Below, in pieces: positions 1 to 64,000 of a DNA stretch of 64,000 nucleotides. Source of the DNA: an uncultured Nitrospiraceae bacterium (GTDB lineage: Bacteria > Nitrospirota > Thermodesulfovibrionia > Thermodesulfovibrionales > Dissulfurispiraceae); the NCBI GenBank assembly GCA_963727805.1, contig CAVSHF010000003.1:608001-672000 (forward strand), in the 5' to 3' direction. How positions within the stretch are numbered: position 1 is the first letter of the stretch; each line of letters starts with the position of its first letter. The notes beneath the pieces were generated by a model. That model had not been told where the DNA came from. It saw only the letters and a program-made list of their open reading frames with translations, and searched no databases. The translations under genes were made by a program, and so were the position numbers.

Positions 1-1
1 A

Positions 2-1384
2 TTGTTGACTATAGCAACGATGCTTCCTGAAGATTGGGAGAAAAGACTAGTCGACATGAATGTGGAATGCCTGAATGACGACAACCTCAGGTGGGCCGAT
101 CTCGTCTTGTTGAGCGCGATGTCTGTCCAGAAGCAGTCGGTAAAAGAAGTGATTGCGAGATGCAAGGCGGCTGGCGTAAGGGTTGTCGCAGGAGGTTCTC
201 TGTTTACGACCGAATACGAGGGGTTCGGGGATGTAGATTATCTGGTATTGAACGAGGCCGAAATCACCCTCCCCCGTTTCCTAGAAGATTTCCGCAAGGG
301 AGATGCAGAGCATTTCTATACCACTGATCAGTGGGCAGACATACGTAAGACGCCGATTCCGCTGTGGGAGCTTATTAATCTGAAACACTATGCCTCAATC
401 AATATCCAGTATTCCAGGGGCTGCCCCTTCAACTGTGAGTTCTGCGACATTACCTTGCTCTGCGGACATGCACCACGCACCAAGGACAAGGACCAAATCA
501 TCAGGGAACTCGAGAGTGTGTACGCGTCAGGGTTCAGGGGTCAGGTCTTCTTTGTTGATGATAATTTTATCGGGAACAAGAAAAAGCTAAAAGAGGAGAT
601 CCTCCCTGCCATCATCGAATGGACGAAAATGAGAAAGCATCCCTTCTCTTTTAATACGCAAGCATCCATAGAACTGTCCGATCATAAAGACCTCATGGAA
701 ATGATGGTCAGGGCAGGATTTGATGTCGTCTTCATCGGTATTGAGACCCCGCATGAACAGAGCCTCGCGGAATGCAGCAAATTCCAGAACAAGAACCGCG
801 ATCTCCTCGCCAGCGTCAGGAATATCCAGAAGTGCGGCCTAGAGGTGCAAGGAGGATTCATACTCGGTTTCGACAACGACCCCCTTACGATTTTTGACAC
901 CCAGATTAACTTCATCCAGAAAAGCGGGGTCGTCACGGCCATGGTCGGCATTCTAGTCGCACTTCCGGGCACGCAGCTTTACCAGAGACTCAAAAAAGAG
1001 CGACGGCTGTTGAAAGAGACCTCGGGAAACAATACGGATTTCTCGACTAATTTCATTCCGAGAATGGACTATGACCTGCTAATCAACGGCTACAAAAAGG
1101 TCCTCGGCACCCTGTATTCGCCAAGGCACTACTATGAAAGAGTCAGGACATTCCTGAGGGAATACATTCCTCCTCAGAATAATTTGTTTCATTTCCGTTT
1201 CAACTACATCGCCGCGTTCATAAAGTCTATCATAATATTGGGGATCATAGGAAAAGAGAGGTTCCATTATTGGAGGCTTCTGCTGTGGACTATATTTACT
1301 CGTCCGCGCCTCATTCCACAGGCCGTTACTCTCTCGATCTACGGGTTCCACTTCCGTAAGGTTTTTGAGAAGCGTCTTGGTTGA
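2..1384 (+). CDS. B12-binding radical SAM protein (DUF4070-type), 5' end runs off the window
   Basis: CxxxCxxC motif (RGCPFNCEFC), N-terminal cobalamin-binding-like segment, C-terminal YGFHFRK typical of this family. Confidence 0.9.
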   Translation: MLTIATMLPEDWEKRLVDMNVECLNDDNLRWADLVLLSAMSVQKQSVKEVIARCKAAGVRVVAGGSLFTTEYEGFGDVDYLVLNEAEITLPRFLEDFRKGDAEHFYTTDQWADIRKTPIPLWELINLKHYASINIQYSRGCPFNCEFCDITLLCGHAPRTKDKDQIIRELESVYASGFRGQVFFVDDNFIGNKKKLKEEILPAIIEWTKMRKHPFSFNTQASIELSDHKDLMEMMVRAGFDVVFIGIETPHEQSLAECSKFQNKNRDLLASVRNIQKCGLEVQGGFILGFDNDPLTIFDTQINFIQKSGVVTAMVGILVALPGTQLYQRLKKERRLLKETSGNNTDFSTNFIPRMDYDLLINGYKKVLGTLYSPRHYYERVRTFLREYIPPQNNLFHFRFNYIAAFIKSIIILGIIGKERFHYWRLLLWTIFTRPRLIPQAVTLSIYGFHFRKVFEKRLG

Positions 1385-1616
1385 GGACGCGCAGGGAAGG
1401 TTATCTATTACACCTGATGTTTGACTACAATGCCCTGAAAATAATCTCTGCCAAAAGACTCGATTTTCCGACGTCACATAATCTTGATAGAATTATTTAC
1501 ATAGCACTCTTTTGGGAGGAGGAGCGCGATGTTCCTTCGCGGTGTGTCATTGTCTTACTTGCATACAACTTTAAATGTTTAATTTACCGATAAACAAGGA
1601 ATGAGGTATAAGAATT

Positions 1617-2051
1617 ATGCCACCACGCATGAAGAGCGTAGAAGTTCTCCTCGTTGAGGATGACCCTGCAGATGTCGAATTGACAAGTGAGGCTCTAAAA
1701 GATTCGAAGGTGCTGGTAAACTTGACTGTCGTTGACGATGGTGTTAAAGCAATGCAATTCCTCAAACGGGAAGCTCCTTACGGTGATGCCCTCAGGCCCG
1801 ACCTAGTTATACTCGATCTGAACCTTCCCAGGAAGGACGGGAGAGAAGTACTGCAGGAGATTAAGAATGACGAAAATCTCAGAAGCATTCCTGTATGTAT
1901 CCTCACTACATCAAATAATGCGTTGGACATAAAAAAGTGCTATGAATGGGGCGCCAACTGCTGGATTACCAAGCCCATCGGCCTGAAGGAATTCACAAGG
2001 ATCGTCAGAAGCGTTCAGGACTTTTGGTTTACTGTTGTAAAATTACCATAG
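1617..2051 (+). CDS. Single-domain response regulator (Rcp1-like)
   Basis: LLVEDD, DLVILDLNLP phospho-Asp and KP motifs. Confidence 0.92.
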   Translation: MPPRMKSVEVLLVEDDPADVELTSEALKDSKVLVNLTVVDDGVKAMQFLKREAPYGDALRPDLVILDLNLPRKDGREVLQEIKNDENLRSIPVCILTTSNNALDIKKCYEWGANCWITKPIGLKEFTRIVRSVQDFWFTVVKLP

Positions 2052-2198
2052 ATAGACTTTCTAATCGGAAAGTCTGTTTGCTTCTTCCGGGCAAACTAAT
2101 AAGCTTCAAACGACGCCTATTATTTAAAGCTAGTATATTGTAGGATCGGCGTCGACCGACAATATATAATTCAGTTCCCGCACGTGCCCTAATATCTA

Positions 2199-3554
2199 CT
2201 ATATCTTTGGAAGGCTAAAGTAAAATGTCGCTCCCTGCCCCACGGCACCTTCAGCCCAGACCTTTCCGCCATGGCGGGCAATAATGCGCTGCACATTGGC
2301 AAGGCCAATGCCTGTGCCTTCAAATTCATCTTGGGTATGAAGACGCTGGAATACGCCGAAGATCCTATCCGCATATTTCATATCAAATCCTACTCCATTA
2401 TCCGAGATTGAGCAGCTGATTTTATCATCCTCATCAGTGCATCCCATCTTTATTTCAGCCTGCAGACGCGTACGTGTGAACTTGACAGCATTGGAGAACA
2501 GATTGAAAATCGCAAGTCTCAATAATGACTCGTCTCCGAGTACATCAGGCAATTTATCGATTTTCCATCTAATCTGCCCTTCCTTGAGTTCTTCATTAAA
2601 TTCCTGAACAATCTCGCTTACCAGGGCATTCAAATTTACTTTTCTTTTCTGCATCTCTTTACTCCCGACGTGCGAAAGGGCGAGTAGATCCTGGATAAGT
2701 TTATCCATCTTTTTTGAGACCTTGATTATTGAAGCCATGTACTGATGAGTTTTCTCGTCAGGATGGTCAGCTATTTGTTTTTGCAGTCGTTCTACAAATC
2801 CTGACATATGCCGTAAGGGTGCACGAAGATCATGAGATACTGAGTAGCTGAAAGCTTCAAGCTCTTTGTTTGCAGCAATCAAGTCGGTGGTACGCTCAGC
2901 TACTTGTTCCTCCAACTGCCTCCGGTATCCCTCCAACTGCGTTTCAGTCCGTTTCCTCTCCTCTATTTCAGCAAGCAGTTCCTCATTGGTTACCGATAGC
3001 TCAGCCGTCCTCCTCATAACTTTCAGGTCTAATTCGTCATGAGCTCTTCTGAGGGATTCCTCAGCTTTTTTACGTTCGGAAACATCGCGTATGACTGCAA
3101 TCACGAACATCTCTTCCTTGGCTTTCAGAGGTCCAAGGGCGATATCCACTGAGAATTCGCTTCCATCCTTCTTTCTGCCGTAAAGTTCCAGCCCCGTGCC
3201 CATCGGTCGGACATGAGGATCAGTCATATAAGTCCGGCGATGTTTCTTGTGTTTTTTCCTGAATCTGTCCGGCAGAAGGATATCATGATCGGCATTAGTC
3301 AATTCATTAGTAGAATATCCGAACAATCTCTCAGCCTGTTTATTGGCCCGAACAATCTGGCCGCTACTATCTACGACTATGATACCATCAGGGGCAAATT
3401 CGAAGAGGCCTTCGAACATAGCCTTTGTTCTACTGAGCTCCTCCTGGTACTTCTTTTTGTCCTCTTCTGACTGTTCCATCTCACTGATTCGTGAACGCAA
3501 CTTCGTCAGGTCCCGTATTAACTGCTCCTTTGTAAGATCGTCGGGTGATCTCAT
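2199..3554 (-). CDS. PAS-domain sensor histidine kinase
   Basis: PAS domain, H-box SVSHDLRAPL, N-box NAVKF, G-boxes DNGVGF and GTGIGL; ATG at 3554 preferred over TTG at 3572. Confidence 0.92.
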   Translation of the reverse strand: MRSPDDLTKEQLIRDLTKLRSRISEMEQSEEDKKKYQEELSRTKAMFEGLFEFAPDGIIVVDSSGQIVRANKQAERLFGYSTNELTNADHDILLPDRFRKKHKKHRRTYMTDPHVRPMGTGLELYGRKKDGSEFSVDIALGPLKAKEEMFVIAVIRDVSERKKAEESLRRAHDELDLKVMRRTAELSVTNEELLAEIEERKRTETQLEGYRRQLEEQVAERTTDLIAANKELEAFSYSVSHDLRAPLRHMSGFVERLQKQIADHPDEKTHQYMASIIKVSKKMDKLIQDLLALSHVGSKEMQKRKVNLNALVSEIVQEFNEELKEGQIRWKIDKLPDVLGDESLLRLAIFNLFSNAVKFTRTRLQAEIKMGCTDEDDKISCSISDNGVGFDMKYADRIFGVFQRLHTQDEFEGTGIGLANVQRIIARHGGKVWAEGAVGQGATFYFSLPKI

Positions 3555-3976
3555 ATGGTCCTTTTGGAACAAATAGATAGGCTACTGATCTTTACTTGAA
3601 CTCCTAGTAGGTTTTTCCGGAAGTGAATGTGACCGATGATATCTCGTGCTTTTCCGTCCGAGCGATTCGGCTCTTTTTTCATTTCAGTTTCCTCGATAGC
3701 GTAATATTAGAGCTATTCAAGTATATACCAGTTCAGCATGAATTGAACAACTGGATATTTCGGCTGGCCGAAGACAGAATAAGCTATTTTGCGAATAGTA
3801 AGATCGACTGTTGCAAAGAAAACCACTCGCGTTCTGCTTATATTTTTGACCGAAGAGATCGGGTCGTTTGCGCAATATTTCTTCCTGCTAGACCGACGCT
3901 CTCCTCCTGGAAATATTGCCTGCAAGAAAGTCATCGATTTTACCCGTACCAGGAATTTGGTGATTTCCCGAAGTAA

Positions 3977-4614
3977 GTGCGCCACGAGGCTGCACAGGAA
4001 GATGAGGGTTGGCCCCTCGAAGCCGGCTTGCAGGAGCAGGCTTCAACCCACCTTAAGCTGCTGTAGTCGAAAGGCTCCGGTGGTGAGCGTTAAAGGAAAA
4101 GGCACGACTAGATCGTGTCAGGGATGGATCAGAGAGATGAGCGTAAGCGAACCGCTGATGAGGTGTCGAAAGGAAAAGGACGACGTCAAAACTGATGTTC
4201 TTACTTTGCATCAGGATTAGTTCAGGAGATACCTGTTTACTGCCTGAACGGCGTCCGGCATAGAGGCGGCATGAAGCTGATCTAGGCTCCTGTGTGGAAC
4301 GCGGGAACTCTTCATCTGATGCTAAGAGAAAACCCTATAAGTGCAAACGAAGGGGGAAAGTATCGATGCAGGTGAAGGGGTCGGACCGTCCAATAGTACC
4401 GATGAAGCGGTGATAATAAGCCGTGGAGGGAAGGGGATGGGTCAATCCACAAAGAGTACCAGTCAACTGGGTGACCAGGAGGAACTATCGCTCAATGTGT
4501 ATGGTTGAGACTGCAAAGACTCAACTTGATGATTGACACGAGCCGTATGAATCGAGAGGTTCACGTACGGAATCTGTGAGGGGCTGGTGGTGCGATTCCA
4601 CCGGCCTACTCGAC
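3977..4614 (+). mobile_element. ORF-less group II intron (IIB, RmInt1/class D-like RNA)
   Basis: Starts GTGCG and ends CCTACTCGAC; domain V GAGCCGTATGAATCGAGAGGTTCACGTACGGAATC at 4540-4574; EBS1 TTACTTT (4201-4207) pairs with IBS1 GAAGTAA (3970-3976); EBS2 GGAAA (4172-4176) pairs with IBS2 TTTCC (3964-3968); domain IV about 95 nt with no ORF. Confidence 0.92.
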
Positions 4615-4788
4615 CTGTAATAGCCGCTTTGTAGGCACCTTTACTAGGTTTTATAGATGTTTTACTCATTGAGCATATAGAATCTTATTAAAGCGATAAA
4701 AAACATTGCAAATGACCCCACCCAACAATTAGGAAATTTATAAAATTCCCCATCGCAAAAATGCCTATTATCTACTATGTGATTCGCA

Positions 4789-5367
4789 TTATTTTTTAGC
4801 TAAGGCCCAAACAACCATCGGGAAACGAGCATCGTTCTCAAGAGAATGTTTACGCTGATCATATACAATCCATGAATCCAGATTTGCAATTGCGCAACTT
4901 TTGTTACCCCATGAACCGGTTTGTATGTGTTCCGCCGGGAAACCGGCCTCTTCCAAGAAATATTTCAAGCCAGTCTCAGTCCAGCGCGTACAATCCTCTG
5001 GTGCCGGATGGTATAGGATAAGAAACGGGGTCGTTATAAGAAAATATCCTCCAGCATTAAGCATTGAATAAACATTTTTTGCTGCACGATGAGGATAAAT
5101 CAGATGTTCAAACACTTGCTCTGCAATAATAAGATCAAACGTTTCATCCAGCTTATCCTTGCAAATATCGATCTCGGGATAACAAAGCGTTTTATAGGAT
5201 TTGAAATTGAAATCCTTCCACTTCACGCCTGATATTTCGAGAATGCTCATTTGGGAATGATCTATTTTTTCGACTAGTCTCTTAGTCGCGTCTTCCATCA
5301 CGATCCGACACCATTGATCGGAAGCCGTTGTTTCTCTGCGTTTCAGCTTTTTTAAGAAATTAAACAT
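4789..5367 (-). CDS. Class I SAM-dependent methyltransferase
   Basis: FDLIIAEQVFEH and LNAGGYFLITTPF motifs. Confidence 0.8.
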   Translation of the reverse strand: MFNFLKKLKRRETTASDQWCRIVMEDATKRLVEKIDHSQMSILEISGVKWKDFNFKSYKTLCYPEIDICKDKLDETFDLIIAEQVFEHLIYPHRAAKNVYSMLNAGGYFLITTPFLILYHPAPEDCTRWTETGLKYFLEEAGFPAEHIQTGSWGNKSCAIANLDSWIVYDQRKHSLENDARFPMVVWALAKK

Positions 5368-5584
5368 TCAATTTATTTCTTTATAATAACCACAGCATTG
5401 GAATTTATTAATCCCCAGTGTTTGTAATCGCTTTTGCTAAATACAGTGATTCCAAAAGATGGCTTAAGTATTGCCCGCCTGCAGCGACCATAGTCGGCAT
5501 ACCCTTCGCTGTGGCCAGGGTAACCACTTGTCCCAGCTTGTCTATCCCATCTGATAGCATAACCATTTTATAATTTAGAGTTAG

Positions 5585-6454
5585 TCAATAAGGCAGCCAC
5601 TCTGTGCCACCCCGCACTGATGAAAACTCATTGATGTGTCTATCATTCTTTTGAATAACCGCTACAAACGGATATAAATGCACTGAATTAATTGAACTTT
5701 GAAAATGCGTTGCTTTTGAAGCTGTGGAATCTTCATTTCTATTGATTACGTTAAGAGCATTCATTAGTCCAAATAGAAACGCAGTAAAATGGTCTGAAAG
5801 TATATCTTCGCAAAGATAAACACCTCCTGGACGAATATGTGGCAGCATTTCTTCAAGAGTTACAACTTGCTGTTCAGGCAAGTGTCCTCCATCATCAATA
5901 ACTATATCTATGGTAGGAACTTTATCCTTAAAATCTTTCCAAAAAGCGCGGTCCCCTTGATCTCCTATGAATATCTTCGTCCTATCATCTTCATGTGCTT
6001 TACAGGCTGGGTGAACGTCAATGCCATATACGTGACACTTCGATCCAAAATAGTCATGCCACATTTCAAGACTTCCACCGCTATGTACACCAATCTCTAG
6101 CACGTGAACATCACGTCCCCTAAAAACATCAAAATGCGTATGATAAATATCGAAATAATTAGAGCTTTTATGAACTCCTTTCCCTTCCTTGTGAGAATCA
6201 ATATAAAGTTTCAATGGGTTTGTAGATTCTATGGATTTTCCATGGCTAGACTTAACGCTATTTTGACATGTGTCTGTACTATCGCTGTTCCAGTCTCTGG
6301 AATAAACTGAACCATTCACGAATGCTGGAATGAGGTTAAGTAGGTGGCGCGTCAATTTTGGCTCTTCTAAAAAAGTCTGGCCTAATTGACGCAGCCGTGA
6401 ACAATATCGTATTAGCTGAGAGACAAATTGGTTATGCTTCTTATTTTCCTGCAT
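5585..6454 (-). CDS. Class I SAM-dependent methyltransferase (sugar O-methyltransferase-like)
   Basis: VLEIGVHSGGS, GDQ, IVIDDGGH and GGVYLCED motifs; ATG at 6454 with GGAG upstream. Confidence 0.82.
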   Translation of the reverse strand: MQENKKHNQFVSQLIRYCSRLRQLGQTFLEEPKLTRHLLNLIPAFVNGSVYSRDWNSDSTDTCQNSVKSSHGKSIESTNPLKLYIDSHKEGKGVHKSSNYFDIYHTHFDVFRGRDVHVLEIGVHSGGSLEMWHDYFGSKCHVYGIDVHPACKAHEDDRTKIFIGDQGDRAFWKDFKDKVPTIDIVIDDGGHLPEQQVVTLEEMLPHIRPGGVYLCEDILSDHFTAFLFGLMNALNVINRNEDSTASKATHFQSSINSVHLYPFVAVIQKNDRHINEFSSVRGGTEWLPY

Positions 6455-6600
6455 GATTATATCTCCATCAAATATCGTCAACCCAAAAACCCAGACAACC
6501 ATACAATACCACAACCAAGCATGAAGGAGGTATTTTGGGGAATTTTACTTTGCAGGTGAAATTCGCCTTCAGTATACGCATATATAAGAGTGCAGGGCCA

Positions 6601-7476
6601 TCACTGGCCACACATAAAGCCAATCTCATTCTCAAGACGTAGACGGTCTGGAACCGCCACGGTATACGTTTCATGTGCCAGCTCAATATGAACCGGAATG
6701 GGCTCAACAGAAGACTCTTTAAAGTTGAAAACAATATCAAATGAGCTGGTATTGCGCCACCCCTTAAAGCTCATGGTTACGTCATAGCTGTTGCTCTTAT
6801 TAAAGACACAACGAAGTTCAACAGTGGGCCCATCGGCAGAAAAAGTAGTGACTATCAATGTACGATGCTGTTGTAAATTCAGCGGGTTAAAGACGAGCAG
6901 ATGAACATTATCGGGCGACAGCGCAGCGATATCGTCTCCATGGTGTACATAAGCCATCTTGCCGCTCCTCGGGTTGATAAGGTACGATCCGGGCGAGTCA
7001 TGCTCAAGTCGATCTTCGACCCTATAATATTTGAAACGGCTGAAGCGCCCAGCGTAGAAGTACTTTGCACCATCCCCTTCACTTTGAGGACCTCCTGGGT
7101 CGGACCAATTAGTGAATGTAATCGGCGAAGCTGATGCAGGAGTTATAGCGAGACGCTTCCCAGATCGACGAACGTGCTGTTTTTCTCCGGTTATAAGAGC
7201 GCGTTCTTTTTCTTTGTTAGCTCCATATGACATAACATCAGGAGAATTCCAGTCATGATCGGGAGAGGAAAGGATAGTCAGAGCAGCATCGCGGGGAAGT
7301 ATTTCGTATCGAACAGGGCGCGACTGCGGGTGTGCCGTATTAGGTGTGTTTGTGCCAAGGAATAGCACAGAAGGGCTTTCAAATTTATACTCACCAGCAG
7401 GTCTGCCATCAGCTTGGCCAAGCAAGGCCAAGAGTAGTAGAAATACCGGGATGAGCCTGCTATGGAAAGTGGACAT
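6601..7476 (-). CDS. Secreted hypothetical protein
   Basis: 291-aa ORF with signal peptide (LLLLALLGQADG), abutting the upstream ORF. Confidence 0.7.
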   Translation of the reverse strand: MSTFHSRLIPVFLLLLALLGQADGRPAGEYKFESPSVLFLGTNTPNTAHPQSRPVRYEILPRDAALTILSSPDHDWNSPDVMSYGANKEKERALITGEKQHVRRSGKRLAITPASASPITFTNWSDPGGPQSEGDGAKYFYAGRFSRFKYYRVEDRLEHDSPGSYLINPRSGKMAYVHHGDDIAALSPDNVHLLVFNPLNLQQHRTLIVTTFSADGPTVELRCVFNKSNSYDVTMSFKGWRNTSSFDIVFNFKESSVEPIPVHIELAHETYTVAVPDRLRLENEIGFMCGQ

Positions 7477-7914
7477 CTATCGGCACTCAATCTTTCGTAT
7501 ACCCGGCAACCCTGATGGAAAACGCGAGTCTTCATCGTAGGTAACCCGGCAGGCGCTCACCGAATCCGGGAGGCGCCTGGACAGTTCTGCCCGAGTTCCT
7601 ACGTATGAACATCGTATCCAATAGCCACCGGAATCTCTGGGGAAGTTCCATGTACCAACCCATCCACCCTTGATCTTCGACTTTTCGTCATATACAAGGG
7701 ATGCATTCCCCTGAGGAAGGCCACTAAAAAAGGTCACCATCTCAAGCTGGTAGGGTAAGGAGCTGTATGATACGCTCCACTCGGACGATGGAGGTACTGC
7801 CTTCTGGTCAACTTCGATCGTGTCGGGGCACCACATCTTGTCCTCAGCGGAACATATCCCAGTCAACACAAGAGCAAAAACAAACATACACAGACATGTG
7901 CCTGGTTTCATCAC
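7477..7914 (-). CDS. Secreted Cys-rich protein resembling the STY0301 family
   Basis: Signal peptide; pattern CP...FFSGLP..ASLV...W...WIRCSY..T..LSRRLP...C.V.Y recalled for this family. Confidence 0.6.
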   Translation of the reverse strand: MMKPGTCLCMFVFALVLTGICSAEDKMWCPDTIEVDQKAVPPSSEWSVSYSSLPYQLEMVTFFSGLPQGNASLVYDEKSKIKGGWVGTWNFPRDSGGYWIRCSYVGTRAELSRRLPDSVSACRVTYDEDSRFPSGLPGIRKIECR

Positions 7915-8383
7915 GGGTCCTTTCTCAACTGCCTGCCTGCCGAGTCAAAAATAGAATTCAGACAGCCACTGACTTTTTTCATAAATCTTAACCGGGGGAA
8001 AAGACGAAGTCAAGAAGAAAACTTCAGTTAATCTTTAGTTGATACATTGACGTGCCTTATCTTGCTTGCCCACATAGATTCAACTAATAAAATTCATCCA
8101 TGTTTTGCATTTGTTCTTGTCATTGTGTTGAGCAGTTCAGAGAGGGTACACTGAAGTTTAGCATTGCCTTTTTTGATATAATATTAACTATATTTGTATG
8201 TGCTAATATTACTTATTCATTATGGAAAATATACCAGGTCGCAGCGTTGATACCTGGTGGTATGTAAGGCATATAAGCAGCAATCGTTAACGCGGGCATG
8301 AAGTCGGCGGACCACAAAGTCCTTGCCAAAGCGACCCCCACGGCTCCACTTTGACAGAATCAACCTTGAAAGGTTCAATAATC

Positions 8384-11047
8384 TCACAAAGCGTGCAATC
8401 GCTTTCTAACAAAACGCTTTCTCATGTTATCAGCAATATGCAGAAGGGCGGAGAGCGGAAAGAGTATAAGCCATATGGCTGATTCCAGCGGCGCAGTGCC
8501 GAAAATACTGTTTCCCAGAGGATGGTATATGATAAAGGTTGCCAACAGGACTTCCACCACGATTCCGATATTGATCAGCCTGTTGGAAAATATCCCTTGA
8601 CCGAGCCCCGGCTCCGTGGCCGACCTGCACGAGAACACGTTCCCTATCTGCATGATTACAATGCCCAGAAAAACGGCGGAAGACGCCTGCCGCTGCAGCA
8701 AATGCCCTTGTGGTAAAACCACGCCCCATTGCCAGCCGCCGCGGTACAGCGTGAAGAAATAGACAAAGAGGACGCTTACGGCGCTTATAAGCCCCAGAAA
8801 GATATATCCCCTGAAAAGAAGCGCTCTGTCTATCAGACCGCCTTTGCGGCGGGGCGGCTGTTTCATGCTGCTCGCCTCCGGCCGTTCCGCGCCGAGTGCA
8901 AGGGCGGGGAGTGTATCTGTGCCGAGGTCTATGGCGAGTATCTGCATGACAGTGAGGGGGAGTGGAATCCTGAAAAGTGCGAACATTATATAAGGTAGAG
9001 CCTCCGATGTCCCATGAGAGAAAATATAGGTGATAAACTTTTTGATATTTTCAAAGATGGCCCTGCCTTCCTCAACCGCATTCACGATAGTGGCGAAGTT
9101 ATCATCAAGAAGAACCATGTCGGCAGCCTCCTTTGCCACATCTGTGCCGCTCAGACCCATGGCAATCCCGATATCCGCCTTTTTCAATGCCGGCGCGTCA
9201 TTCACCCCATCACCTGTCACCGCCACCCGCTCTCCTTCATCCTTCAGGACCGACACAATCCGCATCTTATGGTCAGGGGTCATACGAGCAAAGACAATTT
9301 CTTCGGCAAGGGCCTTCTTCAGTTCATCGTCGTTAATACCGTTCAGCTCAGGCCCTTCTATTAAGCGGGGATTTTCTCCCACCAGGCCAATCTGCCGCGC
9401 AATGGCCATTGCTGTGCGTCCAGCGTCTCCGGTGATCATTATGACCTTGATTCCCGCGTCCCCGCATTTCTTCAGCGCCTCTGGGACTTCAGGACGGGGA
9501 GGATCTTCGAGCCCCATAAGCCCTGTAAAAACAAGATTGGATTCCACAAGGGATTCCTCTTTTTCGGAAACGTCTTCTTTTTTATAGGCAAAGGCGATGA
9601 CGCGAAGACCCCTGTCCATCAGGCTCTGGTAAGCCTGCATGAGCGATGCCTTGCTGCTGTCATCAACGGACTTTTCAGTGCCCCCGGAGAGCAGGCGGCT
9701 GCATAAAGGCAATACCGTCTCTACTGCTCCTTTGGTGAAAACAAAGACCTCTCCATTAATCCTGTTCACTGTGGTCATTCTTTTCCGCACGGAATCGAAG
9801 GGGATATCGGAGACTAGTTCAGCAGTGAGATCGCCGTATACTTCCCGCGCTTTCCTTAGCAGGGCAGTCTCTGTGGGGTCTCCCTTGTAACTGCCTCCCG
9901 CATACACTGCATTAGTGCAGCACCATGCGGCCTTCATGAGGCGCGATTCCGCATCCGCGCCATCCATCCATATGTCACTAACTTCCATAATGTTCCGGGT
10001 GAGAGTACCTGTCTTGTCAGTACAGATGACGGTCACCGACCCCAGGGTCTCCACCGAGGTGAGGGTCTTGATGAGCGCCTTCTTCCGCACCATCCTCTGG
10101 CTCCCCATTGCCAGCGCAAGGGTAACAGTGGGCAGGAGACCTTCGGGCACATTGGCTATGGTAATGCCGATGGCAAAGAGGAGATTATGCCAGAAGCTCC
10201 GTCCGGTAAAAGTCCCCACACCGAAGAAAAATATGCCCGTGGTGATGGCGATGATTGCGATGATCCGCGTCACCGATAGTATCTCCTTTTGGAGGGAACT
10301 CAGCCCCTGCTCAACGCCACTCGTTAGGTGGGCGATTTTGCCGAACTCCGTGGCCATCCCTGTGGCAAAGACCACGGCCCTGCCCGAACCGCTTACGACA
10401 AGAGTGCCCGCAAAAACAATATTGGGACTCTCCATTAGATCACCGTCACAGGGGTGGCAAGTCATTGGCTTTGACTCTGCCTCGCCGGTGAGAGGCGCAT
10501 TATTTACCGCCAGGCGGTTAACAGCAATAAGCCGCGCATCGGCAGGGACTTTGTCGCCTTCGCTCAGGAGCATCAGATCGCCGGGGCAGACATCCCCCGA
10601 GAGGACCTCATTGAGAATGCCGTCCCTCATTACCTTTACTTTAAAGGGCATGAGCTTCTTCAGCGCTTCCACCGCCTTATCGGCACGATACTCCTGGACA
10701 AAGGTGAATAGCGCGTTGATGATAATGACCACAACGATAGCAATGCCTAAGGAGAGCATTCCTTCTCCGTGATGCAGGTACTCCGAGAGGAAACTGAGAC
10801 CAGCCGCAATCCAGAGCAGAAGTGCGAGGAAATGAGTAAATTGTGCGACAAGTTTTCGCCAGAGGGGCATCCCCTTTACCGCGCGTATTTCGTTCTGTCC
10901 ATATTCGTGCAGCCGGCGTTCCGCTTCCTCTGCGAAGAGGCCTTTGTCCGACGTATTGAGAAACTTCAGTGTTTCTTCTTTTGAAAGGCTCTGGATGCCC
11001 ATGGCTGTTGCAGCGACCAGGACCTGCGCCTTGTTGTCCCAGCTCAT
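8384..11047 (-). CDS. Cation-transporting P-type ATPase (type II, Na/K-ATPase-like motifs)
   Basis: DKTGT phosphorylation site, ANVPEGL, GDGVNDAPAL, ILAIDLGTD. Confidence 0.95.
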   Translation of the reverse strand: MSWDNKAQVLVAATAMGIQSLSKEETLKFLNTSDKGLFAEEAERRLHEYGQNEIRAVKGMPLWRKLVAQFTHFLALLLWIAAGLSFLSEYLHHGEGMLSLGIAIVVVIIINALFTFVQEYRADKAVEALKKLMPFKVKVMRDGILNEVLSGDVCPGDLMLLSEGDKVPADARLIAVNRLAVNNAPLTGEAESKPMTCHPCDGDLMESPNIVFAGTLVVSGSGRAVVFATGMATEFGKIAHLTSGVEQGLSSLQKEILSVTRIIAIIAITTGIFFFGVGTFTGRSFWHNLLFAIGITIANVPEGLLPTVTLALAMGSQRMVRKKALIKTLTSVETLGSVTVICTDKTGTLTRNIMEVSDIWMDGADAESRLMKAAWCCTNAVYAGGSYKGDPTETALLRKAREVYGDLTAELVSDIPFDSVRKRMTTVNRINGEVFVFTKGAVETVLPLCSRLLSGGTEKSVDDSSKASLMQAYQSLMDRGLRVIAFAYKKEDVSEKEESLVESNLVFTGLMGLEDPPRPEVPEALKKCGDAGIKVIMITGDAGRTAMAIARQIGLVGENPRLIEGPELNGINDDELKKALAEEIVFARMTPDHKMRIVSVLKDEGERVAVTGDGVNDAPALKKADIGIAMGLSGTDVAKEAADMVLLDDNFATIVNAVEEGRAIFENIKKFITYIFSHGTSEALPYIMFALFRIPLPLTVMQILAIDLGTDTLPALALGAERPEASSMKQPPRRKGGLIDRALLFRGYIFLGLISAVSVLFVYFFTLYRGGWQWGVVLPQGHLLQRQASSAVFLGIVIMQIGNVFSCRSATEPGLGQGIFSNRLINIGIVVEVLLATFIIYHPLGNSIFGTAPLESAIWLILFPLSALLHIADNMRKRFVRKRLHAL

Positions 11048-11886
11048 AGACGCTTTCTTCCGGGTCTGAATACTATCAGATTGCAGGGTGTCTCCCTGAG
11101 CACGTCCTCTACCGCGTTACCGCTCAGGAGGCTCTCGAACAGCCCCCGCTCGCTCGCAGCCATGATGATGAGGTCGTTCTTCCTGAAGGCGGCTTCTGTG
11201 GTGATGGAGCGTGCAACACTACCTCGAACGGTCCTTCTTTCGTGCTGTATCTTGTATTGTTCCAGGTGGGATATGAAATCCTCCACACCCTTTGTCGTAT
11301 CCTTCTCCGGTCCGGAATCTCTCTCCTGCTCCCAGCTTTGGAATAACCCGCTTATAGGGCCGGGAAGGTCCAATATGGTGGCACGCGCGTTGAACCCCTG
11401 CGCAAGTTTTGCAGTAAAGTAAGCTCTCTCCTCTACCTGTGATAAATGGCCCTTCAGGGGCACGAGAATATTCCGCGGGTGTGTCCTTCCCATCTCGACC
11501 ACCCGCACCATGGCCACGGAACATGGAAGTTTTATCATGAATTCCCGTGCATCAGTCCTCAGGAATAATCTCTTCTGTAAGTCCTCTCTCCTTGTGGCCG
11601 TAAAAACGAGGTCGATGCCGTGCTCTCTCACCACACCACTGATGGTCTTGAAAGGGGCGCCCTTTACGGTACTGCTCTCTACCTCGATCCCCATTCCCTT
11701 TGCTGCGGCAAAGAGCCTCAAGAGAGCCCCTTCCGCATGACGGAAAGCGTTCTGGCCTATTACCTCTTCAGCCGCGAATACGAGGAAGAGCCTTGACCGA
11801 CATGCTTTTGCGAGGGCTAGGGCATAGCGTGCGGCAACCTCGGAATTGGTAAACTCATTGACGGCCATAAGTATTTTTTTGTACAT
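11044..11886 (-). CDS. Tandem-domain universal stress protein
   Basis: MYKKILMAV start, two USP domains, C-terminal GNAVEDVLRETPCNLIV; stop overlaps the ATPase start. Confidence 0.88.
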   Translation of the reverse strand: MYKKILMAVNEFTNSEVAARYALALAKACRSRLFLVFAAEEVIGQNAFRHAEGALLRLFAAAKGMGIEVESSTVKGAPFKTISGVVREHGIDLVFTATRREDLQKRLFLRTDAREFMIKLPCSVAMVRVVEMGRTHPRNILVPLKGHLSQVEERAYFTAKLAQGFNARATILDLPGPISGLFQSWEQERDSGPEKDTTKGVEDFISHLEQYKIQHERRTVRGSVARSITTEAAFRKNDLIIMAASERGLFESLLSGNAVEDVLRETPCNLIVFRPGRKRL

Positions 11887-12201
11887 AATTATGTAAAGGA
11901 TAGCATCAACAGGAGGGTACGGCAACACGGGCGGCAATATCAGGGCAAACGCGCTGTTGCGGACTTGCACCCATCTTCTCAATCATTGACGGCAAGGTCA
12001 GCCGACCACTATGGGCAGCAGTCGAGAAGGCGATTCAAAAGTTTCTAACGATTATAAGCATTCTTTGTGATCAGTAGGTTTTGCGGAGGTGCAATTAACC
12101 TCCAGTATTGGGCTCGTTTCCAAACGCGGGTGAAACTTTTTGTGGGGTAGAGGTCCATTATCCAAAGTTATTTTTCACCCCGTCTGCGCTTATCAAGATT
12201 T

Positions 12202-12477
12202 CTAAACAGATTCCAATGCCTCCTGATAAAACTTTCTTGCATATTCTTCTACCATTTCCCTTGCGCTGAACACCGGACCTGTGCTTTTCATTGCTTCTTT
12301 CATGATAGTAACCTAATCGCGAGGAATACCATAATCATCAACTTTATAATAGAGAGGGATTACTTCCTTCTCCAGAATACTATAAATGGCTTCCGCATCC
12401 CCGGCATCTCTGCTTTCTCCTTCCTGCCCGGCAAAGGTCCAGCCATTCCTGCCATTGAAACCCTCTATCCACCAGCC
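12202..12477 (-). pseudogene. C-terminal remnant of alpha-glucan (glycogen) phosphorylase
   Basis: Reads GWWIEGFNGRNGWTF...DAEAIYSILEKEVIPLYY...GIPRD*VTIMKEAMKSTGPVFSAREMVEEYARKFY; internal TAG at 12313-12315; no N-terminus. Confidence 0.8.
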
Positions 12478-12478
12478 A

Positions 12479-12970
12479 TTAAAATTGACTGGTGACGAAA
12501 TTGCCCAATACCTTGCTCAAGATGATTACAATGACAGCTACTACAATATGTTCCAGCACAGCAAGGTAAGGATTGTTACCCTTGTGCACAGCGATATAAT
12601 AGCTGGTGAATGAGATAATAAACAAACCGAGGATCAAACAACAAACAACCGCCGTCTTGAGTGGTAAGGCCAGAACAAAAAGGATAAATATCAAAGAAAC
12701 GATGAATCTTGAAATAAAATTTGTGAATGAGGAAAGCCATACTTCTTTAGCACTCAAGCCCTCTGCTTCCTGATAAATATGGATACCAAGCGTATCGGAA
12801 ATATTATCGGCGACAGCAATGATAAGGATACTGCCAATGATGGTTACCTTGGCATTCAGACTGGGGAAAAGGCCGACGACCAATCCCATGTTAGTAATTA
12901 TGGCAGCGGTGCTCCCAAAGAGGTACTTATTTTTGCGGGAACAGAATTTTTCTTGATTAATCCGTTTCAT
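12479..12970 (-). CDS. VIT1/CCC1-like membrane protein
   Basis: Five hydrophobic segments; FGSTAAIIT and IAVADNISDTLGIHIYQE. Confidence 0.7.
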   Translation of the reverse strand: MKRINQEKFCSRKNKYLFGSTAAIITNMGLVVGLFPSLNAKVTIIGSILIIAVADNISDTLGIHIYQEAEGLSAKEVWLSSFTNFISRFIVSLIFILFVLALPLKTAVVCCLILGLFIISFTSYYIAVHKGNNPYLAVLEHIVVAVIVIILSKVLGNFVTSQF

Positions 12971-13249
12971 AAAGAAGTTACAAGAATATGTTATATCAAT
13001 TCTACTACAAAAAAAGTTCTAACGTTCCTATTCGGGTAATGGATTAGCACAGACCAGTCATGATGAGAGCCGTCCAGCTGCACCATCTCTCCCCTGCTAG
13101 TCTATTGCTTGACAAATGTTGTAGCCTCAGCGCCCCTCGGCAACAGCATATTAACTACAATCCTAGCAGTGGAAGTGCCTGCATTGACGACTGAATGTGG
13201 ATTTTAGATGGGGACGCGCGGTTCCAGGTTTAATCCTGCTCACCCTACT

Positions 13250-13714
13250 CTATGACGTCTCTTTTGTTTTGCATACGATGCTAGGTGGTGGTTCGCTGAC
13301 GACAGCCCAATAGGCTCCTATCTGTTTGATAACATCAATAAAATCATGAAAATCAACCGGTTTAACTACGAAGCTGTTTGCCCCGAGCCGATACGCCTCG
13401 TCTATATCCCGATCTTCACGGGATGAGGTCAGCATTACCACCGGTATGCACTTTAGCTGCGCATCACTCTTCATATCTTTAAGCACTTCAAGGCCGTCTA
13501 TCTTGGGAAGTTTCAGGTCCAGCAGTACAACGACAGGATTACCATCAGTCCCGCCAGCAAACTTACCTCGGTAGTGGATGAAATCCAGTGCTTCTTCGCC
13601 GTCATGGACAACAACAACTTCATTGGCTAGATTCTTTTCAGCCAGACCCGTAATGATCAGTTCTGCGTCGTATGGATCATCTTCGACCAGGAGAATGCGC
13701 TTCAGTTCAGACAT
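13250..13714 (-). CDS. Single-domain response regulator
   Basis: LLVEDD, LLDLKLPKIDG, VVKP; overlaps the kinase stop. Confidence 0.93.
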   Translation of the reverse strand: MSELKRILLVEDDPYDAELIITGLAEKNLANEVVVVHDGEEALDFIHYRGKFAGGTDGNPVVVLLDLKLPKIDGLEVLKDMKSDAQLKCIPVVMLTSSREDRDIDEAYRLGANSFVVKPVDFHDFIDVIKQIGAYWAVVSEPPPSIVCKTKETS

Positions 13715-16457
13715 GATTACTTACTACCTTGTCTTTTGGAAGAGTAAAGTAAAAAGTGGCGCCCTGTCCCACAGCGCCCTCGGCCCAGACTCTTCCGCCA
13801 TGGCGTGATATGATACGCTTTACATTAGCAAGGCCGATGCCCGTGCCTTCAAATTCATCCTCGGTATGGAGCCGTTGAAATACACCGAAGAGTTTGTCCG
13901 CATGTTTCATATCAAACCCTACGCCGTTGTCTTTGACAAAACAGATGATTTCGGTTCCCTCATCTTTGCAGCCAATCTGGATTACAATCTTGGAACGTGT
14001 ACTTGTGTATTTAACAGCGTTGGATACTAGATTGACAATCACCATCCTGAGCAGCGATTGGTCACCGGACACATCAGGCAGTTCATCAATTTCCCAAACA
14101 ATATCCCGTCCTTTCATTTCATCCTTGATTTCTCGGACAACTCCCCTTACAAGGGTATTTAAGCTGACTTTTCTCTTTTTCAATTCACTACGTCCCACTT
14201 TAGAAAAACCAAGCAAATCATCAATAAGCATTCCCATCTTCTTTGATGCCTTCGCTATTGCAGTCGTATATTTGTATATCTTTTCGTCCTGTTGGTCCCC
14301 CAACTTATTTTTTAGAAGTTCAACAAAACCCGACATATGCCGGAGGGGAGCGCGAAGATCGTGAGAGACAGAATAACTGAAGGCTTCCAGCTCTTTATTG
14401 ACTACCTCAAGATCTGCTGTGCGAGCGGCCACTCGCTTTTCTAGTTCTTCGTTGATCCTTCTGAGTGCCTCCTCTGCCTTAAGCCGCTTTTCCTCGATGG
14501 ACATTGTATCCAATGCAAAAGAGACATCACCTGTCAAAGAGAGAAACAGACGTATTTCTTCGTCGGTAAAGAACTGTGGCGCTGAGGCGTATACCGTCAA
14601 AGCGCCAATAATCCCCGAACTCGTGTGGATGGGGAAAGCTGCAGAAGAATGAAAGCCTCTGCGGAGTAATTTATCTTTCCAAAGAAGCATCCGAGGGTCA
14701 TTCTCAATATCGCTGGAAATTGAGTACCTTCCTTTGAAAACTGCCTGACCTGTGGGGCCTTTTCCTTCAGGCACATCGTCCGCATATATCTTAACGTCTT
14801 TTAGATAACCATCGCTGTCCCCATAGCTTGCAACCGGCTTTACCAATCGAGTGTCCCTATCTAGTAACCCAATCCACGCCATCTTGAATAAACCGTCCTC
14901 AACAGCGATGCGGCATACACTCTCGTACAGATCCTTTGGGGTGCGGATGCGGACAATTGCCTCGTTCACTTTGCTCAACACGGAATACAGCTGATTCAGT
15001 CTGGAAATTCTGCTTTCTACCTGCTTGCGCTCCTCTATTTCAGCTAATAATTCTTCGTTGATGACTGATAGTTCTGCAGTCCTCTTCAGGACTCGCACCT
15101 CTAATTCTGCATTCGATTTCCTGAGAGCCTCTTCCAGTGTCTTGCGTTCGTTTATGTCCTTAATAGCCCCGAATACCCTCACAGACCTGCCGCCCTCACG
15201 CATAACCTTCCCGGAGACCTCCACCCAAATCAATCGGCCCTTGGCTGTAATCAATTCCAGATCGAGAAAAAACTCTTTGCCCTGCTCAATAGCATCATGG
15301 ACTGCAGCACTAATGACCGGCACACTCGCAGGAGTGTAGAAGGCAATAGCTGTTTCAACCGTCGGAGTGTAATCGGACCGTGTTGTATCGTGGATTCTAT
15401 AGGTTTCATCAGTCCAGAAGAGTTTGTTCGCAATGAGGTCCAGTTCCCATCCACCCACGTGGGCCAGAGATTGGGTCTCAGCGAGGATAGATGCCATCCG
15501 ATGTATCTCTGCCTCTACCCTCTTGCGCTCGGTGATATCACGATTGGTCTCCATCACGTGAGCGATGCCGTCGGCACTATATATAAGCTGAAGCCGGGCA
15601 GATACTATTACTTCTCGGCCATCCTTGGTCCGGTGACGAAGTTCTCCTTCCCAATTTCTGTGTTCGATAAGAATAGATTTAATTTGGGACCATGGAATCG
15701 GATGAATGGTCTGGAGCAACTCGTGAGTCACACGGCCTATTGCTTCGCTTTCGGCGAAGCCGTAAAGTTCCTCCGCGCCTCGATTCCAGCTCTCAATAGT
15801 GCCGTCAAGTTGCCATAGGATAATAGCGTCGAAGGAGAGCCATAAAAGGTCAGCCTGTCGGCGGATTGCCTCCTCCGCCCTCTTGCGCTCGGTTATGTCT
15901 GTGATGAACGAATAGAAATACTCTGGGTTGCCGCTCGAATCCGTTATGAGATGGACCAGTAGTTCGATGGGCACACGGCTACCGTCCTTCCGGACATACT
16001 CCTTCTCGTATCTAACTGGTTGCCTAGTGCGAAGTAGCTCATCAAGCCTTATACGCTCAGGCTCCCGCCATTCCGGAGGAGTGAGGGTTGTTGCGCAGTC
16101 CATTTGCCCCAGTTCATCCCTGGTGTAACCGGTTAGTTCCTCAAAAGCTTTATTAACAAGCCCAAGACGCCCATCTGTATATCCGACGCCGAACGGCTGA
16201 CTAGAGTGTTCTAGGATACTTCCAAGGAATTCGTTTTGTCGCTGGCTATTTAAGAGCGCTTTCTCTGAATACTTTTCGAGTTCCCTCTGAGCCTGCTGCA
16301 GTTCTTCATTTTGCATCTCCAGTTCAATCTGATGAATTTGAAGTTCCTGCGTCACGTGCTTGAGGTCGATGGAGGAGAGATTATTCCGTTCCTCTGTCTT
16401 TGCCCGGAATTTCTCTTCAGCTTTTTTGCGAAGATCTACTGGCTTATTTTTAGCCAT
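13707..16457 (-). CDS. Multi-PAS/GAF sensor histidine kinase
   Basis: Three PAS/PAC units (DITERK), a GAF domain, SHDLRAPL H-box, HATPase boxes. Confidence 0.94.
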   Translation of the reverse strand: MAKNKPVDLRKKAEEKFRAKTEERNNLSSIDLKHVTQELQIHQIELEMQNEELQQAQRELEKYSEKALLNSQRQNEFLGSILEHSSQPFGVGYTDGRLGLVNKAFEELTGYTRDELGQMDCATTLTPPEWREPERIRLDELLRTRQPVRYEKEYVRKDGSRVPIELLVHLITDSSGNPEYFYSFITDITERKRAEEAIRRQADLLWLSFDAIILWQLDGTIESWNRGAEELYGFAESEAIGRVTHELLQTIHPIPWSQIKSILIEHRNWEGELRHRTKDGREVIVSARLQLIYSADGIAHVMETNRDITERKRVEAEIHRMASILAETQSLAHVGGWELDLIANKLFWTDETYRIHDTTRSDYTPTVETAIAFYTPASVPVISAAVHDAIEQGKEFFLDLELITAKGRLIWVEVSGKVMREGGRSVRVFGAIKDINERKTLEEALRKSNAELEVRVLKRTAELSVINEELLAEIEERKQVESRISRLNQLYSVLSKVNEAIVRIRTPKDLYESVCRIAVEDGLFKMAWIGLLDRDTRLVKPVASYGDSDGYLKDVKIYADDVPEGKGPTGQAVFKGRYSISSDIENDPRMLLWKDKLLRRGFHSSAAFPIHTSSGIIGALTVYASAPQFFTDEEIRLFLSLTGDVSFALDTMSIEEKRLKAEEALRRINEELEKRVAARTADLEVVNKELEAFSYSVSHDLRAPLRHMSGFVELLKNKLGDQQDEKIYKYTTAIAKASKKMGMLIDDLLGFSKVGRSELKKRKVSLNTLVRGVVREIKDEMKGRDIVWEIDELPDVSGDQSLLRMVIVNLVSNAVKYTSTRSKIVIQIGCKDEGTEIICFVKDNGVGFDMKHADKLFGVFQRLHTEDEFEGTGIGLANVKRIISRHGGRVWAEGAVGQGATFYFTLPKDKVVSNHV

Positions 16458-16653
16458 TTCTTAATATACCAAGTTTAAGTAAAGAGAATATTGAAATAAA
16501 TCTATATGTACATTATTATAGCTACATTATAGCTACCTAAAGAAAATACTACAAAGAAAAGGTTTTCGGGCCTAATTTATAGAAAGAAGCCGAGAACCTG
16601 ATTTTGAAGGTTTAGCCGATTGCGTTTCAGGCATATCAGCATTCAATGTCATG

Positions 16654-17109
16654 TCATTTCTTTCCCCGCATAATTGCATGAATGAGCTCTTCCAGCCGCT
16701 GCATAAAGCGCGAGCGATCCCTCGGTTCAAAAGGCCGCGGGCCACCGGTTATGGTGCCCATGTCGCGCAGGAATCCCATAAACTCCCGGTTTGCCAATGC
16801 ATCGCCAATAGAGTCTTCGCTGTACACCCTCCCCTTGGGATCAAGCACTCGGGCGCCTTTTTTCAGGCAGCGCGCTGCAAGCGGAATGTCTGCTGTAACC
16901 GCTATATCGGTTTCAGTGATGTGTGTGGCAATCCAATCATCAGCAGCATCGAACCCCTCATGCACGATAATCAGTTCAATGAATTCCTCAGGAGGTATCC
17001 GCATCGATGAGTTGGACACAAGATACACCTTCAGTCGATGCCGCCGGGCAACGCGGAATACCTCATTCTTGACCGGACAGGCATCTGCGTCTATGTATAA
17101 CTTAGTCAT
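16654..17109 (-). CDS. YaiI/YqxD family protein (UPF0178)
   Basis: IDADACPVK, DAADDWI, TADIPLA, TGGPRPF. Confidence 0.92.
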   Translation of the reverse strand: MTKLYIDADACPVKNEVFRVARRHRLKVYLVSNSSMRIPPEEFIELIIVHEGFDAADDWIATHITETDIAVTADIPLAARCLKKGARVLDPKGRVYSEDSIGDALANREFMGFLRDMGTITGGPRPFEPRDRSRFMQRLEELIHAIMRGKK

Positions 17110-17744
17110 AGCGATACCTTTCATTACGGACAACCATGTCAATCATTATCGCTTGAAGATTTTCCATCAATTATCCTTGTTAACATTCACCATTATAGCA
17201 AAATGCCATAGGCAAGGTTCCCGGAAGTAGTTGCTGCGGAAAGTTTTTTCCCAGGCCTGCAACTTTCGCCCCGTACTATGCATGGCCATCTGGGCGGCTA
17301 CAACTGCTCACTGTCGGGCATGTCAGAAAAGTGTGTAGTTAAGATTGCAATATGCACAAAATGCTATATTTCGCGGGACACCTGAAAATCACTAGAAAAC
17401 CAGTCCGCCGAAAATAAGAAGACTTCAAAAAAGAAGTTAATATCTTAACCCAGCATCGAGAAGTTAAAGCTTACTGTAACACCAGTTGCTGACGCTTTTG
17501 GGGGATTAGAGAAGGCAGTGCATAGTCCAAATTGATATACTTATAGAAATCGTGCGTAACTGTTGCGAAAGATAAAGTATAAAAAAAAAGTCACATCAAT
17601 GTAGGAGCTACAGCGCAGTAAATGGAGGCAGTGTGCCATGCCGTTTTGACTTGGCAACTGGCCCAGTGAAAATGGGATTTGGATTGACATAGGTAGTCAC
17701 GCTCCGATTCTCATGATGTCACACAAGACAACAGGGAGGCTTTA

Positions 17745-18194
17745 ATGATCAAGATACTGTTTCAGACAGAGGATGACAAGGTGGCCCTTATCCTCAGAGT
17801 TTTTTTGGGTGTCGTATTCTTTCCACATGGCATGCAGAAGCTTCTGGGCTGGTATGGAGGGCTCGGCTTCTCCGAGACGATGAATATGTTTACAACCAAT
17901 ATGGGTATTCCCGCCTTATTTGCGTTCCTCGCTATTATGGCCGAGGGCTTGGGTTCGTTGGGCCTGCTCACGGGCTTCTTAACACGCGTGGCCGCCTTCG
18001 GGATCACCGTAAATATGATTGTCGCTATAAAGATGGTGCACTGGCAGAACGGATTTTTTATGAACTGGTTCGGAACCCAGAAGGGCGAAGGCTTTGAGTA
18101 CCACCTCTTGGTCATCGCTATCGGCATAGCGCTGATGATCAGGGGCGGCGGAGCGCTTTCCATTGACAAGGCCCTAGCTGGACATCTTAAATAA
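17745..18194 (+). CDS. DoxX family membrane protein
   Basis: FFPHGMQKLLGW, GFFMNWFG..KGEGFEYH; GGAGG RBS. Confidence 0.92.
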   Translation: MIKILFQTEDDKVALILRVFLGVVFFPHGMQKLLGWYGGLGFSETMNMFTTNMGIPALFAFLAIMAEGLGSLGLLTGFLTRVAAFGITVNMIVAIKMVHWQNGFFMNWFGTQKGEGFEYHLLVIAIGIALMIRGGGALSIDKALAGHLK

Positions 18195-18363
18195 TTGCAA
18201 AGCGACCTTTAACACAGTCGTTCGGACCTTCAATGCCTCAAGAAACCGGTGGTGACTGCTTGCGGGAGGCGTGACTTTAGGAAGAAATGTTGCGACAACG
18301 TCCCAATCTCTTCGGTGCACATTATAAATAGGGCCTCTCAATGATAGGTTCTCAATGTCACCA

Positions 18364-18405
18364 GGAAGCAAACAGCTCGGCGACTATGTCCGGCTGTTTG
18401 CTTCC
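18364..18405. terminator. Inverted repeat between convergent genes (possible terminator)
   Basis: GGAAGCAAACAGC / GCTGTTTGCTTCC 13-bp stem. Confidence 0.45.
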
Positions 18406-18664
18406 GGTAATATAAATTTCAGGAAGCAGATTCTGCTGTATACTTCTGCCTAAAGTCTTGATCGGTTGCGTTGCTAATATTTGCGGAAGACGGCCTCAAG
18501 TCCGCACTTGAGCCATATCAGCACGCATGTGTATTTAAATGCACCTTTTTATCCCTACTATGCAGTCCGTTCTCCCCATAAAGACTCCCAAGGTACAGTA
18601 TCACAAACGGCTAATCCAAAGAGCATTTTCTCAACTCACCTCACAAGCGTATCAACCTCTAGTT

Positions 18665-20335
18665 TTACTGGAAAACTAAAGGCATGTCGGTAGGCGCACC
18701 CCAGCCCGCACAGACCTCTTTCGTCAGATCCGTAGGCGCTCCACAGCCCGCCCATGTCCCAGTAGCAGCGTATGTCCCCGGATAGTCCAAATACCACATC
18801 CCGTTTCTGAACACTCCTATTTTGGACTTCCCGTCGGCACTGCCGTTCCAGTTGCCTACTACCGGCACATCGATGCTCGCTCCATAAGGTATGCAGGCAG
18901 CTTTCGTCGGATCCGCAGGCGCTCCACAGCCCGACCATGTACCAGTAGCAGCATACGTCCCAGCGTAGTCTAGATACCACGTCCCGTTTCTGAATATGCC
19001 TATCTTGGACTTCCCATCAGCACTGCCGTTCCAGTTGCCCACTACCGGTTTATCGCTGGCAATTCCAAAAGGTATGCAGGCCGCTTTCGTCGGATCTGCA
19101 GGCGCTCCACAGCCCGACCATGTACCAGTAGCAGCATACGTCCCAGCGTAGTCTAGATACCACGTCCCGTTTCTGATTATTCCTATTTTGGACTTCCCAT
19201 CAGCACTGCCGTTCCAGTTGCCCACTACCGGTATATCGCTGGCAATTCCAAAAGGTATGCAGGCCGCTTTCGTCGGATCCGCAGGCGCTCCACAGCCCGA
19301 CCATGTGCCAGTAGCAGCATACGTCCCAGCGTAGTCTAGATACCACGTCCCGTTTCTGAATATGCCTATTTTTGACTTCCCATCTGCACTTCCATTCCAG
19401 TTGCCCATAACTGGAATGTCGCCAGTCGTACCGAAACCATAACATCCGTCCGGCCCGCAACCACTCCAGGTATAGGTGCCAACAAGATCTATGTACCATT
19501 GGCCACTTCTGAAAACACCGATCTTGGTCTGCGTAGAGGTTGGCGGAGGTGGTGTCAATGGATACGGTGCGAGACCGAGAATAAAGGGCTGAGATGCCGA
19601 TAAAGGTGGGCTTAATTGCGTGGTGATTCCAGTACTGGTGTTGATCGTATACGTTTCAAAAGGGGCGTTGACGGTACCACCTTGCAAGAGGGCATATAGT
19701 GTGTTATTAATATAAACCATCGCTGCCCAATCGTTAGAAGAAAGGGAGGTGCCTACCGTAGTAGTACTTCCAGTGGCCGTGTTTATAGAGTAGAACCAAC
19801 GGTTATTTGTACCAGTACCAGCGTTAATCTCGAACAATGAACTCGAGTCTTTGGAGGTTGAAAGAATTGGAAACTGAACACCCTCAGCGAGGCCCACTGC
19901 GGTTGCAGCGCCGTTGGCTGGATTAATCGAAGCAATCGGGCCGCCGATGACATATGCAAAGAGGCCGTTGGTGGTCGAACCGAAAGCTGCGTAGTCAGAA
20001 CCTGATGCTCCAATAAAAGTGGCTGCTCCCGTCGCAGGGTTAATAGACCAGAGTTGGCCGTGGCCATATGTACCGGAGTTGTTACTGGTGGTGAAGTATA
20101 GATTACCGTTGGCTACACCCAAGCCGTAACCGGCCTCCAAAGCATTATTGGGGTTTATTATAGTGGTTTGCCCGGTATTGAGGTCTATGGTGCCGAATTC
20201 ACCATTGTTATCCTGAAAATAGGCAATTGTGTCAGCTGCCTTTGCGGCCGTGCTGGCGCCAAAAAGATATAATCCGACGGCAATAGTAAAAAAAACAAGT
20301 TTAATACTGGAAAATTTCAATACATTAATGAACAT
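18665..20335 (-). CDS. Secreted protein: beta-rich N-domain, Pro/Thr linker, C-terminal 61-aa repeats
   Basis: Signal peptide ending AKA; PPPPTST linker; repeats IGIFRNGTWYLDY...C...C.PFG...D.PVVGNW; GGAGG RBS. Confidence 0.88.
   Translation of the reverse strand: MFINVLKFSSIKLVFFTIAVGLYLFGASTAAKAADTIAYFQDNNGEFGTIDLNTGQTTIINPNNALEAGYGLGVANGNLYFTTSNNSGTYGHGQLWSINPATGAATFIGASGSDYAAFGSTTNGLFAYVIGGPIASINPANGAATAVGLAEGVQFPILSTSKDSSSLFEINAGTGTNNRWFYSINTATGSTTTVGTSLSSNDWAAMVYINNTLYALLQGGTVNAPFETYTINTSTGITTQLSPPLSASQPFILGLAPYPLTPPPPTSTQTKIGVFRSGQWYIDLVGTYTWSGCGPDGCYGFGTTGDIPVMGNWNGSADGKSKIGIFRNGTWYLDYAGTYAATGTWSGCGAPADPTKAACIPFGIASDIPVVGNWNGSADGKSKIGIIRNGTWYLDYAGTYAATGTWSGCGAPADPTKAACIPFGIASDKPVVGNWNGSADGKSKIGIFRNGTWYLDYAGTYAATGTWSGCGAPADPTKAACIPYGASIDVPVVGNWNGSADGKSKIGVFRNGMWYLDYPGTYAATGTWAGCGAPTDLTKEVCAGWGAPTDMPLVFQ
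18680..19530 (-). repeat. Intragenic tandem repeat, 183-bp unit, about 4 near-identical copies plus one divergent copy
   Basis: CAGCGTAGTCTAGATACCAC recurs at 18961, 19144 and 19327. Confidence 0.95.
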
Positions 20336-20566
20336 TTTGCCCTCCGTTTCTGCGTTATTAACAATATTATTTTATCTTCTATAACCCGATCTTCTATATG
20401 TGCTATTATGTGCCGCCATATATTGGCCCTTTATCACACAGCAAATCTGACCAAGCTGGAGAAATCATTAACAATCCGGTGAGAACGACGATAAACAGCA
20501 AACCACTACTTCTTCACAGGTTAATCTTCTTCAATTTTATTCAATAATAAGCCCCCCTTTATAATT

Positions 20567-20675
20567 AAAAAGCCGAGTCTGACGAAGTTAATTCCTTCGG
20601 CAACCCGGCTGTCTTCTACCTGGAAGACCCGTTGCTTTCCGTCCCCTTCTCACGAAAGGTTTGGCCTTATCGAGA
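20567..20675 (-). ncRNA. c-di-GMP-I (GEMM) riboswitch with overlapping intrinsic terminator
   Basis: Minus strand reads GATAAGGCCAAACCTTTCGTGAGAAGGGGACGGAAAGCAACGGGTCTT...AAGACAGCCGGGTTGCCGAA, followed by GACTCGGCTTTTT which can pair with AGCCGGGT. Confidence 0.88.
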
Positions 20676-20705
20676 CCAATTATAATTCTTTATTTAGTCA
20701 AATGC

Positions 20706-20747
20706 AAGCAATATGTTTAAAGCAATATGTTTAAAGCAATATGTTTA
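20706..20747. repeat. Perfect tandem repeat, 3 x 14 bp (AAGCAATATGTTTA)
   Basis: Read directly; partial TGTTTAAAG copy follows. Confidence 0.95.
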
Positions 20748-20935
20748 AAGTGTTTAAAGTTGTGTTAATGAACAAATCGTTCTTATATATACAGATTAAT
20801 ACTGATACTTATTTGTAAAATAAGTTATGGAAAGTCAAATCCACAAGACCAGCTTTTAACCAATTGTCAACGCAATTAGTGAGCTGTGCAGTTTGACCTC
20901 TCTGCTTTTTTCCTCTATCGCGTGAATCTTGCTTC

Positions 20936-21052
20936 TTATTTCGCTCCGCTTTTTGGTTGTTTATCCTTCTTCTCTTTTAGATCATGTGCCTGTTTGGTCG
21001 CCTTCTGTTTCTGGCCTTTGTCTTTGTCTTTTTTGCCGCCTTTGTCTCCCAT
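20936..21052 (-). CDS. Small Lys-rich protein (38 aa), below the ORF-track cutoff
   Basis: MGDKGGKKDKDKGQKQKATKQAHDLKEKKDKQPKSGAK with AAGGAGG RBS. Confidence 0.75.
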   Translation of the reverse strand: MGDKGGKKDKDKGQKQKATKQAHDLKEKKDKQPKSGAK

Positions 21053-21402
21053 CTGTGCCTCCTTGGGGATCTATCATATTCTTGCCTTTTGAAAACGAGT
21101 CTTCCTTATGATAAATGCTACCAGAACTATGAACCGAAGGCAAGCGAGGGAATGGCGACCGGCCGCAAGAGTCGACGTAAGGAGGGATGTATACTGAAGC
21201 CAGACTGCAAAACCGCAGGCCACACGAGAAGTAACTGAGAGAGCAAGATCCCCTACCACTCCGTGAAAAAGAGTTGCATCCGCCACCGTCAAGTACCTAA
21301 TCCAAGGAGATTGGATTTTCCAGTTTAAGATTATACTGTTTAGTTCTTGGTTCCGGACTCTTAGTTCTCAGCTTTCTTTAAAGACTTGTGGTACAATTTC
21401 AC

Positions 21403-21645
21403 ATGAAAAGCACAATAGGATTTATCATTTTCGTGCTCATTATAGTATTAGTGTTATATTCGGTTTCCGGAAAACGTTATCCGCAAGTTCCCGGCGATGA
21501 CGTTCACAAGGTTCTGGAGATCAGCAACAGCGCAGCGTGTATGGAATGTCATGGTCCCGGCAAAAAGGCCGCACTCAAAGAGCACCATCCGCCCAAATTC
21601 GAATGCATTAAATGTCATAAGGAAGTGCAGAAGAGCGGAAACTAG
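21403..21645 (+). CDS. Small membrane-anchored diheme c-type cytochrome
   Basis: N-terminal hydrophobic helix; CMECH and CIKCH. Confidence 0.85.
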   Translation: MKSTIGFIIFVLIIVLVLYSVSGKRYPQVPGDDVHKVLEISNSAACMECHGPGKKAALKEHHPPKFECIKCHKEVQKSGN

Positions 21646-21677
21646 ATATATTTATATGTATAGAGCAAAGGAGAGTC

Positions 21678-24344
21678 ATGCAAAAAAGAATAGTTGGCAT
21701 TTTGCTTTTGATACTTTCGGTCCATTTTCTAAATGTCTCTTGTCTTCAAGCTGAAACAAGCGAGAGCATCATCCGATCAACGCTTAAAAATGGTCTTCGG
21801 GTAGTTATCGTCAAGAACGAGCTTGCACCAGTGGTGACCGTTCAAATAAATTATCTGGTCGGGGCCAATGATGATCCTCATGGGTTCCCTGGCACAGCCC
21901 ATGCCCAGGAACATATGATGTTCCGCGGAAGTCCAGGCTTGTCGGCCGCTCAAATGTCTGCAATAATCGCCAATTTGGGTGGCGAATTCAATGCCAACAC
22001 TCAGCAGACCATAACACAATATTCATTGACGGTCCCTGACGCCGACCTCGACGTGGCGCTGCATGTTGAGGCAGTTCGCATGCGAGGGGTTCTGGACTCT
22101 CAGACGCTTTGGCAGCAAGAACGCGGTGCAATTGAGCAGGAAGTTGCTCAGGACATTTCAAATCCTGAGTATGTTTATTACACAAAGCTTCGCACAGAGA
22201 TGTTTCATGATACGCCATATGCTCACGACGCACTAGGCACGCGAGCATCGTTTGACAAAATGACTGGTGGAACGCTCAAAAAGTTTCACAAGCGATGGTA
22301 TGGACCCCACAACGCCATTTTGGTCATCGTCGGCAATGTCGAACCTGAAAAGACACTAAAAAAGGTGAAGAGGCTTTTCGAGGCCATCCCCGCCAGAACT
22401 GTACCGCCACATCCTAGAGTCCAACTAAAGCCGATGAGGGCTGCGACGATCAACCTCGAAACCGATCTTCCATATGGCTTAGCTATTTTGACTTACCGTC
22501 TACCCGGATACGAAAGCCCTGATTATGCAGCCGGCCAAATACTCGGCGACATTTTGGAAAGCAAGCGGGGCAACATTTACGCCTTGGTGCCACAGGGCAA
22601 GGCGCTTTCAATCGAAGTCAACATTGAGACGCTTCCCAAGGCTGCGATAGGCTACGTAGCGGCGGCATACCCGAAGGGGGACGAGGGGAATAAACTTATC
22701 TTGACGATGAAGGACATTATAGATGAGTACTCGCAAAATGGTTTCCCATCAGAGTTGGTAGAAGCGGCAAAGCACCTCGAGATCGCAAATAACGAACTAC
22801 AGAAAAATTCTGTAGAAGGTCTTGCGTCATTGTGGTCGCAGACACTTGCTATAGAGGGTCGCAGATCCCCTGAAGAAGATATTGATGAGATCAAGAAAGT
22901 TACTGTTGAGGATGTAAATCGCGTCGCGAAAACTTACTTTGCCAATGACACAGCAATTACTGCGGTACTTGAGCCCCACGTATCTGGTAAAGCAGTCCCT
23001 TCGGCAAGCGCAATGGGAAAGGAATCATTTGTTTCGAGACAGACAAGGCATGTGAAGTTACCGTCATGGGCAAAAAATGCTGATTCAATACCTGCCTTGC
23101 CCACTTCGAAGTTAAATCCTGAAGTAACAATTCTGTCCAATGGAATGCGACTGATCATATTGCCTGAAAATGTGAGCGACTCAGTCAGCGTTTACGGGAA
23201 GATCAAAAATAACCCGGAGATGCAGGCTCCTGAGGGACAGGACGGGGTTGACCGTGTTCTTAACAGCCTTTTTTCTCATGGCACAAAAACGCTGGACCGC
23301 CTTGCATTTCAGAAGGCATTGGACGATATCGCGGCTAAGGAATCAGCTGGGAGCAGTTTTTCGTTGGAAGTATTGGCGAATAACTTCGACAAAGGAATCC
23401 AGTTATTGGCAGATAATATGCTCCATCCGGCACTTCCTGAGGACGCTTTCCGTGTTGTGCAACAGGAGACTAGCGGTGAACTATCAGGGCTTCTTCAGAG
23501 TCCCTCCTACTTGTCCAAGCGCGCCATGATCAATGCACTATATCCTAAAGATGATCCGACACTGCGACAAGCCACAATGGACACTGTCGCTAAGCTTACG
23601 CTTGATGACGTAAGGAATTATTATTTGAAGGTTTTCAGGCCAGACATGACGACCATCGTCATCATAGGCCGGGTAACGCCTGATCAAGCCAAGTCAGTTA
23701 TATTGAAATATTTCGGCAACTGGAAGGCGGAAGGACCAAAGCTGGACACGGATCTTCCTTCCGTCCCACCCAATAAGTCATCCTCAGCGGTAATTCCTGA
23801 CGCAAGTCGGGTTCAGGATGACGTAACTCTGGCTGAGACGCTTAGACTCACACGTTTGGATCCAGATTATTATACGTTGCAGGTCGGCCGCCATGTGCTA
23901 TCGGGAGCATTTTATGCAACCAGACTTTATCAGGACCTTAGGGAACGCACAGGGCTTGTTTATTCGGTAGAAGCAGTGCTTGAGGCTGGCAAACATCGTT
24001 CTCTATTTGGTGTTATTTATGCCTCGGATCCGCAAAATGTTGCTAAAGCGCGCGCCATCGTTGAGCATAATCTTACAGAAATGCAGACAAAACTGGTCTC
24101 TCCAATGGAACTTCGCCAGGCTAAGACTCTCCTTATCCGACAAATTTCCCTTTCGGAGGCCAGCGTTAAAAGCATCGCCGCAAGGCTGCTACAGTACTCG
24201 ATGGCAGACCTGCCCCTTGATGAACATGTGCAAGCAGCAAAACGCTATATGGACATTACTGCTTCAGATGTAAGATTGGCTTTTACCAAATGGATACGGC
24301 TTGATGACCTTGTTCAGATTACGGTCGGGCCGAATCCTGAGTAA
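21678..24344 (+). CDS. M16 family (pitrilysin-like) zinc peptidase
   Basis: Signal peptide; inverted zinc motif HAQEH; two-lobed M16 architecture. Confidence 0.93.
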   Translation: MQKRIVGILLLILSVHFLNVSCLQAETSESIIRSTLKNGLRVVIVKNELAPVVTVQINYLVGANDDPHGFPGTAHAQEHMMFRGSPGLSAAQMSAIIANLGGEFNANTQQTITQYSLTVPDADLDVALHVEAVRMRGVLDSQTLWQQERGAIEQEVAQDISNPEYVYYTKLRTEMFHDTPYAHDALGTRASFDKMTGGTLKKFHKRWYGPHNAILVIVGNVEPEKTLKKVKRLFEAIPARTVPPHPRVQLKPMRAATINLETDLPYGLAILTYRLPGYESPDYAAGQILGDILESKRGNIYALVPQGKALSIEVNIETLPKAAIGYVAAAYPKGDEGNKLILTMKDIIDEYSQNGFPSELVEAAKHLEIANNELQKNSVEGLASLWSQTLAIEGRRSPEEDIDEIKKVTVEDVNRVAKTYFANDTAITAVLEPHVSGKAVPSASAMGKESFVSRQTRHVKLPSWAKNADSIPALPTSKLNPEVTILSNGMRLIILPENVSDSVSVYGKIKNNPEMQAPEGQDGVDRVLNSLFSHGTKTLDRLAFQKALDDIAAKESAGSSFSLEVLANNFDKGIQLLADNMLHPALPEDAFRVVQQETSGELSGLLQSPSYLSKRAMINALYPKDDPTLRQATMDTVAKLTLDDVRNYYLKVFRPDMTTIVIIGRVTPDQAKSVILKYFGNWKAEGPKLDTDLPSVPPNKSSSAVIPDASRVQDDVTLAETLRLTRLDPDYYTLQVGRHVLSGAFYATRLYQDLRERTGLVYSVEAVLEAGKHRSLFGVIYASDPQNVAKARAIVEHNLTEMQTKLVSPMELRQAKTLLIRQISLSEASVKSIAARLLQYSMADLPLDEHVQAAKRYMDITASDVRLAFTKWIRLDDLVQITVGPNPE

Positions 24345-24417
24345 GCAGATGTATTAGAGACGGTGACTATGTTTGTACTGTTGTACGATCTGTTATTTAT
24401 ATCGGTGGCCGTGTTTA

Positions 24418-24960
24418 ATGCCTTTGCTTTTGATAATAGTAGGTCTTATCGGTGCCGGATGTACACATCGAGGAGTTGTCCAGAATGAGGCTCCTGCTCC
24501 AAAGGCTGCACCAGCGCCTGCCGTAGTAAAGAAACCCAGCTCTGCACCAACGGCTGAGAAGGTTAACCCGCAAGAAAATATACGAGAAAGGGAACTGACA
24601 GATACGCAGCGTTTGAAGAACGAGCTACAATCAAAGCTAAAGGATATTCATTTTAATTTTGACAAGTCTGACCTGGAAGGTGACGCAAAACCACTTCTTA
24701 GAGATATAGCGAATATCCTTATGAAATATCAGAAACTGGAGCTTATCATTGAAGGTAATTGCGATGATCGAGGGACCAGGGAGTATAACCTGGCTCTTGG
24801 AGACAAAAGAGCAAACTCCGCCAAACAATACCTGATATCAGTCGGCGTCCCTTCAGCAAACATTGAAACTGTCAGCTACGGAAAGCAAAAGCCCATCTGC
24901 ACGCAAAGCACGGAAGAGTGCCGGGCAAAAAATAGGAGAGACCACTTTGTTCTAAAGTAG
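24418..24960 (+). CDS. pal: Peptidoglycan-associated lipoprotein (OmpA-like domain)
   Basis: Lipobox-like GAGC; IHFNFDKS, EGNCDDRGTREYNLALGDKRA, SYGK, KNRR. Confidence 0.88.
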   Translation: MPLLLIIVGLIGAGCTHRGVVQNEAPAPKAAPAPAVVKKPSSAPTAEKVNPQENIRERELTDTQRLKNELQSKLKDIHFNFDKSDLEGDAKPLLRDIANILMKYQKLELIIEGNCDDRGTREYNLALGDKRANSAKQYLISVGVPSANIETVSYGKQKPICTQSTEECRAKNRRDHFVLK

Positions 24961-24997
24961 AGTGGATCACATTCCACTAGTTCACACATGCTGCTTA

Positions 24998-25031
24998 TAT
25001 CAGGCCTGCATTTGATAAGGCAGGCCTGATA
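24998..25031. terminator. Hairpin downstream of pal
   Basis: TATCAGGCCTGC / GCAGGCCTGATA 12-bp stem. Confidence 0.5.
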
Positions 25032-25102
25032 CTGCTGACCAACTGCCTCAAGAAATGTTTCATAAAACATATCAGCTCTGCAGAAGCATGCGAGGCTAGA
25101 CG

Positions 25103-25255
25103 TCATCGCTCATGTCGTGGGAGCAGAAGTGACAAAACGCTTCCAATCAGCATAACACTCGCCAATGTGTAATACGATGAGATATGTCCTACAGGGTACA
25201 GCAGATTACTAACATTTACAGCAGCCCATGACAGACCATCTATGTACTCAACCAT
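25103..25255 (-). CDS. Possible small membrane protein (50 aa)
   Basis: GGGAGGTG RBS; MVEYIDGLSWAAVNVSNLLYPVGHISSYYTLASVMLIGSVLSLLLPRHER. Confidence 0.4.
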   Translation of the reverse strand: MVEYIDGLSWAAVNVSNLLYPVGHISSYYTLASVMLIGSVLSLLLPRHER

Positions 25256-25589
25256 GACTCACCTCCCGATTGCCAATTAACTCATATTTTATTTTGTGTC
25301 TTGCGACTTGATGCCTTATGCTGTAAATGCAAATAGTATGCCATGGCCGATTACATTGATGATATTTCAGAGAATCAATTGCATCAAGCATTCTGGAGGA
25401 AGAGATGTTCTGTCGCGGTCACGATGTTATCTTCATTATTGTAGATTTTACTTCATTTATGTCTCTTTTGCTAACCATGAAGTTTATCAGCGTTGGATTC
25501 ACTGAATAGTTTGCTACGCAGCAATAACCCACAATCACACCTATAGCTGAATTTTACCGCGAGTTACCGCCCATGTGAGTTTACCCAAT

Positions 25590-25622
25590 AAAGAAGCAAG
25601 GCTTTGCCTGCCTTGCTTCTTT
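25590..25622 (-). terminator. Intrinsic terminator of the protease operon
   Basis: AAAGAAGCAAGGC / GCCTTGCTTCTTT stem just after the stop codon. Confidence 0.7.
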
Positions 25623-25648
25623 GATAATGCTGATACTAAGCTGCTTAT

Positions 25649-28219
25649 TTATTTTACTATGGGCTCGTCGCCAGTCATGCCAAAAGTTATGCAGGCTTCC
25701 TTTGTCGGATCATTAGGCGCTCCGCAACCACTCCAGGTGCCCGTAGCAGGGTACGTCCCTGGGTAGTCAAGATACCACGTCCCATTTCTGAATACTCCAA
25801 TCTTGATTGTCCCGCTTCCATTCCAGTCAGCAACAACGGGAATATCGCCAGCAATCCCAAAAGGTATACAGGCATCTTTCGTCGGATCCCCAGGCGCTCC
25901 ACAGCCAACCCATGTGCCCGTCCCAGGGTACGTCCCTGGGTAGTCAAGATACCACGTCCCGTTTCTGAATACTCCAATCTTGGACTTGCCATCTGCACTG
26001 CCGTTCCAGTTGCCTACAACCGGGATATCGCCAGCTATTCCAAAAATTATGCAGGCTTCCTTTGTCGGATCACTAGGCGCTCCGCAACCACTCCATGTGC
26101 CCGTCCCAGGGTACGTCCCTGGGTAGTCAAGATACCACGTCCCGTTTCTGAATACTCCAATCTTGGACATGCCATCTGCACTGCCGTTCCAGTTGCCCAC
26201 AACCGGGATATCGCCAGCCATACCGAAAGATATACAGGCATCTTTCGTCGGATCCCCAGGCGCTCCGCAGCCAACCCATGTGCCCGTCCCAGGGTAGTCA
26301 AGATACCACATCCCGTTTCTAAAAATACCTGCTTTCTTCGTCCCAGATCCGTCCCAATCACCCATAACAGGGACATCGCCAGCCATCCCCCAGGACATAA
26401 CTGCGTCTACATTTGAATCCCATATGCCATTTTGATTAGTATCTATATACCATGACCCGTTCCTGAATACTCCGATTGACACAAGATCAGGAGTGCCGGT
26501 AACGTGGAAATTCGCAGCGACTGCCTTGGCCGTATTCATAGTTTTGGTGCAGGTTGCCGCAGTAACTGTCCCTCCTGTTGAATCGCATCCGCTCCATGTA
26601 ACGGTAGATCCCGTGGATGTGGTAGCTGTAAGTATTATCGCAGTCCCATAATTCAGCATTGTGGACTTGTTGTTAGCTGCAGGATAGGAGAAACTGATGC
26701 TACCCACGTTCGATGATGCCGTTCCTGACCCGTTACCAGCCGCATTAACTGTTAGGCTGTATTGGTTCAGGGTAAATATTGCCGTAACATTCTTTGCGGC
26801 ATTAATACTGTTAATGACGCAGGTCGCAGCCGTTGATGTACCCCCTGTTGTATCGCAGTTACCCGACCATGAAACCGAAGAGCCTGCGGCAGCAGTTGCC
26901 GTTAGCGTTATTGCCGTTCCATAGTTCAGAGTTGCAGACCCTGTATTGACAGTCGAATATGTGTAACTGATTCCTCCCGCATTCGACGAGATCGTTCCTG
27001 ACCCGTTACCAGCTGCATTGACTGTTAGGCCGTATTGGTTCAGAGTGAAAGTTGCCGTAACATTCCCGGCGGCGGACATTGTCACCGTACATGTGCCGGT
27101 TCCTGAACACCCCTCTCCCGACCAACCGGTGAAAGTCGAGCCCGTTGTCGCGTTGGCCGTCAACGTTACTGATGTACTGTCAACGTATGAAGCCGTGCCG
27201 GTATTGCCGCTCCAATTAATCAATCCCGTATTCGGCATAACACTTCCGCTGCCGGTACCTGACTTAGTGACAGTGAGATTATATAGTACCGCTGGATTCA
27301 CGGCATTGCCATATACATATGTCCAATATCCAAATTGAACCAGGTCAGTCATTTCACTGTAGGCAATCCTGAAGAAACCAGACTCTCCCCAGCTTGTTCC
27401 CCAACTATTCTTTACTATCAAATATTGTCCGGCATCATTATATCCAACAACTAATATGGCATGACTGCCCGCAACGTCGGTCACTGTCCGCGTGTATATG
27501 CCGCTTTTGTAAGAAAAAAAATCGTTATATACTACCATCGTACCGACTACCGGCCCATTTGTGCTGATCGCATTTTTTAAAGAATCTATAGAAGGTGCTA
27601 CAAGGTAGGACCAATTTGAGATTTTATAGCTTGAATTTTGCCTGTTCGCACATGCATTAGAGCATACTCCATCGGCAGCAGTATACGGATAGCATGTCTC
27701 AGGAGGAAGCCCGGTGCTGACTATATAGTCGGATGCAGAGCTTGGATACCCACCAGCTTCACAATTGCCCGCGCCGCTGCAGGAGAGCAATACTTGCTCT
27801 GACAGATTGACGTCGACTCCAGGCTCGGAATTCTTGATCAATACCTTTGACTCCAGAGCTGCTGTCGTCGCAAAGGCCCAACATGACCCGCAGTTGCCCT
27901 GATCCCGCACCGGCGTTACATAATTCCCGCCGTTGCTTCTCCAATCGAGTGCTGCGGGTGCTGAAGAGGGAACCTCGGCAAAGGCTATGGCCCCCTGGGG
28001 TATTTCACTGGGGAATACAGCCCCGAGGCGCCTACGTCTATCTTCGGAGGATAACCTTGACATAGACGTCTCGCCTGCCGTCCACTGCGCATTACTGTTG
28101 CTTATTGCCTGTTGTATAGTGGCAAGTTCATCGGCATTCGATAGCAAAGGCGACAGGATAGAAGACATAAATACCGCGAAAAAAACTGCTTTCACATATC
28201 CCTTTGCGTTTATATACAT
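25649..28219 (-). CDS. Secreted papain-family (C1A) cysteine protease with InlB-B-like beta repeats and C-terminal 61-aa repeats
   Basis: QGNCGSCWAF, GSHAILVVGY, KNSWG catalytic motifs; LTV..GNGSG..TLTAT..WSG.C repeats; tail homologous to 18665-20335. Confidence 0.94.
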   Translation of the reverse strand: MYINAKGYVKAVFFAVFMSSILSPLLSNADELATIQQAISNSNAQWTAGETSMSRLSSEDRRRRLGAVFPSEIPQGAIAFAEVPSSAPAALDWRSNGGNYVTPVRDQGNCGSCWAFATTAALESKVLIKNSEPGVDVNLSEQVLLSCSGAGNCEAGGYPSSASDYIVSTGLPPETCYPYTAADGVCSNACANRQNSSYKISNWSYLVAPSIDSLKNAISTNGPVVGTMVVYNDFFSYKSGIYTRTVTDVAGSHAILVVGYNDAGQYLIVKNSWGTSWGESGFFRIAYSEMTDLVQFGYWTYVYGNAVNPAVLYNLTVTKSGTGSGSVMPNTGLINWSGNTGTASYVDSTSVTLTANATTGSTFTGWSGEGCSGTGTCTVTMSAAGNVTATFTLNQYGLTVNAAGNGSGTISSNAGGISYTYSTVNTGSATLNYGTAITLTATAAAGSSVSWSGNCDTTGGTSTAATCVINSINAAKNVTAIFTLNQYSLTVNAAGNGSGTASSNVGSISFSYPAANNKSTMLNYGTAIILTATTSTGSTVTWSGCDSTGGTVTAATCTKTMNTAKAVAANFHVTGTPDLVSIGVFRNGSWYIDTNQNGIWDSNVDAVMSWGMAGDVPVMGDWDGSGTKKAGIFRNGMWYLDYPGTGTWVGCGAPGDPTKDACISFGMAGDIPVVGNWNGSADGMSKIGVFRNGTWYLDYPGTYPGTGTWSGCGAPSDPTKEACIIFGIAGDIPVVGNWNGSADGKSKIGVFRNGTWYLDYPGTYPGTGTWVGCGAPGDPTKDACIPFGIAGDIPVVADWNGSGTIKIGVFRNGTWYLDYPGTYPATGTWSGCGAPNDPTKEACITFGMTGDEPIVK

Positions 28220-28220
28220 G

Positions 28221-28802
28221 TCACCTCTCCTTATCAGCCGTTAATGAAATATCTATCTGTATATTGAAAAGATCGCCAGGCCGGTCCTTGCCCTCCCAAC
28301 TTCTGTACAGACCCATGATCACTTCGGTTACCCCACATCTTTGCGCTCTCAAATACCACTTTTTCACAACAGGTTGTCCCACCTTGTCACGGTCGGTTTG
28401 AGTACCTATTGTTTCTTCCTTTATGAGTTCCAGATATTGCTGATCCAGTTTTGCAACCGACCATTCGTATCCAGTGCCGGCGGGAGTACTCAACTCTATT
28501 TCAATAATGCTGCCTATTGATATGGAGATGCTTCTGCCGTTGTCATTTTTAGTCAACTTCATTTTTTCAGCATCTCCGATTATTGAACTTGCGGCATGGG
28601 ATGTTGTCGTACAACACACGCAAAACAAAAAAATAATCACAAACAGCACATACGGTGAAAAGACGGAACTGGACGGATGCCCCCCCGTTGAGACCCCGTT
28701 CGTTAGGGTTATCCTTCTGGGGAAAAAAGATACCAATTGGAGGCGCCGCAAATAAAATTCCCATGCAACGGTATCCGACATGTTATCAATTACATCCTTC
28801 AC
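28221..28802 (-). CDS. Chagasin-family (I42) cysteine protease inhibitor; start uncertain
   Basis: LTKNDNGRSISISIG..IEIEL.TPAGTGYEW, VG, YRSWE loops; hydrophobic export segment. Confidence 0.82.
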   Translation of the reverse strand: MKDVIDNMSDTVAWEFYLRRLQLVSFFPRRITLTNGVSTGGHPSSSVFSPYVLFVIIFLFCVCCTTTSHAASSIIGDAEKMKLTKNDNGRSISISIGSIIEIELSTPAGTGYEWSVAKLDQQYLELIKEETIGTQTDRDKVGQPVVKKWYLRAQRCGVTEVIMGLYRSWEGKDRPGDLFNIQIDISLTADKER

Positions 28803-29108
28803 TAAAAGACATTTTAAAACTCTCCTGTAATTTCAAAACACATTAATACCCAACAACAAGAAAAGTTAGTCCTTCTTAAGCATTATTGATGGACATATCT
28901 TGACGTAGTTATTGTCCCCTCAATTACTCTGCAAAGCTTTGCCCCTCTGAGTTAATAATGACACAGTATATTTATGTCTACAGTGACACACGTCACAGAC
29001 AAAAGAAACAGAATTCTCCCCTATCATGCTATGCAGACGGAAATGAAGCACTGGTAGGGTTAAATCGGCAATATTGCAGTCAACCGTCAATAAGGAATAA
29101 ATAACGCA

Positions 29109-29135
29109 GGGGCATTCCCTGACAGGGAATGCCCC
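29109..29135 (-). terminator. Terminator hairpin after clpC
   Basis: GGGGCATTCCCT / AGGGAATGCCCC stem. Confidence 0.7.
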
Positions 29136-29165
29136 CTTGATACAAGAATTGTTCCCAGCTTACGA

Positions 29166-31616
29166 TCAGTTGATTAAAGCGAGTACCGACTCCGGCGCTT
29201 CAGTTAATTGAAGAACACCATCCTGAAGGTCCACATTGACCACCGGACAGTCCTTGAACCTGCCCTTCAGGAGCTCTTCCGAAAGTGGATCCTCAATCTC
29301 CTTGTAGATGGCCCGTCTCATCGGTCGCGCTCCATAGACCGGCTGATAATATTTGTTGAGAAGCCATTCTTTGACTTCAGCAGATACATTAAGCGTCAGT
29401 GAGTATTCTATCAACTTCCTGTTCGTCTCCTCGATGAGCAGGTCGATAATCGACAGCAAATGCATTTTTTCGAGAGTGTGGAACACGACGATCTCGTCGA
29501 CGCGGTTCAGGAACTCAGGATTAAATGTCTTCTTCAGCTCTGACAGCACGTTATCCTTCATCTTGTCATAGATGTTCTCTCCTGTCGCACGGTAAAACCC
29601 GAGCGGTGTTGCCTTCTCGATAATCCGTGCGCCGAGGTTCGAAGTCATAATGATAATTGTATTTCTGAAATCAACCTGTCTACCATAGCTGTCCGTCAGT
29701 ACCCCCTCGTCGAGAATCTGGAGCAGGATATTGAAGACCTCCGGATGTGCTTTTTCGATCTCGTCAAAGAGTATGACTGAATAAGGCCTCTTTCTTACCT
29801 TCTCGGTCAATTGCCCACCCTCTTCATACCCGACATACCCCGGAGGGGCTCCGGTAAGACGCGAGACGGTGAATTTCTCCATGTATTCGGACATGTCTAT
29901 CTTCACCAGTGCTTTTTGGTCATTGAACATGAATTCCGCCAGGGCTTTCGCGAGCTCTGTTTTGCCGACCCCAGTCGGTCCGAGAAAGAAAAATGACCCG
30001 ATAGGCCTGTTCTTGCTCTTGAGTCCCACTCTTGAACGGCGAATGGCCTTAGAAACCGCATTGATCGCGAGATCCTGCCCGACAATCCTCGTATGGATGA
30101 TTTCCTCCATCTTCAGAAGTTTTTCGGTCTCGGTCTCTTCCAACTTATAGAGAGGGATGCCGGTCATTTTGGAGACGGTGTATGCTACATCCTCTTCTCC
30201 CACCGAAGGAATTTCATTCGTCAGAGAATCCTTCCATTTTTTGAACTGAATCTCATAGGCCTTCTTTAACAGATCCTCTTGAGTCCTGATCCTCTGGGCC
30301 TTATCGATGTCGTGCAGCCTGACATAGAGGGTCTTCTCTTTGGAAAGCTGCATGAGTTCGTTTTCCATGTCCCTTAACTCCTGGGGCATGGTCGATTTTT
30401 TCAACTTAATCCTCGAACTCGTCTCGTCAATAACGTCGATTGCCTTGTCAGGAAGATACCTGTCGGTAATGTACCGGTCCGAAAACTTCACCGCAGCTGT
30501 CATCGACTCATCGGTTATCTTTACCTTATGGTGCTCCTCATACTTATGACAGACGCCCCTCAGAATGGCGATGGTCGTTTCACTGTCGGTCGGCTGCACA
30601 TGGATTGGCTGGAATCTCCTCTCAAGTGCTCCATCTTTTTCTATATGTTTACGAAACTCATCCGGAGTGGTAGCGCCGATGCACTGGAGCTCTCCCCGCG
30701 CAAGAGCCGGTTTTAGCATGTTCGAGGCATCGACAGAACCCTCGGCAGCACCTGCCCCGATAATAGTGTGAAATTCGTCTATAAAGAGGATAATGTTTTC
30801 CGACTGAAGAATCTCCCTCATCACAGCTTTGAGTCGTTCTTCAAACTGACCACGGTACTTCGTCCCGGCAATAAGGGCACCAAGATCAAGAGCGATTATC
30901 CTCCTTCCGAGCAGGATATCGGGAACATCGCCAAGCACTATTTTCTGCGCCAACCCTTCTACGATGGCGGTCTTGCCGACACCGGGCTCTCCGATAATGG
31001 CCGGATTATTTTTGAGTCTCCTGCCCAGTACCTGGATGACGCGTTCAATTTCTTCATCCCTGCCGATAACAGGGTCCAACTTTCCTTCCGCCGCAAGCAT
31101 CGTAAGGTCACGGCCAAACTCGTCGAGTGCAGGAGTTGTAGTTTTTCTCTTCTCCTTCTGCTGGGCATTCTGAAACTGAGGCTTGATCGAGAGATTGATT
31201 GTCAGCTGCCTGGCCCCTAACAGATTAGCGCCGAGGTTCCTCAGTATCTTGCCGGCTATGCCCTCGTCTTCCCTGATAAGGCCCAATAACAGGTGCTCGC
31301 TACTAATATAGGCATGACCGAGAAGCCGTGCCTCTTCGATCGCAAGCTCAAGCACCTTTTTAGCACGAGGCGTAAAAGGGATGTCTCCGAAAGTCATGAG
31401 ATTGTTGCCCACAGGTAGACTTTTTTCGACCTCATACCGTACTTCCTCTATTGACAGACCCATTTTCTTGAGGATGGTAATCGGAACCCCGTCTTCCTCG
31501 CGCAGTATGGCCAAAACAAGATGCTCCGTACCGAGATAGTCGTTGCTCCTCTTTTCGGCCTCTTCCTTCGCATATATGATTATCTTTCTTCCCTTTTCAG
31601 TGAACTTTTCAAACAT
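29166..31616 (-). CDS. clpC: ATP-dependent Clp protease ATPase subunit ClpC
   Basis: Clp N-domain; GEPGVGKT and GPTGVGKT Walker A motifs; [13 protein letters not shown]. Confidence 0.93.
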
Positions 31617-31738
31617 ATGCTTGTCTCCTCAAAGCCTTTTTCTCCTAATAAAAGTTTACTCGCTTTACCCGGCGCTTGTCAAATAATGGCGCCAAATTTT
31701 AGCTTGTATCGTCGTTCCTGCATTGGTTATTCTAACGT

Positions 31739-33700
31739 ATGTTTGCAGACGTCGTATTCCCCTTAAGACTTTCTCCTCTCACATACAAGGTCCCGGAAGG
31801 CTCGCCAGCCGATCTCATAGGTAGAATTGTCAGAGCACCATTGATGAATAGCAGCAAATTGGGATTGGTTGTGGAGGTGAGAGAGACTTCTACCTATGAA
31901 ACAATAAAGACAAAAGAATTAATCAGTGTCCATGACACTTTTGCATCCGCTGACTATCTTCAATTCATAAAGTGGCTCTCCGAATATTATCTTTCGCCAT
32001 TGGGCGTTGCCCTTAAAAGCTCTTTTTTCGAAGAAGCCGTTACTGACCTCTCAGCCGTAAAGAAAAGAGCGCGGTCAAGAGCGACACCCCCTGTCTGTCA
32101 TGAGACATTTTTGGAACCGGCCGGGATAATCTTCCCTTCAGTGGTCGCCCGTGTGCTCGAAGGTATAAAAGAGCACGTCTATTCCTCCCTGTTGTATCAC
32201 TCCCCTGACCTCGCTTCCGAATATTCCTCGCTCTTTGAAGTCCTGAAACGCATGCCTGATGATGTCCGCGGTATCATCGTCCTTGTACCTGAGACCGGAT
32301 TTATCAGCAAGATTGCGCCATTTCTTACAGAGCTCTTCGGGGAGCGTCTTAGCATACTGCATAGCAAACTCGGCAAAAAAGAACGTGCGGAATCAATCAA
32401 GAAAATTCTTTCGGGGAAATCTGACGTGATTCTCGGCACCCGGTCGGCAGTGCTCGCACCTTTGCCGCATTCTGCTTTTATCGCTGTCATCGAGGAGCAG
32501 AGTCCGTCGTATAAAGGAGAAGAAGGCCTGCGCTACAACATGCGCGATCTTGCTGTAATGAGAGGGTATATCGATAAATCCTGTGTGCTCCTTTCATCCA
32601 TCTGCCCTTCGATCGAGACAGCATTCAATGCTCGCAGAGGTAAATATATTCAGTTGAATAAAATCACCTTGCAGTCTGTCGAAAAGCGTCCGCGCGTAAA
32701 AATCGTCACCTTCAAGTCGAAGAAGCAGAGTGAACTGTCTCTATCATCAGAAGTCATTAGTGATGCCAGGGGCCTTCTCCTGAAAAAAGAACAAATACTC
32801 TTCCTTGTTGGAAGAAAGGGATATTCCCTTATACGCTGCGAGGAATGCGGCCATATCGAATCATGCGGCAAATGCTCCATTCCCATGATCTTTTATAAAA
32901 GCAGTGGGATGCTGAAATGCCATCACTGCGGACATGAGCGTCGCGATCCCGAACGTTGCGACGAATGCGGGGGACCTCATCTGAAACCCTTTTCTGCCGG
33001 CACTGAAAGGGTTCGGGAAGAAGTCGAAGAGTTGCTGAAGAGCCCCTCGCTGCTGATCGAGAAGGCCAAGGTATCTTCGCCACCAAAAACGGAATTCGGA
33101 TCAAACAACCCCGACCTCTCGGATTTTGTTCCCTTCGTGATCGGGACCTCCCTGACTAAAAGAAAAATCTGTCGTGGTAAAAAATATTCTGCAGTGGTGC
33201 TGATGAATATCGATCTACTCCTCGCACAACCGGACTTCAGGGCTTATGAGCGCGCCTTTCAGGAAATCATCGAGGTTTCACAGATGGTAAAGGCAGAAGG
33301 ATCGCTGCTCATTCAGACAAAATCACCTGGGAGCAAAGTTCTTAAATGCATAAAGTATTACGATTTCGAAGCTTTTACGGATCTGGAATTGTCGCAAAGA
33401 AAGGACCTCGATTACCCTCCCTATACGCGACTGATACTCTTTACAATCTTCGGGAAAGCTGGAGATATTCTGTCAGCAGATATATGGCGGGCAGTCCGCA
33501 CCCTCAAAGACTATGCCGTTACCGTCCTGGGACCTATCGAAGTGCCTTCAACATCAAAATCTTACGAACAGTCCCACCATATCCTTTTGAAATCGAAGGA
33601 CAGCAGAAAGCTTCACGAAATGGCAAAAACGCTTCTGTTGCAATTAGAGGGGAACAGAAAAATCCAAATCGCCGTCGATGTCGATCCCATTAAAATTTGA
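31739..33700 (+). CDS. priA: Primosomal protein N' (PriA) with degenerate helicase motifs
   Basis: VLVPE, GTRSAV, four CxxC pairs, PDFRAYER, YPPY, VDVDP. Confidence 0.88.
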   Translation: MFADVVFPLRLSPLTYKVPEGSPADLIGRIVRAPLMNSSKLGLVVEVRETSTYETIKTKELISVHDTFASADYLQFIKWLSEYYLSPLGVALKSSFFEEAVTDLSAVKKRARSRATPPVCHETFLEPAGIIFPSVVARVLEGIKEHVYSSLLYHSPDLASEYSSLFEVLKRMPDDVRGIIVLVPETGFISKIAPFLTELFGERLSILHSKLGKKERAESIKKILSGKSDVILGTRSAVLAPLPHSAFIAVIEEQSPSYKGEEGLRYNMRDLAVMRGYIDKSCVLLSSICPSIETAFNARRGKYIQLNKITLQSVEKRPRVKIVTFKSKKQSELSLSSEVISDARGLLLKKEQILFLVGRKGYSLIRCEECGHIESCGKCSIPMIFYKSSGMLKCHHCGHERRDPERCDECGGPHLKPFSAGTERVREEVEELLKSPSLLIEKAKVSSPPKTEFGSNNPDLSDFVPFVIGTSLTKRKICRGKKYSAVVLMNIDLLLAQPDFRAYERAFQEIIEVSQMVKAEGSLLIQTKSPGSKVLKCIKYYDFEAFTDLELSQRKDLDYPPYTRLILFTIFGKAGDILSADIWRAVRTLKDYAVTVLGPIEVPSTSKSYEQSHHILLKSKDSRKLHEMAKTLLLQLEGNRKIQIAVDVDPIKI

Positions 33701-33706
33701 TACGCA

Positions 33707-34651
33707 CTAAATAGAAAGCACCATCTGTCTCTTTTTAAGGATCTGTCTGGCTGTCTCGATGTCTTTCATTATATGCTCGAAAAGTTCTTCTATACAGGAG
33801 AATTTTTTTTCGTCTCTTATCCTTCCGATAAAGTGGACTCTGAGTTTACGGCCAAGCAAGTTCCTATGAAAATCGAAGATGTGGACTTCATAGCTGAGCT
33901 TGCCCTCTTTGAAGGTCGGGTTCTTTCCTATATTCGCCACACCGTCATAAACACGCCCTTCCATTGTAACTCTGACAGCATAGACGCCTTCTTTTGGTAT
34001 CAGTTCATTATTGGTTTCAAGATTCGCCGTAGGCGTTTTGAGCAGCGACGTTCCTCTTCCTGCCCCTTTGATCACAATGCCGTCGATATGGTACGCCCTG
34101 CCCAGCATTTGGGATACCTCACCGACCTTTCCGCTCAGTACCGCATGTCTCACCCTGCTGCTACTGACAATACTGCCTCCAACCTTCGCGTATCGAACGA
34201 CACTAACGCCAAAACCATACTTTTTCCCTCGGCGTCTCAAAAGCGCAGCATTGCCCTTTTTGGCGCGGCCAAATGTATAATTGTGTCCCACAATGATCCA
34301 TTTAGCCTTGAGTCGTTCTACAAGAAATTCTTTTATAAAATCTTCGGCATCGGTATGGGCAAAGGTCCGATCGAAATCGACGCAAATGATAGCCTTGATG
34401 CCAGTATCGAAGATGAGCCTGGTCTTATCCTCGGAGGAGGTGATAAGCTTCAGTCCACGTTCCGGCGACAATACACGCACCGGATGGGGCTCAAAGGTCA
34501 TCGCCACGGCTGTCCCTTTTATCTTTTTCGCTTTTTCTACAACTGCCTTAAATATCTTCTGATGCCCGATATGGACTCCATCAAAGTTCCCGATTGTAAT
34601 AACTTTCTTAGAATCCAAAAAACGTTCCGGTGATCCTTTAATTATTCCCAT
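33707..34651 (-). CDS. ribF: Bifunctional riboflavin kinase/FAD synthetase
   Basis: GNFDGVHIGH, SSSRVR, PTAN, GVY. Confidence 0.96.
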   Translation of the reverse strand: MGIIKGSPERFLDSKKVITIGNFDGVHIGHQKIFKAVVEKAKKIKGTAVAMTFEPHPVRVLSPERGLKLITSSEDKTRLIFDTGIKAIICVDFDRTFAHTDAEDFIKEFLVERLKAKWIIVGHNYTFGRAKKGNAALLRRRGKKYGFGVSVVRYAKVGGSIVSSSRVRHAVLSGKVGEVSQMLGRAYHIDGIVIKGAGRGTSLLKTPTANLETNNELIPKEGVYAVRVTMEGRVYDGVANIGKNPTFKEGKLSYEVHIFDFHRNLLGRKLRVHFIGRIRDEKKFSCIEELFEHIMKDIETARQILKKRQMVLSI

Positions 34652-34654
34652 TCT

Positions 34655-35263
34655 TCAATTATTTCCATTTCTTTTTTCTGATGACAGTAATTCCTGATAT
34701 ATCGTTCTTACCTGCTCCCTCGTACTTTCAATGCCCTTACTGTTGTCGATGACGAAATCGGAACCTCTCATCTTTATTTCAGCTGGCAATTGACTAACGA
34801 GGCGCTGCCTCGCATCTGCTTCGGTAATGCCCTTCTCTTTGAGGCGGTCAAAGGCAATTTCCTCCGGAGTATACACGGTGACAATCTTATCGAACCTTCC
34901 CTGATGCCCTCTCTCAAAAATAACCGTAGCCTCGACAATAGCAATACACTCTCCATCACAAGATATTCCTGACAGTTTTTCTTCCATCTTTCGGAAAACT
35001 CTCGGATGGAGAATATCTTCCAGCGTCACTCTCGCATGGGCATCGCGGAATACCCATTCGGCAAGCCATTTCTTGTCGACTGTACCGGCTGAGACGGCTT
35101 CTTCACCGAAAGCCTCCCGAATCTCCTGGATCACTTCCCCTTCCTCAAGGAGCCTCCGCACGATCTCATCAGTATCGATGGTCATTGCGCCGAGGTCCCT
35201 GAACATTCGAACCACTGTACTCTTGCCCGCGCCGTAATTGCCAGTGAGGCCCACGACAATCAT
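34655..35263 (-). CDS. coaE: Dephospho-CoA kinase
   Basis: VGLTGNYGAGKS, LEDILHP, SDFVIDNS. Confidence 0.94.
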   Translation of the reverse strand: MIVVGLTGNYGAGKSTVVRMFRDLGAMTIDTDEIVRRLLEEGEVIQEIREAFGEEAVSAGTVDKKWLAEWVFRDAHARVTLEDILHPRVFRKMEEKLSGISCDGECIAIVEATVIFERGHQGRFDKIVTVYTPEEIAFDRLKEKGITEADARQRLVSQLPAEIKMRGSDFVIDNSKGIESTREQVRTIYQELLSSEKRNGNN

Positions 35264-37827
35264 GTCTTTTGTTCGACTTTCTTCTTCAATTCCCTAAGCT
35301 TCCGTAAGGCATCCTGCGGCTTCATGGCACTGACGTCAAGATTCATCAGTTCCACGGTTACGGGGTCTCCTGTGGAGAAAAGATCCATTTGGGCAAGTTT
35401 CGGCACAAGGGCACTCGTCTCCTTCTTTTCGAGCTTTTCAAGCACGAGCTTCGATTTCTCAATCACCTCTTCAGGAAGTCCCGCGAGACGGGCCACCTGT
35501 ATCCCGTAACTCTTGTCAGCGGGGCCCTTCTCGATCTTCCGCAGAAATATTACCTCGTCGCCCCACTCTTTGACGACAACATTATAATTCTTGATCCCTT
35601 CCATATTCATTACCAGGTTCGTGAGTTCGTGATAATGGGTCGCAAAAAGAGTCCTCGCCCTTACTTTCTCTATTATATATTCAGCTACCGCCCACGCAAT
35701 GCTAATACCGTCAAAAGTGCTCGTCCCCCTGCCCACTTCATCAAGCAGGATCAGGCTTTTTGCGGTTGCGTTATTAAGAATATTCGCTGTCTCGATCATT
35801 TCCACCATGAATGTGCTTTGGCCTTTTGCGATAAAATCCGAGGCTCCTATGCGCGTGAATATTCTGTCAACTACCCCAATCTTTGCCCGGAGAGCCGGGA
35901 CAAATGAACCCATCTGGGCCATCAGGATAATGAGCGAGACTTGCCTCATATAGGTCGATTTTCCGGCCATATTGGGTCCTGTGATGACCAGGAGTCTGTT
36001 CTCCGACGCGTCAAGGTACGCATTGTTGGGGATGAATTTCTCGTCCATCAAAGATATCCCGTGTGCACTGATGAGTCTTTCAATGACAGGATGACGCCCG
36101 TCGGTGATTTCGATGACGTCGCCGTCCGATACCACCGGCCGCACATAATCATATTTTTTTGCAATTGCTGAGAGGGCCGAAAAGAAATCAATCAGTGCAA
36201 TCAGTCCTGCGGTATCGAGAAGTTTGTCGGTATAGCGCTGCATCTTCTCAAGTATCCCCTGGAAAAGCTCCGATTCAAGTTCCTTCAACTTGTCTTCGGC
36301 CCCGAGCACCTTGGTCTCATACTCTTTCAGATCGGATGTGATGAAGCGCTCGCAGTTTGCAAGCGTCTGCTTACGCATATAATCCGGCGGTGCCAGGTGA
36401 AGGTTCGCTTTCGTGATTTCAATATAGTAGCCGAATACCTTGTTGAACCCTATTTTTAGAGATGAAATGCCGGTCTTTTGTCGTTCTTCTGTTTCGAGAC
36501 GGGCGATATAATCCTTGCCGTGGGTCGATATGTCCCGCAGATCATCCACTTCTTTATTAAAGCCTTTCCGAATGAATCCGCCTTCCTTTGAACTTATGGG
36601 AGGAGTGTCTGCGATGCTCGATGCAATCATATGTTCGAGTTCCGAGAATTCAACCATCCTCTTGCCGATACTGCTTATGCTGTCAACGGGCGAATTTGAG
36701 AGGGCTTTCTTTATCGTCGGGATGAGTTCAAGAGAATTCTTCAGGGCGATAAGGTCGCGCGGGCCGGCGGACCTCGATACTATCTTCGAGGTGAGACGTT
36801 CGATATCCTGGATCTTTCGCAGCGTGAATCGCAGTTCCTCAAAAAGTTCGAAATCCTCGATGATTGCCTCAATCGCCCTCTGCCTCTCAATGATCTCCGC
36901 CGGTTTGATCAACGGATTTGCGATGGCGTTCCTCATGAACCTCCCGCCCATCGGGGTAAGCGTTTCGTCAAGAACCCACAGCAGAGAGCCTTCGATAGTG
37001 CAATCCTTGATGTTATGGAGCAGTTCAAGGTTCCGCTTGGTCGCAGCATCCAAAAACATGTATGAGGTTGTGCTGGGTACCGTGATCTTTTTGAAGGTTA
37101 ATATCCGCTGCGTGTCCTCAAGATAGCTGATGAGACCGCCTGCAGCAGAGATGCCAGCCTGCATGCCTTCGCACCCGTATCCGTCGAGTGAGGCGACCTT
37201 AAAGTGCTTAAGGAGAGTCCTGTAGGCATCGGTGAAATCAAAGTAGATATCTCCATAGTAGGTCACATAGTGTCCGAGAAAAGCCTCCTTGTAATAGAGG
37301 TTGTCTTTCATGCTGGCCGGGCAGAGAATCTCACGCGGCTCATACCGGCTAATTTCATCTTCAACGGGCTTATCCGTCTCATAGACAACAAACTCCCCAG
37401 TCGAAACATCGGCTACTGTTATCCCGCTTGCTTTCTGGTAGGGGAAGATGCTCATGATATAGGCATTCTCTTTAGGCTGATCAGGTTGGTGTGTTCCCGG
37501 CGTGACGACCCTGATGACTTCCCTCTGGACGATCCCCTTGGCAAGCTTTGGGTCTTCCATCTGCTCGCAAATGGCAACCTTATGGCCCGCCCTGATCAGC
37601 TTCGTGATATAGGAATCGGCAGAAAAATATGGAATCCCGCACATGGGTATCTGGTCTTCCTTGCTCTTGTCCCTGCTCGTCAGGGCTATCTGGAGCACGC
37701 GGGAGGCTATCTTCGCGTCTTCCCCGAACATCTCGTAGAAGTCACCGAGCCTGAAAAAGACGATCGCGTCGGGATACTGTTCTTTGACGCCGAAATATTG
37801 TTTCATTAACGGGGTAAGCTCAGACAT
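35260..37827 (-). CDS. mutS: DNA mismatch repair protein MutS
   Basis: TPLMKQY, GDFYEMF, TGPNMAGKST, DEVGRGTST, SYGIQVA. Confidence 0.98.
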   Translation of the reverse strand: MSELTPLMKQYFGVKEQYPDAIVFFRLGDFYEMFGEDAKIASRVLQIALTSRDKSKEDQIPMCGIPYFSADSYITKLIRAGHKVAICEQMEDPKLAKGIVQREVIRVVTPGTHQPDQPKENAYIMSIFPYQKASGITVADVSTGEFVVYETDKPVEDEISRYEPREILCPASMKDNLYYKEAFLGHYVTYYGDIYFDFTDAYRTLLKHFKVASLDGYGCEGMQAGISAAGGLISYLEDTQRILTFKKITVPSTTSYMFLDAATKRNLELLHNIKDCTIEGSLLWVLDETLTPMGGRFMRNAIANPLIKPAEIIERQRAIEAIIEDFELFEELRFTLRKIQDIERLTSKIVSRSAGPRDLIALKNSLELIPTIKKALSNSPVDSISSIGKRMVEFSELEHMIASSIADTPPISSKEGGFIRKGFNKEVDDLRDISTHGKDYIARLETEERQKTGISSLKIGFNKVFGYYIEITKANLHLAPPDYMRKQTLANCERFITSDLKEYETKVLGAEDKLKELESELFQGILEKMQRYTDKLLDTAGLIALIDFFSALSAIAKKYDYVRPVVSDGDVIEITDGRHPVIERLISAHGISLMDEKFIPNNAYLDASENRLLVITGPNMAGKSTYMRQVSLIILMAQMGSFVPALRAKIGVVDRIFTRIGASDFIAKGQSTFMVEMIETANILNNATAKSLILLDEVGRGTSTFDGISIAWAVAEYIIEKVRARTLFATHYHELTNLVMNMEGIKNYNVVVKEWGDEVIFLRKIEKGPADKSYGIQVARLAGLPEEVIEKSKLVLEKLEKKETSALVPKLAQMDLFSTGDPVTVELMNLDVSAMKPQDALRKLRELKKKVEQKT

Positions 37828-38123
37828 TACCTCGACCTTTCATCAGAAATTTAATTTAGAATTATACTACAGACAGCAGGAAGTATGCTCAGATGTGATA
37901 TGCATAGCTTTCGTAACTACCTGATTTATTTCAAAGTTAGATATACGTACCATCCCGACTTTTCATTTGCCGGTCCTGAAGACACGACATGGTCAAAATG
38001 TCAGTGACCGAACCGACGAAGCACAAGAACATGTCACATTGGCTGTCATTCCAACAGCTCCGCTTCTTTCATTATTTTGGCCGCAATCAATTTGATGAAG
38101 CAAAGGATTTAATCCGTCTTACT

Positions 38124-38495
38124 CTAATGCGATCCCTCATTAAGCTTAGTCGGGCGATTTGTTTTGATCATGTCTACAACTTTCACAATCTCTTTTCTCA
38201 CATCCTCATCTATGACAAACTCCACAGCTATCTGGAAACTATCGTTCTTCGGGATGACCCTGACGACTCGTGCGGAAGAGAAGAAATGCACATTGGCGAA
38301 AGAGCCTGACTTGGCCTGGAGTATAAATTGGAGGGCCAGGAAATCCCCGACTTTCAATTGCCGTTTTGACTCAAAGAAGAGACCTCCGGCGCTGACATTG
38401 GATGTACTGCATTCGGTCCATGCAGTGTCGCCAGGCAATTTCACCTTAGCATTAGCTTCGACTCTTTCGTAGCGTCTCTTGTTCTCCCCGGTCAT
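38124..38495 (-). CDS. Stand-alone PilZ-domain protein
   Basis: RRYER (RxxxR) and NVSAGG (D/NxSxxG). Confidence 0.88.
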   Translation of the reverse strand: MTGENKRRYERVEANAKVKLPGDTAWTECSTSNVSAGGLFFESKRQLKVGDFLALQFILQAKSGSFANVHFFSSARVVRVIPKNDSFQIAVEFVIDEDVRKEIVKVVDMIKTNRPTKLNEGSH

Positions 38496-38497
38496 AA

Positions 38498-39037
38498 TCA
38501 ACACTCCATCGCGCTAGGCCTTATAGCTGTTACCGATGCCGAAAAAAATAAGGAGATATGACGGAGCCAAGTATTTTGTCTAACGTGATCACATGAGAGC
38601 AAAACGCTACGTGAGAAAGGATAACATCCACCGACACGAGCTACAATGTCTGCCGGGGGCGACAGATCAGAGGAAAGAGAATGGCACAAACCATCTCGTT
38701 CCACATTGACGTCGAAAGGCAAAACATCGAGAGCAGACGAAAGATATTCATTGCCTTGCTTATTGTGTCCTTTGGGGCACAGATTATTTATAAGATGCAC
38801 GTTGGTATCTGATCGACCCGTTTTGAGCTCCACAATATCTTTTAAAGCAAACAGCTGGGGTATCGGTTTAATCGATGTATCATCACAAAGCAGGTCGTGG
38901 AGGAATTCAAAATGGTCATGTCCGGGATAATCATGGCAAATAATTACAAATCCGACACTGATGATTGATAGGAACAATATGATCCCCATCGCTTTGTACA
39001 TGACTCTGAGATGGGTTGAGGGATTGTGCTTAATCAT
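38498..39037 (-). CDS. Hypothetical protein
   Basis: 179-aa ORF with one hydrophobic segment; no recognised motif. Confidence 0.35.
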   Translation of the reverse strand: MIKHNPSTHLRVMYKAMGIILFLSIISVGFVIICHDYPGHDHFEFLHDLLCDDTSIKPIPQLFALKDIVELKTGRSDTNVHLINNLCPKGHNKQGNEYLSSALDVLPFDVNVERDGLCHSLSSDLSPPADIVARVGGCYPFSRSVLLSCDHVRQNTWLRHISLFFSASVTAIRPSAMEC

Positions 39038-39296
39038 ATAATATGTTTGTCATAATGTTTAGAGATGGGTTCGATGAACCATCATTGGTCGGCAGTTCGA
39101 TATCATTCCTGTTTCCCATGCTCAACCTGCAACTGGAATTCATCATAACATTATTAATTTATCATAACATTATTGTAGAACTGAACTAGGGTAGTTATAT
39201 CCTACCCCTCCGATATTATATTTATTCATATTATAGATCTGTTGAAATCATAAATAAAGAAGAAAATGATGAATATTTGGATATTCCGGGCAGGTT

Positions 39297-41424
39297 TCCG
39301 GGTAGGAGCAGCGATTGCTCGCCACTCCCCCCACAGACCCGGACGAGCCCGATTAAGGCATCCGGTTCGTCAGTAACAAGAGGCATACAGCCTCTGGCTA
39401 ACTAAACGGATTCGACCCGTTTAGCGCATAACTTTGCTGACCTGCATGGTTTAGATATCATGGACTATTCGGGGCGACGGCAGTGGGAACAGCCGCTCCA
39501 GCTTTGGGAATTCATCCTCCCAATTCATCGATCCCTTATTGCTGCGACGACTCAACCAGTAGTGCCACGCCTTCCGTACATGCCTGTAGACAAGCAGCAA
39601 CTTACGGTAATTGCCTCTGATGCCGTAATATTGGTAGTGACCTTTTAACTTAAGGGTTAGAACACGACATTGTTCCTTAAGCGGCTCATGTCGGTGTTCC
39701 CGACACCACTCCCAAGCGCGCTTCATGGCCCGGCGCAGCCTTTTCTTGGCTGTTTGCCGCTTTACTATCCAGTACCCCCGCCGCGTCTTCGCCCAGTAGT
39801 GCGTAAAACCCAAAAAGTCAATGCTCCCATTTTCCTCAGGGTCGCTCTTGCCTTTTGGCCTTCCGAACCTAACCAGCTTCGTCTTTGTCGGGTGTATCGT
39901 TAGCCCGTACTGTTGGAGTCTCTCAGTCAGAACGGGCAATATCCATTGTGCATCAGATTCGTGTTCGCATCCGATTAGAAAGTCATCGGCAAAACGAATC
40001 AGAAAGCTCTGTCCCTTAATGCTGGGCTTCACTTCCTTGACATACCACTCATCCAGCACATGGTGTAGGAATATATTGGCCAGAATCGGCGATATGACTC
40101 CGCCCTGCGGCGTGCCCTTCTCTGGGTATGTCAGAGTTTCCCCTTCTATTACCCCGGCATTCAGCCATTTGCCGATTAGCCGTATTATTCCTCCATCGTT
40201 GACCCTTTGCCTGATTATTTCCAACAGCCTGCCGTGATCGATATTATCGAAATAGCCTTTGACATCCGCATCCACTATCCAGCCGATGTTCCCTTTCACG
40301 CATTTCTGTTGAAGCTCGCTTAACGCCTGATGCTGGCTATGGCCGCGTCTGAAGCCGTGAGAGAAGGCGAAAAAGTCGCTCTCATACACTGCCTCAAGGA
40401 GCATCGCTACCGCACGTTGAACTACTTTGTCTTCAAACGTCGGAAGTCCTAACGGCCTTTCCCCTCCGTCATCCTTAGGTATCCACACCCGGTTTACAGG
40501 CGGAGCATGATACCGTCCTCCCTTGAGTCGTGTGTGCAGCTCCCGTAGATTTTCTTCGAGGTTTGATGCGTATTCTTCTGCTGTGACCCGGTCTATACCG
40601 GGCGCAGCGTCTTTTCGGGTCAGCCTGTAGGCTTCCCGCAAGAATTCCACATCTACGTGGTGCGCCAGCGTAGTGAACACCATCTCCGGATACCGGATGG
40701 CCTGCGCTGCAATCCACCGAAGTTTCGTTGATACGGTTTGTGAGTTCGAAGCCTCTCCCATATTTCCTCTCGGTGAAACGTTATACCCGGCCTCGCCTTC
40801 CCTTCAGTGGGTCCCTTGGTCCTCGGTTCCCCACCTTCCCGGCCCGCTGGGGCCTTCGGTACTATGCTCGGCTAAGACTGCCTCATGTCCATCCCTAGTC
40901 TCTTCGTTTGTCACTCGATTCCCGGTACCACGTTTGCTCTCTGTCTTCGTTCGTCGATGTGCGAGAGCCCTCACCGACGCCTGGGGCTTTTGTTCTTCCG
41001 GTCGCCCTCTTCCCTTCCGGTTCTCAACGTGGAGACATGCGGCCCTCCCAAGTTCCCGATCTATCCCTTTGAATGTATGCCCTGCTCTCAGACCCCGGTG
41101 GTGTTCTGATGCTCGCCATTGCGCATTCAGAACTGCTGTCTTCCAGTTGTCCGAGACTGTCGACTTTCCCTCCAATGCCCTGAAGGTTATCTTACTGACC
41201 ACAATGTCAACGATTTCGGGGCTCACTAACACGGCCTACATTCTCGCTACACCCAGCTCCGCACCTCCCCTCGCGAGGACGCACGCGGGTTCGCTTCCGA
41301 CCTGTTGGCTAAGCTTTGGCCGGATGGGACTTGAGGTTTTCCGCCTCTCACCCATTGGATAGCAACAGCAAATTTCATCTCCTTTTCGCGAGATTCCCGA
41401 TGCCTCGGATTTACCTTGGCGCGA
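39297..41424 (-). mobile_element. Group II intron (RT-encoding, no endonuclease domain; class E/F-like)
   Basis: Starts TCGCGCCAAGG and ends CCTACCCGGA; domain V GAACCGGATGCCTTAATCGGGCTCGTCCGGGTC (about 39336-39368); EBS1 CGGACA (41148-41153) pairs with 5' exon TGTCCG. Confidence 0.92.
39451..40761 (-). CDS. ltrA: Group II intron reverse transcriptase/maturase
   Basis: APGID, RPLGLPT..DKVVQ, GTPQGGVISP, RFADDF, DFLGF, domain X (GHYQYYG); no HNH. Confidence 0.96.
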   Translation of the reverse strand: MGEASNSQTVSTKLRWIAAQAIRYPEMVFTTLAHHVDVEFLREAYRLTRKDAAPGIDRVTAEEYASNLEENLRELHTRLKGGRYHAPPVNRVWIPKDDGGERPLGLPTFEDKVVQRAVAMLLEAVYESDFFAFSHGFRRGHSQHQALSELQQKCVKGNIGWIVDADVKGYFDNIDHGRLLEIIRQRVNDGGIIRLIGKWLNAGVIEGETLTYPEKGTPQGGVISPILANIFLHHVLDEWYVKEVKPSIKGQSFLIRFADDFLIGCEHESDAQWILPVLTERLQQYGLTIHPTKTKLVRFGRPKGKSDPEENGSIDFLGFTHYWAKTRRGYWIVKRQTAKKRLRRAMKRAWEWCREHRHEPLKEQCRVLTLKLKGHYQYYGIRGNYRKLLLVYRHVRKAWHYWLSRRSNKGSMNWEDEFPKLERLFPLPSPRIVHDI

Positions 41425-41498
41425 CGGACACCTATTACGATCTACTTCGGACACTATTCCAATTTAGTTCGGACAGCAATTCAAAATAGTTCGGATAG
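41425..41498. repeat. Left-end repeat array of the IS21-like element
   Basis: TTCGG cores at 41446, 41468 and 41490, plus the intron-split first copy. Confidence 0.85.
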
Positions 41499-41683
41499 AT
41501 CATCAGAGCCGTGGTTCCAAAAAGTTCAGTATCAACTTCTTCCTGAATTCTGCAGCTATTTAATGATCTGATAACTGTTTCTTTTATTTCGTACCGCGCA
41601 AAATTGAGAGGACTCTATCGGCGAGAAGTGCTCCATCTTCCAAACTAAGCAAAAAAACATTATTCCGAACACTGAAGCTTAAC

Positions 41684-41712
41684 TTGCATAAGGAAATAGT
41701 ATTTGTTACTAT
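41684..41712 (+). promoter_or_regulatory. Candidate sigma70 promoter for the cargo lipoprotein
   Basis: TTGCAT-N17-TACTAT. Confidence 0.5.
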
Positions 41713-41768
41713 TCAGTTCAACAACAGCTTAAATTGCGTCCAACTAATTTATAACGAAGGATAAAAGA

Positions 41769-42311
41769 ATGAAATTGTTTGCGAAAACCACGAGTATTTT
41801 ATTTCTAATATTATTCGCAGTATTTTCATGGGGCTGTGCTCATGTTGTTGAACCTCATGGACCTTGTGAAATCGGGACTGGCATACGGCCCCTTCAGACG
41901 GGGTATTCGGTCCAGCTTATTAATAATCAGCCCGATACAACACGCGTGTCATTTGCGAGTGCCGGTATACATACATATTTGGCGAATTATAATGAGTGGA
42001 CTCAATACTACATCGATCAACTATCCAATGAACTCACAAAGCGCAATGTCGTGGTATCTAATAAAAGTCCGAACGCTATAAGGATCACTTTGAGTCAGTT
42101 TTTAATGGCGAGATGGACGGGAAGAGGCACTATGACTATTAAATTGGAGACTGCTGACGGTAGGTGGTTTAAAGTTTATGAGGAATCTGAGACATCGGCG
42201 TGGGTCATAGAAACCGCATTTAACGGCGACGTGTGCCATTCAATAGAAATGATATCGAATGATCCAGAGGTGCTTGAAAAGATGCATGAGAGTGCGGCGG
42301 AGAAGAAATAA
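41769..42311 (+). CDS. Hypothetical lipoprotein (element cargo)
   Basis: Signal peptide ending SWGC; 180 aa. Confidence 0.75.
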   Translation: MKLFAKTTSILFLILFAVFSWGCAHVVEPHGPCEIGTGIRPLQTGYSVQLINNQPDTTRVSFASAGIHTYLANYNEWTQYYIDQLSNELTKRNVVVSNKSPNAIRITLSQFLMARWTGRGTMTIKLETADGRWFKVYEESETSAWVIETAFNGDVCHSIEMISNDPEVLEKMHESAAEKK

Positions 42312-42611
42312 CTCACTATCTGCGTATCATCTCTACATCTCCGGATTTACTAAATTACCGTCCGGTACAGGCGATAAGTGCGATACGCCGAGGTCTCGAA
42401 GTTCTGCTTAAATCTCGGTTAATTGGTGGGGATAAGAGGTATGAGTCCTTCCTGAAATCCCTGCTTATCAACATATTGGGCAAAGTGCAAATTATTATCG
42501 CAAATCAACTGCGTGGCTATTCCACGCAGAAATAAGGCAACCCGATGAGATTAGGCAAGTATGAAGTCTAACCCTCATCGATGACGCGCTGTAGAATTAT
42601 CCCTTGATAGT

Positions 42612-43148
42612 TTATTTCAGTGTCTTTAGCCTCTCTATATTCTGTCTAATAGCTTTTGCATTAGGCACATTCGGATTAAGGAGGAGCACCTTTTCAAACT
42701 CGCTCACTGCAGTCTTATAATCTTTCTTATCTTCTGAGAGGACAACCCCCATATTCATATGAGCATATAAGTGGTTTGGATTTATGGTTAGGGCTTTTTT
42801 GTATTCCTTGATGGCGAGATCTGGGTTCCCAGAATTTTTAAAGCATGTGCCCATATCCACACGAACATCCACGTTATTCGGATCAAGTTCAAGAGCCTTT
42901 TCGTAAGCACCTACCGCCTCGTTGAATCTTGCCGAGTCCATCATCATGTCTCCAAGCTGTATCAAAGCATTCAAATTCTTCGGGTCTTTAGCGAGCACAT
43001 CTCTAAGGAGTTTTTCTTGTTCTAATGTCTTGCTAGTCAGAGAGCTACTCGGACTACCTGGTTGCGGTTGCTGAGGTTTTGCTTCTTCCTTCTGTTTGCA
43101 TGCGAAAACCACAAAAAACAATAATAAAATAACCAGTATCCTTTTCAT
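42612..43148 (-). CDS. TPR-repeat lipoprotein (element cargo)
   Basis: Lipobox VFAC; TPR repeats (YEKALELDP, YKKALTINP); GAGG RBS. Confidence 0.9.
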   Translation of the reverse strand: MKRILVILLLFFVVFACKQKEEAKPQQPQPGSPSSSLTSKTLEQEKLLRDVLAKDPKNLNALIQLGDMMMDSARFNEAVGAYEKALELDPNNVDVRVDMGTCFKNSGNPDLAIKEYKKALTINPNHLYAHMNMGVVLSEDKKDYKTAVSEFEKVLLLNPNVPNAKAIRQNIERLKTLK

Positions 43149-43323
43149 CTCATCACCTCTAAATAATTTGTAGTATTATAACAGGATATTGTTCGTCATT
43201 TATGTTCTATCAATTGGACTTAAGTCAGCGCTATTCGGATGTGTCTCCAATTAAGAAAAGGGAATATGCACGATGAGTTCTTCCTATAATCTTCGCTCTT
43301 GCAATACATTGGAGCACGTTTGT

Positions 43324-43552
43324 TAGATAATCATATAGAGGGGACCTCCCCGAGCATATCGGTTAGCGGTATGCTTGAGGTAAGAGAAACAATCTTAACC
43401 TTAAGGAGGTGCTGTATGAGACTGTACACAGGTTTTGATCTTCATTCAAACAATTCATATGTGGGGATCATCGATGAGGATGGGCGAAGGCTATGGAAGA
43501 AGAAACTCCGGAACGATCCTAGTCTGATTTTAGAGACGCTCAGACCGGTGTA
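43324..43552 (+). pseudogene. Truncated IS110-family element: 5' non-coding end plus about 45 codons of the DEDD recombinase
   Basis: AAGGAGG RBS then ATG at 43416, MRLYTGFDLHSNNSYVGIIDEDGRRLWKKKLRNDP; upstream TAGATAATCATATAG resembles ends of this IS110 group. Confidence 0.78.
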
Positions 43553-43620
43553 CTTGAGATCAGAAAGGTCGTATTTTTTGGGGCATAATGTCATCGCTAT
43601 GTTAAATCATCCCGTCTGGC

Positions 43621-43713
43621 GTCCGAACTAACTTGGAATAGGTGCCCGAACTGTATTGGAATGTGTATCCGAACTAAATCGGAACGGCTCTCCGAACCTG
43701 CCCGGAATTCCCA
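43621..43713. repeat. Right-end repeat array of the IS21-like element
   Basis: CCGAAC at 43623, 43646, 43669 and 43692 (exact 23-bp period), each followed by GGAA. Confidence 0.9.
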
Positions 43714-43931
43714 ATATTCTAGCCTGTTCACAAAGGTGTTGATTTTTGATGTTCAAAAGACTTATATCCCTTATCAATAAATTGGTAGGGGATTTTTAGA
43801 CAGGTCGGCCTGCCGCGATGGGCCGAGATAATTATACAGTAAGCCCGATTAACTCTACCAGCGACTCCAAATAAGAAAATGTGGTATACTGAAATACATA
43901 GTATTGCTCTGTATTGCAAAAGGAGGTATTC

Positions 43932-44360
43932 ATGAAAAGCCATCAGAAAAGCTGGCGTATTAAAGACCCTATCATCAAGGGGATGGACATTGTACGCAAA
44001 ACCGACCAACCGGAAAACGCGCTTGCTAATGAGCTGCTTGACGAGGCCCTAAGGATGCGAATGCACCTTGGAATAGTCTTCGCCGAAGGGGTCACAGGAA
44101 GACGCGCTCGGATTGCGGGCACCGGAATAGAAGTATGGGAAGTTGTTGATGAGTATAAGGAAGCTGAGTGTGAGGAGGATTTGAAAGAGGCGTTTCCGCA
44201 TTTGACGGACAGGCAGCTCATTGCGGTCTACAAATATTACCGTGCATACCCTGAAGAGATTGACGAGTTGATAAAAATCAACGAGAATATCACTGCCGAA
44301 TCCGTCGCCGGGCTTTTTGCTTTTCGGAAGGAAGGACTTGGGGATGTTTCTGATCGATGA
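43932..44360 (+). CDS. DUF433-domain antitoxin (VapB45-like)
   Basis: ARIAGTGIEVWEV, LT..QL....YYRAYPEEID; AGGAGG RBS. Confidence 0.85.
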   Translation: MKSHQKSWRIKDPIIKGMDIVRKTDQPENALANELLDEALRMRMHLGIVFAEGVTGRRARIAGTGIEVWEVVDEYKEAECEEDLKEAFPHLTDRQLIAVYKYYRAYPEEIDELIKINENITAESVAGLFAFRKEGLGDVSDR

Positions 44361-44694
44361 GAACCTAAATGTGGGGATAGCCGAAGTCCTTAAGTCGAAT
44401 GGTATCGATGCAATTCATGTAAACACGCTAGGGCTGGCCGGTGCGTCAGATAGAGAAGTTCTCGATGAAGCCGCCCAGCAAAAGCGATGCGTTGTGACCC
44501 GCAACAGGAATGACTTCCTTGAGCTAACTAAACGTTTCTTCGGCGAGGGGCGTCCTCACCATGGTGTGCTTCTAGTCCCCAAGTCATACCGCCTCAAGGA
44601 TTATGCCAGAATAGCCCACGCCATCGCATGGATGGTCCACAATAACCCTCATGCCTTCCAGCAGTACGCCTTTCTGTTTCTGCCTCCACAGTAA
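44344..44694 (+). CDS. DUF5615 PIN-like toxin (VapC45-like)
   Basis: FLIDENL, GASDREVL, VVTRNRNDF, HHGVLL; overlaps the antitoxin. Confidence 0.85.
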   Translation: MFLIDENLNVGIAEVLKSNGIDAIHVNTLGLAGASDREVLDEAAQQKRCVVTRNRNDFLELTKRFFGEGRPHHGVLLVPKSYRLKDYARIAHAIAWMVHNNPHAFQQYAFLFLPPQ

Positions 44695-45722
44695 AACCAC
44701 AATTAAAGAATAATATTACAGGCTGAGGCTTTACGGTTATTTTTCTGCCAGCATCAACACCTTTGTGAACGGGCTAGGATGAATATTAGTACATATGATA
44801 TATTTTGGGTGATCGGATTACGTGTTGATTCAGACTTATTGCACTTTCGATTGCCCCCTCGGGCCATAAATGGTTCCCCAAACACTCTGGGATATAGAAG
44901 CCCAATGAATTCTGGCTGCAACAATAAAAGAAGTAGGCATTTTACAATTCCCAGTGTCAAAACGAATGGGACAGATTCCCCGAATATCCGTACTTCTTCG
45001 TCTTGCTCATATCGGTGACTCTCCCGTCAATCGTATATTTTAACCCTTGATAGTACTATTCATTATCTGGGTCAACCTCTGTATTCTGTGATGTTTGTCA
45101 CCAAATCTCCACATTCATAGTTTCGATGCTAATTTATATCTAGTAAACAACATAAAAAGTGGTATACTGATAGCATACTGAAAGTAGCAAACTACTACTA
45201 AATTGTATGATCTGTATAGATTTGGCTTTATTTAGAGATTCTCATTATATCGATTAGTGAAGAACATGCTGAGGCTGATTAAAGCACAGATAGAAACTCT
45301 ATGCCAATTAGACCTATTGGCTGCTCGCTTTCAGCATCTTATGTGATCATCAGAGAATTCTGATGTACAGGCACAGTTGGAATAGGGATATGTCCTTTTT
45401 CCTCTTCTTGATCGGATTTTAACTCTGATGTAATAGTATTGTAACAGCAAAGTGATATTGTCCTGACGTAATAGTCTCGATTTGCAACATTGGAACCTTC
45501 TCAGTTATCACTGATGTAACTGAGAGAGCGGAGCATTGCCTGAGATTGCGTTTATTATATCAATTGCGTTTAGGTTCATCGGCAAACCTTCAGATAACGA
45601 TGCACTTTCACTTTGCCTCTGATCATCATCAAATTATATTCACAACTATGCTATTTATGCATAATTCCCCGTTTATACGATTGCTCATAATTCCAATATT
45701 ATGTCTTTGAGGGAGAAAGCAG

Positions 45723-48497
45723 ATGCTTCGCAATAATATCTTGATAGTAGTATGTGTTCTTTTGCTAATCTCATGCTCGGGGAAGTCGAAAGATGAGTTG
45801 CTTTCCGAAGGGATCAAACTCTTAAACGCAAATAATCCGTCGGGTGCAATCGTCCTCCTTAAGAATGCCCTGGAGAAAGACCAGAACTTTCTTGAAGCCC
45901 GACATCAGCTGGCAAAGGCGTACATGGCTGCCGGCAAATTCGAACAAGCCGGCCAGGAATTCCAGAAACTCATGCGAATGGATCCTTCCCGGTCAGAGTT
46001 TCACCTCGCACTGGCCAGGTCTTATCTTTTCTCGAATAAAGCGAAAGATGCTCTCAGAGAAGTGAATCTCTATATCGAGACTCATCAGGCGAGTTCCGAG
46101 GCCCTTGAGATTCGTGGCTCTGCTTATACGGCAAACGGCAATCCTGCTGCCGGCGAAGAGGACCTTCTGCAGGCTCTCAGGATAGACCCCGCAAGGGCAT
46201 CAGCCAAGCTCGGGCTGGCATCCATCTATGAGCAGAGAGGGAAAACCGCTGATGCGGAATCCCTGCTTAATGAAGTAATAAGAAGCAATGAAAAGAACAT
46301 CAAAGCCTATTACATGCTTGCTGCTCTTCAGTCTTCGCTGACAAAGAGAGAACAGGCACTGCTGACCTATAAGAAGATTTTGCAGCTCGCCCCTGCTGAT
46401 AGCGAGCCACTTTACCGCTCCGGGCTGGTTTATGTCGACGGAAAAGAATATGAAAAGGCTAATCAGACAGCTGATGAACTTACTACAAAGTTTCCTCATG
46501 CACCCTCCGGAAGTCTTCTGAAGGGAATAATCGCCTTTTACAAGAATGACTTCAATGGATCGATAGTAGCACTCCGGCAGAGTATAGCCATCCGCCCCAC
46601 GATCGGGGCTTTCTATTTTTCAGGCATGGCCTTCTACAAACAGGGCCAGGATGAACTTGCCCTGAGCCAGTTTCAAAAGGTCCTTGATAACAGCCCCTCA
46701 AACATCGAGTCCCGGCTTTTCCTGGCACTGATTCATCTCAGGCAAAAACGCCCTGACAATGCTGTCTCCGAACTCAAAAAGATCCTGCAAGAGCATCCCG
46801 ATCATGCCATTGCCCACAACCTTCTCGGGAGTGCCTATTTGCAAAGCGGCATGAATGAGGAGGGCATGAAAGAGCTTAGTAAGGCATTAGAACTCGATCC
46901 CAAGCTGGCAGAAGCCCATATAAAGAAAGGCATGCTTAACCTGTCAAGCGGGAATTTCAAAGAAGCGGAAACGGAACTCAGAACCGCTGTTAGCGTGGCG
47001 CCTGAAGTCACTAATACGCGTCTTCTTCTTGCCTCTTATTACATGAAACAGCATGACTATTCCAGGGCATTCTCCACACTCAAAGAGGGCCTGTCGGGCA
47101 AGAAAAGCGACGCCCTGCTTTATAACAACATGGCTGCAGTGCTAACCATGCAGAAGAAGAGCTCCGAAGCTCTCTCCCTGCTGCAAAAGGCAAAGGAAAC
47201 AGACCCTGATTTCTTCGATACTTACTTCAATATCGCCCTTTACTACACGGTCACGGGTGACAATGACAAGGCCCTTAACGAATACCTGGAAGTATTGAAA
47301 CGGGATGCCCGTAATGTGCGCGCAATGTTAAGTATAGCTATGCTATTGGAGATACAGGGAAAGGAAAGCGAATCCGCTTCATATTTCGCCAAGGCAAAAG
47401 AAACAAAAGATTCCGCCGCCTACCTCGCCCACTCCTACCATTATGTCAGGAAACATGACACCCAAAATGCGCTTGCCGTACTCGACGACCTCCTCAAGCA
47501 GCAGCCTTCCCTGGCAGCAGCGCTGGAACTAAAAGGCAAAATCCTCTTTGGAGCACACAGATATAAAGAGGCTCTTGCCGTCTTCGACCAGCTCGAAGCA
47601 GCAACCCCCGACAAGGGCTTACCCGGGATCATCGATTCCTATATCGCAATGAAGGATTACGGCACGGCACTAAGGAAAATAGAGAGCAAGCTGGCGTCGA
47701 ATCCTGAAAATATGTGGCTTAGAGCACAAATGGCTCGTATCTATGTGCTCATGGGTGACGAAAATAAGGCCGTAGATAGCGCCAACAGGATTATCGGACC
47801 ATGGCGGAACTCGGCCTCAGGCTATATGGTCCTTGCATCCGTCTATGATCAGCTGAACAAACCGGACAGTGCTATAGAGGCATTGAAAAAAGGAATACAG
47901 GTAGATGGGAAGAATATCGAAGCACGCCTTAACCTCGGGCACATCTATGAGAAGAAGAAAGATTACTCATCGGCCATTGAGATGTATAGATCTGTATCAA
48001 AGATGAGACCGGATGCGGTACAAGCCTTTTTGGCGGAGGCTGCCGTTTATGAAAAGATGGGCAAAAATAATGAGGCTGTGAAAGAATACAATCATATACT
48101 CGAAAAGGCCGAGGATTACATTCCCGCGATGAATAATCTCGCATTTCTCTATCTGCAAGGATACGGCGGCAAGGAAAAGGCCCTCGAACTTGCCATAAGG
48201 GCCTACCGTGCAGCTCCCGAGACACCGCAGATAATGGACACCCTCGGGTACGCGCTCCTGAAGAACAACAGGCCCAAGGAGGCTTTCGAAATGCTCCGGA
48301 ATGCAAACATGTCGCTACCGGATGACCCTTCAGTGCAGTATCATCTGGCCCTGCTCTATAAGGAAAGCGGCGATGCCGGTCACGCTCGGGAATACGCTTC
48401 CCGGGCATTGAAATCGGGCGATTTCCCCGAAGCCAAAGAAGCTCGGCTTCTGCTTGACAGTCTTAACGGTGCCAATATAGGATTTAAAGCAAGGTGA
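45723..48497 (+). CDS. prsT: PEP-CTERM system TPR lipoprotein PrsT-like
   Basis: Lipobox LISC, AIVLLKNALEKD, long TPR array, AMNNLAFLY and DTLGYALL; precedes EPS export genes. Confidence 0.85.
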   Translation: MLRNNILIVVCVLLLISCSGKSKDELLSEGIKLLNANNPSGAIVLLKNALEKDQNFLEARHQLAKAYMAAGKFEQAGQEFQKLMRMDPSRSEFHLALARSYLFSNKAKDALREVNLYIETHQASSEALEIRGSAYTANGNPAAGEEDLLQALRIDPARASAKLGLASIYEQRGKTADAESLLNEVIRSNEKNIKAYYMLAALQSSLTKREQALLTYKKILQLAPADSEPLYRSGLVYVDGKEYEKANQTADELTTKFPHAPSGSLLKGIIAFYKNDFNGSIVALRQSIAIRPTIGAFYFSGMAFYKQGQDELALSQFQKVLDNSPSNIESRLFLALIHLRQKRPDNAVSELKKILQEHPDHAIAHNLLGSAYLQSGMNEEGMKELSKALELDPKLAEAHIKKGMLNLSSGNFKEAETELRTAVSVAPEVTNTRLLLASYYMKQHDYSRAFSTLKEGLSGKKSDALLYNNMAAVLTMQKKSSEALSLLQKAKETDPDFFDTYFNIALYYTVTGDNDKALNEYLEVLKRDARNVRAMLSIAMLLEIQGKESESASYFAKAKETKDSAAYLAHSYHYVRKHDTQNALAVLDDLLKQQPSLAAALELKGKILFGAHRYKEALAVFDQLEAATPDKGLPGIIDSYIAMKDYGTALRKIESKLASNPENMWLRAQMARIYVLMGDENKAVDSANRIIGPWRNSASGYMVLASVYDQLNKPDSAIEALKKGIQVDGKNIEARLNLGHIYEKKKDYSSAIEMYRSVSKMRPDAVQAFLAEAAVYEKMGKNNEAVKEYNHILEKAEDYIPAMNNLAFLYLQGYGGKEKALELAIRAYRAAPETPQIMDTLGYALLKNNRPKEAFEMLRNANMSLPDDPSVQYHLALLYKESGDAGHAREYASRALKSGDFPEAKEARLLLDSLNGANIGFKAR

Positions 48498-48552
48498 AGT
48501 TTTTCTTCATACATTTACGCTCATTCCTTGACCTTTTCAATACGGAGGAGGC

Positions 48553-48612
48553 ATGAGAGTACTGCTTCTTTTTTTAACACCCGTATTGCTCTTTAGTCTG
48601 TCTATATTGTGA
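48553..48612 (+). pseudogene. Signal-peptide-only stub, possibly of a deleted exported protein gene
   Basis: GGAGGAGG RBS then MRVLLLFLTPVLLFSLSIL*. Confidence 0.4.
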
Positions 48613-48652
48613 GCGTTGAATCAGGATTTATTAAGGAGGGAAGGACTGCAGC

Positions 48653-50203
48653 ATGACCTTATTTGAGATAAAACGATTTTGTGGGTTGATCCTCGGAAGA
48701 AAATATCTTGCCCTATCAGTCAGCCTCATTGTAATTTCCATTTTCACCTGGGGCGGTTATATATGGCCAAAAACGTATGAGGCCAATTCGACGGTTTTCA
48801 TACAACGCAGTACCATGATGGACCCACTGATGAAGGATATCGGCAAGGAAAACAGCATGGAGGAGCGTCTCAAAACCCTGCAGAACGGCCTGACAAGCCG
48901 TAATATTATGGAACGAGTAATAAAAAAACTTGATCTGGACGCAGAGGCAAAGACACCCACCAAGCTCCAAGGTCTTGTAGAAGGCATGCAAAAGGCGGTA
49001 ACGGTCACTGTCAAGAGTGGCAAAGGCAGCCGGGATGCCACCGATCTATTCATCATAGCCTACCAGGGATCGGATCCCAAAAGGGCAAGAGATGTCGTAA
49101 ATACCCTTGTCGAGGAATATATTTCAGAAAACCTTGGGTTCAGCAGGTCCGACGCTTATGGCGCCTATGAATTCATTCAGAACCAGCTCGTCGAATACAA
49201 AGCAAAGCTTGACCAGTCTGATAAAGACATAAGGGCATTCAGGGAGAAGAATCCCAATATATTGCCACAGAGCGAAACCGATTCGCAGTCGCGGGTGGAA
49301 GCCTATCAGATACAGAAAATAGATTCGGACATAAAGATCAAAGAGCTGACACGCAAAAGGGACTATCTCAAGAAGCAACTATCGGGAGAGAAAGATGTCC
49401 CAGCCGCCGCTACGAACGACAATGGATCACCTCAGGGCCGATTGAATTATCTTAAAAGGATGCTGGTCGTTCTGACGACTAAATATACGGCACAGCACCC
49501 TGAGGTCATAAAGACCAAGGCAGAGATCGAAGATCTGAAGCAACAGATCGCAAGCGCGAAAAAGGCCCCTGCCGGAACGGCCGAAGATGAAACCTCTACA
49601 ATGAACCCGGGACTGATGGAAAAGCTGGCCGAGACCGATGCGGAAATTGACGCATTAAAAACACGCTCTGATGAACTCATGAAGCAGCAACAGAAAGCAA
49701 AGGATGTTCGGGGCGGTATGCCCAAGGAACAGGAAGAGTGGACGAAACTGCAGAGGGACCGCAATGTGTACCAGAGCATCTATGACGACCTTCTTAAAAA
49801 ATTGGAAAACGCCAAGGTTTCCAAAGACCTGGAACTTACTGACAAGGTGTCAAACTTCAAGGTTGTGGACCCGGCGATCATACCGTTCGCACCGATAAAG
49901 CCCAATCGCGTAGCTCTTATCATTGCCGGGATATTTGTTGGGATAGCTGCCGGTATCGGATCCGTTTTGCTAGTCGGAAAACTTAAGCCTTTCTTCAAGG
50001 ACGCAAACGCGATCCAGGAGAGTCTGGGGCTGCGTGTGCTGGTCTCCGTTCCTTCAGTCATCGATAAAGGTGCGAATGCGGCAAAAAGAAAACTCGACAA
50101 TAAGATACTGATTGCATCAGCGGCATATTTAGGACTTATTCTTTTAGTGTTGATAAGGGAAGTGCTTTTCAAATATATGCGCATCAATCTTATCAGTTTT
50201 TAG
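48653..50203 (+). CDS. Polysaccharide chain-length determinant (GumC/Wzc membrane part, XrtA-system type)
   Basis: N- and C-terminal TM segments, coiled coil, KYTAQHPEVI, FKVVDPA..P..PIKPNR. Confidence 0.9.
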   Translation: MTLFEIKRFCGLILGRKYLALSVSLIVISIFTWGGYIWPKTYEANSTVFIQRSTMMDPLMKDIGKENSMEERLKTLQNGLTSRNIMERVIKKLDLDAEAKTPTKLQGLVEGMQKAVTVTVKSGKGSRDATDLFIIAYQGSDPKRARDVVNTLVEEYISENLGFSRSDAYGAYEFIQNQLVEYKAKLDQSDKDIRAFREKNPNILPQSETDSQSRVEAYQIQKIDSDIKIKELTRKRDYLKKQLSGEKDVPAAATNDNGSPQGRLNYLKRMLVVLTTKYTAQHPEVIKTKAEIEDLKQQIASAKKAPAGTAEDETSTMNPGLMEKLAETDAEIDALKTRSDELMKQQQKAKDVRGGMPKEQEEWTKLQRDRNVYQSIYDDLLKKLENAKVSKDLELTDKVSNFKVVDPAIIPFAPIKPNRVALIIAGIFVGIAAGIGSVLLVGKLKPFFKDANAIQESLGLRVLVSVPSVIDKGANAAKRKLDNKILIASAAYLGLILLVLIREVLFKYMRINLISF

Positions 50204-50213
50204 GGGGTAAAGA

Positions 50214-51083
50214 GTGAGCAAGGTGGCAGAAGCACTTGAATTTGAGAAGCTATTGAGGGGATCGGACAAGAAGCCTGCAGCACCCTCCGGCGCTGTCATA
50301 AGACTTGCGCGAGAAACTGCGCAATTACCTGAAGTTCAAACCTCAAAACCAACCATTGATCCGGCAAAAGTGGATCGAAGTATAGTATGTATTACAGATC
50401 CAGACTCTCCCGGGGCTGAACAGTATCGCAAACTTAGGGCACAGATTCTCCCGGCGATGCGTCAGACTGCCAAGAGCACCCTCATGGTGACAAGCGCCGA
50501 TGTGGGGGAAGGCAAATCGATAACAGCTGTCAACCTTGCTATAGCCCTCGCTATGGAAATCGACCACACCGTTTTACTCGTCGACGCCGACTTGAGAAAA
50601 CCCTCGATACATACTTACCTTGGAATCAGGGTTGATTGGGGCCTGAGCGAATATCTCCAGGGCCTCGTCAGCATATCGGATTGCCTTATCAAGACCGGGA
50701 TTGGCAGGCTTGTCTTGCTGCCGGCCGGTAAACCACCACCCAATTCAGCTGAGCTTCTGTCGTCAAACAGGATGAAGAAACTTGCGCAGGAGATGAAGCA
50801 CCGGTATAACGACCGGCATATCATCTACGACTCACCGCCTATACTGGCATGCGCCGACACCATCTCGTTATGCAGCCATGCCGACGGAATCCTTCTGGTC
50901 ATACAGGCGGCGCGGACTTCCGAAAAAACTGTGAAAGAGGCCCTTGCTCTACTGCCTGGCAAACCCATCTTGGGCGTCGTTTACAATAATGTCCCAGATT
51001 TTATGTGCACAAGCCCCTATCCGCACGACTACTATCGTTACGGCAAGTGCACCGCATCTACCACGTCCGCTAACGGCGGATGA
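50214..51083 (+). CDS. BY-kinase (CpsD/CapB family tyrosine kinase)
   Basis: EQYRKLR, GEGKS, LVDADLRKP, DSPP, C-terminal Tyr cluster. Confidence 0.93.
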   Translation: MSKVAEALEFEKLLRGSDKKPAAPSGAVIRLARETAQLPEVQTSKPTIDPAKVDRSIVCITDPDSPGAEQYRKLRAQILPAMRQTAKSTLMVTSADVGEGKSITAVNLAIALAMEIDHTVLLVDADLRKPSIHTYLGIRVDWGLSEYLQGLVSISDCLIKTGIGRLVLLPAGKPPPNSAELLSSNRMKKLAQEMKHRYNDRHIIYDSPPILACADTISLCSHADGILLVIQAARTSEKTVKEALALLPGKPILGVVYNNVPDFMCTSPYPHDYYRYGKCTASTTSANGG

Positions 51084-51439
51084 AATCAGTAATACAAAAA
51101 CCTTTTTTTGCACCGAGCATTCTCCAACGGCTCCTCTTGCGGGGAAAACTGTAAAGAGAAACCTTAGAAATGCTTGCCGTCATGGATAGCATCCGGAAGG
51201 ATGCCCCTGGCCACATTTCGAAGGCTAAGCATACGGAAGCGACACATTCGAACAACAACTCGATGTCACATGACCAAAGAAGTGGAAAAGATGTTCTGCA
51301 GGCCCATCACCACAGAAAACCGCCGGACAGTGGATCACATGTACAGGTTTGGCAATAAAAAATAGGTATTTTGGAAAAAGATTATTCAGTTGATACTTCG
51401 ATAGAAAACATCAAACAACAGTTCTGAACAACGCACATC

Positions 51440-52558
51440 ATGGAACATCGCAAGTCACTTCCCCATCTATTCGACGGGCACACGACCCTTTATAAAGAGG
51501 ACTATTTCAGGCACTTGCTGTCCCTGGAGAGAAAGAGGGCTGAGCGCACAAAAAAGCATTTCCTTCTGATGAAGCTGCACGTCGAAAAGGTCCTTGAGAA
51601 TGATAGCCACAATGAAAAAAAGAGAGATATCGCAGCAGCCCTTGCCAAGGCAACCCGGGACATCGACGTGAAGGGCTGGTTCGAGCACGGCTCCAAAATA
51701 GGCGTCATCTTCACAGACGCGGGGGCAGCAGACATGGATCTACTAAGGCGAAAGGTCCGGCACAGTTTAACGGCGATGCCCAGCCTCATGGATGCTGGGA
51801 CTATACGCATTACCTTCCGGGTTTTCCCTGATGACATTTCCATTACCGGCGACAATGAATCGGCGAATATTGTTTTTTATTCGGCCTGCCGGAAGCAGCC
51901 CCTATTAACAATGCTTGCGCTCATATTTAAAAGGGCAGTTGACCTCATCGGCAGCATTGCAGCCTTTATCATCTTTTGGCCCTTATTCCTTATTGTTGCC
52001 GTCTTGATTAAGCTGACCTCAAAGGGGCCGGTTTTGTTCAAACAGTACCGCTTGGGGCAATATGGGAAAAAATTCACTTTTTATAAATTCAGGACAATGT
52101 TCATCAATAACAATCCGAAGATCCATCAGGACTACATCAAGAAACTCATAAGCGAAAAAAAGGCTTCATCTATCGAAGACGGTAAGAATGGCAAGAAATG
52201 CGTTTACAAGATAAAGAACGATCCCCGGGTCACCCCCATTGGGCACTTTTTGCGCAAAACCAGCCTGGATGAATTACCACAATTCATAAACGTACTGAAA
52301 GGGGAAATGTCCCTCGTTGGACCCCGGCCCCCAATTCCCTATGAACTTGACAATTATGACTTGTGGCACCTGCGAAGGGTTATGAAGGTCAAACCAGGAA
52401 TAACCGGGCTTTGGCAGGTCAAGGGCAGAAGCAGGACAACATTCGATGAAATGGTCAGAATGGATATTCAATATGTATCCAGCTGGTCGCCGTGGTTCGA
52501 TATAAAACTCCTTTTCCAGACAGTATGGGTCATCTTAACCGGAAAAGGCGGATACTGA
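51440..52558 (+). CDS. Priming sugar transferase with N-terminal degenerate GGDEF-like domain
   Basis: [47 protein letters not shown]. Confidence 0.93.
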
Positions 52559-52589
52559 TTATTAATTTCCTATTTTTGCGGAGGAATCC

Positions 52590-53660
52590 ATGGAATGCAA
52601 TACGATAAAGGATGATACTCATACAGAGCCTGAAGAAGGCAATGGCAAGGGGCGAGACATTCTTAATGTAGGAGTAATCGGATACGGTTACTGGGGCCCT
52701 AATATCGTGCGCAACTTCAGCGGCATAGATCATGCCTGCGTCTCCATGGTCTGCGACGCCAACCATGCCTCTTTGGCGAGGGTGAGTAAAAGCTATCCTC
52801 ATATGGCTGTTACCTCCGACAGCGACGATATCCTGTTGTCTTCCGAAATCGATGCCGTCGCCGTAATCACCCCGGTTTCATCGCACTTCGCCCTCGCCAA
52901 AAAGGCCCTTCTCAACGGGAAGCACGTATTCGTTGAAAAGCCCTTTACCGGGACGACGGCGCAGGCCGAGGAATTGATCGAACTGGCCGAACAGAAAGGC
53001 CTCAAGATCATGGTCGACCATACCTTCATCTTCACTGGTGCCGTCAGAAAGATGAAGCAGCTCGTCGATGACGGCGTGCTCGGTTCGATTTATTACTACG
53101 ACTCGATCAGGGTAAATCTCGGTCTGTTTCAGCATGACTGCAACGTGATTTGGGACCTTGCCCCGCACGACTTTGCGATTATGGATTACCTCATAAGCGA
53201 AAAGCCTATAGCCGTCTCCGCCAGCGGAAAATCACACTTCAATTGCAAGGAAAATATCGCCTTTGTTACAGCCCATTTCGCCGAAAACATAGTAGCACAT
53301 TTCAATGTAAACTGGCTTTCGCCCGTGAAAGTCCGATTGACCATGCTTGGCGGAGAGAAAAAGATGGTCGTCTGGAACGACGCGGTAGCTGATGAAAAGA
53401 TAAAGATTTACGATAAAGGGGTCGAAGTCTCTACAAAAGATGGCATTTATGATCTTCTTGTAAGCTACCGGTCCGGGGACATGTTAGTCCCCAGAGTCGA
53501 ACAGACCGAGGCCTTAAGGATGGAGGCTGACTATTTCGTCCGCTGTATCCGTGACAATGAAACACCTATTAATGACGGCCATGCCGGCCTGAGGATTGTA
53601 AAGATGCTCGAGGCATGTGACAAGTCATTGAAAAAACAAGGAGAGATCGCATATCTATGA
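52590..53660 (+). CDS. Gfo/Idh/MocA family oxidoreductase
   Basis: GYGYWGPN, HVFVEKP, WDLAPHD. Confidence 0.92.
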   Translation: MECNTIKDDTHTEPEEGNGKGRDILNVGVIGYGYWGPNIVRNFSGIDHACVSMVCDANHASLARVSKSYPHMAVTSDSDDILLSSEIDAVAVITPVSSHFALAKKALLNGKHVFVEKPFTGTTAQAEELIELAEQKGLKIMVDHTFIFTGAVRKMKQLVDDGVLGSIYYYDSIRVNLGLFQHDCNVIWDLAPHDFAIMDYLISEKPIAVSASGKSHFNCKENIAFVTAHFAENIVAHFNVNWLSPVKVRLTMLGGEKKMVVWNDAVADEKIKIYDKGVEVSTKDGIYDLLVSYRSGDMLVPRVEQTEALRMEADYFVRCIRDNETPINDGHAGLRIVKMLEACDKSLKKQGEIAYL

Positions 53661-54136
53661 AATATCTTTCAATAGCCGATGACGTCAAACTCGGCAAGGA
53701 TGTAAAGCTTGCCAATTTCATCAACCTTTACGGCTGCTCCATCGGAGATAACACAAAGATCGGCACGTTCGTGGAAGTCCAGAAGAATGCTTCAATAGGC
53801 AGGAACTGCAAGATTCAGAGTCATACTTTTATATGCGAAGGCGTGACAATAGAGGACGACTGTTTTATCGGCCACAGCGTTACTTTCATAAATGACACCT
53901 ATCCCCGCGCCACGAATACCAGCGGCTCATTGCAGAGCGAGGCTGACTGGAAAGTGGAACCCACGATCGTTAAAAAAGGGGCCACGATCGGCTCGGGTTC
54001 GACGATACTGAGCAACGTGACAATCGGCAAAAACGCGATAGTCGGCGCCGGAAGCGTGGTAACGAAAGATGTAGCTGCTAATACGATTGTGGCCGGCAAT
54101 CCGGCTAAATTCATCCGTGAGATAATTTATGAGTGA
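53657..54136 (+). CDS. Hexapeptide-repeat N-acetyltransferase
   Basis: Hexapeptide repeats, VGAGSVVTKDV, GNPAK. Confidence 0.92.
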   Translation: MKYLSIADDVKLGKDVKLANFINLYGCSIGDNTKIGTFVEVQKNASIGRNCKIQSHTFICEGVTIEDDCFIGHSVTFINDTYPRATNTSGSLQSEADWKVEPTIVKKGATIGSGSTILSNVTIGKNAIVGAGSVVTKDVAANTIVAGNPAKFIREIIYE

Positions 54137-55307
54137 AATGAAAGTGCCCTTCATCGACCTTATTACTCCGCACGCTGAAATGGAGGAAGAACTTTTGGCG
54201 GTCTATAAACAAGCACTTGGGACAGCGGGCTTTATAGGCGGACCGATGGTCCAGAAATTTGAAGAAGAATTCGCAAGCGTTTGCGATGCGAAGTATTGCG
54301 TCGGAGTTGGAAGCGGCACCGATGCCCTCAGATTTACGCTGATAGCCGCAGGAGTTAAGCGGAGGACCACAGTCGTAACCGTTCCGAACACGTTCATCGC
54401 GACTACTGAAGCTATCTCACAAGCCGGCGCCCTGATCGACTTCGTGGATGTCGATGATAAGACCTGCAATATGGACGTATCAAAACTGCGCGCCTATCTC
54501 GAAACAAAATGTTTCGTTGACCGCGAGACAGGGGTGCTCGTCAATATAAAAACATTATGCCCCGTCACCGCGATAGTCCCGGTCCATTTGTATGGCCAGC
54601 CGGCCGATATGGACCCGATAATGGAACTTGCAAATAAATATAGGCTGATAGTAATTGAAGACGCATGCCAGGCGCACGGCGCAGAATATTTTTCTAAGAG
54701 GGAGAACCGTTGGCAGAAAGCCGGTTCAATCGGCCATGCCGCTGCCTTTAGCTTCTATCCCGGGAAGAATCTCGGAGCCTGCGGCGAAGCTGGCGCAGTG
54801 ACGACGAATGATGAGTCCATTGCTCGCAAAATTCGCATGATACGAGATCACGGGCAAGCCAAGAAATATTATCATGATATCGAAGGTTATAACGGCAGGC
54901 TCGATGCGATACAGGCCGGCGTCTTGAGCGTGAAACTCAAACAACTCGCAAAGTGGAACGAACTGAGGCAGGCAAACGCACGGCGATACAATGAACTGCT
55001 CTCCGGCATAGACGGAGTAACTATACCATATGAACCGTCATGGTCCAAAGGTGTATATCACCTCTATGTTATCAGGACTAAACAGAGGGACGAGCTTCAA
55101 GCCTTCCTTGCTAAAAACAATATATTTACCGGCCTTCATTATCCCGTACCGCTGCATCTCCAGAAAGCATACGTCTTAAGGGGCTACAGCCAGGGCGACT
55201 TCCCGATAGCCGAAAAGGCAGCTACAGAGATCATCTCTCTCCCCATGTTCCCAGGTCTAAAGGAATCGCAGATTCAGTACGTTGTAGAAAATATAAGACT
55301 AGGATGA
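54129..55307 (+). CDS. DegT/DnrJ/EryC1/StrS aminotransferase
   Basis: SGTDAL, VHLYGQ, IEDACQAHG, SFYPGKNLG. Confidence 0.95.
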   Translation: MSEMKVPFIDLITPHAEMEEELLAVYKQALGTAGFIGGPMVQKFEEEFASVCDAKYCVGVGSGTDALRFTLIAAGVKRRTTVVTVPNTFIATTEAISQAGALIDFVDVDDKTCNMDVSKLRAYLETKCFVDRETGVLVNIKTLCPVTAIVPVHLYGQPADMDPIMELANKYRLIVIEDACQAHGAEYFSKRENRWQKAGSIGHAAAFSFYPGKNLGACGEAGAVTTNDESIARKIRMIRDHGQAKKYYHDIEGYNGRLDAIQAGVLSVKLKQLAKWNELRQANARRYNELLSGIDGVTIPYEPSWSKGVYHLYVIRTKQRDELQAFLAKNNIFTGLHYPVPLHLQKAYVLRGYSQGDFPIAEKAATEIISLPMFPGLKESQIQYVVENIRLG

Positions 55308-55328
55308 AGTGCTTGCCTGTCCCACTTT

Positions 55329-56360
55329 ATGTTTGAGATCATTGATCCATTAACAACAGTCAATTATGACGACACGCTTCTATCCACACCAGGAGCATCT
55401 TTTTTTCATACATCTGCATGGGCGCGAGTTCTTGCTGAATCATTTGGCTACGCACCGCATTACTTCGCAAAAAAAACAGGTGAAAGATTTTCAGTCCTTG
55501 TTCCATTCATGGAGATTAACAGTTTCCTAACAGGAAAAAGGGGCATCTCACTCCCTTTCTCGGACCACTGTGATCCGATTATGCCGAACGATAATTCGCT
55601 TTTTGCCTTCTTCAATCATGCTATTGGTTACGGCAATCGACGGGGTTGGAAATACTTAGAACTCCGGCCATCAAATGCACTCCCAGAGGGCATACAGGCG
55701 TCTCAGGTCTTTCTTTCCCACACTATTGACCTTTCAATAAATAGTAAAGAAATTCTGTCTGGTTTTCGGTCTAACACACGCAGCGACATCAAGAAAGCCA
55801 TCAGGTCAGATGTAACGGTCGCGTTCGGCGGGAATGCCGAATTCATGGAGCAGTATTACCGGCTTCATTCTCTTACGCGCAAACACCATGGCATTCCTCC
55901 ACAACCACTCTCTTTCTTCAGAAAACTATTAGAACACGTTGTAAGCAGTGGTAACGGGCAGATCGGACTGGCATACCACGGACAGCACATCATCGCGGGC
56001 GCCGTTTTCTGCAGCTTCGGCAAGCAGGCGCTTTACAAATATGCCGCCTCCGACAAGAACTTCCAGAATGCCAAGCCCAACAACCTGATTTTATGGGAAG
56101 CTGTGCAGAAATATTCATCCATGGGATATGATTCACTCTGCCTTGGTCGCACCGACACTGAAAACAAAGGTCTCATCCATTTTAAGCGAGGATGGGCAGG
56201 GAGGGAAAGCACGAGCGAGTACTGCAAGTACGACCTGAAGCAGAGCATATATATGAAACAAAATTCAAAACTCCATGGATTTCATAATAAATTATTCTCC
56301 AACATGCCGCTTCCTCTTTTGAGATTGGCAGGGGATCTTTTATATAAACACATTGGCTAA
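55329..56360 (+). CDS. FemAB-like/GNAT family protein
   Basis: FFHTSAW, SLPFSD, PNNLILWE, LGRT..N.GL..FKRGW. Confidence 0.85.
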   Translation: MFEIIDPLTTVNYDDTLLSTPGASFFHTSAWARVLAESFGYAPHYFAKKTGERFSVLVPFMEINSFLTGKRGISLPFSDHCDPIMPNDNSLFAFFNHAIGYGNRRGWKYLELRPSNALPEGIQASQVFLSHTIDLSINSKEILSGFRSNTRSDIKKAIRSDVTVAFGGNAEFMEQYYRLHSLTRKHHGIPPQPLSFFRKLLEHVVSSGNGQIGLAYHGQHIIAGAVFCSFGKQALYKYAASDKNFQNAKPNNLILWEAVQKYSSMGYDSLCLGRTDTENKGLIHFKRGWAGRESTSEYCKYDLKQSIYMKQNSKLHGFHNKLFSNMPLPLLRLAGDLLYKHIG

Positions 56361-56686
56361 GAATAAAATATCTTTTCCTTTGTCATTGTTTCTATCCTGG
56401 GGGATTAACTTCATTCTCTGACCACTTAAATTATTTTTATGCTTTGAACTTTAGCTATCACAAGCATTTAACTAATCTAAAAGGTTCTTTTTCGTCTATT
56501 TTTAATACGAGACTTATCTAATGTTATAGCGGAAGATGACGATATAAAGTATGTTATTCACTGATAATCATAAATTTAATAAAAGGGTGCACTCGGATCT
56601 CCAACACAACGTTTTACAGAAGAAATCCAGTGGAACTAACTCCGTATTTTAGAGTAGTAAATAAGTAAACTAGGGGGATTTTCGAA

Positions 56687-58891
56687 TTGTATAGGCATTG
56701 GAATAGTCTCTATTACATAATTAAACCATTTATTCCGAGGCGCTTGCAGATAGCACTGCGGCGCCAGCTTATCCTTCACAAGAGAGCGTCCTGCAAGAAC
56801 ATCTGGCCTATCGACGAAAATGCTGGGAATGCTCCACAGGGGTGGTCCGGATGGCCGGGCGGCAAAAAGTTTGCACTTGTGCTAACCCACGATGTCGAGG
56901 CCGCAAAAGGACAAGACAAATGCAGCCAGCTAATGGAGCTTGAAAAGACCCTGGGCTTTCGTTCCTCCTTCAATTTTGTCCCGAGACGATATCCTGTATC
57001 TGCGAATCTCCGCAAGAGTCTCGTAAGTGAGGGATTCGAGGTCGGGGTCCACGGGCTTTATCATGATGGCAAGTATTATCATTCGCAGGATCTATTTCGT
57101 GAGCGGGCTAAGGAAATCAATAAATATCTGAAATCCTGGGGTGCAGTAGGATTCCGCTCACCGGCTATGCTTCACAATCTAGATTGGATACGCGATTTAA
57201 ACATCGAATATGACGCTTCGACATTCGATTCAGACCCCTTCGAGCCACAGCCAGATGGGATGGGAACCATTTTCCCCTTCTATGTAAATGGTGATTCCAG
57301 TCGCAAGGGGTATATCGAATTGCCCTACACTCTGCCCCAAGACTTCACATTGTTCAATCTGATGAAAGAAAATGACATAGACATCTGGAAGAAAAAACTT
57401 GACTGGATCGCGGATAAAGGTGGCATGGGACTTGTCAACGTACATCCGGATTATATGAACTTTGATGAATCATCTCTCGGGGTTGAAGAATATCCGGCGA
57501 GATTCTACAAAGACTTCCTCGAATATATAAAGGAGAAGTATGCGGGACAGTACTGGCATGTGTTGCCCAGAGAGATGGCAGAATTTTGTAACAGCTTACG
57601 CCAGAACTCTGATGGTGGCCTCAAACGTTATATCTCATCGGCAGAAACAGTCAAACCGAGAATTCTGATGATTGTGGAATACAGTTATCCATCTGATACG
57701 CGCGTGAGAAAGGAAGCAACCACACTAAAAGACTCATTCGACGTTACCGTTATATCTTTAAAGAGACACTATAAAAAATGGCATGAACATGTCGATGGGG
57801 TCGAGGTATTCAGAATCCCCGAGATAGTACTTCCAATGAATTCCAGTCGAAATCGCCTTATCAGGCTTCTTGTAAGCATCATGAACTATACCCTGCAGTA
57901 TTCATTCTTCACGTCAGTATCCTTAGGCCTTTTTTTATTGACCCACATCAGACGACGGTATAAGGTAATACATGCCCATAACCCACCCGACACCCTATTT
58001 CTGGTTGGCCTTATCGGAAAACTCTTTTCGGTCAAGTTTGTTTACGACCATCATGACCTGGCACCGGACCTTTACCTATCGCGTTATATGGGTAAAACGG
58101 ACATTGCCCATAAGATTCTTCTGCTATGCGAGAAATTATCCTGCAAGCTTGCGGATGTCGTTATAGCTACCAATGCATCTTACAAAGAGATTGAGATAAC
58201 TAGACATGGGATAGAACCCGACAAAATACGTATAGTGAGGAATGATCCTATAATTAAAGAGTTTTCCGGCAACTCCGACAAAACAAAAAGGGAAAACAAT
58301 AGGAAAATAACTATCCTCTACATCGGAAGCATCAACCCACAAGACGGAGTTGAAATCCTGCTAGATGTACTTAATTACCTTGTAAACCATTTAAGTGAGA
58401 AGAATATCTTATGTCGTATTGTTGGCAACGGGGACTCTCTTGAGGACCTCAAGACGAGAGCCGTGGAGCTCGATCTCATGGATTATCTGGAATTTACCGG
58501 GTATATTTACGAAAGAGAAAAGATAAAATACTACCTAGAAACGTCGGACATTTGTGTAGAGCCGGCACCGAGTAGCGCACTCAATGATCACTCAACGTTC
58601 ATAAAAATCATGGAGTATATGGCGGTAAGTAAACCCATAGTTGCTTTTGACTTGAAAGAATCGCGTTACTCTGCTGATGGATGTGCAATACTTGTTAGAC
58701 CAGGAGATATCGAGGGTTTTGCCCTTGCCATTAAGAATCTGCTTGATGATGACTTATTGAGACATAGGCTCGGGAAAGCCGGCTTTACAAGAATTCAAAA
58801 TGAGTTGAACTGGTCTAATGCGTCTATAGATCTAATAGAAGCGTATAAGACAATGTTTCCTTCTGCAGGCTCCACCGCTCATGATGACTAG
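56687..58891 (+). CDS. Polysaccharide deacetylase-like domain fused to a GT4 glycosyltransferase
   Basis: LTHDVE, VGVHG..HDG, GFRSP in the N-half; HAHNPPD, YDHHDL, KIMEYMA..KPIVAFD in the C-half. Confidence 0.85.
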   Translation: MYRHWNSLYYIIKPFIPRRLQIALRRQLILHKRASCKNIWPIDENAGNAPQGWSGWPGGKKFALVLTHDVEAAKGQDKCSQLMELEKTLGFRSSFNFVPRRYPVSANLRKSLVSEGFEVGVHGLYHDGKYYHSQDLFRERAKEINKYLKSWGAVGFRSPAMLHNLDWIRDLNIEYDASTFDSDPFEPQPDGMGTIFPFYVNGDSSRKGYIELPYTLPQDFTLFNLMKENDIDIWKKKLDWIADKGGMGLVNVHPDYMNFDESSLGVEEYPARFYKDFLEYIKEKYAGQYWHVLPREMAEFCNSLRQNSDGGLKRYISSAETVKPRILMIVEYSYPSDTRVRKEATTLKDSFDVTVISLKRHYKKWHEHVDGVEVFRIPEIVLPMNSSRNRLIRLLVSIMNYTLQYSFFTSVSLGLFLLTHIRRRYKVIHAHNPPDTLFLVGLIGKLFSVKFVYDHHDLAPDLYLSRYMGKTDIAHKILLLCEKLSCKLADVVIATNASYKEIEITRHGIEPDKIRIVRNDPIIKEFSGNSDKTKRENNRKITILYIGSINPQDGVEILLDVLNYLVNHLSEKNILCRIVGNGDSLEDLKTRAVELDLMDYLEFTGYIYEREKIKYYLETSDICVEPAPSSALNDHSTFIKIMEYMAVSKPIVAFDLKESRYSADGCAILVRPGDIEGFALAIKNLLDDDLLRHRLGKAGFTRIQNELNWSNASIDLIEAYKTMFPSAGSTAHDD

Positions 58892-59193
58892 ATGATCTCC
58901 AATTTAAAAGTAACAAACCTCTTCGAGAATATAGCGTAAACACCTTTGCCAAAATGCCCAAAACCCTTTTTTCGGCTGATGCCAGCATGATTCTCGTTCG
59001 GAACCTGTCGGCAAATGATTATGTCGTAGTGGAACTTGCCGCCATATTTATCGATTCCCCGGCCAGATTTATCGACACTGGGATTGATGACTCAGTAGTA
59101 CCAAAAGACCGATTAGATATCGCAGAGTTACAAGCGGTATACAAATGTACCTGTGCATAGTTCGAACCCTTTCAAGATAAGTCACAGCCTAAT

Positions 59194-60066
59194 ATGAGTC
59201 TGACAATAAATTATGTTGTAATAACCCCGGTAAGAGATGAGGAGCGTCACATAGAAAAAACAATTCTTTCTATGGCTTCTCAGCGAGTGCTTCCTCAAGA
59301 GTGGGTTGTGATTGATGATGGTTCTACTGACAGGACAGGGACGATCCTAGACCAGTGCAGTAAGAATTATGCATGGATGCGTGTTTTTCATCGTGAGAAT
59401 AGAGGCTTTCGGAAGTCGGGCGGCGGTGTGATCGAAGCTTTTTACTATGGCTTGAGCAATTTGTCAACTCTTGACTGGGACTATATCGTAAAGCTGGATG
59501 GAGATCTTTCCTTTAGCCCCGACTATTTTGAGAAGTGTTTTGATCACTTTGCCGCTGAACCGAGACTAGGAATCGGCGGAGGCGATATTTACAATGATGT
59601 CTATGGCAAGCTTATCTCGGAGAAAACAACAACATTCCATGTCAGGGGAGCCACTAAGATATATCGAAAGGCCTGTTGGGATGCTCTAGGCGGCCTTATT
59701 AAGGCACCCGGATGGGACACTCTAGATGAAGTTAAGGCAAATATGCTGGGTTGGCAGACACGTTCTTTTACAGACCTATCACTAATACATCACAAAATGA
59801 CCGGTTCAGCTGATGGAACGTGGGGTGGATGGGTAAAGAACGGCAGAGCGAATTATATTTCCGGATATCATCCGCTTTTTATGCTACTGAAATGCGCCAA
59901 AAGAGTTTACAGGAAACCCTATCTGGTTTGTGCTTTTGGATTATTGTATGGTTTTATGTCGGGGTATATTCAAAAAGTGCCCCAGGTCGAAGACAAGCAT
60001 CTGATAGCCTATCTCAGGAAACAGCAACTTAATAGGCTTTTCATGAGAGAGAGTATTTGGAAGTAG
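59194..60066 (+). CDS. GT2 family glycosyltransferase
   Basis: ITPVRDE, IDDGSTD, KLDGD, GWDTLDE. Confidence 0.93.
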   Translation: MSLTINYVVITPVRDEERHIEKTILSMASQRVLPQEWVVIDDGSTDRTGTILDQCSKNYAWMRVFHRENRGFRKSGGGVIEAFYYGLSNLSTLDWDYIVKLDGDLSFSPDYFEKCFDHFAAEPRLGIGGGDIYNDVYGKLISEKTTTFHVRGATKIYRKACWDALGGLIKAPGWDTLDEVKANMLGWQTRSFTDLSLIHHKMTGSADGTWGGWVKNGRANYISGYHPLFMLLKCAKRVYRKPYLVCAFGLLYGFMSGYIQKVPQVEDKHLIAYLRKQQLNRLFMRESIWK

Positions 60067-60504
60067 CATGGCATTATAGATTATTATAGTGAATTGAAAC
60101 TCTGCCGAGGCCTCATTTGCAAAATGAACAAGCATTACCCGATAGTACTGGTGAGTGTAAAGTCGATAAGATAATTAGGCATGTAACGTCGACTTCGCAT
60201 AGAGAGAAGTTAGGGACCGGCTATTTATGTTTGGTATATACGGAAAGATGTTTATCAATGATAATCAAAAAAGTCGATCCGATGATCAGTGGAAGAATGT
60301 GTGGCATGATGAGCCATAAGGCCCTGATGATCACGATAGGTCTATCTAGAATCAGACACGGACATCGGCAGACTACCTGTTATTAACTTGCAGACGGGTT
60401 ATTCGCGAAAGTTATTTATCTTTCCATGCACATTGACGCGATCATCATTAAACATGACACCTTGGGGAATGCGGACATTCCCAATTAATTGAGAGGTAAT
60501 AAAA

Positions 60505-61365
60505 ATGGAGTACAAATTAATCAAGGCCTTAGGGTTTTTGAACTTCGTTTTCACATGTGTAAAGCCGCCCAGTAAGGCGTGGCGTTTGCTGATAAGTAAA
60601 GTCCGGCAAAAATACCTGGGTCATGATTGTCAAAATATTGACTTTACTCTATCAGTAAAAGAATTAGATGCAAATGTATTCGTTAATGACATCGAACAGT
60701 TCAGTTATCTATTCAATGTTTTTTTCACTGAGCCGTTTCGCGTGTCAAATAAAGTCGCCGACAACGCGGTGATAATTGATGGCGGAGCAAATATTGGAAT
60801 GACGTCTTTGTATTATGCCTCTTTATATCCGAATGCTAAAATCTATGCCTTTGAACCCTCTAAGCAAAATGTCGAATATTACAAAAAGAATCTAGCAAGT
60901 GTGAATGCAGCTATTGAACAAAAGGCTTTGTGGGATGAGCCATGCGTGTTAAATTTCAATTTCTCAAACTGCTCACGATACCATTCGGCATTTGGAACGG
61001 CGGAATCTACACATAATGAAGAGATCCACGCCATTAGACTAGATGACTGGATACGAAGTAGCAACATAGATCGTATTGATATCCTCAAATTGAATGTTGA
61101 GGGAGCGGAGTTAAAAGTAATTAAGAGTTTGGGTCAAGAAGCCGAAAAAATCTCCACGATAGTGGGTGAACTTCACCCTGAGTTTGTGTCACAAATCGAG
61201 ATAACTGAAGCACTCGGGAATATTGGTTTTGACATTGTTAGACTTGAACGTACAGGCAAAACTGTATCAATTTTTGAGGCTCACAGACGAAAATACAATG
61301 GGTTACATGACCTCAAGAAAAGTCTATGGGATGTACACAAAGTATCCCATGAAAAAGGCAGTTGA
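60505..61365 (+). CDS. FkbM family methyltransferase
   Basis: IIDGGANIG, AFEP, IDILKLNVEGAE. Confidence 0.9.
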   Translation: MEYKLIKALGFLNFVFTCVKPPSKAWRLLISKVRQKYLGHDCQNIDFTLSVKELDANVFVNDIEQFSYLFNVFFTEPFRVSNKVADNAVIIDGGANIGMTSLYYASLYPNAKIYAFEPSKQNVEYYKKNLASVNAAIEQKALWDEPCVLNFNFSNCSRYHSAFGTAESTHNEEIHAIRLDDWIRSSNIDRIDILKLNVEGAELKVIKSLGQEAEKISTIVGELHPEFVSQIEITEALGNIGFDIVRLERTGKTVSIFEAHRRKYNGLHDLKKSLWDVHKVSHEKGS

Positions 61366-61750
61366 GGGAAGGATGCCAATCGAAATATTTTACGACACAA
61401 GGGTTTCAGGAACCGTACGACGCTGAATTCCAGAAACTGAACGAGTATGTTATACCATTCTTCTCGGTGAGCGCTCTACAAACAGAGGATACTTTGAACG
61501 GGGCGTAATCACAAGTATGCTTGCCACCAATAGCTAATAAGTGGCGAGCCTGGCGGTTATTTCTAAAATGCAAACTCTTGGGCTGTGGCGCCGGTGTTTT
61601 ATTGATCAGTGTTCGTCTCTGGTGAATTGATTAGAATGTTATTCAATTGCCTCGCTAACAGCTAGGGGAAATATTTGTGGCCGCACAAGTCAAATTGCGA
61701 TTAATGAAACAAACTTTTTCACACAGTTTAAACGGAATAACTTTGTAAGT

Positions 61751-63115
61751 ATGGAACAAAACACAAATACGATTACCGCAATTGGTCTTTTTTTCCTCTT
61801 GTTTATGGGAACTCTCTTGCTGGCGCTGCCACGCAGATACGCTCTATTGCCCTTGTTTATAAGCGGCTGCTACATGACACTTGGTCAGGTCCTTATGATA
61901 GGCCCCCTACACTTTTCCATACTGCGAATTTTATTATTTATCGGCTGGATCAGGATAATTTGCAAAGGTGAACTGTCGGCAATCAAATTTACTGCTATTG
62001 ATAAACTCTTTGTAGCCTGGCTTATGATAGGTGTTATTCTGTTTGCATTATCCAGAGGACTTGTCCAAGATTTGGTCGGCCGGCTTGGTCAGACATATAC
62101 TATAATTGGTATTTACTTCTTCATACGTGCGGTTATACGTGACTTCGACGATATTGTACGTGCAGTCAAGATTCTTGCCGTCATTATACTTCCTTTGGCT
62201 CTGCTTTTTGCTGTGGAGTATAGCACCGGAAGAAACCCTTTTTCCGTTTTAGGCGGAGTCCCCGAAATAACTGAAATTCGCGAGGGCCACTTGCGGTGTC
62301 AAGGGCCCTTCTTGCATCCTATCCTTGCCGGAACTATGGGGGCAACTGCGATGCCTCTTTTTGTGGGATTGTGGTCATTCAATAGCAAAAACCGTTGGCT
62401 CGCCGCGGCCGCTATCATGGTAGCTACTGCAATTGTGATTGCATCTTCATCGAGCGGCCCATTTATTGCGTATATCTCAGGCGTGATCGGATTGTTCGTC
62501 TGGACGTACAAGTCTAAATTGAAGTTTATTCTTAGTGGAATTGTAGTGTCATTATTGATCCTGCATTTGATAATGAAAGCCCCGGTGTGGTTTATTATTG
62601 CACGCCTAAGTGATTTAATAGGCGGCGGCGGATGGTACCGTGCAGCCCTGATCGATGCGGCCCTCAATCATTTCGATGAATGGTGGCTCGTTGGCACTGC
62701 ATACACCTCACACTGGATGCCGACCGGTCTTTCTGTCAACATAAACAGTGCAGATATAACGAACCAATTCATTGCTGAGGGCGTTAGTGGGGGCATCGTT
62801 CAATTATTTTTATTTATATGGTTGCTCGTCACATGTTTCAAGAGAATCGCCTTGACAAGCCGTAATGAGAACAAGACATCTGCCACCGAACGCTTCCTAA
62901 TCTGGTCTGTAGGCTGTGCATTACTTGGCCATGTAGCATCCTTCTTCTCAGTATCGTATTTCGATCAAATAATGATCTTCTTCCTCATGATCGTAGCTAT
63001 AACAGCGACTCTAATTGAACTTGATCTATCAAATTCTAAGGTCCGTATTGGCTTATCTGTCGGACCATATCAGCCCCCTAACATATTTTTCCCTATAAAA
63101 AGGAATTTCTTTTAG
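61751..63115 (+). CDS. O-antigen ligase/Wzy-like polymerase membrane protein
   Basis: Many TM helices; RCQGPFLHPILAG loop; DITNQF. Confidence 0.8.
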   Translation: MEQNTNTITAIGLFFLLFMGTLLLALPRRYALLPLFISGCYMTLGQVLMIGPLHFSILRILLFIGWIRIICKGELSAIKFTAIDKLFVAWLMIGVILFALSRGLVQDLVGRLGQTYTIIGIYFFIRAVIRDFDDIVRAVKILAVIILPLALLFAVEYSTGRNPFSVLGGVPEITEIREGHLRCQGPFLHPILAGTMGATAMPLFVGLWSFNSKNRWLAAAAIMVATAIVIASSSSGPFIAYISGVIGLFVWTYKSKLKFILSGIVVSLLILHLIMKAPVWFIIARLSDLIGGGGWYRAALIDAALNHFDEWWLVGTAYTSHWMPTGLSVNINSADITNQFIAEGVSGGIVQLFLFIWLLVTCFKRIALTSRNENKTSATERFLIWSVGCALLGHVASFFSVSYFDQIMIFFLMIVAITATLIELDLSNSKVRIGLSVGPYQPPNIFFPIKRNFF

Positions 63116-63425
63116 ATAGAGCTGGCATGAGAGCTAGTAATTAGCTTTTTGAATACCTACATTCCCTACCGTGGGGACAGGGGCGCAGTGATATATACTG
63201 CCGCAGTGCTACCCAAATCACACAATAGTTCACGTGATTTAAGCATAGGTAATGCAGCGAAGTGCTCCGTTAGGTACTGGCTAATCTTGCCAATATGTTG
63301 CGCGAGCCAGGTGAAATTGATGAATCTGCGTTTTTTATTCAAGCTTCGACTGCAGCTGCTAAAAACGGAGGCTAAGAATGCAGCAAAAAGGAACCTGTCA
63401 AGGTGTTATAATAATAAGCTTTGTT

Positions 63426-63452
63426 AAGGTTAAGTTGATCCAACTTAACCTT
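63426..63452. other. Perfect 12-bp inverted repeat
   Basis: AAGGTTAAGTTG-ATC-CAACTTAACCTT. Confidence 0.7.
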
Positions 63453-63795
63453 TGAACTTTGCATAATATAAGAGCAGCCTGAGAAGCTTAAATAACTATA
63501 ATTCGTATGACAGCTACGATTTGGATGACTACTTTCGTAAACAAGGAATCGATATGATCGTGCTTTATCTAACAAACGTGCAGAAGGAGAAAGACACGAG
63601 ATAACGTAAGCTTCGAAGCGATCAAGGTCGAGTTGTTCGAACGCTTCTGTGCATAGCAATAGTATCGTAGACTCCTTTTCACTGTTAATGCCATGCTGGG
63701 AAATATTTCGGATTTATACAACTCTCTGTACAACTACTCAAACGATTTTGAAATAGATTCTACATATTAAACACAAAAAGAGATAGTCTCGTCGC

Positions 63796-64000
63796 GTGGA
63801 AAATAAGTCCATTCTTAATAAAGACGATATTTATTACAACCAAGACAAGATCATGATCGTTTCCTATTTGCCGGAAGGCAAGCATGTGATATTGGACTTG
63901 GGCTGTGCGACAGGACGTTTGGGGCAGAGTCTCAGAAATGCTAACAAAGCTGCGGAACTTGTTGGTGTTGAAATATTCGGCCCAGCCGCAGAAGAAGCGG
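63796..64000 (+). CDS. Class I SAM-dependent methyltransferase, runs off the window
   Basis: GTG start; MENKSILNKDDIYYNQ...VILDLGCATGRLG...LVGVE. Confidence 0.8.
   Translation, partial: MENKSILNKDDIYYNQDKIMIVSYLPEGKHVILDLGCATGRLGQSLRNANKAAELVGVEIFGPAAEEA

Follow-up and report, generated by a model that had tools for sequence, protein, structure and literature searches.

A transposase-less cassette with IS21-type ends, interrupted by a group II intron, in an uncultured Nitrospiraceae bacterium

Introduction

How does a segment of DNA that is framed by transposon ends and a target duplication, and that encodes no transposase, come to occupy its site? The question is raised by a locus in an uncultured Nitrospiraceae bacterium (GenBank assembly GCA_963727805.1, contig CAVSHF010000003.1, positions 608,001 to 672,000; this 64,000-nucleotide stretch, in which all unprefixed positions are given, is the window). 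The initial annotation, made from the letters alone, proposed a non-autonomous IS21-like cargo element that moved as one unit. Mobile insertion cassettes (MICs) are described as passenger genes enclosed by inverted ends and a target duplication, lacking a transposase and moved in trans; MIC231 of Bacillus cereus and the mic elements with qnrD or qnrS2 are examples (PMC3913671, PMC3129680). The element analyzed here has the same structure, with inverted ends, a target duplication, passenger genes and no transposase.

Results

The element is delimited by the following features.

39273..39277, + strand: target duplication, left copy (ATATT)
39278..39296, + strand: left end, outer 19 bp; type A terminus with TG start and the first part of repeat 1
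41425..41545, + strand: left end, inner part; repeats 2-4, preceded by the remainder of repeat 1 and followed by conserved subterminal sequence closing with CTTCCTG
43547..43713, - strand: right end, type B, comprising four 23-bp repeats and ~70 bp of conserved subterminal sequence
43714..43718, + strand: target duplication, right copy (ATATT)

The left terminus is TGG at 39278 and the right terminus CCA at 43711-43713; TGG is invariant among 32 aligned ends, which were themselves collected with a TGG pattern. With the intron left out, the two ends are identical at 21 of the 23 outermost bases, the value given in the initial annotation, and at 31 of the outermost 40. The four direct repeats of 22-23 bp claimed for each end are likewise present, with cores at 43623, 43646, 43669 and 43692 on the right (period 23) and, on the left, one core split by the intron followed by cores at 41446, 41468 and 41490 (periods 23, 22 and 22). 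ATATT flanks both sides, as had been noted. The 2,308 bp originally assigned to the interior is the length of the whole element minus its intron; the interior measures ~2.0 kb (41546-43546). Since contigs from two public sequencing runs reach from the flank across the terminus into the intron (X1, 39242-41044; X2, 39227-39679; X1 is possibly the source sample), an assembly artefact can be discounted for the left junction, and X1 contigs part from the element exactly at 43713. The right end is 93% identical over 168 bp to the end at C3:890102. Conservation falls sharply at the inner boundary of each end module, but decayed common sequence often runs on beyond them, and we claim no site-specific recombination site there.

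The IS21-like character of the ends was confirmed by comparison with a genuine istA-istB element. An intact IS21 of 2,645 bp is present in three copies in a genome of the same family (element L211 of G089), with IstA (NF033546) and IstB (NF038214) above cut-off; its left end matches the ends described here at 28 of 35 bases without gaps (z = 12.8 against shuffles), and its copies produce duplications of 5, 6 and 7 bp. A second IS21 end (L259 of G214) has the core CGGACAC, the same as in the element's ends. Both belong to the TG-N3-ATTCC subgroup (reference IS5376), for which TG...CA termini, several direct repeats, asymmetric ends and 5-7-bp duplications are described (PMC10122671); the present element shares these features and has homologous ends. 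Its repeat core is TTCGGACA, whereas the intact IS21 elements that we saw have CCGGCCAC, GCGAACA or CGCGACCA.

Unlike an intact IS21, the element contains no istA or istB, and here open reading frames and a domain search bore out the first reading. Neither IstA nor IstB was detected within the first 3 kb of any of 59 family ends with at least 500 bp of interior (0/59), a count that overstates their absence, because even the G089 IS21 falls below the 22-bit cut used (20.6 bits) and multi-copy IS elements tend to be places where assemblies break. Hidden Markov models of IstA N-termini and IstB C-termini, run over 89 ends, found no istA or istB remnant inside them except in true IS21. Because both genes are missing from the element and from the 59 ends, we regard it as a derivative of IS21 and not as an IS21.

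The autonomous partner envisaged at the outset was not found, in that no IS21 with these exact repeats was seen among the IS21 loci read in the genome and its relatives. Searches of the genome with NF033546 and PF01695 recovered no istAB element with the TTCGGACA core; they did recover three intact IS21 families with different repeat cores, two of which (IS21a and IS21b) have ends that align weakly to those of the element (z 1.3-3.8), while the third is unlike it. No element with this core was found with NF033546 in 10 relatives that carry the ends (upstream ends of 31 loci read), nor with the G089 IstA, which matched in 24 of 317 genomes of the order (30 loci read). In G090 an IS21 located 4 kb inward of an end was considered as a partner and rejected, as it has its own, different ends. 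Scans of viral sequences gave one match to the end pattern, which looks like chance, and no relatives of IstA, and a blastn search of plasmids with the right end gave no match. In vitro, IstA is described as requiring two complete repeats per end (PMC10122671). We infer that the element was mobilised in trans by IstAB.

Sibling elements with other cargo were found, target duplications included. The genome contains 14 ends of the same family. Of 9 inward-facing end pairs in the genome, its relatives and metagenomes, 7 are bordered by 5-7-bp duplications, three of them perfect and four with one mismatch; the count omits L130, a palindromic assembly artefact, and three pairs in which one terminus is eroded or lost (L128, L334 and C3:2327165-2335896). 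Such duplications occur at 2.8% of random flank pairs (P = 4e-10), and when the present element is excluded the figure is 6 of 8 (P = 1e-8). A perfect duplication of 5-7 bp arises by chance in 0.3% of 4,830 random flank pairs. The enclosed cargoes are unrelated and range from 1.9 to 42 kb, comprising toxin-antitoxin genes, an AdoMet decarboxylase, a PEP-CTERM protein, fur with a peroxidase, an RHS protein and a 42-kb signalling cluster. Because the ends are homologous to those of IS21, duplications surround unrelated cargo at 7 of 9 pairs and none of 59 ends carries istA or istB, the element is a member of a family of IS21-derived MICs with varied cargo. This family differs from MIC231, whose ends are those of IS231 (IS4 family), in having IS21-type ends with several repeats and lengths of 1.9 to 42 kb; no cognate autonomous partner was found for it.

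The interior of the present element holds two cargo genes and a truncated insertion sequence.

41769..42311, + strand: cargo 1, 180 aa, a predicted lipoprotein outside known families (no Pfam match; lipobox read by eye)
42612..43148, - strand: cargo 2, 178-aa TPR protein with predicted lipobox, from a domain search
43324..43550, + strand: IS110 stub, truncated after 44 codons at the start of the right-end module

The TPR lipoprotein and the IS110 stub were both recovered as first described. For cargo 1 the candidate promoter is unsupported: promoter-like sites in 41400-43750 number 5, against 5.3 +/- 2.2 in shuffled sequences, and none lies upstream of 41769. A protein search with cargo 1 returned only itself, and Atlas placed it in clusters of hypothetical proteins at 0.97; homologues of 58% and 45% identity occur in 2 of 67 genomes of the family, within radical-SAM operons and with no ends. 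Cargo 2 has no other close copy in the genome, and the homologues in relatives are 52-63% identical and in other contexts. Homologues of the cargo genes in the relatives lie apart from each other and have no such ends around them. Beside mutS, the relatives checked lack a 68-kb stretch that includes the element. Relatives yielded no empty site, the flanking DNA beyond mutS being unconserved across 67 genomes of the family, and contigs of four runs contain no joint across the element, so that the duplications at 7 of 9 pairs are indirect evidence of movement as a unit; these runs are of low depth, so that uncovered stretches carry no information, and a weak joint in one of them (X3, 41544-43679, with 22 letters on one side) was excluded from use.

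The state of the interior bears on whether the cassette moved as now built. An IS21, or a larger IS21-ended transposon, might have inserted with its own istAB and lost it by later deletion, never moving in trans in its present form. The IS110 stub is 98.7% identical to an intact copy (C5:57004) and is cut at the edge of the right module, so the interior was rearranged recently; two metagenome loci (L114 and L149) share one insertion site and differ inside; and no second copy of the cassette was seen at any other site. However, no end retains a remnant of istA or istB, a 97%-identical cargo gene follows related ends at two distinct flanks (L121/L138/L046 and L156), and perfect duplications border small transposase-less siblings. 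We consider this history unlikely.

The left end is interrupted by an intron.

39297..41424, - strand: group II intron, 2,128 bp, after base 19 of the left end
39451..40761, - strand: reverse transcriptase/maturase of the intron, 436 aa, with an open frame (PF00078, E = 4e-40; TIGR04416 over cut-off)
41148..41153, - strand: predicted EBS1 loop (CGGACA), from alignment to Rfam RF02005

Its assignment to group II is based on the RT/maturase open reading frame, the domain I-IV model, domain V-VI hairpins and EBS1-IBS1 pairing. Canonical group II introns start with GUGYG and end with AY. The present intron departs from this consensus with a UCGCG start and a GA end; these unusual termini (UCGCG...GGA) are common to a homologue in G010, and the start is also found in one in G004. 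No endonuclease domain was matched in the RT/maturase. The predicted EBS1 has the sequence of the end-repeat core, CGGACA, and is complementary to the final six bases of the exon; covariation with the target is seen in the homologue from G010 and, in part only, in that from G004. In the genome the intron occurs three times (0 and 3 differences), each time interrupting the terminal repeat of an end of this family at the same base, and no unoccupied site matching TG[TG]CCGAACCTG is present. As judged from sequence, the near-identity of the copies implies recent homing. An intron in the terminal repeat likely blocks transposition and would immobilise the present copy. This probable immobilisation was overlooked in the first reading, as was the fact that the class already has a name, mobile insertion cassette.

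The intron also admits an origin of the left end by recombination between two identical introns, which would have joined an outer 19 bp of type B to an inner part of type A; ATATT would then flank the unit by chance, and the unit would never have transposed. Of the outer 19 bp, 18 agree with the intron-bearing type B end at C3:2327165, and the intron copies there and in the present element are identical. The first spacer, 5 bases long in 27 of 29 AT-type (type A) ends, has 6 in the left end, as in the right end, a length rare among type A ends (2/29). Bases 4-5 of the left end are nonetheless type A, neither of the other intron copies is the reciprocal product (each has type B sequence on both sides), the preference of the intron for CAGGTT explains the look of an invaded A end, and a perfect duplication is seldom found at random pairs, as given above. 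Such a chimera is improbable.

Discussion

Overall, the evidence indicates that the locus is, with good probability, a transposase-less cassette with IS21-type ends that was inserted as a unit by IstA and IstB acting in trans and is now likely immobilised by its intron. An IS21 of the TG-N3-ATTCC-terminus subgroup would have lost istAB and retained two end modules of ~140 and ~170 bp. The IstA of a sister IS21 would bind the repeats and IstB supply the target, the staggered cut leaving duplications of 5-7 bp. Later insertions and deletions may have reshaped the interior, with the recent IS110 cut at the edge of the right module, and an intron that pairs with the repeat core through its EBS1 would have homed into repeat 1, so that 2.1 kb now separates the terminal 19 bp from the remaining repeats.

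Tn7-like ends begin with TGT, and their duplications are fixed at 5 bp. An assignment of the ends to a Tn7/Tn5053-like or Mu-like system, served by a tnsABC-tniQ-like operon elsewhere in the genome, is largely refuted and very improbable: TG...CA termini, internal repeats and a 5-bp duplication occur there too, and C5:895-898 kb carries a Mu-transposase-C-domain gene together with one for TniB, but the end profile scores at most 6.6 bits throughout C5:875-910 kb, the operon at C5:893-898 kb is not bounded by such ends, the duplications range from 5 to 7 bp, as with the IS21 copies here, and direct end homology indicates IS21.

Published examples exist both of MICs and of introns within IS inverted repeats, and neither class of element is new. 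RmInt2 of Sinorhizobium meliloti is described as an endonuclease-less group II intron with every copy in the inverted repeats of ISRm17 (PMC4615759), and the present intron resembles it in lacking an endonuclease and in having all copies inside IS-type ends. It differs in belonging to another lineage (Rfam D1D4-6), in its non-canonical termini and in its target, which is the repeated, predicted binding-site core of a non-autonomous IS21 family, with several sites per end.

A wider picture is tentative: an orphan family of IS21-type ends with no autonomous parent may persist across the Thermodesulfovibrionales, cross-mobilised by non-cognate IstA and carrying 2-42 kb of accessory DNA, and may be parasitised by an intron whose EBS1 has been retargeted to the transposase-binding core, which stacks into successive repeats and switches cassettes off.

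Annotation pipelines overlook such cassettes, and the end profile from the present analysis finds them directly. The system allows one to test how far IstA cross-recognition of sister ends reaches and how large a cargo IS21 machinery can move, and the intron appears to illustrate clearly how one mobile element can read the protein-binding repeat of another. In a little-studied group of wetland relatives of sulfate reducers, signalling clusters and RHS loci as well as stress genes and toxin-antitoxin pairs are enclosed by this single end family, which therefore may explain part of the accessory genome of these bacteria.

Ends, target duplication and interior of the element

The transposase-less cassette in the window, hereafter the element, comprises the following features:

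39278 (TGG) to 43713 (CCA): the element
39297 to 41424, minus strand: group II intron, with a reverse transcriptase and a match to Rfam RF02005
ATATT, on both sides of the element: target duplication

The initial annotation had proposed a non-autonomous, IS21-ended element, and its description of the boundaries holds: once the intron is removed the two ends are identical at 21/23 bases, each end carries four repeats with a period of 22-23, and the flanking ATATT is present. Its figure of 2,308 bp for the interior is that of the whole intron-less element, and the candidate promoter placed there is unsupported. The interior carries an ORF of 180 aa that belongs to no known family, together with a TPR protein and the stub of an IS110. 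At 39137-39174, about 100 bp to the left of the element, 19 bp are duplicated in tandem (95% identity); the 75 bp directly after the target duplication (43719-43793) have 76-80% matches at C3:2256096, C5:1069040 and C5:1227814 in the source genome and are possibly a small repeat.

Homologues of the two cargo genes in relatives are located apart and without ends, so the interior genes were not seen in the same context lacking the ends, the arrangement that the initial annotation had named as contrary to its proposal. An empty site, which it had suggested looking for in related genomes, was found neither in relatives nor in four public sequencing runs, and no contig of these runs has a joint spanning the element; the contigs confirm the left junction, and other right-type ends diverge at 43713. 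The RNase R gene follows shortly after mutS in G003 and G006 and lies 68 kb away in the source genome, while G002, G005 and G007 have an unmapped ORF of its size after mutS. This spacing indicates that the element sits in a variable stretch absent from those relatives. Within the ~68-kb stretch (window 37830 to C3:714310, mutS to the RNase R gene; absent there in G003 and G006), a DUF433 gene and a DUF5615 gene form a pair at 43914-44694, and a PrsT/PEP-CTERM cluster is also present.

A family of ends with unrelated cargo

The source genome holds 14 copies of the family ends, two being the element's own. Type A ends (the element's left) have a mostly 5-base first spacer and conservation running inward to CTTCCTG; type B ends (its right) have a 6-base first spacer and conservation running inward to about AAGTACAC. 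Among records in the named genome collection that match the ends, 11 of 13 are titled Nitrospiraceae, Dissulfurispiraceae or Nitrospirota; the other two are without a terminus and resemble chance. The two-repeat pattern occurs in 9/317 genomes of the order (reversed control, 0), and the terminal pattern in 2/401 genomes of the phylum and in 71 metagenome stretches (46 judged real by eye). An end profile (at least 22 bits) gave 70 distinct end-like sites, at least two of them probably chance. Type B ends at C4:103263 in the source genome and G003:C2:1065593 (L097, L292) have outer flanks that resemble each other across the two species, suggesting a single, old insertion common to both.

Nine inward-facing end pairs with both termini readable were counted, four further pairs being excluded (one artefact, three with a terminus lost). 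A 5-7-bp duplication is present in seven: it is perfect at the element (5/5), L139 (2,984 bp; 6/6) and L157 (1,879 bp; 6/6), and has one mismatch at L120 (2,005 bp), in G160 (4,382 bp) and G006 (6,034 bp), and at C3:847622-890102 of the source genome (42.5 kb). The remaining two, L332 and C3:703644 with 814497, have none. This level was reached by 2.8% of 4,830 random flank pairs (P = 4e-10; P = 1e-8 without the element). The cargo is unrelated case by case, and the sibling elements with other cargo sought by the initial annotation are thus found, duplications included. These comparisons suggest that the family ends move cargo.

The 42.5-kb sibling (5/6 duplication) is rich in two-component signalling genes, with pairs of an IS91 transposase and an integrase just inside both ends. 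L332 (G160:C1:317487-320442) has two inward type A ends; between them lie a reverse transcriptase gene that is no longer intact and a BrnT gene.

Neither IstA nor IstB was found in the first 3 kb inside the ends at any of the 59 sites having at least 500 bp of interior; that the element inserted carrying its own istAB, lost afterwards, seems unlikely.

Relation to IS21

An intact IS21 (istA and istB; 2,645 bp) is present in a genome of the same family, G089, in three copies with duplications of 5, 6 and 7 bp. Its left end matches the element's left end without the intron at 28/35 bases (z = 12.8); set against the element's right end, the same IS21 end matches at 23/35 (z = 8.3). A CGGACAC core is common to the family ends and an IS21 end in G214; on this homology, the family ends derive from that IS21 subgroup. 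A chimeric origin of the left end appears quite improbable. IS21 families are present in the source genome as well, with 9 istA copies scoring above the cut-off; their ends share the layout but have other cores and align weakly with the family ends (z 1.3-3.8). The IstA of one of them, IS21b, is 62% identical to that of G089. An IS with homologous ends, as foreseen by the initial annotation, exists in G089, but the cognate enzyme was not found. A Tn7-like operon at C5:893698-898425 (ORFs of 215, 685, 301 and 426 aa; Mu-transposase C domain and TniB matches; AT-rich repeats upstream) has none of the family ends, and their belonging to a Tn7-like system is barely credible. We consider it probable that the element is an IS21-derived cassette which would have been moved by a transposase acting in trans, its interior then remodelled after insertion and its left end finally jammed by the intron.

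The intron in the left end

Intron borders were set by two other genomic copies and by homologues, the one in G010 fixing both ends and the one in G004 the 5' end. All three genomic copies (0 and 3 differences) are inserted after base 19 of a family end, and their near-identity implies that the intron is mobile. The predicted EBS1 loop, CGGACA, is complementary to the six bases that end the exon and has the sequence of the repeat core; in the G010 homologue the loop has changed in step with its target, and in the G004 one the two match only partially. At the element's right end the EBS1-pairing bases differ and no intron is inserted. No unoccupied copy of the 12-base site TG[TG]CCGAACCTG exists in the source genome (0.9 expected by chance), whereas the 9-base version has 22 free matches, 8 within family ends, which argues that bases beyond EBS1 matter.

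Group II introns have the consensus termini GUGYG and AY; this intron starts with UCGCG and ends with GGA, the start being shared with the homologues in G010 and G004 and the end with the G010 one, and its domain V bulge is UC versus AC in the G010 homologue. Two runs (X3, X8), one of peat DNA and the other of wetland RNA, each have a contig joining 41430 to 39294. It links the 5' end of the intron through a single 23-base repeat to an intron 3' end, which fits either a pair of introns occupying consecutive repeats or a circular form. A type B end at C3:2329312 stops at the second repeat, the same repeat as in this joint.

According to PMC10122671, integration by the IS5376 IstA requires two complete repeats; by analogy, the splitting of repeat 1 by the intron likely disables the left end. 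Class E/F introns depend on EBS1, as described in PMC3753933.

Place among known elements

Mobile insertion cassettes are defined in PMC3913671 and PMC3129680, and transporter IS and MITEs are treated in PMC9330008. An intron inside IS ends has precedent: PMC4615759 places RmInt2 in the inverted repeats of ISRm17. The literature covered, partly accessible and with subscription journals mostly outside its scope, held no report of IS21-ended mobile insertion cassettes in Nitrospirota or of an intron in IS21 ends. The observation is well supported as real, and the cassettes as a new family within a known class.

Follow-up and report, generated by a model that had tools for sequence, protein, structure and literature searches.

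The window analysed here, a stretch of 64,000 nucleotides from the genome of an uncultured Nitrospiraceae bacterium, contains an IS21-type cassette whose left end is interrupted by a group II intron lying on the minus strand. Positions are those of the window.

39268-39277 (plus) and 44778-44787: left and right copies of the 10-bp duplication of a neighbouring CTAG-ended mini element
39273-39277 and 43714-43718, plus: 5-bp target duplication, ATATT
39278-43713: IS21-type cassette with TG...CA termini, four repeats per end and a 5-bp duplication, without transposase
39278-39296, plus: left cassette tip, 19 nt beginning with TG at 39278, and the intron's 3' exon, with A as IBS3
39297-41424, minus: group II intron, 2128 nt, starting UCGCG and ending GGA
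39297-39334, minus: domain VI, bulged A 7 nt before the 3' end (from the fold)
39336-39368, minus: domain V, AAC triad, UC bulge, 5-nt loop (from the fold)
39451-40761, minus: intron-encoded protein, 436 aa, reverse transcriptase (RT) and maturase, FADD motif
40873-40875, minus: J2/3, UUA; its first U (gamma) is the predicted partner of the terminal A (gamma')
41148-41153, minus: EBS1, CGGACA, loop of a CAGT/ACTG stem; the same loop position co-varies with IBS1 in relatives
41208-41213, minus: candidate EBS2, UCGUUG, position picked by eye
41425-41500, plus: 5' exon, made up of the part of repeat 1 beyond the intron, with IBS1 at 41425-41430, and the left end's inner repeats 2-4
41769-42311, plus: passenger ORF, 180 aa, N-terminus lipoprotein-like by eye, no Pfam match
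42612-43148, minus: passenger ORF, 178 aa, TPR repeats
43325-43551, plus: truncated 5' piece of another repeated element, short ORF without Pfam match
43621-43713, minus: right cassette end, TG tip at 43713, four repeats at 23-nt spacing

An earlier note on this DNA placed the intron 19 bp inside the left end, splitting the first repeat at TGTCCG/AAC, and held that its removal restores the inverted end. Both statements are borne out: the outer exon, 39278-39296, is 19 nt long and is an inverted match of 43695-43713, and the joined exons run in register with the right end from 43713. Repeats in the left end are spaced 23, 22, and 22 nt apart, while those of the right end each have one mismatch to EBS1 and are all unoccupied. 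The TCCGAAC core, said to recur in most end repeats, is present in six of the eight, and a perfect IBS1 (TGTCCG) in three, all in the left end. The last 5 nt of the left 10-bp copy of the mini element's duplication are also the left ATATT copy of the cassette; the cassette sits within that copy. This bears out the 5-bp duplication and shows that the mini element arrived first and the cassette second. The mini element itself (43719-44777) has CTAG-tipped inverted ends, a 10-bp duplication, and a DUF433 + DUF5615 (PIN-like) gene pair that is likely a toxin-antitoxin cassette; related ends were found elsewhere in the genome. No empty allele of the cassette site was found among seven congeners.

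Between the cassette ends there are passenger ORFs only and no istA or istB, and the cassette is at most a non-autonomous derivative of the IS21 family. The truncated piece at 43325-43551 matches C5:56778-57004 at 98.7% and the start of the ORF C3:2333442-2334506 at 82%; we take the element it derives from to be IS110-like. About 13 ends of the cassette type occur in the genome, many of them lone or decayed. At C3:847,620-890,102 a left-type and a right-type end lie 42.5 kb apart and flank a block of response-regulator and sensor genes, with an imperfect duplication, possibly a large cassette of the same family.

The intron has the hallmarks of group II: a domain I fold, an RT-maturase ORF in domain IV, a domain V hairpin, a domain VI with a bulged A, and EBS1-IBS1 pairing. 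Both ends are fixed by three full-length genome copies with differing flanks. The Rfam model group-II-D1D4-6 (RF02005) matches it with 114.5 bits and RF00029 gives no match even with E up to 10. Domains V and VI together fold with a z score of -3.7, and domain I, in a plain fold, with -1.5. The encoded protein scores 349 bits against the group II RT/maturase model TIGR04416 (cut-off 300), and Pfam recognised RVT_1 only, with no endonuclease domain detected in its 436 aa. The EBS1 pairing proposed in the earlier note, CGGACA in its CAGT/ACTG stem against the exon TGTCCG, is complete (6/6). Searches for a sigma-70-like promoter upstream of the intron returned 0 sites in 41300-41800. A bioreactor contig (run X2, record 9, 39227-39679, two differences) crosses the same junction of intron, tip, and flank, so the junction is not an assembly artefact. 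At least half of the intron is present in 19 sequencing runs. No spliced-exon joint was present in the contigs of four runs; a loose end before 39276 in RNA run X7 had no established link to the intron and is not part of the evidence.

The window holds other structured RNAs as well. An ORF-less group II intron of 638 nt (3977-4614, plus) has 10 full-length copies in the genome, nine identical and one at 99.8%; over its first 356 nt it resembles, at 89%, two ORF-bearing introns (C5:46.9k, C3:1128k), which are likely its helpers. A c-di-GMP-I-GGC riboswitch aptamer (71.3 bits) lies at 20595-20674 on the minus strand.

All three genome copies of the 2128-nt intron are inserted between nt 19 and 20 of three different ends of the cassette type. 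Two copies are identical and the third differs at 3 of 2128 nt, and the identity of copies lying in different exons implies recent mobility. A metagenomic copy with 99% protein identity (L081) has as its 5' exon the second repeat of a right-type end; another 99% match (L091) has an unreadable flank. A single contig of run X7 (depth 7.1) leads from the intron 5' end to an intron 3' end across exactly one 23-nt repeat unit. This joint reflects one of two things, a pair of copies occupying neighbouring repeats or a circle whose cut lies at the upstream repeat, and under both readings EBS1 must read the second repeat. No further near-identical copies were found in 67 genomes of the family, in plasmids, or in viral contigs. 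Cassette-type ends cover 1176 of the 3,887,133 bases of the genome and contain 31 of its 5414 EBS1-compatible sites (15 of 556 perfect ones), so the location of all three copies in such ends is not chance. The specialisation on IS21-type end repeats suggested by the earlier note is therefore real for this intron species, as judged from four readable sites, three of them from one genome; it did not extend to the homologues, as set out below.

The target can be read in part from these sites. EBS1 pairs with IBS1 at 6, 6, 5, and 6 of 6 positions in the four occupied sites, and all four carry AA at -12/-11, which falls in the next repeat unit. Perfect IBS1 sites with 22-bp spacing lack this AA and are empty. 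No convincing EBS2 word came out of searching domain I for plain complementarity. The candidate EBS2, which lies just after a conserved CGAAA in domain I, pairs here with exon positions -13 to -8 at 3-5 of 6, wobble included. Among relatives it co-varies with the exon (3.15 Watson-Crick pairs vs 2.05 +/- 0.27, 13 distinct words, 1/5000 permutations), with nine shifted control windows giving z between -1.5 and 1.8; it fails (0-2/6) in L089, L097, L163, L155, L002, L116, and L087. EBS1, candidate EBS2, and IBS3 together leave 1147 candidate sites, of which 17 are in ends. Base pairing alone being this permissive, extra determinants are needed and the protein probably reads more of the target. 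A filter of AA plus AAC reduces the number to 22 sites, 13 in ends, and is circular, having been derived from the occupied sites themselves.

Occupancy also differs by strand. Three of five ends with the target on the G-rich strand are occupied vs none of eight with it on the other (10/286 = 0.035, calculated by hand). The empty ends on the disfavoured strand include two perfect sites at C3:890k, and perfect sites on the favoured strand are empty at repeat 3 in the window and repeat 2 at C3:847k. This bias fits the lagging-template bias of endonuclease-less introns (PMC4615759), though GC skew is weak here (-0.004 to -0.05).

The explanation we favour, with a probability of roughly 0.75, is recent, independent retrohoming into three IS21-type ends after the exon-binding sequences drifted to match a transposase-binding repeat. 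The intron ribonucleoprotein would reverse-splice at the replication fork, where the lagging-strand template is single-stranded. EBS1 would read TGTCCG within one repeat unit, and a weak EBS2, probably together with the protein, would read AA at -12/-11 in the next unit and AAC after the site. With these determinants falling in neighbouring units, the target would span two adjacent repeats and favour 23-bp spacing. Each end would offer up to four sites, in DNA whose loss would cost the host little.

It is unlikely, in our estimation, that the intron is guided by something beyond sequence, with either repeat-bound IstA or the bent or unwound state of the DNA in paired ends acting as the guide. 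Such guidance would account for the 1147 sites left by EBS1, candidate EBS2, and IBS3, only 17 of them in ends, and for the position of all three genome copies at the outermost repeat, beside the cleavage site; moreover, near the R1-R2 junction IstA introduces a bend of about 70 degrees into each end, according to the excerpts from which this and the other papers are cited here (PMC10122671). However, protein reading of distal exon bases is the ordinary source of such specificity (PMC4615759), in L081 and in the X7 joint it is the second repeat that is used, a cognate IstA was not found in the genome, and bound IstA would rather mask the site.

The assignment of the cassette to IS21 rests on its architecture and on one relative, and it may be regarded as probable on those grounds. 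Ends of the IS21 family, as described for the IS5376 IstA complex, have a terminal CA, multiple direct repeats about 23 bp apart, and a 5-bp duplication (PMC10122671), all of which the cassette shares; it differs in that each end has four repeats and that passenger genes stand where istA-istB would be. Aligned in register, the cassette ends match an autonomous IS21 element of the same genome at its left end (15/26 and 25-26/48); fewer than 0.7% of random TG-starting 26-mers reach even 14/26. A related end (80% over 58 nt) precedes an IstA-like ORF in the genome G203 (locus L255), where the IstA fragment scores 103 bits, below the whole-protein cut-off of 160.

The autonomous IS21 copies of the genome carry other repeat cores, and no cognate IstA/IstB was present among 10 strong istB matches in the genome or 30 istB loci from four related genomes. 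Searches for an autonomous element with the same ends were negative in the organism's own genome, 251 genomes of the class, and, both by pattern and by DNA, 401 of the phylum, as were those in five related genomes, the five genomes behind L002-L053, and plasmids. In viral contigs a first search gave 0 matches and a second gave three, none of them a partner and one a chance match inside a phage ORF. The 20-kb stretch around one such end in G003 had no transposase ORF of at least 150 aa among the 12 kb listed.

The Tn7-, Tn5053-, and Mu-like families share repeated ends and 5-bp duplications. The lack of an autonomous copy with the same ends would suit a reading in which the repeats belong to such a non-IS21 TG...CA element with multiple transposase-binding sites, but the in-register resemblance to an autonomous IS21 left end from the same genome and the likeness to the end preceding the IstA-like ORF in L255 make this distinctly unlikely.

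That the insertion immobilises the cassette is plausible. IstA requires two complete repeats per end (PMC10122671) and splicing mends the RNA, not the DNA, so the insertion would disable the left end and stop IstA from using it. The cassette was probably already stranded, given that it has no transposase and that the genome yielded no autonomous element sharing its repeats, in which case immobilisation would be moot.

The same offset of all three genome copies, and the identity of two of them, could also be read as one ancestral insertion spread passively with the element through transposition or gene conversion. We regard this as very improbable: the three occupied ends differ on both sides of the intron (one left-type, one right-type, one of a third type), the intron copies are more alike than their flanks, L081 lies in a different repeat, and the cassette cargo is single-copy.

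Relatives of the intron were drawn from loci L001-L168 (at least 47% protein identity). The earlier note proposed testing close RT homologues for enrichment in IS21 ends, and named a majority of unrelated sites as the outcome that would tell against specialisation. At homologue level that outcome was observed: cassette-type ends were the insertion site of none of the 53 non-redundant relatives below 90% identity (47-79%) with a readable flank, by an end-recognition test that detected the tip in 3/3, the core in 3/4, and the periodicity in 2/4 of the four known sites; L129, whose boundary was mis-called, was left out of the flank counts. None of the five relatives at 71-79% identity lies in such ends. 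A specialisation of the entire clade on IS21 ends is barely credible in view of these 53 relatives and of the YAAC motifs, TGGCAAG-type, or unrelated sites that relatives use instead. The habit belongs to this intron species, whose relatives have other EBS words and other targets.

The EBS1 words of relatives differ and match their own exons, with a mean pairing of 5.45/6 over 33 intron-exon pairs, the four own-type sites included, vs 2.77 when permuted (maximum 3.64 in 2000); L104, a head-to-tail copy, and L028 were left out of the EBS tests. A YAAC lies 8-11 nt before the site in 16 of 33 relatives with a 5' exon, giving sites that are attC-like by eye, and these introns are not class C. Relatives on several branches (L116, L123, L132, L135, L140, L147, L002, L013, and others, 50-65% identity) insert 9-10 nt after YAAC in attC-like sites. 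A sub-clade (L004, L005, L006, L105, L109, L110, L112) inserts after TGGCAAG-N4-CACA-like sites at several unrelated loci, a target with a 5-6 bp match to the candidate EBS2. L104 and L016 are head-to-tail intron copies with a 3' end joined directly to a 5' end, and L092 and L008 are interrupted by, or carry, a second group II intron.

The intron departs from the canonical GUGYG...AY boundaries and AGC/CGC triad, having UCGCG...GA and AAC; the GUGYG...AY-type consensus is the rule for the great majority of group II introns, not for all (PMC4424553). Across the clade, ends are UCGYG...GA/GC, the AAC triad is often opposite A or G, and J2/3 is UUA or GUA. Starts are TCGCG (30), TCGTG (10), and TTGCG (1), and ends GA (38) and GC (8). 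Among the 60 rows whose triad could be read, 54 have AAC. Redundant rows are counted in these figures, and there is some circularity in the number of starts, since the fallback start finder required U. The predicted gamma-gamma' pair, between the first J2/3 base and the last intron base, is Watson-Crick in all 28 rows with a known end (21 U-A, 7 G-C), five more rows lacking a known end being left out. The triad and the second J2/3 base go together weakly (U 26, C 2, and G 2 beside AAC; G 2 and U 1 beside AGC), and strict co-variation between them was rejected. With non-canonical ends and an AAC triad, for which J2/3 compensates, the clade shows a naturally occurring variant of the group II catalytic core. 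No description of UCGYG starts, GA/GC ends, and an AAC triad was found in the literature searched, which took in a minority of the subscription papers; class E ends may stand in Simon et al. (2008).

In a quick tree, with references taken from the tables of PMC3552965 and no class E reference among them, a 34-row clade (support 99) falls outside the class D, g1, g2, and g3/F references, to which it has 30.6-34.8% identity. Membership of class D (RmInt1/RmInt2) was rejected, the protein branching separately from the class D reference L261 at 30.6% identity. The absence of an endonuclease domain and the 5-nt domain V loop are common with class E (IIE), and such a loop is a class E feature shared with IIF (PMC3753933). 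By elimination only, this points to a class E-like clade. Further likenesses to class E are an RT-X protein without endonuclease, a dominant EBS1, and a weak EBS2 (PMC3753933; PMC3552965). Class E introns are also marked by a DId3 stem-loop that carries alpha' at its tip and has an additional bulge. Class E fragments have been reported in attC arrays (PMC7923331), much as many of the relatives here appear to be attC-sited.

Introns landing in transposon ends are already known, and the habit itself is not new. In Sinorhizobium meliloti GR4, all copies of RmInt2, a class D (IIB3) intron, lie in the inverted repeats of ISRm17, where homing has been shown and a lagging-strand bias reported (PMC4615759). 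As far as the excerpts of that work go, the two introns have in common the lack of an endonuclease, identical or near-identical copies all in IS ends, recent arrival, weak EBS2 pairing, lagging-strand bias, and a target that is the main difference from a close relative. The present intron differs in that its protein has 31% identity to the class D reference and falls outside class D, in its non-canonical ends and triad, and in its target, an IS21-type direct-repeat array with at most four sites per end on non-autonomous remnants; it is known from sequence, whereas RmInt2 homing was shown experimentally. In Thermosynechococcus elongatus, the TeI3/TeI4 families reached new sets of targets as their EBS diverged, among them conserved sites within other mobile elements (PMC2882425). 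The opening of new targets, mobile elements included, through a change of EBS would be common to both systems; TeI3/TeI4, unlike the intron described here, are CL/IIB1 introns with an endonuclease, and their reported targets are not IS21 ends. No relevant case of an intron in IS21 ends was found in the published literature searched, which took in few subscription papers.

More broadly, IS21-type repeat arrays might be a recurring niche for unrelated group II introns, with this one reading two adjacent IstA sites at 23-bp spacing, filling repeat after repeat and, as a parasite, switching off DNA transposons and freezing their cargo, by means of a core with rewired ends (U...GA) and an AAC triad; we consider this wider picture doubtful. 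What the locus does offer is a clean natural case in which the recognition sites of one mobile element are home to another. Its target rule is readable from sequence: one repeat supplies IBS1, the next a second determinant, and there is a strand bias. With relatives at 71-79% identity that use other sites, it also provides a system for testing how a change in EBS moves an intron to a new multicopy niche.
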